NCBI GenBank assembly: GCA_963794945.1
Contig: CAWCFT010000004.1
Coordinates: 370,691-434,690 of the forward strand
DNA: 64,000 nt
From: Endomicrobiales bacterium
GTDB lineage: Bacteria > Elusimicrobiota > Endomicrobiia > Endomicrobiales > CAWCFT01
Reading direction: 5' to 3'
Of the stretch, positions 1 through 64,000 are shown piece by piece. The notes below the pieces were generated by a model. That model was not told the origin of the DNA and searched no databases. It was given only the letters and a program-made list of their open reading frames with translations. The position numbers were made by a program, and so were the translations under genes. Numbering within the stretch: position 1 is the first letter of the stretch; every line of letters starts with the position of its first letter.

Positions 1-106
1 AAACAGCGTCGGCTCCGGCGCGTATAGCTGTTATAAATGACTCTTTCGAGCCGACTGGGGCTAGCAATTCCATATGTGTTTCACTACGCTTTCTGGCCTG
101 TTTTGC

Positions 107-454
107 TTATCCTGCCTGCCCGCAATCCTTCATCATGTTTATCAGCTGTTTTTCATCGAGCCCAACACCGGGTTCGGCATCCAACCGTTTAACTACGGTC
201 CCCTTCTCAAAATACAGCACCGTGGGCACGGCTTCTATTGAAAATTTGTCTTCGCATCCGTCTAGGATATGGGTCATTACCCGTAAGCAGTTTTGGGCCT
301 TCGCGTGCTTCTCAAAGATTGGCAAGAACCGCCTGGAGTGAGGGCACCATGAGGCGTAGAATAGAACAAGCACACTTTTACCGCTTTTAAGGAATGCTTC
401 AAACTCTTGTTCGCTGCTTATCTCTTTGCTCATGATATTACTCCCAGCCTTCAT
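107..454 (-). CDS. Thioredoxin-family protein (monothiol CxxS variant)
   Basis: FYASWCPHS motif and the cis-Pro motif 'IEAVPTVLYF'; the start may be the second Met (433). Confidence 0.8.
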   Translation of the reverse strand: MKAGSNIMSKEISSEQEFEAFLKSGKSVLVLFYASWCPHSRRFLPIFEKHAKAQNCLRVMTHILDGCEDKFSIEAVPTVLYFEKGTVVKRLDAEPGVGLDEKQLINMMKDCGQAG

Positions 455-645
455 AATAAGTTATCACGGAAAATCATACCTTTTTCTATGTGTAAAATCA
501 ATCAGGCGAACACGATAAAATACCCCCTGATCAGCCGTTTGGCGGATAAACAAGGGGTAAAATAACTTGCACTGATGCGCGCCTGAAGGCATCAGTAGCT
601 AATATTATTCGTTAGTCTAAGCTTGACTGTAGTTTATAGGCCTGA

Positions 646-807
646 CTATTTGTTGTATTTTTCAACAAACTTCTTAATGTCTTCGATATTTTCCAATATC
701 AGCTTGGCCTTTTTTAAGCCGAACTGGAACGGAAACTTATCATCTTCTGAGTTCTTGATAACCAGCATGGGGTTGCCTTTGTATTCCGACTCTGAAACTA
801 CTGACAT
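646..807 (-). CDS. Small hypothetical protein, 53 aa (not in ORF track)
   Basis: Manual translation MSVVSESEYKGNPMLVIKNSEDDKFPFQFGLKKAKLILENIEDIKKFVEKYNK*; AGGAGG RBS upstream. Confidence 0.8.
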   Translation of the reverse strand: MSVVSESEYKGNPMLVIKNSEDDKFPFQFGLKKAKLILENIEDIKKFVEKYNK

Positions 808-844
808 GATCTACCCTCCTTTATTTACCAAACAAACTTACCAC

Positions 845-1336
845 TTATATTTTCATAAGTTCGTCTTCTATCATTTCAAAATTCTGATCGCCGAGCTTAT
901 CTGCCACCTCCTGGAATATCACGAGGTCTTCGATCTGCGCGTGTTTGCTCAAGGCCCAGATTATGTACTGGCACTTTTTAATGAAATCTATAGATAGCTC
1001 ACCCTCGCCTTTCTCCATCTCTTCCGCGATAGCCACAAGCTGCCTGAATTCCTCCATGAATTTATCGTGCTCATTTATAGTGTCTTTGATCGTATCTGCA
1101 AGTTCGCCCTCTACGCCCGGAGCGTTGAGAAGCGCTTTAAATATAATATTTTCCTTCAAAAAATGCCTGGCCATAGAAACATTAAAGAACTTGATTATCC
1201 CTTCAAGATCAAACAGGACTCCCCTGGTGTTAAAAACCTTAAGAAATCCGTTAACCACGGCCAACTGTTCGGTTATCTCGTCGTGCACATCGGTCACGGA
1301 TTTGATAATTCTCATTTTATCCATAGCTGGCTCCAA
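845..1336 (-). CDS. Hemerythrin/HHE cation-binding domain protein
   Basis: Helical protein with H...HFLKE...EH...HAQIED metal-ligand pattern. Confidence 0.7.
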   Translation of the reverse strand: MEPAMDKMRIIKSVTDVHDEITEQLAVVNGFLKVFNTRGVLFDLEGIIKFFNVSMARHFLKENIIFKALLNAPGVEGELADTIKDTINEHDKFMEEFRQLVAIAEEMEKGEGELSIDFIKKCQYIIWALSKHAQIEDLVIFQEVADKLGDQNFEMIEDELMKI

Positions 1337-1451
1337 TAAGATACACCTGTTGCTGCCGCCTAATTACGCGCTTAATTCTAACCTAAAATAAATCCCCTGT
1401 CAACACTCACAGGGATTTTGGTTTAACCAGTCTTTTGATTTTGACTTCTGG

Positions 1452-1607
1452 TTTGCCAACTGCCCGCGTTTTCGTAGCGAAAAATTGAGAATTGGAGCGA
1501 AATGCAGGAATCTGAGTCGCGGCGTAGCAGCGCTACGCAAGACGATGATTCCGAAATTGCAGCCCAATTATCAATTTTGCAGCCGAAACTAGCGGGCGGT
1601 TGGCAAA
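1452..1607. repeat. Long imperfect palindrome (MITE/REPIN-like), about 155 bp
   Basis: Ends TTTGCCAACTGCCCGC / GCGGGCGGTTGGCAAA; inner arms AAAATTGAGAATTGG / CCAATTATCAATTTT; apex GCGTAGCAGCGCTACGC. Confidence 0.75.
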
Positions 1608-1721
1608 TCAAAAGAAAAAGAGCCTTCCTTACGAAAGGCTCTTAAATCTTTAAAACGTTTTAAAGACGTTGCCCGAGGTTCGAGCCCCCAGAGGGGTCCC
1701 TCAACGGCATTTTGAAATAGC

Positions 1722-1970
1722 TTATTTTTTCTTCTTCTTTCCGCCTTTTCCACGGCGAACCATCTTCGCTCTCGCGACATCGCCTGCTTTGTCGATGAAG
1801 TAAAGGAAACCTTCTTCTTTCTTCACTCCGACTTTTGCGACCTTCTCGGGCTTACCGCCCTTCTTGCCGCCGCGGGCCATTTTCACGCGGGAAACGTCAC
1901 CGCCTTTGTCGATGAAATAGAGGAAACCATCCGCTCTTTTCACTCCAACTTTCGTCACTTTCTCTGCCAT
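1722..1970 (-). CDS. Small very basic two-repeat protein, probable DNA-binding/chromatin protein (CC1-like)
   Basis: Two copies of EKVxKVGVKxxxGFLYFIDKxGDVxRxKMxR, a Lys tail, and a GGAGGTG RBS. Confidence 0.7.
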   Translation of the reverse strand: MAEKVTKVGVKRADGFLYFIDKGGDVSRVKMARGGKKGGKPEKVAKVGVKKEEGFLYFIDKAGDVARAKMVRRGKGGKKKKK

Positions 1971-2001
1971 TTTATTTCACCTCCTTTTATTTACAAATAT
2001 A

Positions 2002-3159
2002 TTACTGCTTTTGTTTTTCTTCGTTAGTCACAGGGCCGCTGTTCTTTTCCGGGTAGACAAAAACTTTTCCCTGGTAATTCTTGACTATAACAGCCTTGCG
2101 GTTCCTGGAGATAATATATTCCGGATTTATCGGCACCTTGCCGCCGCCGCCGGGGGCGTCTATCACATAAGCAGGCACCGCGTAACCGGTCGTAAAACCC
2201 CTCAATGCTTCTATTATCTTTATTCCCTGCGTCACTGTAGTCCTGAAATGCTCGGTGCCGGCCGCGAGGTCGCACTGGTAAAGGTAATACGGTCTTACCC
2301 TGATCTTGAGCAGCTCGTGCATGAGTTTCATCATAACCGCTGGTTTATCGTTAATGCCTTTTAAAAGAACAGTTTGGCTGCCAAGCGGTATACCCGCATC
2401 TGAGAGCATCGCGCAGGCGTTTGCAACTTCAGGTGACAGCTCCCTTGGATGGTTAACATGGATGCTGATGAAAAGCGGGTGATGGCTTTTAAGCACCGCG
2501 ACCAGTTCCTTAGTTACCCTTTGAGGCAGCGTGACCGGCACCCTGGTGCCGATCCTGATTATCTCAATGTGGTTTATGGAACGCAAGCTTTTAAGCAGGC
2601 TGTCAAGCTTTGAATCAGAAAGTAAAAGAGCATCGCCGCCCGAAATTAGAACATCCCTTATCTTCTTGTTCTGCCTTATATACTCCAGCGCCGCTTCCAG
2701 TTTCGTCTCGCTCAGGTTTTCTTCCGAGCTGCCTACTATTCTGCGCCTTGTGCAGTGCCTGCAGTACATCGCGCAGGCGTCTGTTACAAGAAGCAGTACC
2801 CTGTCGGGGTAACGGTGAACAAGGCCCGGAACGACCATGTCCTGCTCTTCACCGCAGGGATCGGCCAGCTCGTGCACGCTTGTCTTGAATTCGTCAAGTG
2901 AAGGAACGGCCTGCCGCCTTATTGGGCAGTCTGCGTCATTTTTATCCATCAAGGCCGCGAAGTGCGGCGTGATCGCCATTCTGAGCCTGCCTGAAGAATA
3001 CTGGACCGCTTTCTTTTCTTCGGGAGTGAGGTTTACCCACTTTTCCAGCTCGTTTAACGTTGTGATCCTGTGCTGCAGCTGCCAGTGCCAATTGTTCTTT
3101 TCGTCTTTTTCGGATCTGGATTTTTCCGTTTTGACATCAATGGCATCGGATGAACTCAT
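2002..3159 (-). CDS. kamA: KamA-family radical SAM protein (lysine 2,3-aminomutase-like)
   Basis: HRYPDRVLL, CAMYCRHCTRRR, ISGGD, RIGTRVP, PYYLYQCD, and the PLP lysine in DAPGGGGK. Confidence 0.85.
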   Translation of the reverse strand: MSSSDAIDVKTEKSRSEKDEKNNWHWQLQHRITTLNELEKWVNLTPEEKKAVQYSSGRLRMAITPHFAALMDKNDADCPIRRQAVPSLDEFKTSVHELADPCGEEQDMVVPGLVHRYPDRVLLLVTDACAMYCRHCTRRRIVGSSEENLSETKLEAALEYIRQNKKIRDVLISGGDALLLSDSKLDSLLKSLRSINHIEIIRIGTRVPVTLPQRVTKELVAVLKSHHPLFISIHVNHPRELSPEVANACAMLSDAGIPLGSQTVLLKGINDKPAVMMKLMHELLKIRVRPYYLYQCDLAAGTEHFRTTVTQGIKIIEALRGFTTGYAVPAYVIDAPGGGGKVPINPEYIISRNRKAVIVKNYQGKVFVYPEKNSGPVTNEEKQKQ

Positions 3160-3187
3160 TGATTCCTTTTGTGTCTAAGGTAAATAC

Positions 3188-3442
3188 TCAAACGGATTCT
3201 TTGTTCTTATCTTTATTGAAAAAAGGCAGCGCCGGTTCCTCTTTCTTTGTTATTATTTTTTCTTTAAGCCATGCGTCAACTACTTCTTTTGAAAACCTGT
3301 ACTGGCGGCCTATCCTGGATGCCGGTATTTTTTGTTGCCTGATAAGGTTATATATTTTAGACTTACCAATGCCAAGATATTCAGAAAGTTCTCTGATGTC
3401 CATTACTTGTTTTATATCTTTTTGTGTTCCATTTGTTTCCAT
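3188..3442 (-). CDS. Excisionase-like helix-turn-helix DNA-binding protein (HTH_17)
   Basis: MDIRELSEYLGIGKSKIYNLIRQQKIPASRIGRQYRF pattern. Confidence 0.85.
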   Translation of the reverse strand: METNGTQKDIKQVMDIRELSEYLGIGKSKIYNLIRQQKIPASRIGRQYRFSKEVVDAWLKEKIITKKEEPALPFFNKDKNKESV

Positions 3443-3777
3443 ATTTTATCACCTTGTGTCTTGTACTTGCATCCTATGTCATAATTATAACACTATATTT
3501 TTATGTTTGTCAATAGTTAAATATTTCCATGTACTGCCATTAGGCTTTGAACAGCCTTATAATCTGCTATATTCTGCTGTTTGATAATGATACTACTTGT
3601 TTGTACTGCAAACATTATTACAACTATATGATGTAACAACAAAAACCACCCGCAAAAAGGTGGCTTATCAAAAAAGAATAAAATTAATTAATATTTCGGT
3701 GGGATTTTCTGCAGGCTTACAGGCTTATTGAAAGCCTGCAAGCCGCAAAAAATTTGTGGGTTAAATATGATATCGGT

Positions 3778-3957
3778 TTACAGATCTTCCGAACCAAGTG
3801 TTTTTTTGTTTCCTGCTAACTTTGCTTTCTCAATTGACGCCTTTACTATTTCTTCGATCTTCGCGGAGAGAGACGCCGTATAATCCGCCCCTGTCCTGAA
3901 ACCTGCTTCCTTTACCATCTTCTTTACCTTGCTTACTACAACCATAATTTCTGCCAT
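3778..3957 (-). CDS. Bacterial histone-fold protein (Bd0055/HBb-like), 59 aa (not in ORF track)
   Basis: Manual translation MAEIMVVVSKVKKMVKEAGFRTGADYTASLSAKIEEIVKASIEKAKLAGNKKTLGSEDL*; GGAGGTG RBS; pattern VVxSKVKK...LS..I......AK..G.KT...D. Confidence 0.85.
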   Translation of the reverse strand: MAEIMVVVSKVKKMVKEAGFRTGADYTASLSAKIEEIVKASIEKAKLAGNKKTLGSEDL

Positions 3958-4049
3958 TTGTATTGTTCACCTCCCTTTAACTTATATTATTTTATCGAAA
4001 ATATTTCAGTATGTCCACTTTTTTTTAAAAAAGTATCTAGGTTATGATA

Positions 4050-4865
4050 TTAAAAATTTTTAAATACACCGAATGACATGGTGTATTTCTTATAACTGTC
4101 CTGCAGTTCAAGGTAAGCCACGCTCGCTGTATATCCATAGCTTTTCTTGAGCCACTTACGGTATTTCAGCTCAACGCTTGTGACGTTACCGCTGACCTGC
4201 TGCGGAGGGAAAGCGTAGGTGGCGAGATAACCCTGCCCGCCAGCGGAACAGTTGAGATATATCCAGCTTTTGCCTTCCTGCCCGTAAGCTGCGCTCAAAA
4301 GTGTCGAACCTGAAACAAAACCGCCCGGGTCGCTCGTGTTCTGCAAATACCTGTAGGATAATATCCATTTTTCCATGTACACCGTGATACCCGGGGAAAT
4401 AACGGTGTCTAAATGTTCGTCATGCGCCTTCATGTAGGTGCCGCCGAGTGTCAGCACGATATTTTTTTTAGCGCCTACCTTAAAATTGCAATCGTTGTTT
4501 GCCCTGAACGCCTGCAGGTACGGTGAGTCTGTACCGGCGGACAAAGCCGAATAAGTGTAGAACCACGGGCTCCAGTCTCTGTAAGCTCCAGCGATGCCTA
4601 CCGCCCCGCCGCCGTCTATCCTTGAGTAAAAACCACCCTCGCAGAACCAGGTGAACCCCGTAAACGGCATCGAATAATAATCAAGCAGAACGGATTTGTT
4701 CTCTCCGTAAACATCCTTTGGAGAATACTGCTCGTAAAAAACCGTGCATTCGAGCCTGTTCTTAAAATCCTCTGTTGGCTGCACGGGGATTATCGGGGCG
4801 TTCTCTGCGGGCAAGCGCAACGCGCAGCACAACAGCACGAGGCCCATAACTATCAGTTTGTTCAT
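4050..4865 (-). CDS. YaiO-family outer-membrane beta-barrel protein
   Basis: Signal peptide, alternating aromatic beta-strands, terminal Phe, AYRDWSPWFYTY segment; last gene of a GT2 operon. Confidence 0.7.
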   Translation of the reverse strand: MNKLIVMGLVLLCCALRLPAENAPIIPVQPTEDFKNRLECTVFYEQYSPKDVYGENKSVLLDYYSMPFTGFTWFCEGGFYSRIDGGGAVGIAGAYRDWSPWFYTYSALSAGTDSPYLQAFRANNDCNFKVGAKKNIVLTLGGTYMKAHDEHLDTVISPGITVYMEKWILSYRYLQNTSDPGGFVSGSTLLSAAYGQEGKSWIYLNCSAGGQGYLATYAFPPQQVSGNVTSVELKYRKWLKKSYGYTASVAYLELQDSYKKYTMSFGVFKNF

Positions 4866-6697
4866 TTACTTTCCTTTAAGAATATTTTCTTTGCGCCAGG
4901 GTTATCGTTAACAACCATATAATAGTAATCCTCGTCCGAAGAGACCGATATATCCGCTCCTTCAGGTTGAATGTACCCGTTCCTGGGCACAGCGACAGTT
5001 ATGTCTTTTAATCCCTCGGGATTATCGATATTCACCTCAAGGCCGCCGTTTACCCGTGAAAAATAATATTCTGTCCTGAGGAACCTCATCATAAATTCCG
5101 CGAAGTAGCTCATCGGTTTTACAGTGAGATCACCTGCCCTCATACGAGCCTGCGCGTAATCTAGGAAATCGCTTATCGGCCCGGGGTAGCTTGAAATATT
5201 GTACGGGTGAGAATAGATAAGCCTCACAGTCCGGTTACTTGTTATGTAATCCACCGTTGACAAAAGCCAGTCCTTTACCTCGCGCGGCGTCCTGCCAGCC
5301 TGTTCCATTTCATAAAAAGAAGCCGAAATGCCAAGCGGCATTAAAGGGAAAGCTATAACGCAGGTAGAAATCATAACACCGTTGGAAAAAGTTCTGTTCG
5401 GAGACGAACCGCTGTCGCCCGTATAATAATAGGACCCCATACCGAGCTCTTGAAGGGCTTCCGTTGTATAAGGCTGAACATGTACCCCAACCGGCGCAGC
5501 GTATTCGGTTATATTGTAACCTGTTATAGCTTTAAGCGCGTCGTTATTCTTTTTTATGTACATCTCTACCTCAGGTTTTTTAAAAAGTCCTCTTTCTATA
5601 TTGTCCGCGAACCAGTTGTGCGCCCAGCCTCCGTGCGAACCGATAATCCCGTAACCTAGCAGCATCTCGGCGTATTTCCTGCCTTTTCCCTCCGCGTCAA
5701 ACCCGAGCCCGTCGCCCGGCTTGTCCCTGAAATCTCCTGCCGTGATGTGGAGCGAGTATTCCAACCCTTTTCTGAGGTACTTTTTTTCTATCATGAACGG
5801 AATGCTTTTGTAATCGATGTTGGCGTCTATGTGCCAGTTGATCACAAGCCCGCCTTTGCCGCGCGGGACATTTAGCAAGTGCGGCAGGTGCACAACCTTA
5901 AATGCGAATGTCCGAAGGACAGACCTCAGCGGCAGGTCATCCGAATATGCTTTAAGGAACCCTAGAGGGAGGTTGACGTACACAACTTTACCTTTGCCGT
6001 AATTTCTCAGTATCACAGCCGGCAGCCTGTCATTTTCTCCTATAACCGCGTAAGCGTAAACGTCGTCCGCGCTGAAGCCTCCCGCTGTTTCGGTGCGGGC
6101 TATCGGGTATTGAAGTGAACCGTAAACGTAACCCGTAAGAAGCTTTCCCCCGAACAATTTTCCGGGCGGTATCCCGAAATATCCCGCGGCGACATTGTCT
6201 TTGAACTGTATGCTTCCCTTTACGTACGAACGCTCCTTTAAAGTTGAATACAGCACATAATTGACTCCGCAGAACTCTGTAAAAAGTGACTCGTCCCTGT
6301 AGAAACCGCCCGGCGTTCTTACGCCGGCGTCGTAAACAAATAAGCAAGAACCGCCGGCCGCGAGGTAGCTCGACACCCATGGTTTGATATCCGGCGGCAG
6401 TGAAGAGCATATGTTGTCCGGGAAAATTATAGCCGGGCAGTTGGCTTCCAGTTCTGCAGGGTTGGCCGACAGAAGATAAGATACGCTTACGAACTGGAAA
6501 GGTATGCCTTCTTCCTCCAGTACGCTTTTGTACGCTAAAGCCTCCGGCTTGTGCGCCATCGATGCGCCGCTCGAAACCACAAGGACCCGGATGTGCTTGC
6601 TTATTTTATTGTTCTCTATAACCGAGCGGGCCGCGTAGCAAACAAGGAAAATCAAAACAGCCGCAAGCGCGGTATTCCTTAATATCTTCATGTTCAT
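4862..6697 (-). CDS. Polysaccharide deacetylase-domain protein
   Basis: N-terminal TM segment; NodB-like motifs WHIDAN, GSHGGWAH, YSHP. Confidence 0.7.
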   Translation of the reverse strand: MNMKILRNTALAAVLIFLVCYAARSVIENNKISKHIRVLVVSSGASMAHKPEALAYKSVLEEEGIPFQFVSVSYLLSANPAELEANCPAIIFPDNICSSLPPDIKPWVSSYLAAGGSCLFVYDAGVRTPGGFYRDESLFTEFCGVNYVLYSTLKERSYVKGSIQFKDNVAAGYFGIPPGKLFGGKLLTGYVYGSLQYPIARTETAGGFSADDVYAYAVIGENDRLPAVILRNYGKGKVVYVNLPLGFLKAYSDDLPLRSVLRTFAFKVVHLPHLLNVPRGKGGLVINWHIDANIDYKSIPFMIEKKYLRKGLEYSLHITAGDFRDKPGDGLGFDAEGKGRKYAEMLLGYGIIGSHGGWAHNWFADNIERGLFKKPEVEMYIKKNNDALKAITGYNITEYAAPVGVHVQPYTTEALQELGMGSYYYTGDSGSSPNRTFSNGVMISTCVIAFPLMPLGISASFYEMEQAGRTPREVKDWLLSTVDYITSNRTVRLIYSHPYNISSYPGPISDFLDYAQARMRAGDLTVKPMSYFAEFMMRFLRTEYYFSRVNGGLEVNIDNPEGLKDITVAVPRNGYIQPEGADISVSSDEDYYYMVVNDNPGAKKIFLKESK

Positions 6698-7906
6698 ACA
6701 GTTAAACCCGAGTGTTCGTTAAGGCAGTAGCCGTGAATGATCACGTCCTTGCCCAGCGTGAGCTTGGTTTTGGATATCACGGACCTCGCCTCTGTGTCAC
6801 TGCCTACTTCAGTGCAAGACGCTAAATATATTTCTTTTGCCGAATAAACATTGCCCATTATGATACAGTGTTCGCCAACATAAATATTACCGTTAGCGAA
6901 TATGCTTCCCTTGACCGTTACGGAATCGTCTATCTGCACGCTGCCGTGCGCCTTGATGTTCGACGATATCTCGCAGCCTTTGCCTATGATAAGGTCATTT
7001 TGCACTATCAGGTCGCGGTCAACTTTTGTCCCCTGCGGGATTGAAAGCGTACTCTCGTTGTTGCACCAGGCGCCGTCACATATGTTCTTAAACCCTGGCC
7101 GGGCCGGCGGCTCAGCTGAACACGTTCCGCTCGAGAACGTTATGATGGGGTTGCCGGCGATATATTTGAACCTGCAGCGCCGGCCCACTTCAAGCTTGCC
7201 CATGCATGCAACCCTTATACCAAGCGTTGAATTGTTGCCGACCTGAATGTTACCCTCAGCGCCGGCCCACCGGATGATCTTCGCGCCTTCTTCGAACAAT
7301 ATATCGCCTTTGGCGGCTGAAAGCCCTCACGATATTGTTGCAGCCCAGGTGGGCGTTCTCCGCCACATAAACTTCTTTTTCGAGAGTCACATTATCTTCT
7401 GTGTTGAGCTCCGTTTTTACGAACAGCAGTTCCCTGAAAGTGCTTCCTTTAACCAGCCTGACAGCATCGTTTACCGAAACCTTCTCGTATTTTGAGAACA
7501 AGGCGTTTATCATCCCGACCGGCGGGTCTTCACCTATGGCGTTGAAGATAAGCTGCTCGAAAGACTTTTCAAAGTACATCGAGTCTTTTGTGTATTTCGG
7601 GTCGATATTGAGCGACATCAGGTCTTTGGGCTTAAGCAGTTCCCTCAGCGCGAAATAGAATGGGAATATCAGTATGATCGAAAAGATAACTGAGAGAACT
7701 ATGAATACCCCGCCCTTTGAAAGGCCGATCTTTTTTGAGATGCTTTCCAGCTCAGCGGCGCTGGCTACGGTATAGTCCCGGCTCGAGGCCGCGTAGGTGT
7801 CGCCCCGCACGTGGTCCCGGGCCTGCCCGCAAAAGCATTTTGCCTGCGCCAGCATCAACGCGAAGGCAATTATTATTACCGCCTGTAACGCTCTGTTTTT
7901 GCCCAT
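6694..7906 (-). CDS. Membrane-anchored beta-helix (polymer-forming/bactofilin-like) protein, split by a frameshift near 7280
   Basis: Overlapping ORFs 7256-7906 and 6694-7299 with continuous hexapeptide-like repeats (IKAHGSVQI, IFANGNIYV). Confidence 0.6.
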
Positions 7907-9123
7907 ATGACTTCCCTTGTACCGAACTGGTCTATTATAGCGTCCAACGAACCAAGCGTGCAGCTGTAAAGGTTGAAAAGAAAATTAAACAGCACGAACG
8001 GCAGAAGCCTTATCCTGTCGGTGAACCCGTCCATGACCGAGGCCGTCCCTATCTGGTAGAACGGAGCGAAGTTGCCGAAGAGGTTGAACCCGGCGACCGC
8101 GAGGAATATGAAAAGGCTTTCGTATATCTGTATCTGGTCAAGGAAGAACAGTGCCGTAGCGTCGATTATTCCCAGAGATAGTATTATAGGTATTATATAT
8201 ATGGAAAGCAAAAGAGTGCCGTCTATTTTAACTTTCCAGCTGACGAACCTGGACTTCCACAACGGCGCTAGGTATTTGAACATCACCTGCGTGTGCCCGC
8301 GGGACCAGCGCCGCACTTGCCTCGCCCGGACATCCCAGTCTTCCGGCACTTCTTCGTAGCACTCCAGGCGGTTGTTGTAAATGACTTTCCACCCATTTAT
8401 TATAAGCTTGAAAGTCAGCTCGGTGTCTTCGGTAAGTATGTCCGGGCTGAAACTACCCAGGCCAACGACCACGCTTTTCCTGAAACCGCCTACGGTGCCG
8501 CCGTACTGCGGGATAAGGTTCAGGTTCTGCCTCGCCTGCTGGTCCACCTGGTAACCCGCAGAACGCTCAAGGCTTAGGAGCTTCGTCAAAAGGTTAACAT
8601 CCGAGTTATCCGGCACAACCCTGCCCATCACCGCCCCCACTTCCGGGTCTTTAAAAGACATGACCATGTCCCGCACTATCCCCCGCGGAGGCGTGTAGTC
8701 CGCGTCGAAAACAACTATTATTTCGCCCCGCGCGATCTTCAGCGCGTCGTTGATGGCGGCCGGCTTCCCTCTTTTTCCTTCATGCCTGTTCAGCGGCTTG
8801 ATGAGTTCGTACTTTGCCGCGAACTCGTCGATTATCTTTTGCGTTCCGTCAGTTGAGTGGTCGTTGACAGGTATGATCTCGAGTTTTTCCGCCGGATAGA
8901 TCATGTCCGCGAGGCACTGCAGCATGTTGCGGGCGACCTTCTCTTCATTGTGCATCGGAACAACTATCGTCACCATCGGCAGGTCAGAATCCATAATATC
9001 CTGGTGGCTCATTTTCTGTTCGGTGGATATACGGTTCATGCTGAATATAAAATGCCTCAGTATGTAAAGAAGCATTACAACCAGCGAGAACGTGATGTAA
9101 GCTTTCATTAATGTTATTATCAT
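7876..9123 (-). CDS. Processive GT2 glycosyltransferase (cellulose synthase/PgaC/YaiP-like)
   Basis: PMHNEE, DHSTD, GKPAA, FDAD, TED and QVRRW (QxxRW) motifs with TM helices. Confidence 0.9.
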   Translation of the reverse strand: MIITLMKAYITFSLVVMLLYILRHFIFSMNRISTEQKMSHQDIMDSDLPMVTIVVPMHNEEKVARNMLQCLADMIYPAEKLEIIPVNDHSTDGTQKIIDEFAAKYELIKPLNRHEGKRGKPAAINDALKIARGEIIVVFDADYTPPRGIVRDMVMSFKDPEVGAVMGRVVPDNSDVNLLTKLLSLERSAGYQVDQQARQNLNLIPQYGGTVGGFRKSVVVGLGSFSPDILTEDTELTFKLIINGWKVIYNNRLECYEEVPEDWDVRARQVRRWSRGHTQVMFKYLAPLWKSRFVSWKVKIDGTLLLSIYIIPIILSLGIIDATALFFLDQIQIYESLFIFLAVAGFNLFGNFAPFYQIGTASVMDGFTDRIRLLPFVLFNFLFNLYSCTLGSLDAIIDQFGTREVIWAKTERYRR

Positions 9124-9214
9124 TGAAATTTCCCTATTTGAAACAAATTCGAAATCCGAAGCGCGAAATCCTGAACAAACTACAAACAGAAAACAATTGA
9201 AAAGCCCTTTATTC

Positions 9215-9303
9215 TGTCATTTCGATCCGCCTCTGGCGGAGAGAAATCTTTTCTTTTGTAGAACATAAGATCCCTCACCCGCATTGCGGGATTCGGGATG
9301 ACC
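9215..9303. repeat. TGTCAT-ended palindromic repeat (empty copy)
   Basis: TGTCATTTCGATCCGCCTCTGGCGGAGAGAAATCT...AGATCCCTC...TCGGGATGAC. Confidence 0.85.
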
Positions 9304-9363
9304 AACTCATAATCGAATTGGAAGTACCCTTTAGGGTATTAGAATTTCGAAATTGTTTTTAAT

Positions 9364-10137
9364 TTAGCACTTCCACGCCAGCTGGTCGCCCTGGAGCCTT
9401 TTTGATATTATGCTCGCGTAAACCGAGTATATGCCCACAATGTAAACCGTGTCCAGCGGCGGGTCGAAAGCGATGAACATTGTCGCCATAAAAACATAAC
9501 TGAACCTGTGGATTAGGAACAGGAAAAGCACATACCTTACAAACCCGAACGCGATGGAATAGACAAGCACGGTCGCGATAACCGCGTACTGCTCGAATAT
9601 GTTCGCTGGCAGAAGGACCAGCGATATGGCCATTACTACGGGGATAATCGCCCATATACCTATCTCGGTGGCAAGGTAGAAGTCTGAAAATCGCAGCACG
9701 TTGTAGGGGAAACTGTCAGGGAACAACAGGAATACCGCAGCCGATACGGCCGTTATCATCAGCACAAAGCTCGCGTACAGCGTGATGGACCTCGGCACTT
9801 TTTTTACCTTGGCCAGCAGCCAAATGCCTGCAACGCACGCCGCGCACAAACCGGCTGAAAACCAGGGTGTCGGGTATTTGCCCATGAAGTCCACAAGGTA
9901 CATCTTGCCGAACAGCGAAATCTGCTTTTCCGCTATGTCGGTGTGCACTCCGCTTAGGTAGGTAAAGATGTCTTTAGCGGCGGTGCTTATTAGAAATGTT
10001 ATGTCGGACGAGAAGACAATAACGAAAACTATGAACGGAACGCATAGCGCGGCAAACCTCAGAAAATTCCCTATCTTTCCCGGGAAATATATCCTTCGGT
10101 ACGCCCTGTGGCAGTATATCTGGCCTTCTTTATTCAT
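9364..10137 (-). CDS. Multi-pass membrane protein, first gene of the EPS operon
   Basis: About 7 hydrophobic segments; co-oriented with the GT2 gene. Confidence 0.7.
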   Translation of the reverse strand: MNKEGQIYCHRAYRRIYFPGKIGNFLRFAALCVPFIVFVIVFSSDITFLISTAAKDIFTYLSGVHTDIAEKQISLFGKMYLVDFMGKYPTPWFSAGLCAACVAGIWLLAKVKKVPRSITLYASFVLMITAVSAAVFLLFPDSFPYNVLRFSDFYLATEIGIWAIIPVVMAISLVLLPANIFEQYAVIATVLVYSIAFGFVRYVLFLFLIHRFSYVFMATMFIAFDPPLDTVYIVGIYSVYASIISKRLQGDQLAWKC

Positions 10138-10151
10138 TGATACCCGTTAGT

Positions 10152-10235
10152 TGTCATTTCGAATCCCGCCTGGGCGGGAGAGAAATCTTTCTGAGCGGCA
10201 AGATTCCTCTCCGCCTCTGGCGGATCGGAATGACA
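10152..10235. repeat. TGTCAT-ended palindromic repeat (empty copy)
   Basis: TGTCATTTCGAATCCCGCCTGGGCGGGAGAGAAATCT...AGATTCCTC...TCGGAATGACA. Confidence 0.9.
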
Positions 10236-10320
10236 GGCCCACGTCAGGAATAACCGTTGTCACCCGCGCGCCAAAGTAGTATAATTTGAGACAGTTGAAA
10301 AACATCGATTCCAGCTTTTC

Positions 10321-10396
10321 TGTCATTCCCGAGTGCCTTAATCGGGAATCCATTATCAAATGAATTGTAGATTCCCGCTTTCGCGGGATTCAATGA
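10321..10396. repeat. TGTCATTCCC-subtype palindromic repeat
   Basis: TGTCATTCCCGAGTGCCTTAATCGGGAATCC...GATTCCCGCTTTCGCGGGA. Confidence 0.8.
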
Positions 10397-10411
10397 TCTC
10401 AAGGAGCCAAC

Positions 10412-10759
10412 ATGTTCTGCCCTAAATGCCGCACCGAATATATTGACGGTTTAAAAACATGCGACGATTGCGGGACGGCGCTGGTGGAAACCCTGCCTGA
10501 AGAATGCCGTAACGAAGAGCTTGATTACCGCAAACTTACTGATGTTTTTACTACCAACAATTCAATTGAAGCGAACTTCATCAAATCCCTTCTTGGCTCC
10601 AACAACATCGAGTGCTTCATCAGCAACGAACACCTTGTCTCTATCAATATTCTTATGAGCCAGGCCGTCCAGATGAAAGTCCTGGTGGCTCCCGAAAACG
10701 CGCCCCGCGCAAAAGAAATAATCACACAGTATTATAAAGACCTGCAGGCCGGGCACTGA
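10412..10759 (+). CDS. DUF2007-like protein with N-terminal zinc ribbon
   Basis: MFCPKC...CDDCGTALV and EANFIKSLLGSNNIEC; AAGGAG RBS. Confidence 0.8.
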   Translation: MFCPKCRTEYIDGLKTCDDCGTALVETLPEECRNEELDYRKLTDVFTTNNSIEANFIKSLLGSNNIECFISNEHLVSINILMSQAVQMKVLVAPENAPRAKEIITQYYKDLQAGH

Positions 10760-10804
10760 CCATATTTATACGCGTTTTAGCCGTCAAACAAAATACCCCC
10801 CACC

Positions 10805-11231
10805 TTATTTAATTATTGAACTGGATCTTTCAAAAAATTTTGCTGCATGCTTTAGTAAGCCTTCACAGGCTTGTTCTGTCCATCTGTCATAGTAATCAGC
10901 ATCTTCTCTGAGATTTTTCGCTTCCTGCAATGCTTCCAATAATTCCGCGGGTATTTTGTTTGTTTTCACATACAATTCTCTTATAGCTGCCGCCAGGCAA
11001 AAATGGCTGTGTTCGCGAAGATTTTCCGCGTACAAAAGCGCCCGCGCGCTATGAAACATTGAATAGTAGGTTTGCACCGTGGCCCATTTATAATCTTTTT
11101 CTTCGTAAGTTTTTTGCGCCCTCTTCAAGTCTGATTCCGCGGTCATCCAGCTCCTTGCGGGCCAATTCCTTTCCTCTTGAAAAAGGCTTAATTTTTCCTC
11201 GTTTTAAACAATCGTCATACTCAAGGCTCAT
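10805..11231 (-). CDS. HEPN-domain protein (frameshift near 11146)
   Basis: YYSMFHSARALL, EHSH, REDADY; N-terminus MSLEYDDCLKRGKI is in another frame and overlaps the upstream stop (ATGA). Confidence 0.8.
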
Positions 11232-11779
11232 CTTTCCTTTTCCTCCGCAAGCGTTATACCTCTTTCTATTTCTTTGTAAAAGACGGGGTTTTTTTCCTTC
11301 CATTCCGCAAGCTCTGCCTGGGTTTTCACTATAACCTGCGTCTTTCGGTTCGACTTATACGAAGACAATATTTTATTAACAGCCTCGTTGTCCCTGGCAA
11401 GGACAAAAAGGTCGATATCGCTGTCAGACATATCCTCGCCGCGGCTGGCGCTGCCAAAAAGGATTATTTTTCTTGATACGGTAATGAGTTTGCTCACAAG
11501 GCTTTCCAGGCTGACCGTGACAAACAGCACCTTAAACTGCTTGGCGATAAAATTATCGTGGTTGAAACTGTAGATCAACAGGTTTCCCCTTGAATGCCTA
11601 TGGACAAGATGCTGTCTCGCCAGGTCTTTCAGCGCCAGATAAACTCCCGGGCGGCTCAGCTTTGTAACAGCCTGTATCTCGCTAGAAATGAAATCTTTCT
11701 CGGGGCTTGCCGCCAGAAATGATAACACCTTAAGCGCGTTAGAAGAATTAAAAACAGTAACCTTTGAAATCCCTTCCAT
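11228..11779 (-). CDS. HTH plus minimal nucleotidyltransferase (MNT antitoxin)
   Basis: LFGSASRGEDMSDSDIDLFV motif; N-terminal wHTH; coupled to the HEPN gene. Confidence 0.85.
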   Translation of the reverse strand: MEGISKVTVFNSSNALKVLSFLAASPEKDFISSEIQAVTKLSRPGVYLALKDLARQHLVHRHSRGNLLIYSFNHDNFIAKQFKVLFVTVSLESLVSKLITVSRKIILFGSASRGEDMSDSDIDLFVLARDNEAVNKILSSYKSNRKTQVIVKTQAELAEWKEKNPVFYKEIERGITLAEEKER

Positions 11780-11789
11780 AAAAACCCCG

Positions 11790-11847
11790 TGTATATTAAT
11801 TTATACTTATGTATAATATATTATACTTGTGTATATTATACTATACA
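11790..11847. promoter_or_regulatory. Three tandem GTATA-Nx-TATAC palindromes upstream of MNT-HEPN (putative operators)
   Basis: TGTATATTAATTTATAC, TGTATAATATATTATAC, TGTATATTATAC. Confidence 0.5.
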
Positions 11848-11872
11848 GTAAGTGCCTTGTCAATGGGCTTAC

Positions 11873-12148
11873 CTAATGAAAAGCACTATTATTATTGTGC
11901 CTGAAATGCACGAACACCCTGCCGAAATTCTTGTCGTCGTTCTCCAGCCTGTGGTATAGGCATTTTATTTTAGGCTGAGCGAGGAACCGCTGAACGTGCT
12001 TCTTTAGCTGGCCGCTGCCTTTGCCGGTAATTATCTCAACAAGCGGGATGCGCTTACTAACCGCTTCTTCCATAACGCGGTTAAGCTCGCTTTCGATCGC
12101 CTGCCCTTTGTTGAATATCTCATGCAGATCCAGTTTTATTTTTGCCAT
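11873..12148 (-). CDS. Stand-alone Smr/MutS2 C-terminal domain protein
   Basis: LDLH...EIITGKGSGQLK motif. Confidence 0.9.
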   Translation of the reverse strand: MAKIKLDLHEIFNKGQAIESELNRVMEEAVSKRIPLVEIITGKGSGQLKKHVQRFLAQPKIKCLYHRLENDDKNFGRVFVHFRHNNNSAFH

Positions 12149-12217
12149 GATTTAGATGTTATCCTCACTTATCATACCAGCCCGGGGTAATGAGTTTGCC
12201 TTGTTTTCGGCAGGCTT

Positions 12218-12823
12218 TTACTGCTTTAGAACCTCATCAACCAGGGCTATGTACTGCTCCTTAGACATCCCATAGCCCTTCAGCACGGGTTCATTAACGG
12301 CGTCCATGTTCTTGTTTTCCAGCGACTGCCTGATTGCCTGAAGCCAGGATTTGTTAGTAGCACCCATAGTTTTGATCTGGTCAGGTGAAGGCAGGGCAGC
12401 CGCTGTTGCGTTAGCGTTCACGGCCTGTCCGCTGCCAGCTACCTCGCCCGCCGCTGCTTTGCCTTTACCCTTTCCAGAGTTGGGCTTCCCTTTCTTCTTG
12501 CCGGTCTTGCCTGCCGCGGCCGGCTTCTTGACTACACCAAGTACCTGATAGCCAGCCTCACCCATGCCTTTAATCCTTACGCCGTATTTGGCATAATCAG
12601 GCCCCATCAGCGGTATCTGTCCCCTCAAATACCTGGCCTTCTTGTCTGCCTCTTCTTTAGTTTTAAAAGGCTTGCCTATCAACGCTGCCTTTTCTTCAGG
12701 GCTGCATTTTAGTCCCTGGTCAACCTGATCCATGATAGACTTGCACTGCGGGTCAAGCTGCTTCTTTGAAACCTGCTTTAAGCTTACAAATCCAACTACG
12801 TCCATGCCCTCCATTTCTCCCAT
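12218..12823 (-). CDS. Hypothetical protein with Lys/Ala-rich linker
   Basis: 201-aa ORF with GGAGGG RBS; no family recognised. Confidence 0.6.
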   Translation of the reverse strand: MGEMEGMDVVGFVSLKQVSKKQLDPQCKSIMDQVDQGLKCSPEEKAALIGKPFKTKEEADKKARYLRGQIPLMGPDYAKYGVRIKGMGEAGYQVLGVVKKPAAAGKTGKKKGKPNSGKGKGKAAAGEVAGSGQAVNANATAAALPSPDQIKTMGATNKSWLQAIRQSLENKNMDAVNEPVLKGYGMSKEQYIALVDEVLKQ

Positions 12824-12912
12824 GATGTTCCCTCCAGTCTGGGCTAAACCTGCCCATCATTAATAGCCATAGTAAGTATGAAATTAATTGTACTTTAAAT
12901 GATTTTTACTTT

Positions 12913-13001
12913 TGTCATGGAATGTGTCATACAACATGTCATTGAACTAGTTATATACTCGTTCTATAACTTGTCATGGAACATGTCATAGAACTTGTTA
13001 T
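12913..13001. repeat. Tandem degenerate 12-bp repeats (consensus TGTCATnGAACw), about 8 units
   Basis: Units start at 12913, 12925, 12937, 12949, ~12960, 12972, 12984 and 12996. Confidence 0.7.
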
Positions 13002-13027
13002 AATTTATTTCAGAACTGCATATCTAA

Positions 13028-13129
13028 TTATTTACTGACCTGTTTTGCTTTTTTTATAAGCCTTTTCTCTTTCAATGTTTTTCCAGCTACCTTTTTTACA
13101 TCTCTTCTTGACTTTTGCTCATGACTCAT
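13028..13129 (-). CDS. 33-aa basic peptide (not in ORF track)
   Basis: MSHEQKSRRDVKKVAGKTLKEKRLIKKAKQVSK*; AAAGGAG RBS. Confidence 0.6.
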   Translation of the reverse strand: MSHEQKSRRDVKKVAGKTLKEKRLIKKAKQVSK

Positions 13130-13373
13130 GGCTTTCTCCTTTTGTCTTATTTTAAGCTAATGTTAAATATTGTTTTACTTTTAAAGTCTTAATTTAGATT
13201 TTTCCGTATTCTTTCACTTAATGAGCAAGGTGTCTTCGGAATTCTTTAATTCATTAGAGCCGTTACATTTATATTTCATAATTGTAATAGTAACACATAA
13301 TATTTGCTACCGTGATTTACATCGCAGTCTCAACACGATCATATTTTCACAATAGAGTTAAATTTTCATTATT

Positions 13374-13703
13374 TTAGGGCATAAGATCGCCATTTTCATC
13401 TAGTTTCCAGGACGTTTTATTTAGTTCTTTTATTGCTTTTTGATGCTTTTCATTTGTGTATTTCTGAACTTCATTTTTTAAGTTCAATATTTCTATTTGT
13501 TGGTTTAGATCACGTTTATCATAAAAATCATTCAAATTCTGAAATATAACTAAAAATATCGAAACTACAAGAAAAACAATCCATATTATCCGCTCTGATA
13601 CTTTTTCAGATTTAACAGAAAGAAAAGAAGTAACCAGAATACTTAATATTATCAATATTATATTTATTGCAACGTTCATATCATTTCCAAATCTTCTATG
13701 CAC
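13374..13703 (-). CDS. Hypothetical two-TM protein in an AT-rich segment
   Basis: Two hydrophobic helices followed by a coiled-coil-like tail. Confidence 0.55.
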   Translation of the reverse strand: MHRRFGNDMNVAINIILIILSILVTSFLSVKSEKVSERIIWIVFLVVSIFLVIFQNLNDFYDKRDLNQQIEILNLKNEVQKYTNEKHQKAIKELNKTSWKLDENGDLMP

Positions 13704-13843
13704 CTTTATCTAAAAACTTGCACACAACGAAGGAATTCCCAGGCCACAATATTTATCTTTCGTACTTTCTGTCATAATGTATCTTATGTCACATTCAGCT
13801 TACTCTGACGTCAATCAAAAACACCACGGCACGGGGCTTGCAT

Positions 13844-16093
13844 TTACACGCGCGCGAGTATTTTTTCTATGTGTTCAATACTGCTTGACGCGAGCATCTC
13901 ATCGGCCGCTGCTTTGGCTTTTATGGAATCTATGTTTGAGATCAGTTTCTGGTTCTCGGCGAAATATATCGGGTTCATGCTCAGGGCGGTTATTCCGATG
14001 CCTATCAGGAAAGGTATATACTGCGCTGTCTGCGCCATGTCGCCGCAAACCGAGACTTCCCTACTGTGCTTAAGTCCTGCCGCCGCAACTTTTTTGATAG
14101 CGCGCAGAACCGCGGGGTGGTGAGGCACGTAATAATCCGCGACTTCCTCATTAGTGCGGTCGGCCGCGAGCATATATTGGACTAGGTCGTTTGTGCCTAT
14201 TGAGAAAAAGTCGGCGGTAGCGGAAAAATCGTCTATGATGTCGATTACCGAAGGGACCTCAACCATTATGCCTATCTTGGGCGCGGCGTTGTGGGGCACT
14301 TTCGCCGCGCGCAGGGAGTCGATGCCCTCGAGCACGATATTCTTGGCTTTTTCGAACTCTTCTATTGAGTACACCATCGGGAACATGATCTTTAAATTCG
14401 CGTCCACGCCTGCCCGGAGCACCGCCTTTATCTGCTGGGAAAATATATCTTTGTGCTTGAGCGAGAACCGTATCGAGCGCATGCCGAGGAAAGGGTTCTC
14501 TTTTTTTGCCGACTGGTAGTACGGCAGGGCCTTGTCGCCGCCGATGTCGAGCGTCCTGAAGGTTATTTCTTTTTTGGGCGAGCCTTCAACGAGCTTGCGG
14601 TAGACAAAATACTGCTCTTCTTCGGACGGAAAATTCCTGCGGATGATGAAAGGGAACTCCGAGCGGTAGAGGCCTATGCCGTCGCACGCGAGCTTCTTTA
14701 TGAAATCGAGGTCTTTAAGGAGGTTTACGTTCGCGAGAAGGTTTATCCTCACCCCGTCCTTGGTTTTTGTTACCGGCTCCATCTTGATGCTGGCGGAAGA
14801 GACGGCCAGCTGTTTTATCTTGTCCTTGTATTCATCCACAACGAATTTTTCCGGGTTGATAAAAACGTTGCCTAGCTCCGCGTCAACAAGTACCTTTGTG
14901 CCGGGCTCGATATTGACGATACCGGGCTCGTTTACTATCACAAGCGGTATCTGGAGCGAACGCGCGAGGATGGCCACGTGAGAGGTCACGCCACCCGAAT
15001 TGAGTATTATCCCTCTTATATTCTGCGTGGAAAGCGTCAGTATGTCGGACGGGTACATCTCGCTTGCTACAACCACGGACCTTTTTACACCCGGCAGCTT
15101 TATCTCTTTTTTTACGAGGTTCGAGACTATCCTGGTTACGAGGTCTTCTATGTCCTGCGCTTTTTCTTTCATGTACTCGTCGGCCCCGTTGAGGAACATA
15201 TCGCGGTATTTTTTACCGACCGTGATGACCGCCGCGGGCGGGTTGACGCCCTTTGCTATAAGCGCCTCTATCGAACTAAGGACACTTTTATCCTTTATTA
15301 TCATTATGTGCGAAGTAAATATCATAGAGGCGGCGTCACTTAACTGGTCGCCGACTTTTTTCTGCATGGTTTCAAGCTGGTTCTCCGTGGCGTCTACGGC
15401 GGCATAAAAATCTTTCAGTGTGTACCGGCGACTGAACTCCAGTTTTTCTATCCTGCTAAACCCCGCTTCTTTTGTGACTACCGCGGCCGGGCCGTAAGCG
15501 TACCCGCGCGAAGCCGTCCTGCCTTTAAGGAACTTAAATTCAAAGACGGGCTTAGCCGTTTTTATTTCCCTTGCCGCTCCGGTCCTGTTAAACGACATCA
15601 TGAACCTGGCGTTCTCTATGAGGCTCGCGAGCTGGGAGGCGATGATCTTTACTGCGAGCAGGTCGTTCTCTTCAAAGCGGTTCTCCTCTGTTCTCTGAAG
15701 CATCAGCACGCCGATCTTCGACGACCCGTTAACTATGGGAACGGACAGGAACGATTTATAAAGCTCTTCATGCGTGCCTTTGAAATACTTGAAGTTCGGA
15801 TGGCTGAACCCGTCAATGGTGCAGATGGGCTCGTTGAGGCCTAGGCTTGTGCCGGCTATGCCTTCGCCGAGCTTAAGGCGTATCTTTCCGATAAGACCCG
15901 CATCGAAACCCACGTTCGCGCGCAGGACAAGCTCTTTTTTTTCTTCTTCGTAAAGGTAGATGGAACAGATGTTCGCTTTCATCCTGCGGGCAATGAGCTC
16001 AACTATATTATTCAAAAGCGTTTCGATAGTGTTCGCGCCTTTAAACACCCAGTCAAGCTCTCCGATGTCGAGTAATAATTTTATGTAATCCAT
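13844..16093 (-). CDS. ptsP: Phosphoenolpyruvate-protein phosphotransferase with N-terminal GAF domain (EI-Ntr type)
   Basis: GAF domain; GGVTSHVAILARS phospho-His; GIGLYRSEF, RTLDIGGDK, SIGTNDL, CGDMA. Confidence 0.92.
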   Translation of the reverse strand: MDYIKLLLDIGELDWVFKGANTIETLLNNIVELIARRMKANICSIYLYEEEKKELVLRANVGFDAGLIGKIRLKLGEGIAGTSLGLNEPICTIDGFSHPNFKYFKGTHEELYKSFLSVPIVNGSSKIGVLMLQRTEENRFEENDLLAVKIIASQLASLIENARFMMSFNRTGAAREIKTAKPVFEFKFLKGRTASRGYAYGPAAVVTKEAGFSRIEKLEFSRRYTLKDFYAAVDATENQLETMQKKVGDQLSDAASMIFTSHIMIIKDKSVLSSIEALIAKGVNPPAAVITVGKKYRDMFLNGADEYMKEKAQDIEDLVTRIVSNLVKKEIKLPGVKRSVVVASEMYPSDILTLSTQNIRGIILNSGGVTSHVAILARSLQIPLVIVNEPGIVNIEPGTKVLVDAELGNVFINPEKFVVDEYKDKIKQLAVSSASIKMEPVTKTKDGVRINLLANVNLLKDLDFIKKLACDGIGLYRSEFPFIIRRNFPSEEEQYFVYRKLVEGSPKKEITFRTLDIGGDKALPYYQSAKKENPFLGMRSIRFSLKHKDIFSQQIKAVLRAGVDANLKIMFPMVYSIEEFEKAKNIVLEGIDSLRAAKVPHNAAPKIGIMVEVPSVIDIIDDFSATADFFSIGTNDLVQYMLAADRTNEEVADYYVPHHPAVLRAIKKVAAAGLKHSREVSVCGDMAQTAQYIPFLIGIGITALSMNPIYFAENQKLISNIDSIKAKAAADEMLASSSIEHIEKILARV

Positions 16094-16197
16094 TTAATTT
16101 AACCTCATTCTATTTTATTATCCGGATTAGTTGTCATATACATGTAAAGGCTGTATCGAGCTCAGATTTTGCCCTTGGTACAGCCGACACATCATTT

Positions 16198-16303
16198 ACT
16201 CCCCCCCTCTTTTGTGCAAAGAGGGGCTGGGAGGAGTTCTTTGATGCTCTCCTGTGTCTCAGTTTATACCCTCCCCTCAATCCCCTCTTTACAAAAGAGG
16301 GGA
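16198..16303. repeat. CCCCTCTTT/AAAGAGGGG double-hairpin repeat (empty copy)
   Basis: CCCCCTCTTTTGTGCAAAGAGGGGCTGGGAGGAGTT...CTCCCCTCAATCCCCTCTTTACAAAAGAGGGGA. Confidence 0.85.
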
Positions 16304-16374
16304 AGCTTGTATTTTACTTCTTCTCTCTGCCCATTGAAATTACTTTTTGAAAAGGCCGTATTGCTGGTAACCGC

Positions 16375-16411
16375 AAAAAAACCACATACGCATAAGCGAT
16401 GTGGTTTTTTT
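16375..16411 (-). terminator. Intrinsic terminator downstream of the RND gene
   Basis: A-run, ACCACAT...ATGTGGT hairpin, T-run. Confidence 0.6.
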
Positions 16412-16494
16412 GATAACTAATATTGTTAGTTTTGCGCACCGGAACCCCTTTTTGCATCCACTTAGGTGTCAGAACTTACTATTTATATTATACA

Positions 16495-19400
16495 TTATTT
16501 CTCGCCAAGCTCTTGCATCGCCAGCTTTACCTCTTCCTGATGATGTTTGCTTTCCAGCCCCGACAGCAGGCTGTAAACGCAGGGCACCACAAACAGTGTA
16601 AGAACAGTGGAGACAATAACTCCGCCTATAACGACTACCGCCATGGGAACGCGCGTTTCGGCTCCGGGCCCGATAGCCATGGCCGCCGGTATAGCGGCAG
16701 CGACTGTCGCGACAGAAGTCATCAGAATGGGCCTGAGCCTCAGCGGGCAGGCCGCTTTTAAAGCTTCTATCGCGTTCATGCCAGTCATCCCTTTTCTGGT
16801 TTGTAAAATCCACAAGAAGGATGGAATTCTTTCTTAACGATGCCCATAAGAAGTATTATGCCTATGGCGCTGTAGATATTTAGCGTTTGGTGCGTAAGGT
16901 ACAGGGCTATGCCCGCGCCCGACACGCTGAACGGCAAAGCTATCAGTACCGTGAACGGATGTATGAAACTGTTGAACTGTGTGCCGAGCACCATGTACGC
17001 CACAAAAATACCAAGTATAAGAGCGATGTAAAGGCTGCTGAAAGAATCCTGGAAGGTTTGTGCCGCGCCTGAGAAAACTATTTTGTAGCCTTCGGGAAGT
17101 ATTTTTTTTGCCAGCTGTTCCACCGCCTGTATGGCCTCGCCCTGCGATTTACCCGGGGCGGCGTTGGCGAACATCCTTATGGCGCGCTCGCGGTTCTCGC
17201 GTGTAACCGAAAGGAGGGCCGGTTTCTGCACCATATCAACTACTTCGGGAAGCTTTATGACTTCACCCCTGTCGTTCTTCACCCATATCTTGCTCAAGTC
17301 TTCCACCTGGTTCATATTATCCGAGACCATCTGCACCCTTATGTCATAGCGCCTGGTTTTGTGCGTGTACTTGCCCACCCTTACGCCGCCTACAAGGCCG
17401 TTGATGGTGTTGCCTATGGTCGTTATGCTTACGCTGTGTTTGGAAGCGTTTGCCCTGTTGGGCACTATCCTTACCTCGGGCATACCCACGTTGTAGTCAG
17501 AGTCAATGTCCACCATCAGGCCGCTTTTTTCCATCTCCTTCCACATCTGGCCGCTGAGCTCCGCGAGCTTGTCCCAGTCAAAGCCTGTTATGGTGAACTC
17601 AACAGGGAAACCGCGCTTCGCCGTGAACCCGAGAAGAGACGGATCCTGAAGGACCACCTTTGTTACTCCCGGGATAGTTTTTAATTCCTTCCTTAATATA
17701 GGCATCAAAGCTTGAGGCGTGAGCCTGCGGTGCGCCTTATTATCCACGGGGCGCTCGCCTAAAGGCTTGAGGTTCATCATCAGCATGCCGGTGTTGACCT
17801 GGCTGCCGCCCGCGCCGATGTTGTAGAAATAATCGTTAATTTCAGGGTGAGCTTTTATCATCTTACCGGCGGTATCATAAACTGACCTTGTAAAATCAAG
17901 CGACGATCCTATCTTGGTTTCAAGTTTAAGCATTAGCCTCGCCTGGTCCTGCGGTGGAACGAACTCTTTTTTAACCATGCCGAAAAATATGAGCGACACG
18001 GCGAATATCAAAAACGCGCCGGCAATAACCTTCCACCTGTGGTTCAGGCATAAGGTAAGCAAAGCGGCGTATTTAACACGCAGCCTGTCCATCAAATTGT
18101 CCATGAATTTACCTATGCCGGAGTTGTGGCCGACTGACAGGTACTGCGAGCAGTACATGGGAGTGAGCGTCAAAGCGCCGAGAAGCGATATAGCCACAGC
18201 GACGGATATAGTCACGCCGAATTGAAGGAAATATTTTCCTATAACACCCTGCATGAATATCACGGGAACGAATATGGCAAGTATCGCGGCGCTGGCGGCG
18301 ATAGCGGCAAAGGTAATTTCCCTCGCGCCGATTATGGCCGAACGCAGTTTTGTTTCGCCGTTTTCCCTGTGGCGGGCGATGTTCTCAAGCATCATTATGG
18401 CGTCGTCCACCACTATGCCTATGACAAGCGAAAGGCCCAGCAGCGTAAAGGCGTTGAGCGTGAACCCGAGCACATAGATAACGAAAAGCGTGCCGCAGAT
18501 GGACATCGGGATAGTCAGGAACACGTTGACCGCCGAACCGAACGAGCCGAGGAACAACCAGCATACTAGAGAGGTCAGAATTATGGACAGTATCATTACA
18601 AAATACATATCCTTCATTGAATCTTCCACGAAAGTCGAGGCGTCGAACCTCACGCCGAGATGCACGCCTTCGGGAAGGTATTTCTCCAGCTCCTTTATCT
18701 TCTTCTTGATATTGTGGGCCACCTCTACCGCGTTCGTGTTGCGCTGTTTTCTTACACCTATGCTTACGGCGTACTCGTCCATCACCTTCGACAGTTGCCT
18801 GATGTTGGCGAGGTCGTCTTGAACAGTAGCCACGTCGCCTATGCGGAATTTTTTCCATAAAAGGGAGTCAACACCGTTCACCCTAGACGGAATGATCAGC
18901 GAACTGAACTCCTCGGGCGTTTTAGCCTCGCCGACGACTCTGACGTTCGTTTCGTTAGGCCCGGAATCTATGTAGCCGGCGGGCAGTTCGGCGTGCTGCG
19001 CAAGTATAGCAGCGCTGACGTCGTCCACCGTCAGCTCGTCTTTTTTCATCTTGTCTGCGTTGAGCCAGACCCTCAGGTTGGGGTCATTGTAGCCGCCGAG
19101 CGTTATCTCGCCAACGTTATGCACCATGGATATCTGGTCTTTGACATAGTCCCTGGTATAATCGACCAGGTACCTCAGCGACTTGTTGGCGGCGGAAACC
19201 GTCATCCAGATTATGGGGTTGTCTTCGGGGTTGCTCTTTGTTATTATCGGCGGGTCCATATCGGACGGCAAGTTTTTTTGGGCGCGGGCTATACAGCTCT
19301 GGACCTGCTGCAAAGATACGTCGATGTCGCGGCCGAGGTCGAACTGTATCGTTATCTGCGACGTTCCTTCAAGAGTAGTTGAGGTCACTTCCTGTATGCC

Positions 19401-19625
19401 TTCCACACCCATTATTGTGTCTTCAATGGTATCGGTAATGACTGTTTCCATGACTTCCGGCGCGGCGTTCTGCCACGTTGTGGTGACTGTCAGCACTGGG
19501 AAATCAACGTCCGGCAGCTGGCTTACGCCCAGCCTCAAAAAAGCCACGAGGCCGAATACCACGATGCCGATCAAAAGCATCCACGCGAAAACCGGATTTT
19601 TAATAGATGTGTCTGATAAAGCCAT
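16495..19625 (-). CDS. RND (AcrB/AcrD/AcrF family) efflux permease; two frameshifts near 16790-16835
   Basis: PDVDFP, GIVVDDAI; GIVK..NSILLVDF and RLRPILMTS are recoverable across frames. Confidence 0.9.
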
Positions 19626-19640
19626 GTTCTTCTCCTGTTG

Positions 19641-21565
19641 TTAACGAACTTTATATAGACTGCTCGCGGGAAATGTGTTCACGAGCTCGAAATATTCGTT
19701 GAAATCTTTGCTGTTAAAACAAGTTAACCTGCATGCACCCGATTTGTTGAATATATAGACGCCATTTTCATCTTTATGGAAATCATCTTCGGTAAAAAGC
19801 ATGTAATCGATATTGTTGCGCTTCAGATAATCGCGGCAGGCCAAAGCGCTTGGCGAATCCCAGAACATCCATGTTCTTTGGGTAGATAACGCGTGGCTTT
19901 ATGTAATATGTTTTCATAAGCATCGGCGCCACGGGCATTATACGTTTATTTTCAGGTATGCTGCTATTTATATAGCTTATCATATCATAATGCGGGACCC
20001 TTTTTGAGAGGTAATGCTCTGTGGTCTCCATCCCGATAATATATTTTACCCTGTTAAGCCCGTAGTAGACACTAAAAACAGTGTTAGGGCATATAAGAAT
20101 CAGTGCAAGGACTATAACTGTGAATTTCGGCAGGGCCTCATGCAAACTCACTATGGCGTAACCGGCGGCGACGGAGAACAACGCCGTGCTTAATATCATC
20201 ATCCTGCCTATCTCGATATTAAGCCTTAAAAAGATCAGCGCGTAGACGTTGATAAAGGCCAGCAGAACAAAAATAAGCACATTACTGTTCTTTTTAAAGA
20301 AAAATAAGAGCGGCAGGAAGCACATGAGCACCGGCCCCGTGCCAGCAAATCCGTTCTCAAGCGCGTTATCGAGCGGCCACCTGAGATAGTCCATATAGCG
20401 ATTGCCCGAAGGCCTTGTGCTGTTTGCTATCGCGTTGAAAGGGATGTGGGCTGAGAGGTAAGCGGGATAAACAGGGTTGCCTGTATGGATATAGTTCTTT
20501 ACAAATGTCGGGAGCATAAAAACCACAACTATCCCGGCGAATATCATTATCTCTACAGCTTTTTTCCCAAAACTGGTATCTTTCCTTAAATATTCGATGT
20601 AAAGAAGCGCGGCAAGGACGGCTGCAACTATGCCTATACCTGTGTATTTTATGCCTAACGTGAAAGCGGACATTACTGCGAGCGAAATGAACCATAGCCT
20701 TGCGTGGCCTGAATCTCTCCACCTAAACAGCGCGTACACCGCAAGCATGCCGAAAAATGAAACCGGGAAATCAATATTCGCCATCCCCGAAAGCAGTGAG
20801 GTCTGGACCGCCGTATAAAATACCAGCCCGGCAACAAGAGAATATTTTTTGCCAAGATAACGTGAAGCGGAAAGCATGACCGCCATTGCCGTAAATATTC
20901 CCATCGAAAGGTGGATAAGCTTTGGGAATATGTCGTTCCTCAGGAGCATACCCAGCACGTACATCATGTGAAAGAGGACCGGGTAACAGCTGCAGTAATT
21001 GTTGCTCAGGTCCACTATGCCGTGAAAGCGTATGTATTCTTTCGGAATCACTAGATTATAGATCATCTCTATATCCGCGCTGGGCGGGGCGTAAGCGTAC
21101 AAAAGGTTGAAAAATATAAAGGCCGGAAATATCAACAGAAGATATTTTTGCGGCCCGGATTTCTGGAATATGCTGCCGTATACTGCCATAACCGCCGCGC
21201 CAGGTCAATTACCTGCCTGCCAAAGACCAAAACCAAGCCAACAGATAAGGCTATTACAAAGCTCCTGTAATACAAACCCAATACGCCAAGAACCATTATT
21301 GCGAAACACGTGATCACCGTACCCCAGCCCAGAGAGAACAAAAGTTCTTCTATCGTGCCGAGATTTTCACCCGAAAATTTGAGCGTCGGATACCTGCCTA
21401 TACTCGCGATTACAAGCCAGAAAAGGATAGTTACCAATAGGTCAATAAAAAAATTTATTATCATATTCTCGATTTTAGGTATGATGTTATATTCGTAAGC
21501 AGGTTAGAGTAGAAGTATGCCAGTACAACAAGAACCCATAGGATGGAGACTATCTTGGTTTTCAT
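19641..21565 (-). CDS. Multi-pass GT-C/ArnT-like glycosyltransferase, split by about 3 frameshifts
   Basis: Consecutive overlapping ORFs; D..IYNLVIPK, YP, KYTG and GNPVYP motifs; N-terminus MKTKIVSILW at 21565. Confidence 0.6.
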
Positions 21566-21584
21566 ATTCTTTTAAATTCATTCG

Positions 21585-22842
21585 TTATTTCAAAGTTGCC
21601 GCAATATCAAGCAGGATTTTATCCACTTTAGCCTGAACAAGCGCCCTGTCAAGGTTGCGTTTTGCGTCTAACATCGTGCTTATTGACTCCAAGGCCGCCA
21701 GATTGCTTACAAGCCCGTAGCGGTAGTCTTGAAGCTGCATTTCACAGCTTTTTGCGGCCTTGTCATACGCGTCCTGATAAGCCACCGATTGTTTTATAGA
21801 TGAAACAGCCTGCTGGTATAACTTGCGTATCTCGCTTATAGTTTTGGCGCGTTACAAGCGAAAGCCTGTGATCATATTCTTTCAACCGCGATGTTTCTTC
21901 AACGATTTTTCCCTGCAACGAGCCGCCCTGATATAGCGGGAAATTCAGCGTTAAAAAGTATTCCAGTCGCTTCCAGAAAACGCGCTATCCCTATGCGTGT
22001 ACCAGTCAGCGAGAAGGTTAAGGGTAGGCAGACGGGCGCCTTTTGCTATATCCAGGCTGTATTTTTCCGAATCCACATCGTTTTCCGCCGCCTCTATATC
22101 CGACCTGTGTTTTTCCGGAATTTAAAAAACCTCTATCGGTTCTATTGAATTGACATCGGGCATTTCATCTTTAACTGAAATCAATGAGGTCTGAAGTCCC
22201 GGTTAAAAAAGCAAGGTCTTCAATAGCATTCGCGCGACGCCGTTATCGCTTTCTTCCTGGGCTAAGGCCGGCTATCTGGGACTGCACCATAAGTATCTCG
22301 CTGTCCCTGGATTTCCCAGCCTGACTCTCTCCGTAAGTTCGGTTATCCTGTTTTCCAGGATTTTCTCGCTGCTCCTTAGATTTTCGATATCGGCGTTAAC
22401 AAGGACAAGGGAATAAAATGCGGATGCCATCTGAGACTTCAAGTCACGCTCAACATTCTCATAAATATAACCCTCGGTTGTCACCTGATTTTTTGCCTGA
22501 TTGTACGCTTTAAAATCTCTTAACCCGTAAAACAGAGGCTGGTTAACGCTGAAATATGAATCATTTAGATCTCCCGGATAGAGTCCGCCCGCTGTATCCA
22601 TATCGGTCTTTACGAAGTTATACCCAACCGCAGGCATAATATTACCCCTGGTACTCTTTTACCTTCTGCTTAGCCTCGCTCTGGTGCTCGCTCTGGATCA
22701 ACAGGTCATCACTTTTTTTCCGGGCCAGCTCCGTACATTGCTGAAGGGTCAGGGGAGATGATGCTACCTCCGCTGAAGCAACGGCTGAAACACAAATTAA
22801 AACAATCGTTGCAAAACTGGCAAGCTTATTGAATAGCTTCAT
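21585..22842 (-). CDS. TolC-family outer-membrane efflux protein, heavily frameshifted
   Basis: Fragments with signal peptide, LTLQQC, VNQPLFYG, YRYGLVSNL, AATLK. Confidence 0.7.
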
Positions 22843-22979
22843 AGATAGAAATCTCACCCTTTCCCGATAATTATAACAATAAACCACCCCGCAAATGCGT
22901 GATGGTTTTGTTCCTTTCGCTTGGGTCTATTATATCAATATTTTAATGCAAATTCAATCAATTCTAACCCACTTAATAT

Positions 22980-23558
22980 TTAATTTCCCTGGCTCGTTCC
23001 TGGAGGGTTTTGATTACCGCTTTGCATAGAATCGGGCGGGGTATTTGCCGCTTCCTTTTCTTTTTTTATTCTTTCCCTGATAACTATAAGTTTTGCCTGC
23101 TGCCCATCATCAAGTAAATTAAAAGCCTTCTCATATGCTTCAAGAGATACCATCTGGACGTTGACGAAGGCTTCAGTCAGCTCCTTGATCTTTGCCCGCG
23201 CCCCGGCAAAATCCGGCTTTACACCTTCAAGCATAGCCGCCAGCTCTTCCTGGCATTTATGCACCGGCTCGTAACGAAGAGATGTTTCCTTTATCTGGTC
23301 TGCGCGTATCTTTCTTATCTGTTCCGCCTGCTCATCTGTCAAACCGAGTTCTTTCGAAAAAGTCAGTATCTCGCGCAATCTGTCGGTATTAACTTCGGGG
23401 CGCTGTTGAGGCGGCTTGCTTTGTCCGCTGTCACCGCGCATGTGGCCGCCGTGGCCCATGCCGCCGCCGCCCATTGAACCCATGCCGCCCATATCGCAGT
23501 TCGCCCCGGCCGCCGCCAGCATTAAAATAAATATTGAAAACTGAAGGATCCTTTTCAT
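22980..23558 (-). CDS. Spy/CpxP-family periplasmic protein
   Basis: Signal peptide, Gly/Met/His-rich segment, LGLTDEQ and LDDGQQ (LTxxQ) motifs. Confidence 0.8.
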   Translation of the reverse strand: MKRILQFSIFILMLAAAGANCDMGGMGSMGGGGMGHGGHMRGDSGQSKPPQQRPEVNTDRLREILTFSKELGLTDEQAEQIRKIRADQIKETSLRYEPVHKCQEELAAMLEGVKPDFAGARAKIKELTEAFVNVQMVSLEAYEKAFNLLDDGQQAKLIVIRERIKKEKEAANTPPDSMQSGNQNPPGTSQGN

Positions 23559-23569
23559 TTGCTTTCAGC

Positions 23570-24094
23570 TCAGGCCTTGGCCACCCACAATCCTGTACAG
23601 GCAAACGGAGGTTTGCCGTCGTTCATGAACCCTCTATCCTGCGGCGGGCCGTTCTTAAAGTTCTTATGAATGAATTCCTTGAATTTCTTCTGCTGTTCGG
23701 GTGTCATATCTTTTCTCATGTTTATCGAGCGGCTGATTATAGCCTTCTCGATCTTTGCCTGGCTTAGCGAAATATCGTTGATCAGTTCGTCGACCTTCTT
23801 TTCATCGACAGGGTCGGTGTCAACAAGGGTAAAGAGCTCCTCCCTTTTTTTCTGCAGTTCTTCCCTCAGCGGATCCATTGTTTTTTTCATTTCCTGGTGG
23901 TCTTTTTCCATCTGCGCCACCTGCTGGTCAGTCAGGTCAAGCATTTTTTTAAGTTTGTTTTGGAAGAACATATGAGGGCCATGCCCTCTTTCAAAATATC
24001 TTTTCATGATCCAGTGATGGCCGAAAGTGAGGACAACGGCGAGGTTGAAAGCGAGCGAAACCGCAAGCAGTATAAGCACTAATTTCTTGTTCAC
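23570..24094 (-). CDS. Spy/CpxP/ZraP-like periplasmic heavy-metal sensor
   Basis: SLAFNL, LDLTDQQ, MTPEQQ motifs. Confidence 0.8.
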   Translation of the reverse strand: MNKKLVLILLAVSLAFNLAVVLTFGHHWIMKRYFERGHGPHMFFQNKLKKMLDLTDQQVAQMEKDHQEMKKTMDPLREELQKKREELFTLVDTDPVDEKKVDELINDISLSQAKIEKAIISRSINMRKDMTPEQQKKFKEFIHKNFKNGPPQDRGFMNDGKPPFACTGLWVAKA

Positions 24095-24099
24095 CTAAG

Positions 24100-24585
24100 T
24101 TAGCCTCCGATAATCTTACTATATACTTTTTGAGCCTGTTCGCCCGGGATGTCGTTCAGATACGCAAGCGCCAGAGTGTCGTTTTCTTCGGCCGTTACTG
24201 AGGCGGCCTGCTGTGAGTATTTTGACCAGATATTGTGCGCCAGATAGTTCCCGGCAACCGAAGTAATAAGCACAATGGAAGCAAGTGCCGCCACGTTTAC
24301 CCACTTTGGCAGTATAGATGATATAACGGCTCCGAAATCAAATGAGTTCTCTTCCCGCACTGCGCGTTCTATCCCGCTCCTAACTTTGAACCACAGTGCT
24401 TCCGGCGGAACGGCAGGCACGGTATTCCTTAAAGGCTCTACTGCAGCAAACATCAGGGCTTCCCTGAAAGCGTGACAGCCGGCGCAGATGCTCAAGTGCA
24501 GTTCCATTTCCCCCAGGACCTTCGCGTCTGTTTCTTTGTCGATGTAATCCGTAATAATGATGTCCCGAATTTTATCGCAATTCAT
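24100..24585 (-). CDS. Zinc-finger (zf-HC2) anti-sigma factor
   Basis: MNC...HLSICAGC (HxxxCxxC) plus one TM helix. Confidence 0.85.
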   Translation of the reverse strand: MNCDKIRDIIITDYIDKETDAKVLGEMELHLSICAGCHAFREALMFAAVEPLRNTVPAVPPEALWFKVRSGIERAVREENSFDFGAVISSILPKWVNVAALASIVLITSVAGNYLAHNIWSKYSQQAASVTAEENDTLALAYLNDIPGEQAQKVYSKIIGG

Positions 24586-25138
24586 TTGCCGTCACTCCTT
24601 TCATAAGTATTTCTCTCGCCCGTTTTAGCCTTGTCCGCACAGTGTTTATATTTATATTGAGAGCCTTGGCTACCTCTTCGTAGCTTAACCCCTGCATCTC
24701 CCTAAGAACTATACAGGCCCTGTAATCAGCGCTAAGCTTTGCCAGCAGGTTATCAACTATCTCCTTGCTGCTTCTTATATCCGTGCTTCTTTCAACCGAG
24801 TTGTCATGTTCCGAGCCTGCGTCAGCGATGTTCTCGTCATATTCTACCATCTTGCCCGAACGGTTCTGGGCTCTTTTTCTCACGTTAAGGGAAGCGTTAA
24901 CCGTGATCCTGTAAACCCATGTCTTAAAAGACGACCGGAATTTAAAGCTTTTTAAGCCTTCGAATATCTTCAGGAACACTTCCTGGGTGGCCTCTTCGGC
25001 GTCTTCCCTGTGGCCAGTCACCCTTAGCGCGACATTATAGACAAAACCTGAAGCGGCTTTGTATATAACTTCAAATTCCTTTATATCGCCTTTTGAAGCC
25101 TTTTTCAGAAGTTCGTGGGATAGATCACTGATCTCCAT
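24572..25138 (-). CDS. ECF RNA polymerase sigma factor
   Basis: DAEEATQEVF, FKTWVYRITVN, LSYEEVA...TVRTRLKRAR. Confidence 0.92.
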   Translation of the reverse strand: MEISDLSHELLKKASKGDIKEFEVIYKAASGFVYNVALRVTGHREDAEEATQEVFLKIFEGLKSFKFRSSFKTWVYRITVNASLNVRKRAQNRSGKMVEYDENIADAGSEHDNSVERSTDIRSSKEIVDNLLAKLSADYRACIVLREMQGLSYEEVAKALNININTVRTRLKRAREILMKGVTANELR

Positions 25139-25197
25139 TATACCTCTTGCATGATTTAGACAGTTCCGTCTCTTGGAAAGTTTCAGTAATAATTAAC

Positions 25198-25998
25198 TTA
25201 GTAAGACTGCTCTTTGGAAGGGAATTCGCCTGACCTTACTTCTTCGCTGTATTGTTTCACCGCGGTCATGATATCTTTTTTTAGGTTCGCGTAGTGTTTT
25301 ACGAATCTCGGGGATATCTCTGAGTAGAGGCCGAGTATATCGTCCGTAACAAGTACCTGACCGTCGCAGAAAGGCCCCGCGCCGATGCCTATGGTTGGTA
25401 TAGAAACGGCTTTCGTGATCTTCTTGGCCAGCTCGGCCGGTATGCATTCAAGTACTATCATGAAAACACCTGATTTTTCAAGTGCTTTCGCGTCTTCTAT
25501 CATCTGTATGGAAGCTTCTTCAGTTTTCCCCTGGACTTTCCAGCCGCCAAACTTGTTTACGCCCTGCGGCGTAAGGCCAAGGTGGCCTATGACCGGGATC
25601 TTTGCGCTGAGTATGGCCTCGATGCTCTTTAGCATCTCACGGCCACCCTCAATTTTGACGGCTTCCGCGCCGCCCTCTTTCAATAGAAGCCCCGCATTGC
25701 GCACCGCGTCTGAAGGGCTCGTTTCATATGATAAGAAAGGCATGTCCGCGGCAAGGAAAGCGTTAGAGTTACCTCTTTTGACCGCCCTGCAGTGGTAAAG
25801 TATGTCTTCCATAGTCACGGGAAGAGTGGACTCGTAGCCAAGCTTGACCATGCCCATAGAATCGCCCACGAGCACGACGTCAACGCCTGCCTCGTTAAGT
25901 ATTTTTGACATGGAATAATCGTAGCAGGTAAGCATTACTATCTTCTCGCCGGTGCTTTTCATCTCGATAAGTTTCAGTGTTGTCACTTTGTCTTTCAT
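25198..25998 (-). CDS. panB: 3-methyl-2-oxobutanoate hydroxymethyltransferase
   Basis: LTCYD, LVGDSMGM, DMPF, VKIEGG, GHLGLTPQ, IGIGAG. Confidence 0.95.
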   Translation of the reverse strand: MKDKVTTLKLIEMKSTGEKIVMLTCYDYSMSKILNEAGVDVVLVGDSMGMVKLGYESTLPVTMEDILYHCRAVKRGNSNAFLAADMPFLSYETSPSDAVRNAGLLLKEGGAEAVKIEGGREMLKSIEAILSAKIPVIGHLGLTPQGVNKFGGWKVQGKTEEASIQMIEDAKALEKSGVFMIVLECIPAELAKKITKAVSIPTIGIGAGPFCDGQVLVTDDILGLYSEISPRFVKHYANLKKDIMTAVKQYSEEVRSGEFPSKEQSY

Positions 25999-26011
25999 AA
26001 TTTCGTTTGGT

Positions 26012-26536
26012 TTAGCTCTTTTGGCTTTCGTTTGTTCTAGTTTTATAAATTTTAACCTTTTGTTCCGGATAAGTCAATAAAGCCTCATTCCTGAGGCGGC
26101 TGACAGTTTTTCTTAAAACCGGATGGACCATACCCGGAGCTATATCGCAGAGAGGCTTTAGCACAAAAAGCCTTTTTATGATCTCCGGATGTGGGATTTT
26201 CAATCCCACTTTTTTCACCACCCTGCTTCCGTAGACAAGGATGTCTATGTCTATTTCTCTGGGGCCCCACTTGAGCTTCCGTATTTTGCGCCCCAGATTT
26301 TTTTCTGTCCCCTTGGAAAACTTGAGCAATTCTTCAGGGCTTAGATCTGTTCTCGAGGACAAAACCGCGTTAACAAAATCCTTTTGCTTTGGCCCCACTG
26401 GGGAGCTCTCATAAAAGCGTGAAACCCTCACGCTTTTAAAGTGAGGGTTGCTTTTTACAGCTTCCACCGCGGCCTTAATATTGCGGGCCCTGTCGCCTAT
26501 GTTTGAGCCCAAGCCTAGAAATATTTTAACATTCAT
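26012..26536 (-). CDS. folK: 2-amino-4-hydroxy-6-hydroxymethyldihydropteridine diphosphokinase
   Basis: GLGSNIGD, WGPREIDIDIL, IPHP, RLFVL. Confidence 0.95.
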   Translation of the reverse strand: MNVKIFLGLGSNIGDRARNIKAAVEAVKSNPHFKSVRVSRFYESSPVGPKQKDFVNAVLSSRTDLSPEELLKFSKGTEKNLGRKIRKLKWGPREIDIDILVYGSRVVKKVGLKIPHPEIIKRLFVLKPLCDIAPGMVHPVLRKTVSRLRNEALLTYPEQKVKIYKTRTNESQKS

Positions 26537-26537
26537 T

Positions 26538-26610
26538 TAAGATTAAAGATTGCAAGATTTGAAGATTATAGAATTCAATTTTTCTAATTTTTAATCTTCA
26601 ATTTGTAATT
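26538..26610. repeat. About 7-nt-periodic inverted repeat (AAGATT / AATCTT type)
   Basis: TAAGATTAAAGATTGCAAGATTTGAAGATT mirrored by AATTTTTAATCTTCAATTTGTAAT. Confidence 0.6.
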
Positions 26611-26615
26611 GGCTT

Positions 26616-27779
26616 CTACCACTTGATCTTCGCTATCCGTTCAAGCGCCTGGTTTATGCGCGGCACAGGCACCGTGAGCGCGAAGCGCACGTAACCCTCG
26701 CCCGACACCCCGAGCCCGTTGCCAGGCGTACAGACAATGCCCGCCTCATCCAATAACTTAGAGACCGTGTCTTGCGACGAATAACCCTTGGGAGTATGCG
26801 CCCAAACGTAGAATGTCGCTTCCGGCTTTCTCACGTTCCAGCCAAGCTTTACAAGGCCGTTTACCAGAGCGTCACGCCTGTCGCGGTACATTTTCCTCAT
26901 CTCTTCGACACAGTCCTGCGGACCTTCAAGCGCGGCAACGGCCGCATCCTGTATGGCGCCGAAGACGCCTGAATCATAGTTATCTTTGACCATCGAAAGG
27001 CCTTTTACTATTTCGCTGTTGCCGCACACCCATGCAACACGCCAGCCGGTCATGTTGTAGGTCTTGGAGAGCGAATGGAATTCCACACCGACTTCTTTTG
27101 CCCCGGGGACTTCCAGGAAGCTCATGGGTTTGTTCTCGTAATACATCTCGGAGTACGCTGCGTCATGAGCGACTATTATGTTGTGCTTCTTTGCGAAAAC
27201 GACCACCTTCTCGTAGAACGTGCGGTCCGCTACCGCGGCCGTGGGATTGTTAGGGTAATTGATGAACAGTATCCTGGCCTTCTTTAATACCTCTTCTGGA
27301 ATTATTGAAATGTCCGGCAGGAACCCGTTCTTTTCAAGGAGCGGCATGAAATACGACCTGCCTCCAGAAAATATCGTGCCGGTGTTGTATACGGGGTAGC
27401 CGGGCTCCGGTACAAGGACAATGTCGCCCGGGTCTATGAATCCCAGATGGAAATGGCCTATGCCTTCCTTAGAGCCAAGGAGCGAACACACCTCGGTCTC
27501 GGCGTCAAGTTCAACGTTGAACCTCGACTTGTACCACTTTGCCACGGCCTGCCTGAATGCCTTTGTGCCGGACCCAAAAGGGTACTGGTGGTTAGCGGGC
27601 TTCGCCAGCGCTTCCTGGCCCGCATTAATAATGTGCGCGGGAGTCGGCTGGTCGGGGTCGCCCACGCCAAGCGATATTATATCAACTCCGCGCTCGATTG
27701 CGGCCTTCTTCTTCTTGTCTATCTCAACGAACAGGTAAGGCGGCAGCTTCTTTAGCTTCTCGCTGTAATCAAAATTCAT
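26616..27779 (-). CDS. dapL: LL-diaminopimelate aminotransferase
   Basis: LPPYLF, GSKEG, NYPNNPT, SLSKTYNMTGWR; located in the dap operon. Confidence 0.85.
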   Translation of the reverse strand: MNFDYSEKLKKLPPYLFVEIDKKKKAAIERGVDIISLGVGDPDQPTPAHIINAGQEALAKPANHQYPFGSGTKAFRQAVAKWYKSRFNVELDAETEVCSLLGSKEGIGHFHLGFIDPGDIVLVPEPGYPVYNTGTIFSGGRSYFMPLLEKNGFLPDISIIPEEVLKKARILFINYPNNPTAAVADRTFYEKVVVFAKKHNIIVAHDAAYSEMYYENKPMSFLEVPGAKEVGVEFHSLSKTYNMTGWRVAWVCGNSEIVKGLSMVKDNYDSGVFGAIQDAAVAALEGPQDCVEEMRKMYRDRRDALVNGLVKLGWNVRKPEATFYVWAHTPKGYSSQDTVSKLLDEAGIVCTPGNGLGVSGEGYVRFALTVPVPRINQALERIAKIKW

Positions 27780-27793
27780 ATTAACTCCAAACA

Positions 27794-27874
27794 AGTGGTA
27801 AGCGATAAGTTGTAAGTGAAATCAAGTCAAAGCATGGCAAGACTTGCTTTACACTTACCCCTTAGCCCTTACCC
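27794..27874. repeat. 7-nt-periodic inverted repeat (TAAG / CTTA type)
   Basis: AAGTGG TAAGCGA TAAGTTG TAAGTG ... CTTACCC CTTAGCC CTTACCC. Confidence 0.7.
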
Positions 27875-28217
27875 CTTTATTATAAACTTTCCATCCGGCT
27901 ATAATCGCGGCTATGAGCAGTATCAACGCCGTTACGTTAGTTATCCAGCCTTCAAATACGCCCATCGCAAAAGGGTATCCGATATATCCGAAATCGTGCG
28001 CGGTCTTTTTTGTGAATATCAGCTGAAGCGCGGGCACGATCTTTGCCTGAATACCGCCTCCGAACACAAGCAGCGCCCAGAGAAGCCAGAACAATACCGT
28101 GTTGGCGAACAGCACGAACAATATCATCGCGCCGATGTGCACCGGGTCGTAGCGCGGCTCGTCCCGGTCTTCGACATCGGAAAAAAAATCCTTGATCAAT
28201 TGAAATAAATTTTTCAT
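27855..28217 (-). CDS. Small membrane protein
   Basis: Two to three TM segments, YDPVH motif; located between operon genes. Confidence 0.7.
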   Translation of the reverse strand: MKNLFQLIKDFFSDVEDRDEPRYDPVHIGAMILFVLFANTVLFWLLWALLVFGGGIQAKIVPALQLIFTKKTAHDFGYIGYPFAMGVFEGWITNVTALILLIAAIIAGWKVYNKGVRAKG

Positions 28218-28290
28218 GGTTAATGAATAGTTGTAAGCAAAGGACTGTCGACCACACTTATCACTTAGCCCTTATCCCTTATCACTGTTT

Positions 28291-29043
28291 CTAAACGACT
28301 TTATTTAAAAGAACACCTATCTTTTGTATCCTTACTTCCACTTTATCACCCGAGTTCAAAGGCCCCACGCCTGGCGGTGTGCCGGTAGCAATAATGTCCC
28401 CGGGCATCAGTGTCATCATCCTTGAAACATATGAAACTATCTCGTCAACTTTAAATATGAGGTCCGAGGTGCTTGATCTCTGTTTGACCTTTCCGTTAAC
28501 GAGCGTCTCCAGCTTAAGATTGTCGGCGTCTATTCCGTCTACGATCCACGGGCCTATAGGCGCGAACGTATCGAACGATTTCGAGCGAGCCCACTGGCCG
28601 TCTAAGTCCTGCAAGTCGCGGGCCGTGACATCATTAAAACATGTGTATCCGAGAACATATTCTTTTGCTTTGGACGGTATGACGTCTTTTGCCTTTTTCT
28701 TTATGACTATCGCGAGCTCGCCTTCATAATCAACCCTCTTCGATACAGCCGGACGGACTATCGCGTCACCTGTCCCCACTAACGCGCTCGGAGCCTTCAA
28801 GAAAAAAAGAGGGCGCATAGGGATCGGCATTTTCAACTCCCTCGCGTGCTCTATGTAGTTGAGCCCCATGGCTATTATCTTTGACGGGTGGCATGGAGCG
28901 AGGAGCCTTACTTTTGAAAGAGGGAACTTTTTACCGGTTTTTTTGAAGTTTCCGAAATAGTTCGAGGTTATCTCTGCGGCCGTTTTTCCTTCCAGTATAC
29001 CGTAATGTACCCGGCCTGCGGCCTCGAAACGAAGATATCTCAT
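28291..29043 (-). CDS. Fumarylacetoacetate hydrolase family protein
   Basis: GLNY..H, DYEGEL, NDVTARD, KSFDTF, TGTPPGV. Confidence 0.92.
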   Translation of the reverse strand: MRYLRFEAAGRVHYGILEGKTAAEITSNYFGNFKKTGKKFPLSKVRLLAPCHPSKIIAMGLNYIEHARELKMPIPMRPLFFLKAPSALVGTGDAIVRPAVSKRVDYEGELAIVIKKKAKDVIPSKAKEYVLGYTCFNDVTARDLQDLDGQWARSKSFDTFAPIGPWIVDGIDADNLKLETLVNGKVKQRSSTSDLIFKVDEIVSYVSRMMTLMPGDIIATGTPPGVGPLNSGDKVEVRIQKIGVLLNKVV

Positions 29044-29212
29044 TTTTCCTCTTATATTAGTTTGGGACGAAAGAAGGCTTTTTCTCCCCGCAGAGAATAG
29101 ACTCAGTCTTTCGTCCCGTAAAACAAAGTTAAAAGGGTTGAAAAGTTCAATGTTCAAAGCTTTACGGCTCTATCAATAAAACTTCAAAAACCTTTGAACA
29201 CTTGAGCCTATT

Positions 29213-29983
29213 CTATTTAAAACCCAGCACATCCTGCATATCGTAAAGCCCGGGATTTTTGCCATAGATCCATTTAGCCGCCCGGAGCGCTCCTGTGGCA
29301 AATGTGTCGCGCGTGTATGCGCGATGCGTAAGTTCCACCCGTTCGCCGGGGCCGGCGAGATAGACAGTGTGCTCGCCTACGATATCTCCGGCGCGGACCG
29401 ACATGACGCCTATCTCATCCGAGGTGCGAGCGCCGACAATGCCCTGCCTGCCGTAAATGCCGGCCTTCTTAGGGTCTTTGCCAAGCGCACGTGAGATTAT
29501 TTCAAGGAGCTTCGCCGCTGTTCCGGACGGAGCGTCTTTTTTCTTGTTGTGGTGCAGCTCGACTATCTCGATATCGTAGCCGGGAAGTATCTTTGCTGCC
29601 TCTTCGGATAGCTTGAAGAGCAGGTTCACTCCTACCGACATGTTAGGCGTGCAAACCACGGGTATCTTTTTTGAAGCGGCCCTTATCTCGCTCATCTCCG
29701 TTTCCGAAAAACCCGTAGTACCTATCACGATTGCCTTAGAGTTCTTTATCGCTTCGACTAGATGCTCTATAGAAGCCTTGGGTGTTGTAAAATCTATTAG
29801 GACATCGCACAGGGAAATTACCCTTGATATATCATCCGATATTGAAGGTGATCCGCTGCCGAGAGCCGGGTTGCCTGCGGTCTCCAGGGCTCCAGTGACT
29901 TCTATATCCTTATCGAGTTTCGCAAGCCCGATGATGCTTGTCCCCATCCTTCCTGCTGCTCCGCAAACTGATATTTTGATCAT
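29213..29983 (-). CDS. dapB: 4-hydroxy-tetrahydrodipicolinate reductase
   Basis: GAAGRMG, GTTG, ELHHNKKKDAPSGTA. Confidence 0.95.
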   Translation of the reverse strand: MIKISVCGAAGRMGTSIIGLAKLDKDIEVTGALETAGNPALGSGSPSISDDISRVISLCDVLIDFTTPKASIEHLVEAIKNSKAIVIGTTGFSETEMSEIRAASKKIPVVCTPNMSVGVNLLFKLSEEAAKILPGYDIEIVELHHNKKKDAPSGTAAKLLEIISRALGKDPKKAGIYGRQGIVGARTSDEIGVMSVRAGDIVGEHTVYLAGPGERVELTHRAYTRDTFATGALRAAKWIYGKNPGLYDMQDVLGFK

Positions 29984-29998
29984 ATTTCACCTCAGTGT

Positions 29999-30078
29999 TA
30001 AGTGGTAAGGATTAAGTGGTAAGTGAAAAACCAAATCAAAAGCCTATCCAGCCTGACTTAGCCCTTACCCCTTATCCC
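29999..30078. repeat. 7-nt-periodic inverted repeat (TAAG / CTTA type)
   Basis: TAAGTGG TAAGGAT TAAGTGG TAAGT ... CTTAGCC CTTACCC CTTATCC. Confidence 0.75.
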
Positions 30079-30086
30079 TGGTTTTG

Positions 30087-30969
30087 TTATTTTAAAAGTC
30101 CGTAATCCTTAAGCGCTTTCTCAAGCTTCTTCCTGTTAGGCTCTTCCATCTCGCAGAGAGGCAGCCTCAAGGTCCCTTCGCAAAGCCCCATTATGCCCAT
30201 CGCTGTTTTGACAGGTATTGGGTTTGTTTCGAGGAACATCGCCTTTACCAGCGGCATCAGCTTATTGTTGATCTCTTTTGCACTCTTTACGTCACCGCAA
30301 AGGTAAGCCTTGACCATGTCCGCGACGTCCTTAGGCACTATGTTCGCGACAACCGACACGACACCCGTGCCGCCGATCTCAAGCAGCGGCAAGGTAAGCG
30401 CATCGTCACCCGACAAAATGTCCATGTTCTGGTATGGCCTTGTGCACTGCAGCCATCTGTTCCAGCGATCCGGACGCCTCTTTTACAGCAACGACGTTCC
30501 CGCACTCTTTCGCTATCTTCGCAAGCGTCGGAGTTTCTATATTGACCGCCGTGCGGCTCGCTATGTTATATATCATGACAGGGATCTTGACGCAATTCGC
30601 CACTTCTTTAAAATGCAGAAAGAGCCCCTTCTGTGTGGGCTTGTTGTAATAGGGCGAAACAATAAGCACGCCGTCGCAGCCGGCCTTCTCGGCGAACCTG
30701 GTCATCTCGATTGCTTCGTCAGTGCAGTTCGAGCCCGTGCCCGCGAGAACCTTGACCCGCTTTTTCGCGGCCTTGACCGTGACCTCTATAACGTGCTGGT
30801 GCTCTTCATTCGAGAGCGTGGGCGACTCACCAGTGGTTCCGCAGGGTATTATGCCCGAGGTGCCGCCCTCTATCTGGAACTCAACGAGTTCTTTTATCTT
30901 GTTGTCGTCAACTTTGTTTTTTTTGTCGAATGGCGTAACAAGCGCCACATATGAACCTGAGAACCGCAT
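30087..30969 (-). CDS. dapA: 4-hydroxy-tetrahydrodipicolinate synthase (frameshift near 30428)
   Basis: GTTGESPTL, PYYNKPTQ, YNI..RT and KEASG in one frame; LSGDD and ETNPIPVK in the next. Confidence 0.92.
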
Positions 30970-30986
30970 AAAACCCTCCAAAGCCT

Positions 30987-31108
30987 AATTTAAAATATCA
31001 AAATCAAATATCAAATTTATGGTATCCGCCAAAGCGGATAGTCTTGATAAATCCCGCTTGCAATGTGAGATACATAAATTTTGATTTTTAATGCTTGATT
31101 ATTGATTT
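30987..31108. repeat. 7-nt-periodic inverted repeat (ATCAAA / TTTGAT type) with an internal CCGC hairpin
   Basis: AATATCAAAATCAAATATCAAA...TATCCGCCAAAGCGGATA...TTTTGATTTTTAATGCTTGATTATTGATTT. Confidence 0.7.
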
Positions 31109-31121
31109 CCCTATATTCCAG

Positions 31122-31949
31122 TTATATTTCCACTTCCCCGACAAAGCTTACTTCCGCCGGCCCTTCTAGGTATACGTTAGACACAGGCGACAGGAAATCA
31201 CCCGCGTCGTTGATCGTGTAAGCAACCGAGAGAGTGTCTCCGCCCTTCGTTACGCAGTTCACCGGAGGCTTTACTATCCCCTTGAGGCCCGCGATTATCG
31301 CGCTAGCCGTAACTCCCGTGCCGCAGGCCAGAGTTTCGTCCTCAACACCGCGCTCGTAAGTCCTGACTATTATCGTGCGGTCGTCCTTTTTCTGGACAAA
31401 GTTAACATTGGTACCGTCCGGAGCGAACTCCCTGTGGTACCTGATCATCCTTCCGAGGCTGACGACGTCGGCCTTGTCTATGCTGTTGAGAAATATGACC
31501 GTGTGCGGTACGCCCGTGTTGATGAATGAGGCGTCGAATTCCCTCTTCTCAACTTTTAGAGGAAAATCGAGCCTGACGTTCTTGGGCTCGTAAAGCGAAA
31601 GCCTGACGTTCTTACCGAGTATCTCGGCCTTTACAAGGCCCGCGTCCGTTTCGAACGCCATCTTCTTTGGTGCGGCTCCCAGCAGGTGCGCAAAACGCGC
31701 GATAGAACGTCCGCCGTTACCGCACATGGCTGCTACAGAACCGTCAGAATTGTAGTAGCGCATCCTGAAATCCGCCGGCTTTGAATCTTCCAGGAGGATC
31801 AGCCCATCCGCACCGACAGAGAACTTCCTGTTGCAGAGCTTACGGGCAAGTTCGGGTATGTGCCTGGCAAGCAGCTTCTTGCGATTGTCTATCATCACAA
31901 AATCGTTACCCGCCGCTGATATTTTATAGAAACAAACTTTCTTCTTCAC
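31122..31949 (-). CDS. dapF: Diaminopimelate epimerase
   Basis: GNDF, MCGNG, GVPH, ERGVEDETLACGTG. Confidence 0.95.
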   Translation of the reverse strand: MKKKVCFYKISAAGNDFVMIDNRKKLLARHIPELARKLCNRKFSVGADGLILLEDSKPADFRMRYYNSDGSVAAMCGNGGRSIARFAHLLGAAPKKMAFETDAGLVKAEILGKNVRLSLYEPKNVRLDFPLKVEKREFDASFINTGVPHTVIFLNSIDKADVVSLGRMIRYHREFAPDGTNVNFVQKKDDRTIIVRTYERGVEDETLACGTGVTASAIIAGLKGIVKPPVNCVTKGGDTLSVAYTINDAGDFLSPVSNVYLEGPAEVSFVGEVEI

Positions 31950-33184
31950 CTTTTAACCTCTTTTATAACCAGGTCGCCGTAGGTTTCCCTGCCGCGAATA
32001 AGAACGGCATTTCTGCTGTCCACCATAACCTCGGCCGCCCTTACTCTTGAGTTGTACTGGGAAGACATTGCGAAACCGTAGGCACCAGCACACTTTACCG
32101 CGAGGTATTCACCCTGCTCAAGCCTGGGCAGCATCCTGTCTTTACCAAGGAAATCACCCGACTCGCAGATAGGGCCAACAACATCCGCCTTGACCTTTGA
32201 CCTGCCGGGGTTCTTAACCGGCACTATATCGTGATACGCCTCGTAAAGCGTAGGGCGCACAAGGTCGTTCATGCCGCCATCTATCACCAGGAAGTTCTTT
32301 CCGCCGGCACTCTTGCGGTAAATGACCTTCACAACAAGCACACCGGTATTGCCAACGATGTACCTGCCCGGTTCAAATATGAAAGTGCCCTTGAAATCTT
32401 TGAAGACGGGAAGCACCGCTCCCGCAAGGTCGGCCGGTGTTGGAACGTCTTCCTTGTTATAGCGTATGCCCAGCCCTCCGCCAAGATCAACATAACGAAG
32501 AACTATGCCGGATCTATTGAGGCGCCTGACAATGCCCGCAACACGTTCCGCTGCGGCCTTGAAAGGCCCGACTTCCGTTATCTGTGAACCTATATGCGAA
32601 TGGATCCCGGCAACATCAATCCCCTTAAGTTTTGAAGCGTAAACATAAGACTCGATTACCTCAGAATAAGGTATGCCGAACTTCGCCCTCTTCTGGCCGG
32701 TGGAAATATAATGATGCGTATGCGGGTCTATATTAGGGTTTATCCTGAACGCTACTGTCGCCTTCTTTTTCAGCCTCAAAGCAGTTTTGTTGATGCTGTT
32801 CAACTCTTCCATTGACTCGACATTGAACATCAGTATATTGTTCTTCAGGGCATACTCTATCTCATCTTCTGTCTTGCCGATGCCGGCGTATACCATCTTC
32901 CTTGGCTTAAAACCGGATTTTAAAGAGCGGTAAAGCTCGCCGCCGGATGTAATGTCCACACCCGCGCCTTCACGCGAGAGTATCTTCAATATATTATAGT
33001 TCGAGTTTGCCTTAAGCGCGTAGCAGATAATATGCGTTACTTTATTAAACGCATTGTTAAATGAATTATAATTTGAAATCAGCTGATCTTTTGAGTAAAC
33101 GAACAACGGCGTGCCGAACTTCCCGGCCAGGCCCTCAACGCTGGAATTCTCAATAAACAACCTATTGTTCCTATAAGTGAGCAT
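31946..33184 (-). CDS. lysA: Diaminopimelate decarboxylase
   Basis: YALKAN, HIGSQ, DLGGG, EPGR, GPICESGD, GAYG. Confidence 0.95.
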   Translation of the reverse strand: MLTYRNNRLFIENSSVEGLAGKFGTPLFVYSKDQLISNYNSFNNAFNKVTHIICYALKANSNYNILKILSREGAGVDITSGGELYRSLKSGFKPRKMVYAGIGKTEDEIEYALKNNILMFNVESMEELNSINKTALRLKKKATVAFRINPNIDPHTHHYISTGQKRAKFGIPYSEVIESYVYASKLKGIDVAGIHSHIGSQITEVGPFKAAAERVAGIVRRLNRSGIVLRYVDLGGGLGIRYNKEDVPTPADLAGAVLPVFKDFKGTFIFEPGRYIVGNTGVLVVKVIYRKSAGGKNFLVIDGGMNDLVRPTLYEAYHDIVPVKNPGRSKVKADVVGPICESGDFLGKDRMLPRLEQGEYLAVKCAGAYGFAMSSQYNSRVRAAEVMVDSRNAVLIRGRETYGDLVIKEVKR

Positions 33185-33347
33185 AATAGTCCTTTTTATC
33201 ATGTTTATAAGAGGGATATCATAACAATTTAGGTCAATTTTGTCAATTCCGAAAATCTTTTGCACTTCGGCCAATCGTAATCAATTTTCTATTTAAAATC
33301 ACTATATTTTTAATATGTGCGCGTTTCTAGTAATTCTCTGATCTGAG

Positions 33348-36300
33348 CTATCTAATAACAGCATATTTTGGCAAGTTGCGTAGAAATGATCTCAAATAAT
33401 TTACATTGTTTTCTTTAAACGTGCTCTTCTTAAGTTTGATACCGGGTCGTTCGCCCCGCACGAACTCGATAGTACCTTCATAATCTTTGGCAAGCTTTAG
33501 GACCGATTCGGCTACAAACTCCATCTTTTCCGATACGTATACTGTAATGTATTCATCATCTTCTATTATGCTTTTTACCTTAAGTTTCTCGGCAAGCAGC
33601 CTCAATCCGCAAATATCCAGCAGGTTGCCGCAGGCAACCGGCATTGGCCCGAACCTGTCCTGTAGTTCGAGCCTCACAGCTGTTATCTCTTCTTCGGATA
33701 CAGCCGAGGCAAGCCGGCGGTAGAAAATTATCCTAAGGTCGTCAGCCGTAACGTAATCTTCGGGTATATGGGCCGGAAGAATGAACTCTATCTGCGTTTT
33801 CCAAGCTTCTTCCTTCTCGAATTTCTCGCCTTTTACCTTTTTGCTCATCTCATCAATTAAACGGGAATAAAGCTCAAAACCTATATCGCGCACGAAACCG
33901 TGTTGTTCTGCGGATAATATATTGCCCGCTCCCCTTATTTCCAAGTCGCGAAGCGCAAGCCTGAACCCCGAGCCTAGCTCGCCGAACTCCTGCAGTGCTC
34001 TAAGCCTCTTTGCGGAATCTTCCGTTATCTGCTCGGGCGTGTAGAAAAGGTAGCAGTAGGCTTTCTGTTTTTCCCTGCCTATCCTGCCCCTGAGCTGGTA
34101 AAGCTGGGCAAGGCCGAAGTTCTCGGCTTCTTCTATTATCATCGTGTTCGCGCTTGGTATATCCAGGCCGGACTCTATTATAGTCGTCGCCACAAGCATC
34201 TCGAGCTCCCTGTGCATGAACTGCCACATGGTCTTTTCTATTTCGTGAGCGGAAAGCTGGCCATGGACTATGCCTATTTTTGTACCGGGAACGAGTTTTG
34301 AAAGGTAATCGGCTCTTGAAAAAATAGTTTCAACCCTGTTATGTACATAAAATACCTGTCCCCCACGCGATAGCTCGGCCTCTATCACCCGTTTGACGGT
34401 TTTTTCATCGTACGGGCCCAAGTGAGTTTCTATGGGCAGCCTTCCGTAAGGCGGAGTCTCTATTACAGACAGGTCCCGAAGGTTCGAAAGCGCCAGCGAC
34501 AGCGTCCGAGGTATGGGCGTTGCGGACAGAAGGAGAACGTCGACGCTTTTTTTCAAGGATTTGATCTTCTCTTTCTGTTTGACGCCGAACCTGTGCTCTT
34601 CGTCTATTATCAAAAGGCCCAGGTCTTTAAAAGCGATATCTTTCTGCAGGAGCCTGTGTGTGCCTATTACAATATCCACCAGGCCCCTTTTTGTGTCTTC
34701 GATCACTTTTTTCTGCTCGGCTTTAGACTGGAACCGCGACAGCATAGCGACTTTTACAGGGAAAGGCGATAGCCTTCCCGAGAAAGTCTGGAAGTGCTGC
34801 TCGGCAAGGACGGTTGTAGGGACCAGCACCGCTACCTGCGATGCGCCCTGCACCGCCTTGAACGCGGCGCGAACGGCAACCTCGGTTTTTCCAAAACCCA
34901 CATCGCCGCAAACTACACGCTCCATTGGACGGGCTGCTTTAAGGTCTTCATTAACGTCTTCTATGGCGCGTTCCTGGTCTTCGGTTTCCTGGTATGGGAA
35001 CGATTCAGCCAGTTCCTTTTCCCATGTAGTGTCTTCAGGGAACGCCCGGCCCGGAGCATTCTTGCGCTCGGCGTAGAGTTTTAGGAGCTCTTCGGCCAGG
35101 TCCTCTGCGCCCTTTTTCGCCCTCTGTTTCGCCCTCTCCCAGGCGCCGGTGTCGAGGCTGTAAAGTTTCGGCCTGTGGCCTTCGATCCCCACGTACTTAG
35201 TTACTACCTTGAAATCGTCGACCGGCACGTAGAGCTTGTCGCCGCCCTTGTATTCAAGGCAGAGATATTCGTTCTCAGCTCCGCCGCGGACTATTTTCTT
35301 CAGCCCCAAATATTTGCCTATTCCGTATTTTTCATGTACCACGAAATCGCCCGAGTTTATCTCCCATAACCCCTCGAGGCGCCTGCCGGTCTTAAATTTC
35401 GGAAAGCTGACCGGCCGCTTTTTATAAAGTATCTGGAGGCTCGTAAATACTGCGAGCTTCCTTTTTGGAGAGCTGAAACCCTCAGCGAGCGTGCCGGTAA
35501 ATATCTCGGGCCCGCTTCCGTAAAACCCGCTCTCCCGCAGAATGTCCTCAACCCGCTCCTTTTCTCCCTCGTTGGCGGCGAATATCACGGTTCTGTAGCC
35601 GTCTTTCCTGTACTTCGCAAGCTCAGCCGAGAACAGTTTGAAATTTCCACCGAGCAGGCCGAAACCAGCGAGGTCGAATTCCGGAGAAAGGATATCGTAC
35701 TTAATATTTTTAAAACTCCGCGCTACATCCGCCATCTCTTCATCGGGCCCCAGGTCATCAAAGACCACAGTGTCCTTCGGGAGATGGTCCCGGAGCGTGG
35801 AGTTGCCGCTTTCACCTGCGGGTGCGAGCACAAAACTGCTTATGAACTTTTCCGACCGCTGGCTTGACACCTCGAACTCTTTGATCGACTCGATATTGTC
35901 GCGGGCAAAAACAACCCTTATGGGCTGGGCCCTGTCGGAAGGCCAGATATCGAGCACTTCGCCGCGCCTTGAGAACTGCCCCTTGTCTTCAACAAAATCT
36001 ATGCGGGAGTATCCGAACTTGACCAGTGATTCGATGAGGATGTCGAACTGCATTACTTTCGCGTTCTCGAAAACAAGCCGCGCGCCCCTGAGGGTATCTG
36101 GCTCGAACGTTTTTTTGGAGATGGCTGAATTGCTTGTGATTATTATACCGGAAGGCGATGCTGCTATCTTATTTAGAGTTGTGATCCTTTCAAACTGGTC
36201 TGAGGAGGGAAACAGCAATATCTGCGGGCTGGCCGAGATCTGGCCCAGGGCCTGCAGGCTTTCATGCCAGGTAGACATGTAGTCTTCAGGCGTAACAACA

Positions 36301-36389
36301 ACAAGCACACCGTTTTTGGGCAGATTTTCCAGCGCGAAATAGGCTTTTGCCCCTATCCCCATGGTAGATTGAGCCTTCCCGCTTGTCAT
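33348..36389 (-). CDS. mfd: Transcription-repair coupling factor
   Basis: CarD/TRCF domain (VVHEKYGIGKY), CGDVGFGKT, DEEH, SATPIPRT, QLRGRIGR, TRCF C-terminus. Confidence 0.95.
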   Translation of the reverse strand: MTSGKAQSTMGIGAKAYFALENLPKNGVLVVVTPEDYMSTWHESLQALGQISASPQILLFPSSDQFERITTLNKIAASPSGIIITSNSAISKKTFEPDTLRGARLVFENAKVMQFDILIESLVKFGYSRIDFVEDKGQFSRRGEVLDIWPSDRAQPIRVVFARDNIESIKEFEVSSQRSEKFISSFVLAPAGESGNSTLRDHLPKDTVVFDDLGPDEEMADVARSFKNIKYDILSPEFDLAGFGLLGGNFKLFSAELAKYRKDGYRTVIFAANEGEKERVEDILRESGFYGSGPEIFTGTLAEGFSSPKRKLAVFTSLQILYKKRPVSFPKFKTGRRLEGLWEINSGDFVVHEKYGIGKYLGLKKIVRGGAENEYLCLEYKGGDKLYVPVDDFKVVTKYVGIEGHRPKLYSLDTGAWERAKQRAKKGAEDLAEELLKLYAERKNAPGRAFPEDTTWEKELAESFPYQETEDQERAIEDVNEDLKAARPMERVVCGDVGFGKTEVAVRAAFKAVQGASQVAVLVPTTVLAEQHFQTFSGRLSPFPVKVAMLSRFQSKAEQKKVIEDTKRGLVDIVIGTHRLLQKDIAFKDLGLLIIDEEHRFGVKQKEKIKSLKKSVDVLLLSATPIPRTLSLALSNLRDLSVIETPPYGRLPIETHLGPYDEKTVKRVIEAELSRGGQVFYVHNRVETIFSRADYLSKLVPGTKIGIVHGQLSAHEIEKTMWQFMHRELEMLVATTIIESGLDIPSANTMIIEEAENFGLAQLYQLRGRIGREKQKAYCYLFYTPEQITEDSAKRLRALQEFGELGSGFRLALRDLEIRGAGNILSAEQHGFVRDIGFELYSRLIDEMSKKVKGEKFEKEEAWKTQIEFILPAHIPEDYVTADDLRIIFYRRLASAVSEEEITAVRLELQDRFGPMPVACGNLLDICGLRLLAEKLKVKSIIEDDEYITVYVSEKMEFVAESVLKLAKDYEGTIEFVRGERPGIKLKKSTFKENNVNYLRSFLRNLPKYAVIR

Positions 36390-36421
36390 GTCACCGACAA
36401 TGATACAAAATCCTTATGGAT

Positions 36422-36449
36422 AAAAAAAGGCTGCCTGGTTTACCAGCCT
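36422..36449 (-). terminator. Intrinsic terminator-like hairpin upstream of mfd
   Basis: Minus strand AGGCTGGTAAACCAGGCAGCCTTTTTTT. Confidence 0.55.
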
Positions 36450-36535
36450 CCTCCGCCGCCATGAATATTCCGCCTTTTATAAGCCATCTCACTATCTTTA
36501 AGACTGAACACTATGGTTTATAAATTGTTTGAGGC

Positions 36536-37081
36536 CTATGCCTGCTGCTTCTTAAGCGCCGCAAAGCATTCATGGATACATTCTTTTATAGTCTCCAGAA
36601 ACATTTTGTCCATGTATTCATCGGTTGCTTTTAACGATTTTATTTCCAGCGAAGCGTCCGCAGAAGCCGTTTTAGTGCCGCCGCCGATTGTAAACTGTAT
36701 CTTAAGTGAAAGGTTCACGCCTTCGAATTTTGTAGGCCACTCTGACCTCAATACTTTTTCACCTTTTTCAACAAAGACTGTTATATCGTATCCCTGCCCG
36801 TTCTTTCCCGTATATTTGAGCACCTCATTCTTTATGAATGACTTTTGTTCTTCCGTAAGGGCCGGGCTTACCCGGTCGCTTGTCCCCGCCTTCATAAAAA
36901 ATTTTGGGTCAAGAAGACGGTCAGAAACACCGGTTCTTTCATCCACAATCGAAAACGAGCGCATTGTAATCCAGCTAATATACGCGTCTTCAGGCTTAAG
37001 GTTGTCGGCAAGGTATTGGGATTTTACCGCGCAGCCGCAAAAAATGACAAACCCGATTAAAAACACTGAATATCTTCTCAT
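36536..37081 (-). CDS. Putative lipoprotein
   Basis: Signal peptide with lipobox-like FCGC. Confidence 0.65.
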   Translation of the reverse strand: MRRYSVFLIGFVIFCGCAVKSQYLADNLKPEDAYISWITMRSFSIVDERTGVSDRLLDPKFFMKAGTSDRVSPALTEEQKSFIKNEVLKYTGKNGQGYDITVFVEKGEKVLRSEWPTKFEGVNLSLKIQFTIGGGTKTASADASLEIKSLKATDEYMDKMFLETIKECIHECFAALKKQQA

Positions 37082-37230
37082 TATTTACACCATCCACGCT
37101 TATTTTTACCGCACAACCAATGATACAAAATACGCAGGCGTGAAGCAATAATCGGCTGCCCCAACCCAGTTAAAACAAAAAGCTCCCGTTGCCGGGAGCC
37201 GTGTTTTATCTCAAACCATACTTGAGGATA

Positions 37231-37557
37231 TTATACTATCGATATCTGCTGCAAAAATCTATCGAGCGCCAGCGTTTGGCCCGGCAGAAGCTTAATGCCG
37301 TACGCGCTGGAGTCAACCCTTTCCTGCGAGTACACGACCTCCCCTAAAAAATCGAACTCCTGGCCGTTTGGGAGGTCGCAGAAAAGCACCAGTTTTACCC
37401 CCTTAGGCAACTGGTGGGTGCTGATAATGCCGAACCCGTCGTTGCACCAGTTCATTATAAAACCTTTTCCCATCGCTTTTTTGTTTTCGTGCGAGTAGAT
37501 ATCGATAGAGTTTATGTACGGCTTGCGTTCTTTTCTTCGACGTTCCTGAAAAGACAT
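37231..37557 (-). CDS. Single-domain PilZ protein
   Basis: ERRRKER (RxxxR), NWCNDG (D/NxSxxG variant), GEVVY, YGIK; GGAGG RBS. Confidence 0.75.
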   Translation of the reverse strand: MSFQERRRKERKPYINSIDIYSHENKKAMGKGFIMNWCNDGFGIISTHQLPKGVKLVLFCDLPNGQEFDFLGEVVYSQERVDSSAYGIKLLPGQTLALDRFLQQISIV

Positions 37558-37777
37558 GGTGACCTCCCCTCCTGCAAAGAACAGGCCTTCCTGAGCCAAA
37601 TACAGCCCCATAATATATCTTTGAAAAAATGTTGTCAAGCCGTTTTAACACATGTATCTTCAGCAGTCTTGCCTAGTGAAAATATGTCAGAAAATAGTGG
37701 AACGGAGCAATTGCTTGCCTCCGGCTGATTTCGTACGATGATACCAGATGGTTACGAACCGGAAAAGGAGCGCAAAA

Positions 37778-38327
37778 ATGAATAGAACACTTTTAGCTTC
37801 GCTTTTTATCGTCACTGTGGCATGTTTTAGCGTATTTGCCAGCGGCCAGGGACGACGAAATGTCCATGCAAAAGCAATTGTCAGCGATAATGCAGGAACA
37901 GCATGTTAAAAGCAGCGCTGAAATTGACCCTGACAGAGCAAGCAACGAACAGCTGGAAGCTTTGGGCGGCGTGATAATGAACATGATGAACCCCACGCAG
38001 AAAATGCGCGAAATGATGGATTTTACGATGGGCGGCTCGGATTCGCCGCTGATGAAGGGCGCCAAAAGAATGCTGGGCTACAGGTATCTAAATTGTGGCC
38101 CCGGATCCATGATGGGGCTCGGCATGATGGGCTACGGGCCCATGTGCCCGGCTATGATAACCAGCGGAACCATGATGGGCCAGAATATGTCAACTGCCCA
38201 CCCCATGATGCACAGCCGGCACTTCTGGGTAGCTTCATTTTTTGTGATCTGGCTTGTAATAATAATTTTGGTTCTGCTTGTAATTATACTTGCGAAAAAG
38301 GCGTTCTGCAAAATGCCTCAGAATTGA
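37778..38327 (+). CDS. Exported Met/Gly-rich protein with C-terminal TM helix (frameshift near 37850)
   Basis: AAGGAG RBS plus signal peptide MNRTLLASLF from 37778 joins ORF 37836-38327; QLEALG..IM, MMGLGMMG. Confidence 0.65.
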
Positions 38328-38339
38328 TCTTATATAACA

Positions 38340-38491
38340 GAGGAAGTAGCGCGGCAGCGTTATTTCCTCACGGGTATGGAAAGCCCCATTAGAGAGTCAT
38401 CATTTAGCTGATTTTAGCCTTGGTCGGCCCGGAGAACCGCGTTCTTCGGAACAGATCGAGAATGGTGGAATACTTTAATGGGGCGTTTTTT
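38340..38491 (+). ncRNA. Candidate structured RNA (unassigned)
   Basis: 13-bp hairpin plus a rod of about 100 nt with several G-U pairs, ending in a U-run. Confidence 0.4.
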
Positions 38492-39103
38492 TGGTAAAGG
38501 AGTGGAAAAATATCACCGTTTTGTGTAACCGCACAATTGTCAGGGCGCGGCGTGTTTAATAGAATGACATTGAGGCTCCGGCTAAGCCGATCAAAAAATG
38601 AAAACGTATTTTAAAATCTCAGCAGTTATAATATTTACAATATTTACGGAGACAAATCGCTTGTTTTGCGCCTCCCTTATAGCGAACTTGGCTCAAACAG
38701 CCTTAGCCGAGGAAATGGGGCAAAATAGAATTGTTCAGCTGATTTGCAAATCAGAAATTAAGTCCATATCCTTGCTTCTTTCCGGTTTTAAGCGCAGGCC
38801 TATTATTGAAAGTTATTTGACCGGGTTTTTCGGTTTTTTCAGTATCAAAACTGGCCGCAGTCAAGCGCCAAATAACATTTTCATTCTACACGCTGAGCCT
38901 ATCAGCTCTCCGGCCAGGTATGTGCGTCACATACTAAGTGCGGGATGAAAGGCGTGCGGCAAATAGAGCCGCTAAGGTGTTTATATATATCGGGTCAGTG
39001 AAAAAGAAGCTCTCGGTGCCAGGCATCGAGGGCTTCTTGATTTAAACCCGGAATTTCCAAGAATAAGGGTAAATAACGCTATATTTTCGCTGTTTGGTCA
39101 AAT

Positions 39104-39146
39104 AAAAAGAAGCTCTTGAGCACGCGCCCAAGAGCTTCTTTCTTTT
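39104..39146 (-). terminator. Bidirectional terminator after ppdK
   Basis: AAAAAGAAGCTCTTG...CAAGAGCTTCTTTCTTTT. Confidence 0.75.
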
Positions 39147-39178
39147 ATATTTTTGACTCTAAACCGCCAGAGTGCAAA

Positions 39179-41923
39179 CTATTTCTTCTTGCTTGTTTCC
39201 TTAAGCACAGCCTGCGCCGCGGCAAGGCGGGCTATCGGAACTCTGAAAGGCGAACAGGAAACGTAGTTCATGCCGATCTTGTGGCAGAACTCGACCGACT
39301 TGGGGTCTCCGCCGTGCTCTCCGCAGATACCGATCTTGAGGTCTTTCTTAACTTTCCTTCCGCGCTCGATGCCGATTTTCATTAGCTCACCGATGCCGTC
39401 CTGGTCGATGGTCCCGAACGGGTCATCCGCAAGGATCTTCTTGTTGATGTAATCAAGCAGGAAGCCGCCGATGTCGTCGCGGGAGAAACCGAAACCCATC
39501 TGGGTAAGGTCGTTGGTGCCGAAGCTGAAGAACTCGGCCACTTCAGCGATCTTTCCAGCCTGAAGCGCCGCTCTCGGTATCTCTATCATCGTTCCGAACA
39601 TGTACGTTATTTTTTTGAGGCCGTACTTTTCACAGGTCTCTTTATAAATTCTGTCTACTATGGCCTTCTGGTCAAGCAGCTCTTTTTCGTTGCAGACGAC
39701 GGGTATCATTATTTCGGGATTGACCTTCTTTCCCGCCTTAACAAGTTCAGCCGCAGCTTCAAGTATCGCCCTCACCTGCATCTCGGTGACTTCAGGGTAA
39801 GTTACTCCGAGCCTTACTCCGCGGTGCCCCATCATCGGATTGCTTTCTTTTAAGCTTTCTCCGCGCTTCTTTGCATCATCAACGGAGATGCCGAGCTCTT
39901 TGGCCATATCGGCTATCTTGTCTTCGCTGTGGGGAACGAACTCGTGCAGCGGCGGATCGATCATCCTGATCGTTATGGGGAAACCATTGAGAACTTCCAT
40001 GGTCGCCTTGATATCGCTTTTGACGAAAACTGAAAGCTCTTTCAAGACTGCCTTGCGTTCTTCAACGGTTTTCGACATGATCATTTTCCTGAGCAGGAAC
40101 AGCGGTTTATCGCTGCCCTCGCCGTAGAACATATGCTCTATGCGGAAAAGCCCAATGCCTTCGGCTCCGAACTCCATCGCTTTCTTCGCGTCTTTCGGTG
40201 TGTCGGAGTTGGTGCGGACTTTAAGCTTTCTGAATTTATCTACAAGCTTCATAAGCTGTTTGAACGAGGCGTTGTGCTCAAGGTCAGGGTCAACCAGGGG
40301 AAGCTTCGCCGCGTAAACCGTGCCTTTCGTGCCGTTGAGCGTAATCCAATCGCCTTCTTTTACAGTTACTCCGCTCTTTGTTGTAAATGATTTCTCATCA
40401 TCGGCTATTTCAAGCCCTTCGCAGCCGACTATGCAGCATTTGCCCCATCCGCGCGCGACAAGCGCCGCGTGTGAGGTCATGCCGCCCTTGGAGGTAAGAA
40501 TAGCTTCTGCTTTATGCATTCCGTCCACGTCTTCGGGAGACGTCTCTTCTCTTACAAGAATGACTTTCTCACCCTTTTCCGCCCACTTCACTGCGTCGTG
40601 GGACGAGAACACTACGCGCCCAACCGCTCCGCCGGGGCCTGCCGGAAGGCCTTTCGCTATTATCTTGGTCGCGCCTTCGGCTTTCGGGTCGGTCATCGGG
40701 AGAAGAAGCTCAACGAGCTGGTTCGAAGGAACGCGGGCAACTGCTGTCGCCGCGTCAATGAATTTTTCATTATACATATCAACGGCCATTCTTACGGCCG
40801 CGGTTCCGTTCCTCTTTCCTATCCTGCACTGAAGCATGAATAGTTTGCCGTTCTCTATGGTGAACTCTATGTCCTGCATGTCTTTGTAGTGGGTCTCGAG
40901 CCTTCTCTGTATGTCAAAAAGCTCTTTGTAGATAGCCGGCATTAATTTCTGAAGTGACGGCAGGTTCCTTGACTGGTCGTTCTTGGACTGGTCGTTGATA
41001 GGGGCCGGTGTCCTGATACCCGCGACAACGTCTTCGCCCTGCGCGTTGACAAGGTATTCGCCGTAGAAATAATTTTCGCCGTTGCCGGGGTTCCTTGTGA
41101 ACGCGACGCCCGTGGCCGAATTATCTCCCATGTTGCCGAACACCATTGCCTGAACGTTTACAGCCGTTCCCCATTCATCCGGTATTCTTTCTATCCTGCG
41201 GTACTCAATGGCGCGTTTTCCGTTCCATGACATGAACACGGCGCCGATTCCGCCCCATATCTGGTCTTCTGGCTTTTCAGGGAAAGCTTCGCCCATCTCG
41301 GTTTTGACCATTCCCTTGAACGTCGCTACAAGGCCCTTAAGTTCTTCTGCCGAGATCTCGGTATCAAGTTTATAGCCTTTCGAATGCTTGAGCTCTTCAA
41401 GCTTCTCGTCCATGAGCTTTCTGATGCCTTTGCCCCTGGCCGGCTCTCTTCCCGCGGCTTTTTCCATAACGACATCCGCGTACATCATGACAAGCCTGCG
41501 GTAAGCGTCATAGGCAAAACGGGGGTTGTTGGTTTTCTTTATAAGGCCCTGCACTGTTTCGTCGTTGAGGCCGACGTTCAAAACCGTGTCCATCATTCCC
41601 GGCATCGATTTTCTCGCGCCTGAACGGACGGAAACAAGAAGCGGGTCGTTGACGTCTCCGAACTTCTTGCCCATTATAGCTTCTACTTTCGCCATGGCAG
41701 TTTTAACCTGAGCTTTGAGCTCAGCGGGGTATTTTTTCTTGTTCTCATAATAATAGGTACAAACTTCAGTTGTAATGGTAAATCCGGCAGGCACAGGCAG
41801 TCTCAGGGCCTTGTGTCCGGCCATCTCGGCAAGGTTAGCGCCTTTGCCGCCCAGCAGGTTCTTCATACTCTCGTTTCCGTCAGCTTTTCCGCCGCCGAAA
41901 GAATACACATACTTTTTAGGCAT
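39179..41923 (-). CDS. ppdK: Pyruvate, phosphate dikinase
   Basis: LLGGKGANLAEM, SMPGMMDT, GGMTSHAA, SFGTNDLTQ, CGEHGG. Confidence 0.97.
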   Translation of the reverse strand: MPKKYVYSFGGGKADGNESMKNLLGGKGANLAEMAGHKALRLPVPAGFTITTEVCTYYYENKKKYPAELKAQVKTAMAKVEAIMGKKFGDVNDPLLVSVRSGARKSMPGMMDTVLNVGLNDETVQGLIKKTNNPRFAYDAYRRLVMMYADVVMEKAAGREPARGKGIRKLMDEKLEELKHSKGYKLDTEISAEELKGLVATFKGMVKTEMGEAFPEKPEDQIWGGIGAVFMSWNGKRAIEYRRIERIPDEWGTAVNVQAMVFGNMGDNSATGVAFTRNPGNGENYFYGEYLVNAQGEDVVAGIRTPAPINDQSKNDQSRNLPSLQKLMPAIYKELFDIQRRLETHYKDMQDIEFTIENGKLFMLQCRIGKRNGTAAVRMAVDMYNEKFIDAATAVARVPSNQLVELLLPMTDPKAEGATKIIAKGLPAGPGGAVGRVVFSSHDAVKWAEKGEKVILVREETSPEDVDGMHKAEAILTSKGGMTSHAALVARGWGKCCIVGCEGLEIADDEKSFTTKSGVTVKEGDWITLNGTKGTVYAAKLPLVDPDLEHNASFKQLMKLVDKFRKLKVRTNSDTPKDAKKAMEFGAEGIGLFRIEHMFYGEGSDKPLFLLRKMIMSKTVEERKAVLKELSVFVKSDIKATMEVLNGFPITIRMIDPPLHEFVPHSEDKIADMAKELGISVDDAKKRGESLKESNPMMGHRGVRLGVTYPEVTEMQVRAILEAAAELVKAGKKVNPEIMIPVVCNEKELLDQKAIVDRIYKETCEKYGLKKITYMFGTMIEIPRAALQAGKIAEVAEFFSFGTNDLTQMGFGFSRDDIGGFLLDYINKKILADDPFGTIDQDGIGELMKIGIERGRKVKKDLKIGICGEHGGDPKSVEFCHKIGMNYVSCSPFRVPIARLAAAQAVLKETSKKK

Positions 41924-41947
41924 TTTTTTCTCCTTTTTATTAAAAAC

Positions 41948-42029
41948 GATTACGCTGATTATTACTGAGATTACACGGATAAATCAAAAAGTCTAAATCT
42001 GTGTGATCTGTTTTTAATCTGTGTAATCA
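41948..42029. repeat. GATTACAC/GTGTAATC-type inverted repeat
   Basis: GATTACGCTGATT...GATTACACGGAT mirrored by AATCTGTGTGATC...AATCTGTGTAATC; a shorter relative lies at 61485-61516. Confidence 0.65.
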
Positions 42030-42051
42030 GGAGGCTATTTTAATAGCCCCT

Positions 42052-42285
42052 TCATTTTTTTTGTTCGTTGAGGATTGTGGACTTTGCGAGGGCATCTAGG
42101 GTTGGTTTATGTATGGTGCGCTTATAATCCAATATAAGTCCGTAGACCTCGTCCATCGATTCTTTTATGACAAGCCGGTTGTTAGTGTAAAGATTTATGA
42201 CCGTATCCGGCACCGATTCTATGCTTTCAATGAGCTCGGCGTTTAATATTACTTGTTGGCCGTTTAAACGATGTACTTTTATCAC
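42052..42285 (-). CDS. flbD: FlbD-family protein
   Basis: (M)IKVHRLNGQQVILNAELIESIESVPDTVINL...VIKES.DEV pattern; GTG start. Confidence 0.8.
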   Translation of the reverse strand: MIKVHRLNGQQVILNAELIESIESVPDTVINLYTNNRLVIKESMDEVYGLILDYKRTIHKPTLDALAKSTILNEQKK

Positions 42286-42417
42286 GGCTAATTCTACAAC
42301 TTCAGGTTCCAAAAGTCAAGCCGGAGGCCCGGCATGTTAGACAGGGTAATTCCAGAGCGCCTTTCATGAGTGGCCAAGAACATGATTTTAACGTTGTTCG
42401 GTTATCTACGCCTGCGG

Positions 42418-43566
42418 TTAGACACTCTTAACAAAACGGTTTATCTTCGAAACTACTATGTTTTCCCAGAATTTGTTCGCGGATGTCCGGAAATCGTTTG
42501 GCTTAACCTTTGTATTTATGGCCTTCTCCAACATACGTCCTATTACTCCTGAACGATATAACGATTCACCGGCTTTCTGTATGGAATCTAATACCAGATT
42601 ATACGTTTTAAAAAAAGTGGGGTCATTGTGGAGGAACATGCATGCGGTCCTATAAATGCCTCCTAAATACGGCATATGAGCGCCGTGGCTGACCGCCTTG
42701 AAATATTCTATAACCGCGTTGAAGTGCGATTGTTCAGGGAACCCGCAAACCGAGAACACGAAAAAAGACTGCTCTTTCTTTACCCGCCGGGGATGCCGCG
42801 TTTTTGACAGCCCGGCTATCATGTACGGGTGCTCAAGGCAAAATGCGCGTTCAATGAAATTTTTTAGTTTGCCGGGGACGGTGTCCCAGTATAGGGGAAA
42901 GGCGTATATAATGAGATCGGAACCGTAGTAGCGGTCGTAGAGGGCGTTCAAGTCATCCTGTTGCACGCACTTTCCCGTATTGTTTTTCCAGCAATGGAAA
43001 CAACCGGCGCAGGGGAGAATGTTTGCCGAACACAGATCAACGGTTTCCACAACGGCGCCCGCGCCGGCCATTCCTTTGATGAACCTGTTCAGGTACAGAT
43101 AAGTATAACCGTTACGTCCCCTGGGCGCCCCGTTAATTACCAGAACTTTTTCCGGCGGATGCCAATTTTTGAGAGGTTTTAATTCGAATTCAGCGGGGGG
43201 ATCGGCTGTCTCAACGCCTATTTTATACAACAGATCCTTTCTGATGATTCGGTCAAATACTTTTGTGTCGCCCTCAAATTTCAGTTTTCCTGTTACCGCC
43301 CCCCACACCGGGTTCAACTTGCCCCTGGCAAGTTCAAGCCAGTCGTACAGACTGGCCGTGAGTTTTACATCGTACGTTTTAATACAGCCAAAATCAAAGA
43401 CCAGCTTATCGCCATCCGAAACAAAATAACAAAGTATTTTTTCATCCCGGAATTCCAGGTCGAGCCGTATACTGCCTTTTTCTTTTTTTGACGACGAATT
43501 AAAAGCATCGATGATGTAACAGGAAAGGATTGTTAAGTTCTCACGCGAGCTGATTTCCTCTTTCAT
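42418..43566 (-). CDS. SCP2 sterol-binding domain fused to a flavodoxin-like iron-sulfur flavoprotein/FMN reductase domain
   Basis: LNPVWGAVTGKLKFEGD (SCP2); INGAPR, CAGCFHCW...C, FPLYW, LKNFIER. Confidence 0.8.
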   Translation of the reverse strand: MKEEISSRENLTILSCYIIDAFNSSSKKEKGSIRLDLEFRDEKILCYFVSDGDKLVFDFGCIKTYDVKLTASLYDWLELARGKLNPVWGAVTGKLKFEGDTKVFDRIIRKDLLYKIGVETADPPAEFELKPLKNWHPPEKVLVINGAPRGRNGYTYLYLNRFIKGMAGAGAVVETVDLCSANILPCAGCFHCWKNNTGKCVQQDDLNALYDRYYGSDLIIYAFPLYWDTVPGKLKNFIERAFCLEHPYMIAGLSKTRHPRRVKKEQSFFVFSVCGFPEQSHFNAVIEYFKAVSHGAHMPYLGGIYRTACMFLHNDPTFFKTYNLVLDSIQKAGESLYRSGVIGRMLEKAINTKVKPNDFRTSANKFWENIVVSKINRFVKSV

Positions 43567-43634
43567 GGTTTCCTCCTTGCATTCTTAATAAATTATAGCA
43601 AGGAGCTTGTCTCAGCGCATTAACATTTGTTAAT

Positions 43635-44282
43635 TCATTTATTTTTACCCGTACGGATACGTGATAACGAAACCTGGGTTAACCCCAAAAATGAGGCCGT
43701 GTCTTTTAAGCTTATTCTGCCCCTCAGATGACTGTACTCCGCCAAAAAAGTTGTGTACCGCGCGGCGCCGTCCTCTTTCAGAAAACTCGCCTCTCTTCTC
43801 TCTTTTTCGGCATATATCTTTTCAGTATATTTCCTTGCTATCGCGCACCACGCAAGTGACGCGCCTATATTATTACTGTAGGTTTGGAAACCGATCGACA
43901 GCACCGCTGTCTCTTCCATGGCTTCGATATAGTATGGTGAAGGGAATTGGTAAAGGAAGCCCGCGTAAGAAGCGGCAAAATCGTTCTCCGGAGAGAAATG
44001 TTTTACCCACTCGTTGCCGTCTGCGTCGATATAATAATATTTCATCAAACCTTTGACAATAAAACCTATTTTATCCGGGACTTCCCCTTCTCTCACGAAA
44101 AGGTCTCCCTTGTTGTAATGCTCTACCCTGAATGCATCCCTTATCTCGTTTTCGTTGATGATCACACCTGAGCCGGATATCTTTTTTAATTCATTTATTA
44201 GCACGGTATGATAGTTATCCCTGCTATTTGCATTTGGCAAGATTAGCTCCCTTTGTGGATTTAGTCTGCGGTATTTCCGCAA
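43635..44282 (-). CDS. Crp/Fnr-family transcriptional regulator
   Basis: cNMP-binding barrel and ASFLGLTQVSLSRIR HTH; true start probably about 44204. Confidence 0.88.
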   Translation of the reverse strand: MRKYRRLNPQRELILPNANSRDNYHTVLINELKKISGSGVIINENEIRDAFRVEHYNKGDLFVREGEVPDKIGFIVKGLMKYYYIDADGNEWVKHFSPENDFAASYAGFLYQFPSPYYIEAMEETAVLSIGFQTYSNNIGASLAWCAIARKYTEKIYAEKERREASFLKEDGAARYTTFLAEYSHLRGRISLKDTASFLGLTQVSLSRIRTGKNK

Positions 44283-45672
44283 GGGCGGCCTGTATGCACC
44301 TGATAACGAATGTGATCTCCTGCTTTGTTATGCTTAGAGGCGGCATGAGGACCAGAATATTGCCCAGCGGGCGGATTATGAGGCCCTTTGGGCGGCAGGC
44401 GGCGCAAACGCGGGCTCCAATTTTTAGTTTCGCGGGAAAATCTTCCTTTGTCCGGAGGTCTTTTACCAGTTCTATGCCTGCCATCAGCCCTTTCTGGCGG
44501 ATGTCGCCGACACAGTTCAAGCCCCGCAATTTTGAAAGCTCTATTTTCAAGTGCTCAATTTTGGCCGGCAGCGCTTTCAGCACGTTCTCTTTTTTAAATA
44601 TATCAAGGTTAGCTAGAGCAGCTGCGCAGGCAAGCGGGTTTGCGGTGTACGTGTGTCCGTGAAAAAACGTTTTGAATTCCTCGTATTTACCCAGAAAGGC
44701 TTTGTAAACTTCTTCCGTTGCGAGTGTTGCGGCAAGCGGAAGGTATCCGCCGGTGATACCTTTTGAGAGGCACATGAGGTCGGGGCTGACGCCTTCGTGC
44801 TCAACAGCGAACATCTTACCTGTCCTTCCAAACCCGGTCGCCACCTCATCGCATATAAGCAGCACCTTGTATTTCCGGCAAAGCTTTTCTATCTCCTTTA
44901 CATAGCCCCGCGGCATCACAAGCATCCCCGCCGCGCCCTGCACCAGCGGCTCGATCACCGCCGCCGCTATCTCTTTGTGGTGTTCTTTGAATATTTTTTC
45001 AGCCTCTTTGAGGCATTCGCCTCCGCAACTCATTGCCTCGCAGTGGTTTGCAAAGCTGCTAATTTTTGATCTTTGATTCTTGATTTTTGATTTTCTGTAT
45101 TCGCAACGGTAGCAGTACGGCGACGGCGCGAAAAAGGTTTTAAACAGCATCGGGCGGAACTTGGCGTGAAAATCTTCCATTCCGCCAACGGAAACGGAGC
45201 CTATTGTGTCGCCGTGGTAGGCATTGACGAAAGAGAGGAACTTCGTTTTTTTTGTGTTGCCTTTCTGGCACCAGTACTGGTAGGCCATCTTGAGCGCGAC
45301 CTCAACGGAAGTGGACCCGTTGTCGGAATAAAATACCCTGGAAAGCTTGCCCGGCGCTATGCCGATAAGCTCTTTGGCGAGCTGTACCGCCGGCTCGTGC
45401 GTAAGCCCCAGGAACGTCGTGTGGGCTATTTTTGAAAGCTGCTTTTTTACTGCATTATCGAGCTCTTTTTTCCCGTGGCCGTGAAGCGTAACCCACAGCG
45501 AAGAAACCCCGTCAAGGTACTTTTTACCTTTTGTGTCATAAAGATAGTTCCCTTTCCCGCGGGCAATGACAAGCGGAGTCGAAGGCTCGTCTTTTACCCA
45601 GTCCGCCATTTGCGTGAACGGATGCCATATGTATTTTTTATCGTCTTTGATTACCTTCGCATTTTGATCCAT
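44224..45672 (-). CDS. bioA: Adenosylmethionine-8-amino-7-oxononanoate transaminase
   Basis: IWHPFTQM, SSLW..HG, YHGDT, DEVATGFGRTG, SKGITGG, HGHTY. Confidence 0.95.
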   Translation of the reverse strand: MDQNAKVIKDDKKYIWHPFTQMADWVKDEPSTPLVIARGKGNYLYDTKGKKYLDGVSSLWVTLHGHGKKELDNAVKKQLSKIAHTTFLGLTHEPAVQLAKELIGIAPGKLSRVFYSDNGSTSVEVALKMAYQYWCQKGNTKKTKFLSFVNAYHGDTIGSVSVGGMEDFHAKFRPMLFKTFFAPSPYCYRCEYRKSKIKNQRSKISSFANHCEAMSCGGECLKEAEKIFKEHHKEIAAAVIEPLVQGAAGMLVMPRGYVKEIEKLCRKYKVLLICDEVATGFGRTGKMFAVEHEGVSPDLMCLSKGITGGYLPLAATLATEEVYKAFLGKYEEFKTFFHGHTYTANPLACAAALANLDIFKKENVLKALPAKIEHLKIELSKLRGLNCVGDIRQKGLMAGIELVKDLRTKEDFPAKLKIGARVCAACRPKGLIIRPLGNILVLMPPLSITKQEITFVIRCIQAALAEIPQTKSTKGANLAKCK

Positions 45673-45701
45673 ATCTCTCCAATTGAACCGTCTAGTGTTT
45701 T

Positions 45702-46070
45702 TGTCATTCCCGAGTTCCGTTATCGGGAATCCATTTCATTTGAGCCATAATAAATGCACTGAACCTCCGCACAGCAAGTAGTGCGGTATCAGATGAATTT
45801 TATCTTTCTTCCTCGCCCTAGATGGGTAAGATTTTGGGCCTTAAGGAGTTGATTATTAACTCCGAAAAGGAAGAGGATTGAGGTGAGGGTGATCTTTCAA
45901 GTGAGCTTTTTATTAAGCCCCCTCATCCTAACCTTCTCCCGCCAGGGGAGAAGATATATTCGGTAACCCCGCAACAAGTCGAAGATCCGCCGGAGCGGGC
46001 TGCGGGGAATAGTCAAGTTTAAAAATAACGGTTTGTTCTGGATTCCCGCTAAAAACTCGCGGGAATGACA
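45702..46070. repeat. Composite nested palindromic repeat region
   Basis: TGTCATTCCC...GGGAATGACA arms enclose CCGCA..TGCGG hairpins, which enclose a GAGGTGAGGGT/CCCCTCATCCTAACCTTCTCCC element. Confidence 0.8.
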
Positions 46071-46088
46071 AATACAGGCATCAATAAT

Positions 46089-46725
46089 TCATCCCGTTAT
46101 CCACTTATTTTTTGCGAGGTCTATTGTCCCCCGGCACGAAACGACCGCGACCGGAAGCTTTGTGAGTTCCCGAAGTATTTTTGGATTTGTTTTTTCAGCA
46201 AGCGTTATGTTGGATAGGCAGTTCATTACGATACCCGCCACTTTTATTTTTTCCGAACGGAGTTTCTCTACCGTCAGAAGCGTGTGGTTGATGCTCCCGA
46301 GATAAGGTTTCGCGACAACTATCACGGGCAGGCTGAACTCTTTTATAAGGTCGAAAACAAAATAATTCTTTTTTAGCGGCACGTATACCCCGCCCACTCC
46401 CTCGACTATCATGAACTCGTGTTTCTTTTCTAATTCTTTATACGCGCTCTTTATTTTAGATATCTCGATATTCTTGCGTGAGAGCCGTGCGGAAACAAGC
46501 GGGGCCAGCGGGTGTTTCAAGAACACCGGGTTTACATCATCAAGCGGTTCACCGGTTTCCGCCGCGAGACACAAGCATCCTCGCGTCGCTCCTATTACCG
46601 GTCAATATCGGTTTGAACACGCCGACGTTTACCCCGCTAGCCTTCAAAGAGCGTGCTATCTCGCAGGAAACATAAGTTTTCCCCGCGCCCGTATCGGTGC
46701 CGGTTACAAAGATACCTTTGTTCAT
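46089..46725 (-). CDS. bioD: Dethiobiotin synthase (frameshift near 46575)
   Basis: MNKGIFVTGTDTGAGKT...FKP from 46725, then PLAP, VEGVGG, LGSINH. Confidence 0.9.
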
Positions 46726-47134
46726 TTATTCCTCTTTTTTTACTTATTATCCCCCTCTTTTGTTCAAAGAGGGGCTGGGGGAGTTTCTGGCTCAATTGTA
46801 CCAATACATCATCAATATTTTTCAGTATGTCGCTGTTACTGAACCTTTCCACTGTGATATGCATTAATGCAAAATATTCATCCCGCTTTCTATCCTTTAG
46901 TTCCCCTTTTTCTTCATAATGCTGCCCGCCGTCCGCTTCCACTATTAATTTTAACTTTGGGCAATAAAAATCTGCGATATATTTACCTACACCATATTGC
47001 CGATAGAATTTATAGCCGTAAAATTGTTTATTGCGAAGACGAGACCACAACTTTCTTTCCGCGTCTGTTTGAGTTCTTCTCAATGTTTTCCGTATTGTTT
47101 TTGTCTGTATGGTGTTGAAAATCTTTGTAGACAT
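46637..47134 (-). CDS. DUF559/Vsr-like endonuclease-domain protein
   Basis: LRRTQTDAERKLWSRLR, KFYRQ, YIADFYC, IVEADGGQH, DRKRD, RFSN; C-terminus reads through the flanking repeat. Confidence 0.9.
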   Translation of the reverse strand: MSTKIFNTIQTKTIRKTLRRTQTDAERKLWSRLRNKQFYGYKFYRQYGVGKYIADFYCPKLKLIVEADGGQHYEEKGELKDRKRDEYFALMHITVERFSNSDILKNIDDVLVQLSQKLPQPLFEQKRGIISKKRGINEQRYLCNRHRYGRGENLCFLRDSTLFEG

Positions 47135-47185
47135 AATTATTGTTTCAAACTCCCCTTAATCCCCTCTTTAAGAATAAAGAGGGGA
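46750..47185. mobile_element. Putative element: DUF559 gene bracketed by CCCCTCTTT/AAAGAGGGG hairpin arms
   Basis: Arms at 46750-46784 and 47147-47185; an extra half copy at 47212-47251. Confidence 0.6.
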
Positions 47186-47249
47186 AACAGTTTTTTTCTT
47201 TTACTTTATATCTCCCCCTCTTTTGTGCAAAGAGGGGGTGTGGGGGGAG

Positions 47250-48398
47250 TTAATTAAGACAATTCAATAATTTAATAACGTCATTTTCATTATGGTCGCT
47301 GGTAAGCGAAAACCTCGAACGGCACTCGCCCTCGGGCACGGTGGGCGGCCGTATAGCCGGCGCCAAAATTCCTGCCCCCAACAGTTTTTTTGAAAGCTCA
47401 AGCGTTCTCTCCAAACTTCCGAAAACCGCGGGAATTATCTGCGTTTCGGAGCCCGCGGTATTTATCCCAAGTTTATCGAGCCTGCCCCTGAGGTCGTTCG
47501 ATAATTCTTTTAGTTTGTTCCTTCGTTCGGGCTCCCTTTGAACTATCTCAATTGCCTTAAGCGCGGCGGCCGCCATCACCGGAGCAAGGGAAGTTGTGTA
47601 AATGAACGCCCTGCTTTTGTTGACTAGATATTCTATAAGATCTTTGCTGCCGCATACAAAACCGCCCTGGCTGCCAAGCGCTTTTGACAGCGTCCCCATT
47701 ATAATGTCCACCTCGCCTTCTACACCCTCGTGTTCAGCAAGGCCCCTGCCGTTTTCGCCAAGCACCCCGGTCGAATGCGCTTCATCTATCATAGTTATCG
47801 CGCCGTATTTTTTTGCGAGAAGTACAATATCTTTTAGCGGAGCTATGTCGCCATCCATTGAAAACACGCTGTCTGTAACAACCAGCTTCTTTTTATATTC
47901 TTTCGCGCGTTTGAGGACTTTCTCCAATCCCGATATGTCCCTGTGAGGATAAACAAACACCCTGGCTCCGGTAAGTTTTGCGGCGTCCCACAGTGACGCG
48001 TGGTTAAGCCTGTCCATTATGATGCAGTCGCCCGCGCTAAGAAGCGTAGATATAATGCCCGAGTTAGTTTGAAATCCTGTTGGAAATACAAGCGCTTTTT
48101 CTGTTCTCTTCAGGCCCGCAAGTTTTGCTTCAAGCTCCGCGTGGATATCTAAAGTCCCCGCAACCAGCCTTGAAGACGTCCCGCCCGCGCCGTATTTCTC
48201 AATGGCGGCTACCGCGGCCTTTTTTACTTCCGGATGCGCAGCGAGCGCTAGGTAATTGTTAGATGAGAAATTGACGTACGTTTTCCCCGCGATGGTTATA
48301 TCCCTTCCCGGGGCGGAAGTGATAACCCTGAGCTCGCGGTACATGCCGTCAACTTTTAATTTATCAAGCTGGTTTTTAAGTTCGTCGTTGAAAGTCAT
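47250..48398 (-). CDS. bioF: 8-amino-7-oxononanoate synthase
   Basis: SSNNYL, NHAS, SVFSMDGD, DEAH, GTLSKA, IRPPTVP. Confidence 0.95.
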   Translation of the reverse strand: MTFNDELKNQLDKLKVDGMYRELRVITSAPGRDITIAGKTYVNFSSNNYLALAAHPEVKKAAVAAIEKYGAGGTSSRLVAGTLDIHAELEAKLAGLKRTEKALVFPTGFQTNSGIISTLLSAGDCIIMDRLNHASLWDAAKLTGARVFVYPHRDISGLEKVLKRAKEYKKKLVVTDSVFSMDGDIAPLKDIVLLAKKYGAITMIDEAHSTGVLGENGRGLAEHEGVEGEVDIIMGTLSKALGSQGGFVCGSKDLIEYLVNKSRAFIYTTSLAPVMAAAALKAIEIVQREPERRNKLKELSNDLRGRLDKLGINTAGSETQIIPAVFGSLERTLELSKKLLGAGILAPAIRPPTVPEGECRSRFSLTSDHNENDVIKLLNCLN

Positions 48399-48406
48399 TT
48401 TTTTGT

Positions 48407-48774
48407 TGTCATCTCGAATCCGCCAGAGGCGGATGAGAGATCTTGTCCTCTGACAGCAACTCATCACTCAAATCCTTCCACTCCGGGTTTTTTGTGATCA
48501 CTAACCTGTTTTTCTTCTCCCTGCACCATTTTTTTATTTCTTTTTCCCTTGATATTGCCGAGTTGACATCTGTTGTATGTTCATAATAAACAAGTTTATT
48601 CAGCTTATATTTTTTCGTAAACCCGTCAATTATTTTATTTTTGTGTTCGAACACCCTTCGCTCTAAATTATTTGTCATTCCAACATACATGACTTTATTA
48701 TTCCAGTTTGTCAGAAGATAGACGTAAAAATTATAATCTTTCACAAAGATTTCTCCCTTTCGGTCGAAATGACA
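48407..48774. mobile_element. Putative element: GIY-YIG gene bracketed by the two arms of a TGTCAT repeat
   Basis: Left arm TGTCATCTCGA...GAGAGATCT (48407-48443); right arm AGATTTCTC...TCGAAATGACA (48747-48774). Confidence 0.65.
48409..48744 (-). CDS. Small GIY-YIG nuclease-family protein
   Basis: YVYLL...YVGMTNNLERRVFEHK, GFTKKY, LVYYE, AISREKEIK, NPEWKDL. Confidence 0.92.
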   Translation of the reverse strand: MKDYNFYVYLLTNWNNKVMYVGMTNNLERRVFEHKNKIIDGFTKKYKLNKLVYYEHTTDVNSAISREKEIKKWCREKKNRLVITKNPEWKDLSDELLSEDKISHPPLADSR

Positions 48775-48795
48775 GCGCTATGAAGGATTTACAAA

Positions 48796-50493
48796 TCAGT
48801 GTTTAGAAATTGCCTTTTCAGTTAGTTCCAAATTCCTTCTCGCCTGCTCCATGTTCGGGTTAAGCATTACGGCGCGGCTAAAACACATTTCCGCGGACTT
48901 GTAATCTTTTTCCCTGTAAAATATGCCGCCGAGATTATTGAGGGCTTCGGTAGACGACGGGTTGACCAACAAAGCCTTCTCGTATAGTACTTTAGCGGCT
49001 CCATAATCTCTGTGGGCTTCACGGATCGTCGCCATGTTCACAAGCGGGCCCGCCTGCGGCATAATGTTTACAGCTGCCTCGTAAGCGTTCACGGCGTCTT
49101 TTTCCAGCCCCTGGCCTTCGTACGTCACGCCGAGCCCGAAATACGAGTTGGCCATATTTGACCTCTTGTAGTTGCCAAAATTAAACACGGAGGAATAAAT
49201 ATCGTAATTCGAAAGGTATATGAGCGCCACCGCAGCCGCGCCAAGCGCAAAAAATTTTAGAGTTGCTCCCTTCTTTTTGTAAATAGCCCCCAAATAAATG
49301 ACGAACGAGCCCGCGTAGATGCAGAAAACCGGCACAACCGGGAAGCGGTATTCCGACACCACAAAAAATATTATTCCGGAAGCAAAATACACCGCGCCGT
49401 AACCAAGCAGAAGAAGGTTCGCGGGCGACACCAGCATTCCCAGCACCGCAAGCGGCAGTATTATTCCGAAATCTACCAGTGGCTGTGACAACACGGAACG
49501 GTAAACGTTCTGGAAGAAATAGTAATCGAGGTTTATGGGCGGCTCGTAGGTATTAAAAAATATCAGGGTTTTCCTGAGTTCAAGCATGAGCCACCGCGAA
49601 GGATATTTGGTTATGAACTTGAAAGACTCCCTGTACCAAAACGTTGAAGACTCTGCCGGGGTAAGCTGTTTTCCTGAAATACGGTTCGCCTCGATTTGGA
49701 AATCTCCCTGTTCCACCTCTGGGTCGGTCCGCGCGAAAGACATCGGAGTGTAGGGCCCAAGGCAATATTTAGAGTTGCCGGTAAAGAAGTTCATGCCGCC
49801 GTGGGCCGTTGTCATAACGAATTCTTTGCCTACCTTATAATTCCTTATGCCCACGGGAAGGAGTATCAGGAACACGCCCGCGGCAAATAGGACGGATTTA
49901 AAATACTCTTTTCTCCACAAAAGCCATGCCACAGCGACCGGCGCGAAAATAAGAGCGTTCGGCCTCATGTGCGCGGAAAAACCAAGCAAGGCTCCTGATA
50001 ACAACCCCTCAAGCCCCGCGCCGGAAACAAGCAGCAGCAGCGAAAGCATGTTGGTGAAATTTATCAGCGTTGTTTTTACCAGCACGCTTTCATAAAAGAG
50101 TTCCGGCCCGTAAAAGAGGAACAGCGCCATCGCGGCAAGCCCTGCCGCTGCGGAAAAGTACTTCTTTGCCAGCACATACACTATCAGCCCGGTTAATAAC
50201 CCCAGTGTGAATTGAATAACGACAACAGCGGATACTTTAAGCCCGCATATCTTGTACACGGCGCCCAGAAAGTAGGAGTAGCCCGGGCTCATCATGAACA
50301 CCCCGCGCTTGGCGCCCACAAGGTCACCCTTTGCTATCTCTTCGCCCCAGTCGCTATAGTACTTGGCGTCAAGAATAGGCGTTTTAAAAAGGAAGTCGTC
50401 CTTTATCTGGTGGTAATAAACCACCCTGAGCCCGATCGCCGCAAATATGATAAGCCAGAATATTTTACTTTTCAAACGAAACACCTCACACAT
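48796..50493 (-). CDS. GT-C (PMT/ArnT-like) membrane glycosyltransferase with C-terminal TPR repeats
   Basis: PILDAKYY, PGYSYF, RPN, RNY, GGMNFFTGN; TPR motif ALNNLG. Confidence 0.8.
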   Translation of the reverse strand: MCEVFRLKSKIFWLIIFAAIGLRVVYYHQIKDDFLFKTPILDAKYYSDWGEEIAKGDLVGAKRGVFMMSPGYSYFLGAVYKICGLKVSAVVVIQFTLGLLTGLIVYVLAKKYFSAAAGLAAMALFLFYGPELFYESVLVKTTLINFTNMLSLLLLVSGAGLEGLLSGALLGFSAHMRPNALIFAPVAVAWLLWRKEYFKSVLFAAGVFLILLPVGIRNYKVGKEFVMTTAHGGMNFFTGNSKYCLGPYTPMSFARTDPEVEQGDFQIEANRISGKQLTPAESSTFWYRESFKFITKYPSRWLMLELRKTLIFFNTYEPPINLDYYFFQNVYRSVLSQPLVDFGIILPLAVLGMLVSPANLLLLGYGAVYFASGIIFFVVSEYRFPVVPVFCIYAGSFVIYLGAIYKKKGATLKFFALGAAAVALIYLSNYDIYSSVFNFGNYKRSNMANSYFGLGVTYEGQGLEKDAVNAYEAAVNIMPQAGPLVNMATIREAHRDYGAAKVLYEKALLVNPSSTEALNNLGGIFYREKDYKSAEMCFSRAVMLNPNMEQARRNLELTEKAISKH

Positions 50494-50586
50494 AGATTGT
50501 TCACTGAGAAATTTATCGATGCTATCACTCTAACACTAAACATACAACTCGTTTGACCTGCCATGCCTCATCGGCAGGTCATTTAA

Positions 50587-50691
50587 TTCCCCCCTCTTTC
50601 GTTCAAAGAGGGGCTAGGGGAGTTCATCAATGTTTTTAGCCTTACACCTTTCAAACTCCCCTTAATCCCCTCTTTGAGAATAAAGAGGGGA
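50587..50691. repeat. CCCCTCTTT/AAAGAGGGG repeat; empty counterpart of the DUF559 element
   Basis: Right arm nearly identical to 47144-47189; left arm similar to 46750-46784. Confidence 0.9.
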
Positions 50692-50749
50692 AACACCTGA
50701 TAGACAGTTTCGAATTTCGATATTAGGGTATTCGAAATTGCCTCAAAAC

Positions 50750-50862
50750 GTAGTGCCCAATTAACTTCGGCTCGCGGTCCGAGTACTACTAATTCTGTAG
50801 TACCTAACCTACTGCGTGGTCGACCACGCACCTGCTTGCCTTGTAGTGCCCAAGTTACTTCG
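50750..50862. repeat. Three GTAG-initiated 20-bp direct repeats spaced 46-47 bp apart
   Basis: GTAGTGCCCAATTAACTTCG, GTAGTACCTAACCTACTGCG, GTAGTGCCCAAGTTACTTCG. Confidence 0.65.
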
Positions 50863-50875
50863 TCATCACGACGAA

Positions 50876-51371
50876 TTACATATTTGTGAGTACTTTTCGC
50901 AGAGCAGGCGCCAATTGCCTGCCTGCCCCACTAACCCATTCAGGCAATTCTTCGCATGTTGATAACCGCTCAAGCCTGCCAAGTAGTTCGTTTGTCAGCG
51001 GCCAGTCCATGCGCATTTCGTGAATAAAAGTCAGCCCTGCTTTACGCAGTTCCGAAAGCATTACAGGGATGGTTATTCCCCTCTCCCTGCGCAGGCTGCG
51101 GAGGCCTCGCAACAGGCTTTCATCGCTCATGCCGTATGTATCCGTTACGGTGCGCGTCTTGGCTGGCCGCAGGCTTTATCTTGTCCCATTGAACAGGCAG
51201 ATCAGCGTGCTTTGCCTTAAGAGCGTCTATATGCTCAGGCTTCAGCTCCCCAGTCTTGCCCAGATAGGCCAGAGTCTTATGCCTGGGCCGCCCCTGCTCA
51301 TCCCTATACGAGTGAACCAGGTACGCCTGACGCACCCCAAACTTGTTCTCTTTCCAGCGTATGAATGCCAT
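50876..51371 (-). CDS. Hypothetical protein with IS1634-transposase-N-terminus-like motif (two ORFs, or one frameshifted)
   Basis: AYLVHSYRDEQGRPRHKTLAYLG; overlapping downstream 84-aa ORF. Confidence 0.5.
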
Positions 51372-51509
51372 GCCTTATACAGTATCCCGCGGCTCCCATG
51401 CCGCCCTGCAGCTATTATAATATCCTATTATTTATGGCTCGTATGGTTATTTTCATCCAGCCCTTTCATTTCAATCTGCATTCTTACGCGTTTAATGGCT
51501 TCAGCCTAA

Positions 51510-51848
51510 TTATCGTGACAGCGTCACGACTATTCGCTCTTCAGGAAAATACTCTGAGAATTTTATCATTCTGAAGAGGTTTCGAGCGCTAAAACCTTCC
51601 CCATATTCCGGTGCCAATTGTGCCGACAGTGTCGTCACAATCTCTTCCCCATACTCAGCGCGCTTGTTTTTTAGTATCTCATTATTAACCCTTTGACCTA
51701 TTTTCCAGTACAGCATTGTAAGCCCCGCATTAACAGTTACGGCAACCGCGGACCGGGTTTCTGCAATAAACCTGCGAATGTCGTTAATAAGAGGCCTGCT
51801 GTTCGTAATGCTGAGTTTGTCTTCAGGATCAAAATTTTCACTTTTCAT
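51510..51848 (-). pseudogene. YhcG/DUF1016 N-terminal domain only (truncated)
   Basis: VNAGLTMLYWKIG, AEYG, YGEGFSARNLFRM; stops before the LSWSH motif and the PD-(D/E)XK domain. Confidence 0.75.
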
Positions 51849-52056
51849 TTTAATAGCTCCACCAACTTGTTCTCTTGACAATGCATAAGTACCATGATAG
51901 GTCTATTATACCTGCATATTTAACGTCTGCTAATATCTATATGTCTAACGCTAATGTTTCTTATGTTAGTACCTTGTTTAGTTTTTCACTTATTTTTGCA
52001 GTTATTTATAGGAATAGAATTAATACATTGCTATTATTACATTACATCTATAAATG

Positions 52057-52734
52057 TCACTTCCCTCTTAAAGCCACTAACCCAAAAATACTGCCGATTA
52101 TTATTGCTGATATCATAGCTTTAAAAGAATGATTATACTCAAAATGATAAAAAAGCTCTTGTTTCCAAATTATTTCTGCCCCATAAAATATAAGTAAACT
52201 AACGACACCAGCAAGTATCCTGATAAATGGTCGTATTTTGGGTTTGTTTGCGGCCTTATTTTTCAGCAAAACAACTCCATGATTAACGGTTATTGATTCC
52301 ACCATACCATTATTCAAAACTGCATTTTCAAATCTTTGTCTTGTTTCGGTCTTGATTTTCTCGTACGCAGGAATAATAATATTTATTTCGTACTTATCAA
52401 TAAACATAAATATAATATTTTGAATTATCTTCCATTTTTCTTTATGCTTATTTAAATGTATTAAGCTAATATAATAGCGTATTACTAGTGAAGCTTTTTC
52501 GGGTTCGAATGAATTTATATTGAAAGGATTAAATTCTGTTAATTTTACACCTGCCGCTTCCAACTCTTCTTTAGTTACTCCGCCAGCGGTATTTTTTAAG
52601 GATTCGCCAACCCCTAAAAATCTACCATTTCCATCTTGTACACAAACAGATTCTTTCTTTAAATAATAAGATGTTGACATTGATTGTATTTCATAATCTC
52701 TATCTGTAAAACACATTTGTACATTAATTCGCAT
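52057..52734 (-). CDS. Hypothetical AT-rich protein with two C-terminal TM helices
   Basis: 225-aa ORF in a low-GC segment. Confidence 0.6.
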   Translation of the reverse strand: MRINVQMCFTDRDYEIQSMSTSYYLKKESVCVQDGNGRFLGVGESLKNTAGGVTKEELEAAGVKLTEFNPFNINSFEPEKASLVIRYYISLIHLNKHKEKWKIIQNIIFMFIDKYEINIIIPAYEKIKTETRQRFENAVLNNGMVESITVNHGVVLLKNKAANKPKIRPFIRILAGVVSLLIFYGAEIIWKQELFYHFEYNHSFKAMISAIIIGSIFGLVALRGK

Positions 52735-52765
52735 AATTAACCCCCATCGCTAATTTTTATATCTA

Positions 52766-53914
52766 TTATATTTTTATTTCAATAAGCTCATTTATTAATT
52801 GATTTAGGTTCACGTATTTAACCGTGATATTGCCGTATTTTCTTATAAAAGATGCCGTAATATCACTTGAAACAACATAATTTGCTCCTTGTTCATATTG
52901 CGCCCTGAAAGACTTCAAATTGACTGGATCAAAACCATCCGATTTCCATTTGCATTCAATTGAAATAACTGCTTTAGATTTTGTCTTGATAACAAAATCT
53001 ATTTCATGCCCTCGTTTGTCTCTCCAATACAAAATATCCCAGGTTTGAAGCCTGCCGAATATCTCGTTTAAGACATAATGCTCCCAAAGATATCCCAGGT
53101 CCTCATTTCTCAGTTCTGTCCATTGTTTATAATGGCATACAAAACCCGTGTCAAATGCGTATACTTTAGGGGCCGCGATGATCTCATTCGGCTTGTGAGT
53201 GTTGTAAGGCCTTACTATATGAAAAACATATGTTGCCTCAAGAACGGAAAGGTAGTTTTGAACGGTAGGCCTGCTTATCTCGCACGGAGCTGTAAAGCTT
53301 GTAGCCTCAAATATTTGCCCGCTCTGAATAAATAACAGCTCCATAAACTTTAAAAATGAATATCTTCGCTCTAACCTGAATAATTCAAGAATATCTTTTG
53401 CCCAATATGCTTCGATCCATTCTTCATAACCTTTTTCCCACGGCTTTTCCATCAGAAAGAACGGCGGTAAGCCGCCGTTGAGCAGCCTTTTCTTAAGGGA
53501 TTTATTACCGAAGTTTTCTAAATCTTCCGAAATCATCGGAGTGAGCCATAATTCCAATTTTCTGCCGGTCAACGTATCTTTAAATTTCGCGGTCGCTCCA
53601 AGCGACGATGAACCGGTAGCGATGATTTTGATATCAGGATAATGATCAGCGGCAATTTTAAGCAGCTGGGAAGGTTCTGCCAACCTGTGTATCTCATCCA
53701 ACACGATTTTTTTGCCTTTATGCTCGCCGAGGAAACTTTCAGGGTCTTCCAGCTGTTTTCTTACGCTCGGAAGTTCGCAATCGAGATAAACTGCGCCCAC
53801 AAGGGATTTACATAAATAGGTCTTGCCCGAGCGGCGAACGCCGGAAAGCCATATAATGGAACGATGCTTCCACAACTCTTGAACTTGTTGAATCCAGAAA
53901 TTACGCTTTATCAT
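52766..53914 (-). CDS. AAA_14 plus DUF4143 ATPase
   Basis: GVRRSGKT, LDEIH, TGSS, LTGR, PKVYAFDTG, YWRDKRGHEIDF, IECK. Confidence 0.9.
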   Translation of the reverse strand: MIKRNFWIQQVQELWKHRSIIWLSGVRRSGKTYLCKSLVGAVYLDCELPSVRKQLEDPESFLGEHKGKKIVLDEIHRLAEPSQLLKIAADHYPDIKIIATGSSSLGATAKFKDTLTGRKLELWLTPMISEDLENFGNKSLKKRLLNGGLPPFFLMEKPWEKGYEEWIEAYWAKDILELFRLERRYSFLKFMELLFIQSGQIFEATSFTAPCEISRPTVQNYLSVLEATYVFHIVRPYNTHKPNEIIAAPKVYAFDTGFVCHYKQWTELRNEDLGYLWEHYVLNEIFGRLQTWDILYWRDKRGHEIDFVIKTKSKAVISIECKWKSDGFDPVNLKSFRAQYEQGANYVVSSDITASFIRKYGNITVKYVNLNQLINELIEIKI

Positions 53915-54033
53915 GATGAAATTAATATAGCATATAGTGCCACTAAATGCAAGTATAGTTGCACATAGATTACACAACCTGGGCGATTAATCTTTGACTC
54001 GCGCTACTACATAAGTTGATACAAAATTAGTCA

Positions 54034-54150
54034 TTAAAGTTTTTTTAAGCAGATGACGGCTGTTTGTCCGCCGAAACCGAAGGAGACGGACATGGCGGAA
54101 GTTATTTCTTTTTCAATTGTTTTTAAAGGCGCGTAATCGAGGCCGCACTT
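54034..54150 (-). pseudogene. Diverged duplicate of the last 38 codons plus stop of the fabF-like gene
   Basis: KCGLDYAPLKTIEKEITSAMSVSFGFGGQTAVICLKKL* versus ECGLDYTPNKTVEKEITSAMSVSFGFGGQTATVCVRKL* (55632-55748). Confidence 0.9.
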
Positions 54151-54319
54151 GTGTGAAAACGTGTCCGGCTTCTTTATATCTTATGCTTTCTCCGGCCTTT
54201 CAATGTCATTTGGACAAATTGTAAATAGCATCTATTATTTGTTCATATTACCGGGCGCTCGACGGCAAGTTCAGTGCTCACCAAGGTAATACATTTTGAC
54301 CGGGTTTCACCAGCTGCTT

Positions 54320-55531
54320 CTATTGTGGTTTTCTCAGCCACTCGATATAATTATCTAATGAAACCACCGATAAGTCTCTTGTTAGCGGAAATGTTTCGTT
54401 TGAAAGCGATAGTATCCTGCCAGGCTGTAAAGGCAATTTGCTAAAAACCGTTTTTAAACGCGTGATATTTGAAGCGTCGCTTACGCGCGGCGTCATATTC
54501 AATTTGATCTCAACAGGATGCAAAACCATATTCTTTTCTATCAGCAGGTCAACTTCCAGATTATTGTTCGTTCTAAGATAATGCAGTCCAATATTCATTT
54601 TATTGTTTATTACCTGCTTGACGGTTTCCTGCATGCAGTAATTCTCAAAAAGAGCGCCGGCCATCGGGCCGTTCATCAACACTTCTTTATTCTGGATGCC
54701 GGTTAGATAGCAAACAAGCCCGCTGTCGAGAAAATATACCTTGGGAGATTTAACGATGCGTTTTCCAAAATTGGTATGGTAAGGGTACAATAAATATATT
54801 ATTCTGCTTGCCTCAAGAACGGAAACCCACCGTTTAACGGTATTAACAGCAACGCCTATATCGGAAGCTATGACGCTTAAATTCAATATTTGCGAGCACC
54901 GAGCCGCTAAAAGCCGCATGAACCTTTGAAAATCCCTGAGGTCGCCTATTCCAAAAATACTTTTTATATCTCTTTCAAGATATGTTTGAAAATACCCCGC
55001 TGTCCACTGGGTGATATTGATTTTTGGCTCAACGTTTGGCTCAGGATATGACCCGCGAAGGCATGAATGAATAAAAATATCTTTTGACGTGATAAGCTTT
55101 TTTCTTAAAACAGGAATGCTTTTTATTTCGGCAGCGCTGAACGGCAGGAGTTCAAATATCGCTACTCTGCCCGCGAGAGAATCCCCCAAGTTCTTTATAA
55201 GATGAAATTGCTGTGAGCCGGTTATTATGAATCTGCCTTTTACGTTCCTTCTGGCATCTATGGCGATTTTAATATACGAGGTTAACTGCGGTACGTATTG
55301 AATTTCATCTATTATTACATTTTGGCCGATGGATTCAAAGAATAATTTAGGGTCTGACTCAGCTCTTTCACGCACAATTGGGTCGTCCAGCGTTACGTAT
55401 AAGTGCGTTTTGCCGAATAAATTCTTCAACATCGTAGATTTCCCGGTTTGCCGGGGACCCGTGACGGCTATGGCTGGAAATTGTTTTAAGGATCGTTTGA
55501 TCAACTCTTCTTCCGCGCGTTTAATATACAT
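54320..55531 (-). CDS. AAA_14 plus DUF4143 ATPase (second paralogue)
   Basis: GPRQTGKST, IDEIQ, TGSQ, SLAGR, YLERD, KSPKVYFLDSG, EVDL, VEIK. Confidence 0.9.
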   Translation of the reverse strand: MYIKRAEEELIKRSLKQFPAIAVTGPRQTGKSTMLKNLFGKTHLYVTLDDPIVRERAESDPKLFFESIGQNVIIDEIQYVPQLTSYIKIAIDARRNVKGRFIITGSQQFHLIKNLGDSLAGRVAIFELLPFSAAEIKSIPVLRKKLITSKDIFIHSCLRGSYPEPNVEPKINITQWTAGYFQTYLERDIKSIFGIGDLRDFQRFMRLLAARCSQILNLSVIASDIGVAVNTVKRWVSVLEASRIIYLLYPYHTNFGKRIVKSPKVYFLDSGLVCYLTGIQNKEVLMNGPMAGALFENYCMQETVKQVINNKMNIGLHYLRTNNNLEVDLLIEKNMVLHPVEIKLNMTPRVSDASNITRLKTVFSKLPLQPGRILSLSNETFPLTRDLSVVSLDNYIEWLRKPQ

Positions 55532-55583
55532 TTTGAAATTCCTCTCTTTTGCGGAAAGTATAGCAAACATATTATTAAATGTA

Positions 55584-55618
55584 AATACATATTTGCATTC
55601 TCATTGCAAATATGTATT
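55584..55618. promoter_or_regulatory. 14-bp-arm perfect inverted repeat upstream of the ATPase gene
   Basis: AATACATATTTGCA-N7-TGCAAATATGTATT. Confidence 0.5.
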
Positions 55619-55631
55619 GTTAAAGCCGGCA

Positions 55632-56759
55632 CTATAATTTCCTGACGCATACCGTAGCGGTCTGCCCGCCGAAGCCGAACGAGACGGACATGGCGGAAGT
55701 TATTTCTTTTTCAACAGTTTTATTGGGTGTGTAATCGAGGCCGCACTCGGGGTCGGGGTCGGTCAAGTTCAGGGTCGGGGGGATGGCGTTGTCGCGCATC
55801 GCAAGAAGGGAGAACGCTATCTCTACCGCGCCGGAGGCGCCGAGCATGTGACCCGTCGAGGCTTTTGTGGAAGAGATGGATAGCTTGCTTACCTTTTTGC
55901 CGAAGGCTTTTTTGTATGCTTTTGTTTCCATGACGTCGTTAAGTTTTGTGCCCGTGCCGTGCGCGTTTATGTAACCCGGCAAAATTCCGCCGGACATCTC
56001 TGTCGCTTTTTTTACGGCAAGAGTAATACTTTTTCCAGCTCCGTCAAATGTCACTGGGTTGCATGTATCGTTAGACAAACCCCAGCCGGATATCTCGCCA
56101 TATATCTTAGCGCCCCTGAGTATAGCGATATCTTTTCTTTCCAATACAAGTACACCCGCGCCTTCGCCAGGGGCAAAGCCTTCCCTGTTCTTATCGAAGG
56201 GCTTCGCGTAATTTTGCGCGAGCACGCCCATCTGAGAAAATCCCGAGAGGTAAAGCGGGTGGAATGGGCTCTCTACCGCCCCAGCTATTACCGCGTCGCA
56301 GATGCCGGCCTCTATCCAGCGGGCCGCTGTTATAACGGAAACGGCCCCTGTAGCGCAGGCGGCCGAAACGTTCAGCATGGGCCCGCGCAGGCGTAGTATA
56401 TCTCTGGCTTCTTTGCCGACGGTAGATTGATAAAATATATCCGAGAAAGATATTTTCCCTTTGGAATTTTGGATGTTAGGTTTGCTTGAGGAGATGGTGC
56501 AGCCGAAACGCGAGTAGTCTATAAATTGGTCGTTCACGCCGCTGTCGGTAAAAGCTTCAACCGCCGCTAGGAAAAGCATCGAGAGCATTCTTGTTTCAGG
56601 AGGGATATCAAGCCCGGGGATCCTCGCCGACACAATGCCGCGAAACTCCGCGTCGGATCTCACCGCGCTGTGGCCGAGCAAAAGCTCGTCCCAGCTTTTT
56701 TCGCGCCCGAGCCCGAGCGGCGTAACCAGCCCTATTCCCGTAACGACTACGTTGCTCAT
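55632..56759 (-). CDS. fabF: Beta-ketoacyl-ACP synthase II-like protein
   Basis: VVVTGIG, ACATG, GEGAG, NAHGTGT, GHMLGA, SFGFGG (Cys-His-His triad). Confidence 0.88.
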   Translation of the reverse strand: MSNVVVTGIGLVTPLGLGREKSWDELLLGHSAVRSDAEFRGIVSARIPGLDIPPETRMLSMLFLAAVEAFTDSGVNDQFIDYSRFGCTISSSKPNIQNSKGKISFSDIFYQSTVGKEARDILRLRGPMLNVSAACATGAVSVITAARWIEAGICDAVIAGAVESPFHPLYLSGFSQMGVLAQNYAKPFDKNREGFAPGEGAGVLVLERKDIAILRGAKIYGEISGWGLSNDTCNPVTFDGAGKSITLAVKKATEMSGGILPGYINAHGTGTKLNDVMETKAYKKAFGKKVSKLSISSTKASTGHMLGASGAVEIAFSLLAMRDNAIPPTLNLTDPDPECGLDYTPNKTVEKEITSAMSVSFGFGGQTATVCVRKL

Positions 56760-56805
56760 TGGTTTCTCTGTTAATAATATTTATTTCGTCTATTTGATAC
56801 TATGG

Positions 56806-56879
56806 TGTCATTTCGATCCCGCCTGGGCGGGAGAGAAATCTTAGATTCCTCGTCACGCCTTGCGAAACTCGGAATGACA
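56806..56879. repeat. TGTCAT-ended palindromic repeat (empty copy)
   Basis: TGTCATTTCGATCCCGCCTGGGCGGGAGAGAAATCTTAGATTCCTC...TCGGAATGACA. Confidence 0.9.
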
Positions 56880-56918
56880 ATTTATAGCGTGATTCAAGAT
56901 GACAGCATTAAGATGACA

Positions 56919-57647
56919 TTATATCATTCTTGAGTCAATATTGAATACCTGGCCTGAAACTGTTTTCATGCCCGCGAGGAAAACAACGAACCGCGCGAGC
57001 TCTTTTACGTCGGTGGTAAGCCCCAGCACGCTTTCCTCTTTTATCTTTTTGGCATACTTTTCCGATATGGTTTTGCCCATGTCGGTCAGGTGGAACCCCG
57101 GTAGAACGGCGTTCACCGTAATGTTCATCGGGCCGAACTCCCTGGCGGCAGTTTTTGTTAGAGCGATTAGCCCTGCCTTCGCGAGCGCGTAGTTAGCTCC
57201 GCCGTAATTGCCCCTTACTCCCGCGATAGATGAGATATTTATTATTGCGCCGCCCTCATTTTGCATCAGCGGCGCGCACTCTTGTATTAGGGTCATGGGC
57301 CCGGTTAAATTTGTTTTAATAACTATGTCCCACTCTTCATCGGACATGTTGATCACTGTCCTGTCGCGGCAGATGGCGGCGTTATTTACAAGAACGTCTA
57401 TGCCGCCAAACGTATTATGCACTGCAATCACAGCTTGTTTAACCGACTGACGGCTGGAAACATCACAACAAAATATTTCGCATTTTCCGCCGGAGTTTTC
57501 TATCAGGCTTTTTAGTTCCCGCGCTTTTTCCGCTTCTTTGTTATAGCATGCCGCGACGTTAAAACCAGCCATCGCGAACTCGAGAGCTGTCTCGCGGCCT
57601 ATCCCGTGGGAGGCGCCTGTTATAAGTACGGTTTTATTGTGTTTCAT
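56919..57647 (-). CDS. fabG: 3-oxoacyl-ACP reductase-like SDR
   Basis: TGASHGIG, VNNA, NISS, YALAK, ITVNAVLPG. Confidence 0.85.
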   Translation of the reverse strand: MKHNKTVLITGASHGIGRETALEFAMAGFNVAACYNKEAEKARELKSLIENSGGKCEIFCCDVSSRQSVKQAVIAVHNTFGGIDVLVNNAAICRDRTVINMSDEEWDIVIKTNLTGPMTLIQECAPLMQNEGGAIINISSIAGVRGNYGGANYALAKAGLIALTKTAAREFGPMNITVNAVLPGFHLTDMGKTISEKYAKKIKEESVLGLTTDVKELARFVVFLAGMKTVSGQVFNIDSRMI

Positions 57648-57685
57648 ATAAATTTACATTCCAGAAACTGAAGTCTTACAGGCTC

Positions 57686-57863
57686 AAACTCCCCCTCCCC
57701 CCTCTTCATCTGAAGAGGGGTTTTAATCTACTCCCCCAGTTTTGTCATTTCGATCCCGCTTGACGGGAGAGAAATCTTGTTTTCTATTACACACAAAGAT
57801 CTTTCGCGAAGTCTATCCGCGCGCCACAGCGCATCTTTGACCTTCGGCGGGATCGAGATGACA
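57686..57863. repeat. CCCCTC half-element adjacent to a TGTCAT repeat (57743-57863)
   Basis: AAACTCCCCCTCCCCCCTCTTCATCTGAAGAGGGG; TGTCATTTCGATCCCG...GATCGAGATGACA. Confidence 0.85.
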
Positions 57864-57887
57864 ACTTAAAGATTTTGACAGAGTCTG

Positions 57888-58862
57888 TTATTTAGGACTC
57901 GGGGAGTTCACGGTAAACCCTAAGTCTTCGATCATCTTCAGGTCCTGTTCCGTGCCGCGGCCGGAAGTGGTGAGGTAGTTGCCCGTCATCATACCGTTTG
58001 CTCCGGCAAAAAATATCCACGACTGCAGGTCGCGGAGGTTCACTTCCCTTCCGCCGCAGACGCTTATATCTTTATCCGGAAGAATGTAGCGGACAACAGC
58101 TATGCTTTTTAGTATCTCTTCGCATGAAAGCGGCTCTTGGCAGGCGAGCGGCGTGCCTTTTACGGGATTAAGAAAATTAAGCGGTATAGAATCTGCGTCA
58201 AGCTCCTTTAAAGCGAAAGCGAACTCGACCCTCTGGGCGCGCGTTTCTCCGAGGCCGAAAATACCGCCGGAACAGAGTTCAAGCCCGGCCTTTTTGGCGG
58301 ACTTCGCTGTCCTGAATCTGTCAGAGAAACTATGGGTTGAACATATGTTCGGGTAAAAACTCTCGGCGGTCTCGATATTGTGGTGGAACCGTTTGAGCCC
58401 GCTTGCCTTAAGTCTTTTTAATTGTTCGAACTCAAGTTCGCCAAGCGACGCCGAAAGGCGTATGCCTTTGCCTTTATTCTCAGAAATATAGCCGCAAATC
58501 TTTTCGACTTCGTTTTCAGATAGAGCTTTACCGCTCGTCACTATACCGAAACACCCAGCCTGATTCTTCACCGCGGTTTCGAGCGCGCCGTTCAACGCGT
58601 TCGAACTTACAAGCGGATATTTTTCAACTTTCGCCTTATGCTTTGCAGACTGCGCGCAGAAAGCGCAGTTCTCCGAGCAGGCTCCCGATTTCGCGTTTAT
58701 TATGCTGCAGAGGTTTATATTTTTGCCTTTGAAGTGTTCCCTTATCTTATTAGCGCCGGAAAGAAGATCTATAAAGTCGGATGCCCAGAGCGCCGATGCA
58801 TCAACACTGCGCAGGCTGCGGCCGTTTATTATATCATCCGCAATATTTAATGTGTCAGCCAT
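57888..58862 (-). CDS. bioB: Biotin synthase
   Basis: NAKSGACSENCAFCAQS, HHNIET, CSGGIFG, IPLNFL, GNYLTT. Confidence 0.96.
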   Translation of the reverse strand: MADTLNIADDIINGRSLRSVDASALWASDFIDLLSGANKIREHFKGKNINLCSIINAKSGACSENCAFCAQSAKHKAKVEKYPLVSSNALNGALETAVKNQAGCFGIVTSGKALSENEVEKICGYISENKGKGIRLSASLGELEFEQLKRLKASGLKRFHHNIETAESFYPNICSTHSFSDRFRTAKSAKKAGLELCSGGIFGLGETRAQRVEFAFALKELDADSIPLNFLNPVKGTPLACQEPLSCEEILKSIAVVRYILPDKDISVCGGREVNLRDLQSWIFFAGANGMMTGNYLTTSGRGTEQDLKMIEDLGFTVNSPSPK

Positions 58863-58880
58863 TATTTCTCCAATATAACA

Positions 58881-58911
58881 ATGTCAACCATACAATAGTA
58901 ATGGTTGACAT
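58881..58911. promoter_or_regulatory. BirA-type biotin operator
   Basis: ATGTCAACCAT-N9-ATGGTTGACAT (TGTCAAC-N15-GTTGACA), 18 nt upstream of the bioB start. Confidence 0.85.
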
Positions 58912-58926
58912 GGGCTTAAAAAATTT

Positions 58927-60213
58927 TTAGCTTTCTATCCTGAACTTAACACTTTTGGCTTTCGTTATACTGAGGTCGTCGATCTGCTTAAGAGCTTTGT
59001 TTAGCCCGTCGAGGTTTGTGCGGTGGGTCAGCATTATTATGGGGACCCCGCGGCGGCGCTTGGCAAGGGGTTCTTCCTGGTAAACGGTGGCTATGGAAAC
59101 CCCGAACTTGCCCAATATCCCCGATATCCTTGAGAGCACGCCCGGCTTGTCGGTAGTTACAATGCGCAGATAATACGAGCCTTCACTGTCCGAATCGTCT
59201 ATTAATTTGGGGCTCTTGGACGGGTCGTAAGTTATGTAGGGGACCTTGCCGGCGGTGCCGTTCGCGACTTCGCGCGAGAGAAATATTATGTCAGCCACCA
59301 CCGCGCTTGCAGCGGGCATCTGTCCGGCGCCTTTGCCGTAGAGCATGATGTCGCCGGCCGCATCACCGTGGACCAGGATAGCGTTGTATTCCTTTTCTAC
59401 GTTGGCGAAAGTGTGTTTATTGGGCACGAGGCACGGCTCAACCGACAGCTCAAGCCCGTCATCTCCCGAAACAGCCGTACCCAGGAGTTTTATAACGTAG
59501 CCGAACTTCCTGGCGAAATACACGTCATCTATAGAGACTTCTTCTATCCCGCTGGTCCTGATATCGTCGAGCTTTACCCAGGCGCCCCACGCGAGCGACG
59601 AAAGTATGGCGAGCTTGTTGGCGGTGTCTATTCCCTCGATGTCAAAAGAGGGGTCTGCTTCGGCGAAACCGGATTTTTGCGCGCGGACAAGGGCCGAAGC
59701 GAACGTGATCTTTTCCCTGGTCATCTCGCTTAAGATGTAATTAGTGGTGCCATTCAATATGCCGGATATTTTCTCTATGCGGTTAGCCGCGAGACCTTCA
59801 TTTAGAACCTGTATGACGGGGATTGCCCCGCAGACCGAGGCCTCGAAATACACGAGCTTCGAATATTTACCGGCGATAGAAAATATCTCATCCCAGTGTT
59901 TGACCAGCACGGCTTTGTTGGCGGTTACAACGTGCTTGCCGCTCTTGAGCGCCTCGACGATGACGGTCCTCGCCGGTTCGTAGCCGCCCATGAGTTCCAC
60001 AATGATATCGATGTCCCTTCGTATTATCAGTTCCCTGAAATCTTTGACATGCAGGGATTTCTGGGGTATTTTTTTCAGGTCGCAGATAGCCACTATCTCG
60101 CATGTGGCGCCTATCTTTTTCTCTATTGCCTTTCTGTTGTCCTCAATTATCTTATAGACACCCTGGCCAACAGTGCCGTAGCCCACTAACGCTATCCTTA
60201 TTATTTTCTTCAT
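58927..60213 (-). CDS. hom: Homoserine dehydrogenase with ACT domain
   Basis: GYGTVG, VTANK, GILNGTTNYIL, GFAEADP, DKPGVL. Confidence 0.95.
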   Translation of the reverse strand: MKKIIRIALVGYGTVGQGVYKIIEDNRKAIEKKIGATCEIVAICDLKKIPQKSLHVKDFRELIIRRDIDIIVELMGGYEPARTVIVEALKSGKHVVTANKAVLVKHWDEIFSIAGKYSKLVYFEASVCGAIPVIQVLNEGLAANRIEKISGILNGTTNYILSEMTREKITFASALVRAQKSGFAEADPSFDIEGIDTANKLAILSSLAWGAWVKLDDIRTSGIEEVSIDDVYFARKFGYVIKLLGTAVSGDDGLELSVEPCLVPNKHTFANVEKEYNAILVHGDAAGDIMLYGKGAGQMPAASAVVADIIFLSREVANGTAGKVPYITYDPSKSPKLIDDSDSEGSYYLRIVTTDKPGVLSRISGILGKFGVSIATVYQEEPLAKRRRGVPIIMLTHRTNLDGLNKALKQIDDLSITKAKSVKFRIES

Positions 60214-60235
60214 TTAGATTCCCTTATTATATTTT

Positions 60236-61420
60236 CTATTTAATGAATTCTTTAATTCTCAGGAGCGCGTCATGAAAGCGGTTGTCGTGCGTGACAAGCG
60301 CCATCCTGACATAACCCTCGCCGGCTTTTCCGAACCCTATACCCGGCGTTACTACCACTCCCGTTTCTTTAAGCAGCCTTTCGGCGAAATCGAGAGAGCC
60401 TGTTTTCTGGAATTTTTCCGGTATCTTGACCCAAAGGTACATTGTTCCCTTGGTTTTTTCGCATTTCCAGCCTATTTTATTTAGGCCCTGCACCATTTTT
60501 TCCATCCTGCGCTGGTATATCTTCATCTGCTCTTTGACGCAGTCCTGAGGGCCTTCAAGGGCGGCTGCCGCCGCTAGCTGAATAAAAGTCGGGACACCAT
60601 AGTCGAGGAAGGATTTGAACTTTTCAAGCGGAGCCAGCAGTTTTGCCGAGCCGCAAGCCCAGCCCACTCGCCAGCCGGCCATGTTGAATGTCTTTGAAAA
60701 CGAATGGAATTCCAGGGCGATATCTTTAGCGCCCGGGAACTGGAAAATGGAAGGCGCGTTGTATCCTTCAAAAATCACTTCCGAATAAGCGTTATCGTAC
60801 ACGAGCAGTATCTCGTACTTCTTGCAGAACGCTATGGCTTTCTCCAGAAAACTGTTGTCTTCCACAACGGCGGCCGTAGGGTTGTTAGGGTAATTCATGA
60901 AGAATATCTTGGCTTTTTTGGCTATATCTTCGGGAATTTTATCCAGCTCGGGAATGAATTTGTTCTCTTCCAGGAGCGGCACTGAATAAACCTCACCGCC
61001 GGAAAGGACAACACCGTTAAAATGCACGGGATAGCACGGGTCGCAAACAAGGGCGATATCGCCGGGGTCAAGATAAGACATACAAAGGTGGGCAACACCC
61101 TCTTTTGAGCCTATCAGGGCTATCATTTCAGACTCCGGGTCGAGGCTAACATTGAACCTTGTCTGCATCCACGTGGAAACGGCTTTCCTGAACCTCGGCA
61201 TGCCCTTGGCCTGCGGGTAGCGGTGCGTCCTGTGATGGTTCTGCACGGTATCGCAGAGCCTGTCAATGACGTGTTTGGGAGTGGGCATATCGGGATTGCC
61301 CATAGAAAGGTCGATGACATCCAGCTTTTTCGCTGAAACCTCGTTCTTTAACGCGTTTATGCGCGCGAAAAGATACGGCGGAAGCGACCTGATCTTTTTT
61401 GAGGGTATTATTTTTTCCAT
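60236..61420 (-). CDS. Class I/II PLP aminotransferase (AlaC/DapL-like)
   Basis: LPPYLF, MGNPD, GSKEG, NYPNNPT, SFSKTFNMAGWR, KSFLDYG. Confidence 0.85.
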   Translation of the reverse strand: MEKIIPSKKIRSLPPYLFARINALKNEVSAKKLDVIDLSMGNPDMPTPKHVIDRLCDTVQNHHRTHRYPQAKGMPRFRKAVSTWMQTRFNVSLDPESEMIALIGSKEGVAHLCMSYLDPGDIALVCDPCYPVHFNGVVLSGGEVYSVPLLEENKFIPELDKIPEDIAKKAKIFFMNYPNNPTAAVVEDNSFLEKAIAFCKKYEILLVYDNAYSEVIFEGYNAPSIFQFPGAKDIALEFHSFSKTFNMAGWRVGWACGSAKLLAPLEKFKSFLDYGVPTFIQLAAAAALEGPQDCVKEQMKIYQRRMEKMVQGLNKIGWKCEKTKGTMYLWVKIPEKFQKTGSLDFAERLLKETGVVVTPGIGFGKAGEGYVRMALVTHDNRFHDALLRIKEFIK

Positions 61421-61601
61421 TTTATTGTACCCGCCTGTTTATTTCTTGTCTATTATATCTAATTTGGCCTGCTTTTTGCAAAAAATTACACAGATTAATC
61501 AAAGATTTAATCTGTGGGGTCCGGTTCTGACCGCCGGCAAAACGCTGGCGGGAGACGGATATCCGCCAGCCAGCAACAGGCTCCGGCGGACACGAACATA
61601 T

Positions 61602-61883
61602 TTACACTGCGTTCTTTCTCTCTATATATACCGGAGTGTTTTTCGCATACGCCCTTAGAACAACGGCTATCAAGACGCAGGCGAGCCCGTAGGTTATCTC
61701 AAAACCGGACCAGTTGCGCCATTGGCTTATTGTGATGAAATCCCATTTATGAGGGGAATAGAGGTTGGCTTCCGGCTCGCCAAAGAAGAGGTCCCAAAAA
61801 CCCTTCGCGGTTACTATCAAACCCCAGGAGAGGAAAATCCATCCGGAGCAGTAGACCAATCCCCGGATCTTTATTTTTTCCAT
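61602..61883 (-). CDS. Small two-TM hypothetical protein
   Basis: Two hydrophobic helices; follows the HU gene on the same strand. Confidence 0.65.
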   Translation of the reverse strand: MEKIKIRGLVYCSGWIFLSWGLIVTAKGFWDLFFGEPEANLYSPHKWDFITISQWRNWSGFEITYGLACVLIAVVLRAYAKNTPVYIERKNAV

Positions 61884-61903
61884 ATATCGCGCGTGAGAGG
61901 CTG

Positions 61904-62176
61904 TTACTGAATAAGCTTGCGAAGAGTAGTGGTCGGTTTGAACGAAACCTTCTTTCCCGGGGGCACTGGGATTATCTCACCTGTCTTGGGGTTCCTGCCC
62001 TGGCGTGCTTTACGAGCTTTTGACCTGAAAGACCCAAGCCCGGAAAGCGATACCACTTCACCTGATTTCAACGCGTCCTGGATCACTTTAACCAGTCCCT
62101 TGATCGATCTTGAGGCATCTCCCTGCGTAAGTCCGGAAACTTCTGCCACTTTTCTAACCACATCCGGTTTTTTCAT
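61904..62176 (-). CDS. hup: HU-family DNA-binding protein
   Basis: GLGSF, RKARQGRNPKTGEII, VSFKP. Confidence 0.92.
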   Translation of the reverse strand: MKKPDVVRKVAEVSGLTQGDASRSIKGLVKVIQDALKSGEVVSLSGLGSFRSKARKARQGRNPKTGEIIPVPPGKKVSFKPTTTLRKLIQ

Positions 62177-62641
62177 GAACCTCACCTCTCTTAATGTACA
62201 ATGCTTGAACTGATATCTGCAATGTCTATAATGTATTAATTTTATAATATAATTTTAAACAAAAGTCAAGGGTTTTTATTTATTTGCAAAATATAGCATT
62301 TTTAATCAAAACAGCTGGTATTGTGAAAGGTTTTTTGATAAATTTTTATAAATGCCGAAAACCTCGTTTTATTCCAGGCAAAATAATTTATTTTAATCGG
62401 CGTAACCGCTGCGAAAACAAATCTTCGTCGCAAATTGCGTTATTTTGTGTGTTCGTTCTTGACAAAAAATGACAAAAGATATATAATTTTGTGACATTTT
62501 TAGAATATATTCCGGATTTTATTCCGGGTATTTTGAGTAGTAGCGGATATTTGAATTTGAAATATAGCCTAAATATTATTTCAGAGTTTTAAAAAAACTG
62601 TTGCAAATTCAAGGTTTAGGTTATCCGCGGAGTTGCAGATA

Positions 62642-63242
62642 ATGAGCAGCGACGTTTTTGTGCTTAACAGAAGTTTCTATGCGGTTCAGATAACATCCTG
62701 GCAGAGGGCGCTCAGCCTTGTCTACCTGGAACATGCTTCTGTAATTGACGGAGACTATAAAACCTACTCCTTTGAAGACTGGCGCAACCTTTCGAGTATC
62801 ATCCAGAGCCATCCCGCAGGCTTTGTCAATACCCCCAAATTTAAAATAGCCATACCTGAAGTGATTGCGCTGAAGCTTTACGACCGCCTTCCCACAACCG
62901 AAGTCAAATTTACCCGCAGGAATATATATGAGCATTACGGATACCGCTGCTGCTACTGCGGCAAGAAGCTCGGTTCCGCAGACCTGAACCTCGAACACGT
63001 TGTACCGAAAAGCCGCGGCGGAAAGACCGGCTGGGATAACATCGTAACCGCCTGTGTGCCATGCAACCTTAAAAAAGCCGACAAACTTCCAGATGAGGCC
63101 GGGATGAAACTATTAATAAAACCCAATCCAAACCAAAATGGCGGGGAAACATGTCGCTCATACTTCAATCTCCTGTAAAAATGCGCACTACCTGGCAGCG
63201 CTTCATAGACACATGTATTGGAACCAGGAACTGGAAGAATAA
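62642..63242 (+). CDS. HNH endonuclease (McrA-like); frameshifts in the C-terminal tail
   Basis: VLNRSF, PEVI, FTRRNIY, CCYCG, EHVVPKSRGG..WDNIVTACVPCNLKKAD; tail continues in other frames (WQRFI, YWNQELEE*). Confidence 0.88.
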
Positions 63243-63382
63243 TCAAAGGGATGATGACCAAATCCAATGACCAATATAACAATAACCAGCAAATAATATC
63301 CACAATTCCTTTTTAACTTATGTTTTTGAGGTTGTGTGTTAGGGATTTTGGGTTTAGTTTGTTGCAATTTAAGGAGCTACAA

Positions 63383-63979
63383 ATGGACGAGATCAAGATC
63401 TTATTATCCGAGAAAGACATACCCGAAAAATGGTACAATATTCAAGCAGATCTTCCAAAGCCACTTCCGCCATACTTGCATCCGGCAACAAAACAACCTA
63501 TGGGCCCGGCAGACCTTGCTCCGCTTTTCCCGATGGAACTTATCAAGCAGGAAGTTTCAACGGAACGCTGGATAGAGATACCCGAAGAAGTCAGGAACAT
63601 TTACAAGCAGTGGCGCCCTTCGCCTCTTTTCAGGGCGAAAAGGCTTGAAAAACTGTTGAAAACACCTGCGAAAATATATTACAAGTACGAAGGCGTAAGC
63701 CCATCCGGAAGCCATAAATCCAACACTGCGATAGCTCAGGCCTACTATAATATGAAGGAAGGTGTCGCAAGGATAGCCACCGAGACCGGAGCCGGCCAGT
63801 GGGGTTCGGCGCTCAGCCTCGCCTGCAATTTGTTCGGGCTTAAGTGCACTGTATATATGGTAAAGGTATCATATAACCAGAAACCCTACAGAAAATCCCT
63901 TATGCAGGTGTTTGGCGCTGAAGTTTTTCCCAGCCCAACGGACAGAACCAACGCTGGCAGGAACGTTAGCAATACGTAA
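63383..63979 (+). CDS. trpB2: TrpB2-type PLP enzyme (tryptophan synthase beta-like), incomplete near the window end
   Basis: [44 protein letters not shown]. Confidence 0.9.
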
Positions 63980-64000
63980 ACCGAACCAGGTGTCAGGCAC

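Follow-up and report, generated by a model that had tools for sequence, protein, structure and literature searches.

A 59-residue histone of the HBb type encoded in an Endomicrobiales genome, and its relatives in the Elusimicrobiota

Does a very short open reading frame in the genome of an Endomicrobiales bacterium encode a histone, and, if so, does the peculiar end of its product set it apart from the bacterial histones already described? A preliminary description of the locus answered both questions in the affirmative, from the nucleotide letters alone. Here, we reconsider the gene, the fold and class of its product, the residues expected to meet DNA and the occurrence of the family in the phylum Elusimicrobiota. 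The window, in what follows, is the whole stretch of 64,000 nucleotides that was analysed, and its relevant features are collected in Table 1.

The 59-amino acid (aa) translation and the GGAGGTG ribosome-binding site given in the preliminary description were recovered letter for letter, on the minus strand, which that description had not specified. The encoded protein has a mass of 6.3 kDa, a pI of 9.35 and a positive net charge (11 Lys and Arg residues against 8 Asp and Glu residues), and its C-terminus ends ...AGNKKTLGSEDL. Only three in-frame codons separate the upstream stop from the ATG (the open frame is 62 aa long), so that the start is unambiguous. GGAGG-like sites likewise stand ahead of the gene at related loci. 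The frame was found with the minimum length set to 40 aa; the default floor of the ORF listing is 60 aa, which could plausibly explain how such a gene escapes an ORF track. The gene differs from nine related ones at 41-66 nucleotides, 28-41 of which are third codon positions, and comparison with one related locus (L013) gives 32 synonymous and 6 non-synonymous codon changes. The ORF is a real gene, conserved and under purifying selection. In one metatranscriptome run (X1), a 190-nt contig corresponds to positions 3771-3960 with 0 differences and a depth of 8.7, the rest of 3000-5000 being uncovered; two sister runs of the same study (X2 and X3) hold nothing of the stretch, which is no evidence of absence. 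This single contig, from one run of one study, is a hint that the gene is transcribed, bearing in mind that RNA libraries can hold DNA and that contigs cannot give transcript ends or level.

Table 1. Features of the histone locus and other genes of the window discussed in the text.
Feature	Position	Strand	Remarks
59-aa histone-fold coding sequence	3778..3957	minus	ATG start; AlphaFold2 model, sequence and profile match, third-position bias, RNA-library contig
Shine-Dalgarno sequence GGAGGTG	3968..3974	minus	10 nt before the histone ATG; read directly
Sigma-70-like promoter candidate TGGACA-17-TAAAAT	3989..4017	minus	10/12 consensus matches
Hairpin of ~22 bp in the 3' UTR	3704..3753	minus	starts 25 nt past the histone stop codon; no U-tract after it
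Terminator-like hairpin, 9 pairs, with T-run	3633..3666	minus	~112 nt past the histone stop codon
YaiO-like beta-barrel gene	4050-4865		upstream of the histone gene
HTH_17 (excisionase/MerR-like helix-turn-helix) gene, 84 aa	3188-3442	minus	downstream of the histone gene
Promoter of the HTH_17 gene, TTGACA-18-TATAAT	3513-3484	minus	perfect consensus with extended TG
Very basic ORF, 82 aa	1722-1970	minus	just downstream of a lysine-2,3-aminomutase-like gene
HU gene	61904-62185	minus	PF00216, E 3e-27

The promoter candidate lies within a 92-nt gap (GC 0.24) that follows the upstream YaiO-like gene. It is a consensus match that is weak on its own, the promoter search of the region having returned 4 sites against 2.9 +/- 1.7 in shuffles, and the search for intrinsic terminators gave 1 site against 0.8 +/- 0.8. 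The 151-nt stretch holding the long hairpin of the 3' UTR has a folding energy of -45.9 kcal/mol (z -6.3; 0 of 200 shuffles equally stable), and the related loci L008, L010 and L013 have strong GC-rich hairpins past their stop codons too, while that of L006 is weaker; this putative element may act as an mRNA stabiliser. A scan of positions 3400-4300 against Rfam gave four matches, all so far below the gathering scores that they are attributed to chance, and no known RNA family was found in the 3' UTR. As the gene has its own promoter candidate and terminator-like hairpin, and the HTH_17 gene downstream has a promoter of its own, it looks monocistronic.

The gene neighbourhood was compared with 12 related loci, in which no flanking ORF of at least 60 aa matches the first 12 kb of the window. 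Seven of these 12 loci (L005, L007, L011, L012, L014, L015 and L016) have nuoA (Oxidored_q4) downstream of the histone gene, with nuoB after it and both on the histone strand. In L012 and L016, nothing separates nuoA from the histone gene, and L016 also has nuoC after nuoB; an intervening gene is present in at least L005, L007 and L011. A tRNA-Met gene lies just upstream in three of the 12. The histone gene of the window has neither nuoA-nuoB nor tRNA-Met as neighbours, and no tRNA was found in positions 1-12000. Gene context was rejected as a clue to the function of this copy, since the neighbours are not conserved. Three loci of the same order (L008, L009 and L013) have the histone gene after a LUD-domain gene and a gene for a Rex-like redox-sensing repressor (CoA_binding + Put_DNA-bind_N), with rpsB downstream in L013 and, by similarity, in L009. 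Within the window, a lysine-2,3-aminomutase-like gene comes after the HTH_17 gene and is itself followed by the very basic ORF of Table 1. The product of the latter has two similar halves (...K-V-G-V-K-...-G-F-L-Y-F-I-D-K-x-G-D-V-x-R-x-K-M...) with Gly/Lys-rich linkers, no Pfam match and no relative in the PDB (best E 7); its nearest Atlas clusters are nameless and come from Elusimicrobiota and DPANN-type archaea, and it could be a candidate small nucleic-acid-binding protein.

Curated family models are silent on the 59-aa protein. Scans against Pfam and NCBIfam gave 0 families at E<=10, and the PF00808 (CBFD_NFYB_HMF) profile has no match in the genome, the protein falling below the curated Pfam thresholds (PF00808 / DUF1931). 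This silence is a gap in the models and no evidence against a histone fold. With the protein alone as query, phmmer placed HBb (8fvx, 8cmp) first in the PDB, at E 6e-7; HLp came next (0.0075), then HTkC (0.011). A profile of 44 family members raised these matches to 2.3e-18 for HBb, 2.8e-16 for HTkC and 7.6e-15 for HLp, and added weaker ones to the M. kandleri histone (8.8e-6), HMfA (1.9e-4), HMfB (6.9e-4), NF-YB (0.012) and many H4 chains (~0.04). An AlphaFold2 monomer predicted from the 44-sequence alignment, with a mean pLDDT of only 79.9, has the succession helix, loop, long helix, loop and helix (alpha1, residues 8-17; L1, 18-23; alpha2, 24-48; L2, 49-55; alpha3, 56-58), and superposes on HBb with an rmsd of 1.1 A over 57 residues. 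The first seven of 406 Foldseek rows are chains of HBb, HLp and HTkC (TM 0.80-0.86, probability 1.00, E 2.6e-3 to 1.7e-2), and nucleosomal histones and TAFs come after them. The preliminary description had recognized a bacterial histone of the Bd0055/HBb kind, and this recognition holds: HBb is the best solved relative by sequence, profile and fold, all top structural matches of the predicted fold are histone folds, and the profile search finds histone-fold similarity, strong to the prokaryotic trio and fainter beyond it. The 59-aa protein has a histone fold and belongs to the HBb-type family.

To which class of histones does it belong? Alpha3-truncated histones were described as having an alpha3 of 3-4 residues and an alpha2 4-5 residues shorter than that of nucleosomal histones (Schwab 2024). 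In the model, alpha3 is confined to residues 56-58 of a chain that ends at 59 and alpha2 has 25 residues, and, aligned with the profile, the alpha2 of the M. kandleri histone (1f1e) has 4 inserted residues. The minimal alpha3 noticed in the preliminary description is therefore present in the model, but it cannot be called unusual, since it defines the alpha3-truncated family (Schwab 2024) and the solved 59-aa chain of HTkC stops at the equivalent place in the alignment. The 'bacterial dimer' (HBb) class was defined by sequence clustering, with Elusimicrobiota among its main holders (Schwab 2024), and the best PDB match of the window protein, alone and as a profile, falls in it. This match, HBb or Bd0055 of Bdellovibrio bacteriovorus (8fvx, 8fw7, 8cmp, 9ezz, 9f0e), is 42-44% identical. 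The two proteins have in common the N-terminus M-A-E-x-x-V-V-x-S-K-V-K-K, a short alpha2 and one-turn alpha3, the residues K52, T53 and D58, the absence of the residues of face-to-face (FtF) tetramers, and the build of a single small basic protein without other domain. They differ in that the window protein has K51, E57, V8, G23 and R21 for R51, R57, T8, S24 and N22 of HBb and lacks D49, in an L1 one residue shorter and one residue added between K46 and K51, and in a chain that stops at L59, five residues short of the end of the 64-aa HBb. The distance to HMfA and HMfB (1b67, 1hta, 1a7w, 5t5k) is larger: alpha2 is about four residues shorter, as judged from the M. kandleri alignment and Schwab 2024, and alpha3 has 3 residues instead of ~10, so that the four-helix-bundle interface on which hypernucleosomes are built is missing. 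The Elusimicrobia singlet histones in Table S1 and the alignment of Hocher 2023 (OGR87431.1, OGR84132.1, OGR57714.1) are members of the same family with 59 aa and the same K-K-T-L-G-x-E-D-L end, and differ by ordinary sequence divergence only; OGR87431.1 (P0031 among our relatives) is 76% identical to the window protein. The protein is very probably a singlet alpha3-truncated 'bacterial dimer' (HBb/Bd0055) histone, and the standard chromosomal copy of most Elusimicrobiota.

The family is widespread in the phylum. All 397 candidates of a word-indexed search proved to be relatives at E<=0.001; the best 120 of them are nearly all 59-61 aa long and 69-98% identical, and the closest (P0001) differs from the window protein by one residue. 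Named source organisms are all Elusimicrobia, Elusimicrobiota or Endomicrobiales MAGs. One evident misnomer excepted, the relatives bear the product name 'hypothetical protein', a label that results from the silence of Pfam and NCBIfam on a phylum-wide protein. When representatives were searched exhaustively, 56 clusters matched at E<=0.001; among them are doublets 118-150 aa long, in which two stretches match. Four odd relatives also emerged from the representative search (P0122, P0133, P0125 and P0169): one of 150 aa that has two histone-fold repeats and an N-terminus resembling a signal peptide, one of 279 aa whose C-terminus carries two repeats, and two of great length (2346 and 1849 aa), whose matches are weak or multiple.

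At the level of genomes, the 44-member profile has a match at E<=0.001 (mostly 1e-24 to 1e-30) in 134 of 401 sampled genomes of the phylum, and in 104 of the 293 with a completeness of 90% or more and a contamination of 5% or less. Matches are found in 43/48 genomes of family f29, 10/10 of f27, 9/9 of f25, 6/6 of f26, 9/10 of f11 and 9/11 of f19. Families f24 (2/47) and f20 (5/118, all five weak, 7e-5 to 8e-4) are nearly without them, and in f2, which belongs to the window's own order and has genomes of 1.1-2.1 Mb among those listed, a histone with the K-K-T end occurs in 0 of 89. Almost all other sampled families carry it, unlike these three, and its absence from the f2 genomes and near absence from f20 and f24 look like lineage-specific loss.

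The end of the protein is what the preliminary description had found most unusual. It was compared with HBb using the HBb sequence of the PDB alignments and the functions that Hu 2024 assigns to individual residues. The numbering of the two proteins is the same at both ends, with one residue fewer in L1 of the window protein and one more between K46 of alpha2 and K51 (K46-L-A-G-N-K51 against K47-A-D-G-R51 in HBb). Because the extra residue on the L2 side is offset by the deletion in L1, K51, K52, T53 and D58 correspond to HBb R51, K52, T53 and D58. The alignment published by Hocher 2023 has the identical gap pattern in Elusimicrobia histones. The one-residue insertion before K-K-T, relative to HBb, and the want of an Arg at the clamp position were correctly seen. 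The clamp itself had been placed in the adjacent Arg and Asp of the HBb C-terminus (...A-R-D), and this has to be amended: the RD clamp of HBb is formed by R51, the Arg of R-K-T, with D58, and is reinforced by D49 (Hu 2024). The window protein keeps D58, has the conservative change of R51 to K51 and has no Asp at the place of D49. The motif R-x-T-x4-D, conserved in alpha3-truncated histones without defining them, accordingly reads K51-K52-T53-x4-D58.

Nor is this reading exceptional. All 119 singlets among the best 120 of the 397 relatives have the S-K pair, the L1 Arg and the clamp Lys, and the chain ends one residue past the Asp in 100 of them; the K-K-T end is thus the norm of the Elusimicrobiota family and had already been catalogued by Hocher 2023. 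The motif is recognizable in 144 of 150 singlets with lengths of 50-80 aa, the clamp residue being Lys in 126 and Arg in 18; four of the other six have divergent, apparently frameshifted or truncated C-termini, and two read K-I-T or R-I-T. A solved archaeal histone, that of M. kandleri (1f1e), likewise has Lys at the aligned clamp place, its first repeat reading G-K-K-T-L. The arginine of L1, R21, aligns with an arginine in both HTkC (...M-R-V-S...) and the M. kandleri histone (...E-R-A-S...). By homology, and partly by the HMfB alignment, we take its place to be that of the archaeal minor-groove 'sprocket' Arg. The corresponding residue is invariant in the Elusimicrobiota clade (119/119 of the same singlets); according to Hocher 2023, the 'sprocket' Arg is not conserved in bacterial histones.

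Ten DNA-contact residues of HBb were listed by contact count in simulations, R57 being second (Hu 2024). Six of them are identical in the window protein (S9, K10, K12, K16, K52 and T53) and four differ (N22 to R21, R57 to E57 with reversal of charge, T8 to V8, and S24 to G23). The statement of Hu 2024 that the contact residues are conserved in Elusimicrobiota relatives is, for these four, not literally true of the window protein. The combination of a Lys clamp, an invariant L1 Arg and a Glu in place of HBb R57 gives rise to another reading, in which the 'K-K-T' histones of Elusimicrobiota would be more than copies of HBb and form a functionally distinct third subtype of alpha3 histones. We consider this unlikely. 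If it were true, the L1-L2 site would grip DNA more like that of an archaeal histone, and the protein might neither bend DNA (Hu 2024) nor form a straight nucleohistone filament (Hocher 2023).

A different departure from the HBb type would be an FtF histone like HLp or HTkC, in which two dimers join into a torus-shaped tetramer that wraps ~60 bp of DNA. The signature of such tetramers is R-x3-N-x-R-x-T (R49, N53 and R55 in HLp; Hu 2025), with interface residues R48 and N52 in the logo of Schwab 2024. In the window protein, this stretch reads A45-x3-G49-x-K51-x-T53, so that both interface residues are missing, A45 and G49 standing six and two residues before K51; N50 is out of register with the FtF Asn and is not fixed within the family, where N, G, K, S and T all occur. 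Identity to the solved FtF histones, HLp of Leptospira perolatii (9qt0-9qt2) and HTkC of Thermococcus kodakarensis (9f2c), neither of whose R-x3-N-x-R it shares, is 24-32%, and the contrast between HBb (42-44%) and HLp (24-25%) points the same way. Moreover, a separate second gene bears the FtF signature in other Elusimicrobiota genomes. The second copies retrieved from ten of them (L017-L026, from genomes G344, G078, G130, G400, G072, G398, G238, G370, G119 and G326) have the full signature ...R-A-x-x-N-G-R-K-T... in 10 of 10 cases, and two distinct histone types therefore exist within the phylum; in the window's genome, only the HBb-like type was found, and none with the FtF signature. An FtF histone at this locus is hence improbable, and the sequence signatures argue for a dimer that does not assemble into FtF tetramers.

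As an HBb-type dimer, the protein can be given a tentative mode of action. Two chains would pair head to tail via crossed alpha2 helices, and each end of the dimer would present an L1-L2 site (R21; K51-K52-T53) together with the start of alpha1 (S9-K10, K12 and K16). The paired L1-L2 sites and the alpha1 start would make non-specific contacts to the DNA backbone across the minor groove, with K51 in the role of the clamp Arg, expected to hold L2 by a salt bridge to D58. An alpha3 of three residues offers no four-helix-bundle surface on which hypernucleosomes could form; the outcome may be DNA bending, as proposed for HBb (Hu 2024), or straight DNA densely coated edge-on, the arrangement seen when HBb was crystallized with DNA (Hocher 2023). 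The only HU gene detected in the genome lies in the same window (Table 1), so that histone and HU coexist in this organism, and the histone would probably be an abundant, DNA-binding nucleoid-associated protein alongside HU.

HU could also be the main nucleoid protein, leaving the histone-fold protein with a main role other than coating the chromosome, that of a local regulator or protein-protein adaptor, for example, which has been suggested for some divergent histone folds of prokaryotes, including some of the DUF1931 type. The loss of the HBb contacts R57 and T8 and of the clamp Arg would fit such a role. Yet S9-K10, K12, K13, K16, K52, T53 and the L1 Arg vary little or not at all, the net charge is positive (with the basic pI given above), and a gene that stands as its own unit, behind a strong ribosome-binding site and among variable neighbours, is what would be expected of a housekeeping nucleoid protein, unlike a pathway-specific factor. 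We therefore regard a non-coating role as highly improbable.

The preliminary description had also suggested that the altered end might imply a heterodimer partner. Searches with the protein, the family profile and PF00808 found no second histone-fold gene in the genome (2.9 Mb, 19 contigs, 86% complete), the next matches of the family profile having E 0.2 and 1.0, and the gene is single-copy in this assembly. At this completeness, the result is not proof of absence, but it leaves a heterodimer partner unsupported. Paralogue pairs do exist in the phylum, two or three matches being found in 31 of the 134 positive genomes, against a single match in 103; that the window protein is the obligate partner of a second histone paralogue is a very faint prospect. 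That the frame is a chance ORF and no gene, for which its 59-aa length and the want of curated family matches might speak, is refuted for practical purposes by phylum-wide conservation (~100 bits), the bias of differences to the third codon position, the strong ribosome-binding site, a confident helical model matching solved histones and the exact RNA-library contig.

The histone call is right and is not new, since the family, its occurrence in Elusimicrobiota and close sequences are already in print. Supplementary figures apart, our literature search found no paper that characterizes an Elusimicrobiota histone or discusses the Lys clamp. The L2 features differ truly from HBb, yet they are the norm of the clade, and their value as a discovery is small. 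In practical terms, a 60-aa floor on ORFs drops the 59-aa histone of Elusimicrobiota from gene lists. The clade-invariant Lys clamp, L1 Arg and Glu57 are, for their part, natural variants with which the residues behind the disputed DNA-binding mode of HBb may be probed.
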